Shown: positions 1 to 5,177, counted from the first letter of the stretch. The stretch: DNA of 5,177 nucleotides from a virus (IMGVR_UViG_3300045988_037122:1-5177), one strand, 5' to 3'. Made by a program: numbers and translations. Notes: generated by a model not told the origin, from the letters alone.

Positions 1-55
1 GGCTGAACGTGTGTTTAAGAACCTTGTCGCTCAGATCGCTGTCGGTGAACCTAAA
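1..55. repeat. Terminal redundancy: nt 1-55 are identical to nt 5123-5177. This is a circular-genome wrap-around; the unit genome is about 5122 nt.
   Basis: Direct comparison by eye: ggctgaacgtgtgtttaagaaccttgtcgctcagatcgctgtcggtgaacctaaa occurs at both ends. The ORF reading frame is continuous across the junction. Confidence 0.9.
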
Positions 56-205
56 GAGTATTCGTTCCGTCTTGTCGGTCGTTTCGATGGTCTTATGTTT
101 GTAAATGCTGATAATGTGCTGGTAGAAGCTGATGAAGCTGGAGTTCCGATTCCTGAAATTTTGCGAGGTGATGAGTATGTCGAAAAAGTGGCTGACAATG
201 TATGA
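2..205 (+). CDS. C-terminal part of the 98-aa ORF that starts at 5031 (same DNA after circular wrap). Hypothetical protein in the gokushovirus VP5 position.
   Basis: Frame continuous with 5031..5177 across the wrap; stop TGA at 203-205. Its position between the J-like gene and the scaffold gene matches the VP4-VP5-VP3-VP1-VP2 order. I see no recognisable motif. Confidence 0.4.
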   Translation, partial: AERVFKNLVAQIAVGEPKEYSFRLVGRFDGLMFVNADNVLVEADEAGVPIPEILRGDEYVEKVADNV

Positions 206-671
206 TGTATATGAAAATCCTGTTCCGGTGGAAAGTAACCCCGGAACAGCCACCCGTGAAGAGTATAAGTTATCCGTAGGTAAGGATGGTCGTAAGTGTC
301 TTACTAAGATTCGTGATATTGATATATCCGCATATATTAACAGTTATGCTCCCGGATGTGATATGGCTGTGATTTTGGATAAGTTACAGGCTGGGTTAAT
401 TTCTACTGATTTTGATGAAAAGAACTGTGTGGATCTGTCTATGATGCCGAAAGATGTTGTGGATGCAATGCAGAGGACAAGGCAGTTCCGCGAGAGTTTC
501 TCTGAGTTTCCTCCTGAGGTTCAGGAGTTGTTCAACTATGATTCTAACCTGTTTATTCAGAGTTTTCTCGATGGTTCGCTTGATTCTGCTCTTGATTCTC
601 TTCGTAAGCCGGATCCTAAGCCTGATCCTAATCCGGATCCTGTCCCTGGTAAGAAAGTTGGTGATGAATAA
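177..671 (+). CDS. Putative internal scaffolding protein (VP3-like), 164 aa. It has an acidic, low-complexity C-terminal tail (DGSLDSALDSLRKPDPKPDPNPDPVPGKKVGDE).
   Basis: Long + strand ORF directly upstream of VP1. GAGGTG (165-170) lies 6 nt before ATG 177. Alternative in-frame starts are ATG 171 and ATG 198 (ATGTATGA overlap with the upstream stop). The ORF-track start at 132 has no RBS. Size and position fit gokushovirus VP3. The assignment is positional, not motif based. Confidence 0.5.
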   Translation: MSKKWLTMYDVYENPVPVESNPGTATREEYKLSVGKDGRKCLTKIRDIDISAYINSYAPGCDMAVILDKLQAGLISTDFDEKNCVDLSMMPKDVVDAMQRTRQFRESFSEFPPEVQELFNYDSNLFIQSFLDGSLDSALDSLRKPDPKPDPNPDPVPGKKVGDE

Positions 672-778
672 TGGGAGGTTTACTTTTTGCTATGTTTTTT
701 CTGATCCTCATGGATCTTGGAATTAATATTTATAGTCTAGTGCTGATTGCATCAGACTACAGAAAGGATGGTGAGTAA
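671..778 (+). CDS. Hypothetical 35-aa hydrophobic peptide (MGGLLFAMFFLILMDLGINIYSLVLIASDYRKDGE) in the VP3-VP1 spacer. Its TAATG start is coupled to the VP3 stop.
   Basis: ATG 671-673 overlaps the VP3 TAA at 669-671; stop TAA at 776-778. There is one predicted TM-like segment followed by a charged tail. No homology was recognised. This may be a chance ORF in T-rich DNA. Confidence 0.2.
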   Translation: MGGLLFAMFFLILMDLGINIYSLVLIASDYRKDGE

Positions 779-2483
779 GTTGGCATTTTCAAAAAATCTG
801 ATTGATGCTAACAGTTATTTTTCAACGTATAAGAGTGATCTGGAAAGACCACGTTCCCGGTTTGATAGATCGTCTTCGATCAAGACTTCGTTTAATGTTG
901 GTGACTTAGTGCCGTTTTATCTTGATGAGGTTCTACCTGGTGATACGTTCGACGTAGAGACTTCTTTCGTAACTCGATTACAAACGCTTATCACACCTCC
1001 TATGGATGATCTTTTTCTTGATATGTATTACTTCTTTGTTCCGTCCAGACTTTGCTGGACGCACTGGAAAGAATTTATGGGAGAATCCACTTCTGCGTGG
1101 ACTTCTGATGTAGAATATCAGGTTCCTCAGTTGACGTTCTCTAAGTCTGATAAGACTGTTTTGCAGAAATCTCTGCTTGACTATTTCGGTGTTCCAATTA
1201 ATCCCAATGGTGTTTTGTCAATTAGTAGGTTGCCGATCAATGCTTACAATTTGATTTGGAATGAATGGTTCCGTGATGAAAACTTACAAGATGAAGTACT
1301 TGTTGATATTGATGATGGTAATGTGGAATTTGACAAGAATAATTCTGCAAAAGGCGGTGCTTTGCTTAAAGTAAATAAGTTACATGACTATTTTACTTCT
1401 GCTTTGCCTGAGCCTCAGAAAGGTGCCGACGTTACAATTTCTTCGTTGTTTGGTGATATTCCTGTAGTTACTCGTAAAGATAATTCTAATAGATCTTCTG
1501 TTCCATTAACTTTTAATTTTGCTGGTCAGCCTGAATTTACTTTTCAGGATGGCAAAGGATATGATTTAGGACTTAAAGGTAATGATGCTCTTTTACCTGG
1601 TTTTAAGAAAGCTTATGCTACTATCTCTCCTAAAAGTTATAGTACTATTGATTCTTCTACTTTTCCGTCTGACCTTGATCTTGCTCCTAGTAACCTTTTT
1701 GCGGATGCTGCTAGTTCTGATTATCTGACTGTGAATAGTCTACGTCTTGCTTTTGCGACTCAGCAGATGCTTGAAACAGACGCCCGGTCTGGATCTAGGT
1801 ATATTGAGTTACTTCGCGGTCACTTTGGTGTGATCTCCCCTGACGGCAGATTACAACGTCCTGAGTTATTATCTGCTAACCGTACTCGAATTAATGTTCA
1901 TCAGATCGTACAGCAGAGTGAATCTGGTGAGACTCCTCTTGGTACTACTGCCGCTATGTCTTTGACATCTGATACTGACAACAGTTTCATAAAATCTTTT
2001 ACGGAACATGGTTTCGTGATCGGTGTAATGTGTGCTAGGTATAACCATACCTACCAGCAAGGTTTACAGCGTATGTGGTCAAGAAAAAATCGTCTTGACT
2101 ATTATTTTCCGATCTTGGCTAACATCGGTGAACAGCCGATCTATAGTCGTGAAATCTATTATGATAACGATGGATTCGGCAGCCTTGACGACGTTTTCGG
2201 TTATCAGGAAGCCTGGGCAGATTACCGTTACAAGACCAGTATTGTCACTGGAGAAATGCGTTCTGGTATTACTAACAGTTTGCAATCTTGGCATTTCGCA
2301 GATTATTATGCACAGAAGCCTACTTTATCTGCTGCTTGGATTCAGGAAGATAAGAACAACGTCGACAGAACATTAGCTGTTACATCAAAGTTGGCAGATC
2401 AGATCTTCGGTGATTTCTACGTCAAGAATTTGACTACTAGAGTTATGCCGGTACATTCTATTCCAGGCTTGCACACTCTGTAA
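768..2483 (+). CDS. VP1: Major capsid protein VP1 (Microviridae F/VP1 family, gokushovirus-like), 571 aa from the first ATG.
   Basis: Carries the conserved N-terminal block SRFDRS..KTSF..G.L.P...DEVLPGDTF......TRL.T...PPMDDLFLD.YYFFVPSRLCW..W that I recognise from Chlamydia-phage and other gokushovirus VP1 proteins. It is the longest ORF in a 5.1-kb circular genome. Start is uncertain: ATG 768 has AAAGG abutting it; the ORF-track start 747 is TTG. Confidence 0.93.
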   Translation: MVSKLAFSKNLIDANSYFSTYKSDLERPRSRFDRSSSIKTSFNVGDLVPFYLDEVLPGDTFDVETSFVTRLQTLITPPMDDLFLDMYYFFVPSRLCWTHWKEFMGESTSAWTSDVEYQVPQLTFSKSDKTVLQKSLLDYFGVPINPNGVLSISRLPINAYNLIWNEWFRDENLQDEVLVDIDDGNVEFDKNNSAKGGALLKVNKLHDYFTSALPEPQKGADVTISSLFGDIPVVTRKDNSNRSSVPLTFNFAGQPEFTFQDGKGYDLGLKGNDALLPGFKKAYATISPKSYSTIDSSTFPSDLDLAPSNLFADAASSDYLTVNSLRLAFATQQMLETDARSGSRYIELLRGHFGVISPDGRLQRPELLSANRTRINVHQIVQQSESGETPLGTTAAMSLTSDTDNSFIKSFTEHGFVIGVMCARYNHTYQQGLQRMWSRKNRLDYYFPILANIGEQPIYSREIYYDNDGFGSLDDVFGYQEAWADYRYKTSIVTGEMRSGITNSLQSWHFADYYAQKPTLSAAWIQEDKNNVDRTLAVTSKLADQIFGDFYVKNLTTRVMPVHSIPGLHTL

Positions 2484-2532
2484 TATCGTACATCATGATA
2501 TGATGCTCATAGTTAATTATATGTCACGGCAG

Positions 2533-2554
2533 GGACAGATGATCTCATCTGTCC
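2533..2554. other. Hairpin: 8-bp stem ggacagat/atctgtcc with a 6-nt loop gatctc. It lies in the VP1-VP2 intergenic region.
   Basis: Perfect inverted repeat read directly from the sequence. It contains the GACAG/CTGTC motif that recurs in this spacer. Confidence 0.6.
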
Positions 2555-2580
2555 TTGATTACTATTAAGTACGAGACAGG

Positions 2581-2630
2581 CAGTCTGTCAACTTCCTTTT
2601 TTTGCATAAAAAAAGGTGGTTGACAGACTG
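2581..2630. other. A 50-nt near-perfect hairpin: 12 bp, a 2x2 internal mismatch, 9 bp (T7/A7), and loop GCAT. The 3' arm contains the consensus -35 hexamer TTGACA (2620-2625).
   Basis: Position i pairs with 5211-i for 21 of 23 positions (checked base by base). It sits in the 183-nt non-coding region between VP1 and VP2. An overlapping mini-hairpin gacag-gcagt-ctgtc lies at 2575-2589. Confidence 0.7.
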
Positions 2631-2666
2631 AATGGCTTGTACTACTTCCCCACGAAAGGAGATACT

Positions 2667-3338
2667 ATGAATAATGATCAACTTACTGCACAGCTTTCCA
2701 ACATTGCTTCGCAAAATACTGCTAAGTCTCAAGAATTTGCTCGTGAAGAAATGCGTTTCAATGCTTCCGAAGCACAAAAAAATAGAGACTGGCAAGCTCA
2801 ACAGTCTGCAACCGCTCATCAAAGAGAAGTTCTCGATCTTCAAAAAGCAGGACTTAATCCTGTTCTTAGTGCTGGCGGCTCTGGTGCTCAAACTGGATCC
2901 GGTGCGACTGCATCCGGTGCCAAAGGTGAAACTGATAATTCCGTTGTGCCTGCATTGACAAGTATTATTGTCAATCAGCAGAATAATGCGAATCAACAAG
3001 CTATTGCTCAGATGCAGCGTGATGCTACTTTAGAAGCTGCTCGCATTCATCAAGCTACAGCTTTACAAGCTGCTAATATTCAAGCCGAAGCGTCTCGGTT
3101 CGCTAGTCTTAATTCTGCGAATGCTTCCCGGTATGCTGCTAATTTAGGTTATGCTAGTTCTCGTTATGCTTCTCAGATGGGATTAGCAGGTACTAAGTAT
3201 TCTAGTAATAAGAGTTCTGGTGCGTCTCGTTATGCAACTAAAGTGAATTCCAAGACCGCTAAACGTGGTCAAAATATGAGTTTAATCGGTTCACTTGCTG
3301 GTTCTGCTGCTGGACTTTTAGGACGTATTTTCGGGTAG
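2667..3338 (+). CDS. VP2: Minor capsid / DNA pilot protein VP2 (gokushovirus VP2-like), 223 aa.
   Basis: RBS AAAGGAG (2655-2661) lies 5 nt before ATG 2667. The N-terminal block EFAREEMRFNASEAQKNRDWQAQ....AHQREVLDLQKAGLNPVL matches the conserved VP2 motif of gokushoviruses. The middle is Gln/Ala-rich and coiled-coil-like, and the C-terminus is hydrophobic (MSLIGSLAGSAAGLLGRIFG). The ORF-track start 2616 is GTG inside the hairpin and is unlikely. Confidence 0.8.
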   Translation: MNNDQLTAQLSNIASQNTAKSQEFAREEMRFNASEAQKNRDWQAQQSATAHQREVLDLQKAGLNPVLSAGGSGAQTGSGATASGAKGETDNSVVPALTSIIVNQQNNANQQAIAQMQRDATLEAARIHQATALQAANIQAEASRFASLNSANASRYAANLGYASSRYASQMGLAGTKYSSNKSSGASRYATKVNSKTAKRGQNMSLIGSLAGSAAGLLGRIFG

Positions 3339-3349
3339 CCGTTACCTAA

Positions 3350-3380
3350 GTGCCCATTACCTACTTGATGTAATGGGCAC
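3350..3380. other. Perfect 11-bp stem (gtgcccattac / gtaatgggcac) with a 9-nt loop CTACTTGAT, 12 nt after the VP2 stop. This is a candidate replication-origin or structural hairpin.
   Basis: All 11 pairs checked by eye. There is no downstream U-run, so it is not a canonical intrinsic terminator. Confidence 0.7.
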
Positions 3381-3405
3381 GACTGACACCAAAAAAACAT
3401 CTGTA

Positions 3406-3435
3406 CGCCGTAGGCGGACAACAAATTTTTTCTTT
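3406..3435 (+). terminator. Weak candidate intrinsic terminator for the VP1-VP2 transcript: short GC stem cgcc-gta-ggcg followed by TTTTTTCTTTT.
   Basis: 4-bp GC stem with a 3-nt loop at 3406-3416; T-run at 3425-3435. The stem is short, so this is a low-confidence call. Confidence 0.25.
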
Positions 3436-3441
3436 TCAGTG

Positions 3442-3470
3442 TTGACTTTTTATTTCCTGTGTAATATAAT
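3442..3470 (+). promoter_or_regulatory. Near-consensus sigma70-type promoter: -35 TTGACT (3442-3447), 17-nt spacer, -10 TATAAT (3465-3470). It drives the HTH gene and probably Rep.
   Basis: Hexamers and spacing read directly from the sequence. A TGTAAT direct repeat (3460-3465 and 3470-3475) flanks and overlaps the -10. Confidence 0.6.
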
Positions 3471-3500
3471 GTAATCAATTAGAGAAAGGAGTTGTTACAT

Positions 3501-3755
3501 ATGACAAAATTTAAAGTTAAAGTTACGTCACATGGAATTAGAGAGAGTCTTGGTATGAGTCAATCAAAGTTTGCTACTACCTTTTGTATTCCGGTTAATA
3601 CCGTTCGGAATTGGGATAGTAAAAGCTGTATGCCTTACTATGTTTTTAGGCTCTTTAATCTTGTTATTGATTATGTTCCTCGAGAATATCTTGAACAAAT
3701 GTATAAGTGTGAGAAAGAAATTGATGATATTGTAAAAAAAGCCGACATCCATTGA
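3501..3755 (+). CDS. Small XRE-family helix-turn-helix protein (HigA/MqsA antitoxin-like HTH), 84 aa. This is an accessory gene that is not part of the canonical gokushovirus set.
   Basis: RBS AAAGGAG (3485-3491) lies 9 nt before ATG 3501. The segment IRESLGMSQSKFATTFCIPVNTVRNWDSKSCMP fits the XRE HTH pattern (R..LG.SQ..FA..FGIP..T...WE.G...P). The downstream tail A..L...I.YVP resembles small HigA-type proteins. The ORF-track start 3492 is TTG. Confidence 0.7.
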   Translation: MTKFKVKVTSHGIRESLGMSQSKFATTFCIPVNTVRNWDSKSCMPYYVFRLFNLVIDYVPREYLEQMYKCEKEIDDIVKKADIH

Positions 3756-3765
3756 TATCGGCTTT
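3738..3765 (+). promoter_or_regulatory. Hairpin spanning the HTH stop codon. The pairing is aaagccga(c)at / at(a)tcggcttt around a 6-nt loop. It is a possible attenuator or weak terminator between the HTH gene and Rep.
   Basis: 8 bp plus 2 bp separated by one mismatch, with flanking A-run and T-run. Only 3 T follow the stem. Rep RBS AAAGGAG starts at 3773. Confidence 0.35.
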
Positions 3766-3787
3766 GTCCACAAAAGGAGATTGTTAT

Positions 3788-4810
3788 ATGGCTTGCTTTC
3801 ATCCTATGCGTGGTGCGTATACTAATGTTAAAACATCTAATGGAAAAAATCAAGTTAAAGTTTTTCCTGTTGCTACTACTGGTAACAAATATGTGTATCA
3901 GAATCGTTCGAATTCTGATTCTTTTGTTTGTTCCGATCATGAATTTGATACTGGTAACTGGAAACGTTTGGAAACATTTTCTATTCCTTGTGGCAAATGT
4001 ATTGGTTGCCGTCTTGATTATTCCCGTCGTTGGGCAACTCGACTGATGCTTGAGTTGCAGTGTCATACAAGTGCATTTTTTGTTACGCTTACTTATGACG
4101 ATAACCATATCAATCGCGGTGATAAGATTGCTTATACTCTTGTGAAAAAAGATGTTGTTGACTTTATGAAGCGTCTACGTAAAGAACAATCACAAAGATG
4201 TGATACAAAAATTCGGTTTTATTGTGCTGGTGAATATGGTACTGATACTCACCGTCCGCACTATCATTTGATTTTATTTGACTGGATTCCTCCAGAAGGT
4301 GATCTTGTCTTTTTGAAAAATAGCTTTGCTGGTAATAAATATTGGTATAGTCTTACTCTTAATAAATTATGGGAAAATGGCTATAATGTAGTTGCTGATG
4401 TTACATGGAAGAGTTGTGCTTATGTTGCTCGGTATATGTTGAAAAAGCATAAAGGTGTTGATGCTGATATTTATGATGATCTCGGGATTGTTCCGGAATT
4501 TTCTACTATGTCTCGTATGCCTGGTATCGGCAAAGAATATTATGATGTGCATTCAAAAGAGATGCTTGATCTTGGATATGTCCAGATGCCGGATGGTCTT
4601 ACTGCTCCTGTACCTCGTTATTTTGATCCGTTTTTTGAGCGTGATTATCCAAAAGAGTTTGATAAAATGTCGAATGATCGTGTCCAGACTGCTAAAATGT
4701 TGCAAGCTATTAAAGAGTATTCGACTGAGTTAGATTATTTTGAGCAGCTTGAGATTGATGAACAGAGTAAATTATTTAAATCTAAAATGTTAATTCGTCC
4801 AGATATTTAG
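3788..4810 (+). CDS. VP4: Replication initiation protein (Microviridae VP4 / gene A-like HUH rolling-circle endonuclease), 340 aa.
   Basis: RBS AAAGGAG (3773-3779) lies 8 nt before ATG 3788. RCR motif I is FFVTLTYDD (aa 97-105). Motif II is HRPHYHLILF (HuH at aa 158-160). Motif III is the double tyrosine YVARYMLKK (aa 212-220), compare phiX174 A YVAKYVNKK. A Cys knuckle CGKCIGC is also present. The ORF-track start 3752 is TTG. Confidence 0.93.
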   Translation: MACFHPMRGAYTNVKTSNGKNQVKVFPVATTGNKYVYQNRSNSDSFVCSDHEFDTGNWKRLETFSIPCGKCIGCRLDYSRRWATRLMLELQCHTSAFFVTLTYDDNHINRGDKIAYTLVKKDVVDFMKRLRKEQSQRCDTKIRFYCAGEYGTDTHRPHYHLILFDWIPPEGDLVFLKNSFAGNKYWYSLTLNKLWENGYNVVADVTWKSCAYVARYMLKKHKGVDADIYDDLGIVPEFSTMSRMPGIGKEYYDVHSKEMLDLGYVQMPDGLTAPVPRYFDPFFERDYPKEFDKMSNDRVQTAKMLQAIKEYSTELDYFEQLEIDEQSKLFKSKMLIRPDI

Positions 4811-4819
4811 TTTTTATTT

Positions 4820-4840
4820 AGCCTAGGGATTTCCTAGGCT
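4820..4840 (+). terminator. Hairpin after the Rep stop: stem agcctagg / cctaggct (8 bp) with loop gattt. It is followed by TATTAAATT, giving a weak terminator-like arrangement.
   Basis: Perfect 8-bp inverted repeat starting 10 nt after the TAG at 4808-4810. The downstream tract is only moderately U-rich. Confidence 0.35.
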
Positions 4841-4862
4841 TATTAAATTGCACTAATTTATA

Positions 4863-4890
4863 TTGACAATACCCCCCCCGGGTATACAAT
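4863..4890 (+). promoter_or_regulatory. Strong sigma70-type promoter: -35 TTGACA (4863-4868), 16-nt spacer containing a C8 tract and a CCCGGG site, -10 TACAAT (4885-4890). It is the likely promoter for the J-like, VP5, VP3 and VP1 gene block.
   Basis: Consensus -35 and a one-mismatch -10, read directly. Located in the 110-nt non-coding region upstream of the AAAGGAG RBS at 4905-4911. Confidence 0.55.
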
Positions 4891-4920
4891 TTAACTATTA
4901 TATGAAAGGAGTTATGTTAT

Positions 4921-5034
4921 ATGGCTAAAAAAATGACTAAAGGCAAGGATCGTCAGGTTTTTCGTAAAACCGCTGATCGTACTAAGAAACTCAATGTTAG
5001 ACCGTTGTTATATCGAGGAGGTATCAGATTATGA
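4921..5034 (+). CDS. Small highly basic DNA-binding/packaging protein (phiX174 J-like, gokushovirus VP8-like), 37 aa: MAKKMTKGKDRQVFRKTADRTKKLNVRPLLYRGGIRL.
   Basis: Absent from the ORF track because it is below the length cut-off. RBS AAAGGAG (4905-4911) lies 9 nt before ATG 4921. 11 of 37 residues are K or R, and the peptide ends with an aromatic residue plus a Gly-Gly tail like phiX J (..LWYVGGQQF). The TGA at 5032-5034 overlaps the next ATG as ATGA. Confidence 0.6.
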   Translation: MAKKMTKGKDRQVFRKTADRTKKLNVRPLLYRGGIRL

Positions 5035-5177
5035 GAAATGGAATTGTTGATGTAGTGTATTGTTTCTATGATGAAGTAAGTAATAACGCTATGCAGTATT
5101 ATGTGCTGCCTGGTGCTGAGTGGGCTGAACGTGTGTTTAAGAACCTTGTCGCTCAGATCGCTGTCGGTGAACCTAAA
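5031..5177 (+). CDS. N-terminal part of the 98-aa ORF in the VP5 position. It is truncated by the window end and continues at nt 56-205 after the circular wrap.
   Basis: GGAGG (5015-5019) lies 11 nt before ATG 5031. The frame is open to the window end, with an in-frame stop at 4998-5000 upstream. Sequence MRNGIVDVVYCFYDEVSNNAMQYYVLPGAEWAERVFKNLVAQIAVGEPK... Confidence 0.45.
   Translation, partial: MRNGIVDVVYCFYDEVSNNAMQYYVLPGAEWAERVFKNLVAQIAVGEPK

Follow-up and report, generated by a model that had tools for sequence, protein, structure and literature searches.

Microviruses are described in textbooks as relying on constitutive promoters and terminators that are read by the host; to our knowledge they have no regulators of their own in this picture, and we know of no phage-encoded transcription regulator described in them. 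The locus examined here raises the question of what a small helix-turn-helix (HTH) gene with a promoter of its own is doing between the pilot protein gene (VP2) and the replication initiator gene (Rep, or VP4) of such a phage. The stretch of DNA that was analyzed, referred to throughout as the window, comprises 5,177 bases, and comparison of its ends revealed a 55-base terminal overlap, indicating that the genome is circular and complete at 5,122 nt. It belongs to a small gut ssDNA phage with the gene set of a gokushovirus, in which every gene lies on the + strand, and the inventory of ORFs in this 5.1-kb genome (VP8, VP5, VP3, VP1, VP2, HTH and Rep; Table 1) is complete. No integrase, partition or maintenance gene and no toxin gene was found among these ORFs, the neighbors of the HTH gene being VP2 and Rep, and an Rfam search gave no relevant match. 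The HTH gene sits in the 450-nt interval between VP2 and Rep, with 32 nt separating its stop codon from the Rep start codon. The initial annotation had described a separate 84-aa XRE HTH gene between VP2 and Rep, and all of these elements were found in place, VP2 ending at 3338 and Rep starting at 3788.

Table 1. Features of the window, in coordinates of the 5,177-base stretch.
Feature	Position	Strand	Basis or remark
Scaffold protein VP3		+	Pfam Chlamy_scaf
Capsid protein VP1		+	Phage_F, E = 2.6e-145
Pilot protein VP2	end at 3338	+	PHROG pilot families
Probable origin hairpin, 11-bp stem, loop CTACTTGAT	3350..3380	+	Perfect inverted repeat; conserved
Sigma-70-type promoter P_HTH, TTGACT-17-TATAAT	3442..3470	+	11/12; tied best in genome
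Candidate operator TAATGTAATCAATTA, 15-bp near-palindrome	3467..3481	+	Pattern match and motif-HTH co-occurrence; binding inferred
HTH-gene ribosome-binding site, AAAGGAG	3487..3493	+	Read in the sequence; 7 nt before the ATG; kept in all relatives
Gene for 84-aa XRE-family HTH protein	ATG 3501..TGA 3755	+	Homologues, dN/dS, profiles, AlphaFold, fold matches
Stop-codon stem-loop	~3738..3765	+	Might weakly attenuate transcription, or affect mRNA stability, between HTH and Rep
Rep ribosome-binding site, AAAGGAG	3773..3779	+	Read in the sequence
Rep (VP4), replication initiator	3788..4810	+	Pfam REP_ORF2-G2P, E = 6.6e-20; PHROG 942, E = 3e-106
VP8-position basic protein, 37 aa	4921-5034	+	Position and annotation of related records
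VP5-position ORF, 98 aa	spans circular junction	+	Position and annotation of related records

The HTH ORF is a real gene under selection. A database search recovered 32 clusters of homologues (53-94% identity), in nearly all of which the longest contig is ~5 kb or a shorter fragment, and the alignment showed an almost unchanging stretch of 60 aa at the N-terminus and a variable tail at the C-terminus. The dN/dS of the gene was 0.04, 0.09 and 0.21 against three close genomes and 0.29-0.46 against the next clade, values that are within the range of the core genes. An alternative start codon (TTG 3492) was proposed by the ORF finder and is less likely because the homologues begin at the position equivalent to the ATG.

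For comparison, 21 microvirus genomes or fragments with the HTH gene were assembled; all encode a Rep with 64% or more identity to that of the window, and the HTH gene is always located between VP2 and Rep. The gene is present in >20 complete metagenomic genomes and is thus lineage-wide rather than a one-off insertion. The 2,189 GenBank phage records that encode a homologous Rep include just two with a detectable HTH homologue, both of them Dulem virus 137 (Rep identity 72%, compared with 42% for the next-best record), and the homologue there (XCD04540.1; PP511473) is labelled "hypothetical protein". In the comparison with related gokushoviruses that the initial annotation had proposed, the nearest ones without the HTH gene (bajarodmic virus 95, OP549876 and Dulem virus 146) have either a short (78-nt) VP2-Rep spacer or unrelated small ORFs. 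Its description of the gene as unusual cargo holds against deposited genomes, but the gene is a conserved feature of its lineage.

The protein is an XRE-type HTH protein, an assignment for which the single 84-aa sequence is insufficient and which is established by profiles. In scans of Pfam, PHROGs and NCBIfam, the single sequence fell below every curated family cut-off: Pfam HTH_3 (PF01381) scored 15.2 bits, short of its 23-bit cut-off (E = 0.022), the best NCBIfam match was VC1465/XafT (23.9 bits against 70; E = 3.2e-5), and NadS (22.5 against 60 bits), MqsA (TIGR03830; 19.5 against 61.8) and YiaG (18.3 against 110) were likewise sub-threshold, the TIGR03830 match covering no more than positions 73-121 of the model, its HTH portion. 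The Pfam search that had been proposed as a check therefore failed for the single sequence, but homology at the profile level overturned this outcome. A profile of the HTH family matched the XRE protein Atu1735 (2ppx; E = 3e-5), the joint profile of the wider family matched it at E = 1e-9, and an exhaustive profile search collected, at E < 0.001, the representatives of 800 clusters, most of them 60-120 aa long. HTH_3 was matched by 30 of 50 distant relatives (best E = 7e-17), and the same 50 relatives matched the NCBIfam models NadS (37), XafT (35), MqsA (34), YiaG (29) and RstR (17). A first AlphaFold model built from close homologues only reached a pLDDT of 67, and a Foldseek search with it gave no significant match. 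With a 94-sequence alignment, the pLDDT rose to 89.2 and the model showed five helices in a compact fold with the helix-turn-helix at helices 2 and 3. The HTH core spans approximately residues 10-58 and is followed by a variable C-terminal helix (61-82), and the putative recognition helix (TVRNW) hardly varies.

The initial annotation had called this protein antitoxin-like, with a HigA/MqsA-like tail. The best structural matches do include HigA2 and MqsA, together with Aca10, Aca2 and Aca1, and the HTH core resembles Aca repressors, Cro, a plasmid Cop protein, RstR, YiaG, NadS, XafT and HigA/MqsA equally. The fold-level likeness to HigA/MqsA is thus real, but it is no closer than the likeness to phage and plasmid repressors and is limited to the generic HTH core, while the tail is a variable helix that gave no antitoxin-specific match.

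The promoter P_HTH is present and conserved in position. Promoter-like sites of all grades were no more frequent in the genome than expected by chance (15 found, 14.2 expected). At a score of at least 11/12, in contrast to a mean of 0.084 + strand sites per genome in 1000 dinucleotide shuffles, the window has two, both in non-coding spacers outside genes (P(>=2) = 0.003). The second, equally high-scoring site (TTGACA-16-TACAAT, 4863-4890) lies in the other large non-coding spacer. A promoter scoring at least 10/12 with a 17-nt spacer was found 24-49 nt before the HTH start codon in 13 of the 21 related genomes, and P_HTH itself is identical in L002, L007 and L008. The consensus promoter that the initial annotation had assigned to the gene was confirmed. 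It has been lost in L005, and it is absent from one sub-clade (L003, L009-12, L046 and L047), in which a terminator-like hairpin precedes the HTH gene and the only consensus promoter lies after Rep, accompanied by weak look-alikes of the motifs described below; any autoregulation in that clade would have to act elsewhere. No consensus promoter was found between HTH and Rep in the window or in L004, the two genomes that were scanned for one; in the window, the + strand from 3470 up to the Rep start holds no promoter-like site.

The candidate operator TAATGTAATCAATTA shares its first bases with the final 4 nt of the −10 box and extends over the region in which transcription would start. The corresponding pattern, TRATKKAATCARTYA (also T[AG]AT[GT][GT]A-A-TCA[AG]T[CT]A), was derived from microvirus promoter regions only. 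At 0 mismatches it has a single match in the window, at the promoter, and in 78 loci no exact match falls anywhere but directly in front of an HTH gene. Four RepL-type plasmid contigs (L017, L048, L052 and L053), which played no part in deriving the pattern and whose HTH homologues are 46-52% identical to the window protein, each carry two tandem copies of the motif straddling the −10 box. Altogether, 419 kb in 58 loci from outside the microvirus lineage contain 8 matches, compared with 0.035 expected by chance. Since the four plasmid contigs are related to one another, they amount to one or two independent confirmations rather than four, and the sharing of the motif between plasmid and microvirus cassettes may in part reflect common descent rather than constraint.

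Among the other motif-bearing loci, two copies are present in each of L004, L006 and L018 at a distance of 22 bp, one in the promoter spacer and one just after the −10 box, the spacer copy of L006 being a perfect 7+1+7 palindrome, and L001 has a single copy in the promoter spacer. The copy in the window is single and palindromic at only 5/7; no perfect inverted repeat of at least 5 bp was found in the promoter of the window, and the second promoter (4863-4890) has no copy of the 15-bp motif. A further sub-clade (L020, L024 and L049-51) carries another palindrome in the corresponding position, ATGTT-N3-AACAT, whose arms reach 9 bp, and the same palindrome adjoins the promoter of the HTH homologue in an inovirus-like contig (L014). 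Overall, the 15-bp motif is a candidate operator to which the HTH protein may bind, and the co-occurrence of motif and family supports sequence-specific DNA binding by the window protein indirectly.

Two further points concern these promoter sequences. The TGTAAT direct repeats to which the initial annotation had drawn attention are present (3460-3465 and 3470-3475), but only in the sub-clade of the window, and the second forms part of the longer 15-bp motif, which explains it; the repeats were therefore rejected as the operator. In addition, the putative recognition helix TVRNW is almost invariant although the putative operators differ by sub-clade, an observation contrary to simple co-variation of protein and DNA.

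Upstream of the promoter, the spacer that contains the hairpin at 3350-3380 gave z = −4.4 when folded as DNA, and ACTTGATGTAA occurs exactly once in every related genome. In 14 distinct relatives, 98% of the cells of the aligned stem are paired, with compensatory changes in 5 of the 11 pairs; none of 500 shuffles reached the observed paired percentage or the covariation score, and controls in which the stem was slid collapsed. The loop matches the origin of phiX174, AACTTG^ATATTAAT (annotated rep_origin 4306). This hairpin is therefore probably the nicking site of Rep and the viral-strand origin, as judged from its conservation and its loop. The HTH cassette always adjoins the hairpin, on either side of it: the cassette lies 3' of the hairpin in the clade of the window and in the L009 clade, and ten other genomes have it on the 5' side, after VP2 and before the hairpin. 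In the 3' arrangement, the gap between the HTH stop codon and Rep is 17-36 nt, and the HTH gene is upstream of Rep in every related genome. Between the clade of the window and the L009 clade, dS is ~1.0-1.45 for HTH and Rep, above the ~0.17-0.85 of VP1, VP2 and VP3, indicating that the replication module has a history separate from that of the structural module.

A hairpin spanning the HTH stop codon had also been described, and it does exist, although it is modest. Its arms (3730-3749 and 3754-3773) are 80% complementary, the stem of the RNA extends over ~3738-3765, the centroid energy of the RNA is −13.7 kcal/mol, and its minimum free energy gave z = −2.0, with 8 of 200 shuffles folding equally well. 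Only the three closest relatives retain it, and among them the 5-bp core GCCGA/TCGGC is invariant. As it has no proper T-run, was not called by the terminator scan, has weak statistics and is not conserved more widely, it was rejected as a terminator.

Distant homologues of the HTH gene also adjoin replication genes, namely microvirus Rep (L018 and L020), Rep_OBD together with Zot (L014) and RepL (L017). The HTH cores of L004 and L018 are 62-66% identical to the plasmid proteins and 50-52% identical to that of the window, and this greater proximity to the plasmid proteins suggests that the cassette has been exchanged across replicon types, namely between gokushoviruses and other small replicons. 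Because the motif or the palindrome lies beside the HTH homologues on the plasmid contigs and on L014 as well, promoter, operator and gene appear to travel together, and by this sequence evidence they form one portable cassette. A search of PLSDB plasmids recovered no homologue of either the window protein or its plasmid-type counterpart, and alignments of both HTH and Rep recovered no prophage or integrated copy from 185,579 representative genomes.

Taken together, these results lead us to favor, with reasonable but far from complete confidence, a model in which the XRE HTH protein represses its own promoter and thereby throttles the HTH-Rep operon, and with it the Rep gene beside it. P_HTH would drive a two-gene operon, HTH followed by Rep. 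When the incoming single strand has been converted to duplex DNA in a cell that contains no repressor, the near-consensus promoter would fire and a quick burst of Rep would be made, since the repressor is initially absent. As the HTH protein builds up, it would bind TAATGTAATCAATTA, probably as a dimer, and block RNA polymerase, so that HTH and Rep are both held at a low steady level; the overlap of TAATGTAATCAATTA with the −10 box and the start site suggests repression by occlusion. That the protein represses rather than activates, that HTH and Rep are co-transcribed, and the timing of these events are all inferred. Among the roles put forward in the initial annotation, an early regulator of Rep expression is thus the one that the evidence favors.

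A second reading, which we regard as unlikely, is that the protein is a maintenance or immunity repressor that keeps the phage as a quiet persistent episome (a carrier state or plasmid-like prophage) or blocks superinfection, acting through the replication operon, the main promoter or both. The cassette also occurs on plasmids, relatives of the protein score on the models of the CTX-phage repressor RstR and of Phage_CI_repr, and in the L009 clade an operator look-alike (3 mismatches) lies in the sole strong promoter, which would serve the whole genome; these points agree with such a role. However, the 5.1-kb genome has no integrase, partition or maintenance gene, not one prophage copy was found in the 185,579 representative genomes, and the second promoter of the window carries no motif. 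Taken further, this line of thought would credit the gokushovirus lineage with an acquired plasmid-type replication-control cassette, also present in RepL-type plasmids and in inovirus-like elements, by which it throttles Rep and persists, unintegrated and immune to superinfection, in a carrier state or as an episome of controlled copy number; we put this forward as a speculation with a small chance of being right. As to mechanism, the immunity repressor and the autorepressor overlap, and they differ only in biological purpose.

Since the HTH gene always adjoins the origin hairpin, the protein might instead be an accessory factor that binds at or near the hairpin and modulates nicking or loading by Rep, in place of or besides any effect on transcription. 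The origin loop TGATGTAA does fit the left half of the operator pattern, but a half-site match of this kind has a chance probability of ~0.05 by our rough estimate, the full copies of the motif are located at promoters and not at the origin, and the plasmid homologues carry the motif at their own promoter. We consider such a role improbable.

Still less credible is a part in counter-defense, either as an antitoxin mimic that neutralizes an abortive-infection toxin or as an Aca-type regulator of a counter-defense gene. The structural matches to HigA2, MqsA and the three Aca proteins, the sub-threshold NCBIfam matches to MqsA and NadS, and the extra small ORF that lies between HTH and Rep in L051 could be read in this way. 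The similarity, however, is limited to the generic DNA-binding core: both the Zn-finger domain of MqsA and the toxin-neutralizing N-terminal segment of HigA2 are missing from the window protein, which in the AlphaFold model has only 9 residues before helix 1 of the HTH. PADLOC returned zero matches for the protein, the genome has no toxin gene, and Rep is the only gene downstream in the window, leaving no acr candidate; the conserved DNA motif, moreover, points to a DNA-binding role. With no toxin gene, no toxin-binding module and no match in the defense database, membership among the antitoxins was rejected, and the protein is probably not an antitoxin; the anti-defense mimicry suggested in the initial annotation is very improbable for the same reasons.

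Some gokushoviruses integrate at dif, and the best single-sequence NCBIfam match was VC1465/XafT, a model also matched by 35 of the 50 relatives, but we give almost no weight to a XafT-like activator of Xer recombination that promotes phage integration at the host dif site, and rejected it, because the score is far below its cut-off, the relatives score equally well on the NadS, MqsA, YiaG and RstR models, the window has 0 matches to a dif-like site with up to 3 mismatches, its best matches to four dif sequences are within the shuffle range, and no integrated relatives were found in the 185,579 genomes.

If the autorepressor model is correct, a selected regulator with its promoter and operator wired to Rep would add a regulatory layer to the microviruses. 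A global survey of microviruses reported accessory genes of two kinds only, methyltransferase and lysis/peptidase genes, and stressed genetic isolation, with gene exchange with hosts or across microviral families nearly absent (PMC9239249). Against this background, a regulator whose core is, in some microviruses, nearer to plasmid versions than to those of other microviruses, together with an operator that appears to travel with it, offers a concrete case of microviruses and plasmids exchanging a module. Should the improbable episome reading be true, it would mean a regulated, plasmid-like lifestyle in a family thought to be free of regulators and isolated from other mobile elements. In practical terms, the locus offers a specific protein-DNA pair that is cheap to test, and it allows a widespread "hypothetical protein" to be annotated.

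The closest known counterpart in a deposited genome, XCD04540.1 of Dulem virus 137, is a true homologue, with 54% core identity and the same position between VP2 and Rep, although its cassette lies on the opposite side of the origin hairpin from that of the window. In the gokushovirus Microvirus-AZ-2020, a small ORF with a predicted DNA-binding product has also been reported shortly before Rep (PMC9584320); it was rejected as a homologue, having no detectable sequence similarity to the window protein, and the searchable full-text literature contained no closer account of an XRE protein, repressor or regulator in microviruses. In terms of fold and sequence, the protein shares with the 'NWE-G-P' subgroup of XRE proteins (Atu1735/2ppx, the C-terminal domains of HigA2 and MqsA, YiaG, NadS, XafT and RstR) the signature SQ-x-FA-x5-P-x2-T(V/L)-x-NW(D/E) and the five-helix fold. 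The family has, however, a motif of its own, NWD-x-(K/R)-x-CMP-x-Y, that lies outside every curated model, and the window protein comes with no partner toxin, Zn domain or dif site. Aca repressors shut down strong phage promoters through inverted repeats in the promoter (PMC6765145, PMC9410881). Like Aca10, Aca2 and Aca1, the window protein is a small HTH protein of a mobile element encoded at a strong promoter, and the overlap of the motif with the −10 box would be compatible with a similar action. In contrast, aca genes follow an acr gene, whereas here HTH is the first gene after the promoter and only Rep comes after it; the window protein also has no Aca2_YdiL Pfam match and is only 15-22% identical to the Aca proteins in sequence.

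The closest parallel in organization is the replication control of plasmids. In pMV158, the origin adjoins the copG-repB operon. As in that operon, and in CopB-repA of R1, the gene of a tiny repressor comes just before that of an HUH-type rolling-circle initiator. The copG and repB genes are co-transcribed from the promoter Pcr, which is repressed by CopG (PMC2724298, PMC5717011), and the window has the corresponding layout at the level of sequence architecture: P_HTH, HTH, 32 nt and Rep, with no promoter in between and with the motif at the −10 box, so that one promoter would serve both genes and be occluded by the repressor. The behavior expected by analogy is also that of CopG-repB, a burst of Rep on entering a repressor-free cell followed by shut-down. 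CopG is a ribbon-helix-helix protein and the window protein has an all-helical XRE fold; it is therefore an analogue and not a homologue, and unlike the CopG-repB plasmids, the replicon here is a lytic-type virus with capsid genes. In all, the gene is best read as a previously unannotated example of the familiar small autoregulated HTH repressors of mobile elements, an ordinary type of regulator.

When the window was compared with L003 and L009-L012, which belong to one microvirus sub-clade, we found that the HTH gene and Rep had dS values of ~1.0-1.45, whereas those of VP1, VP2 and VP3 were ~0.17-0.85. This mosaic of dS values indicates that recombination has taken place between the replication module and the structural module.

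The region around the HTH gene and Rep also varied in gene content and arrangement among the related loci. In L051, in which the HTH stop codon is separated from Rep by ~355 nt, an additional ORF of ~70 aa that has a ribosome-binding site of its own lies between the origin hairpin and Rep, and only the 3' remnant of this ORF was found at the equivalent position of L001. Small accessory genes have a hot spot in the spacer between the origin and Rep. In L005, a clean deletion upstream of the HTH gene has removed the HTH promoter together with the first operator copy, and in L047 the spacer and the terminator-like hairpin on that side of the gene are duplicated in tandem; the deletion and the duplication point to rapid rearrangement in this region.

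The promoter-operator-HTH cassette, in which the operator is a candidate, is common to microviruses with two motif copies (L004-type) and to L017, L048, L052 and L053, which are small, RepL-type, plasmid-like contigs of 3-5 kb from gut metagenomes that share a conserved 325-aa protein. Since no homologue was found in PLSDB, this plasmid family is uncultured. Among the distant relatives of the HTH protein recovered by the exhaustive profile search, P0033, P0035, P0041 and P0061 are proteins of 500-800 aa with 5-8 tandem copies of the window-type HTH unit, an unusual architecture.

Further features of the window, with their coordinates.
Feature	Window positions	Location or character
12-nt tandem repeat	602-648	encodes the PDPKPDPNPDPVP tail of scaffold protein VP3
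35-aa strongly hydrophobic ORF MGGLLFAMFFLILMDLGINIYSLVLIASDYRKDGE	671-778	overlaps with the end of VP3 and the beginning of VP1
Terminator-like hairpin and large inverted repeat	2530-2557 and 2568-2643	VP1-VP2 spacer
Hairpin with loop CTACTTGAT	3350-3380	co-varying stem, invariant loop
Stretch GACTGACACCAAAAAAACA	3381-3400	directly 3' of the loop CTACTTGAT hairpin
Second near-consensus promoter TTGACAATACCCCCCCCGGGTATACAAT	4863-4890	3' of Rep

The short hydrophobic ORF in the structural-gene region, which has a gene call in several relatives, is a candidate for a membrane or lysis peptide. The inverted repeat of the VP1-VP2 spacer has arms of 36 nt with 83% complementarity, and the structure in this spacer may be a terminator or may serve in complementary-strand priming. 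The sole Rfam match of the window also fell in this spacer, a sub-threshold match to a plant miRNA model that we dismissed as noise. The promoter downstream of Rep has a palindromic spacer centred on a run of 7-9 C and is kept across divergent clades with a variable length of the C run (spacer of 14-17 nt); it could be a further regulatory site or a length-variable promoter.

The hairpin at 3350-3380, which precedes the HTH gene in the window, was present in one copy per genome in all relatives. To our knowledge, the viral-strand origin of gokushoviruses has not been mapped experimentally. We consider this hairpin to be probably that origin, because its loop matches the nick site of the phiX174 origin.
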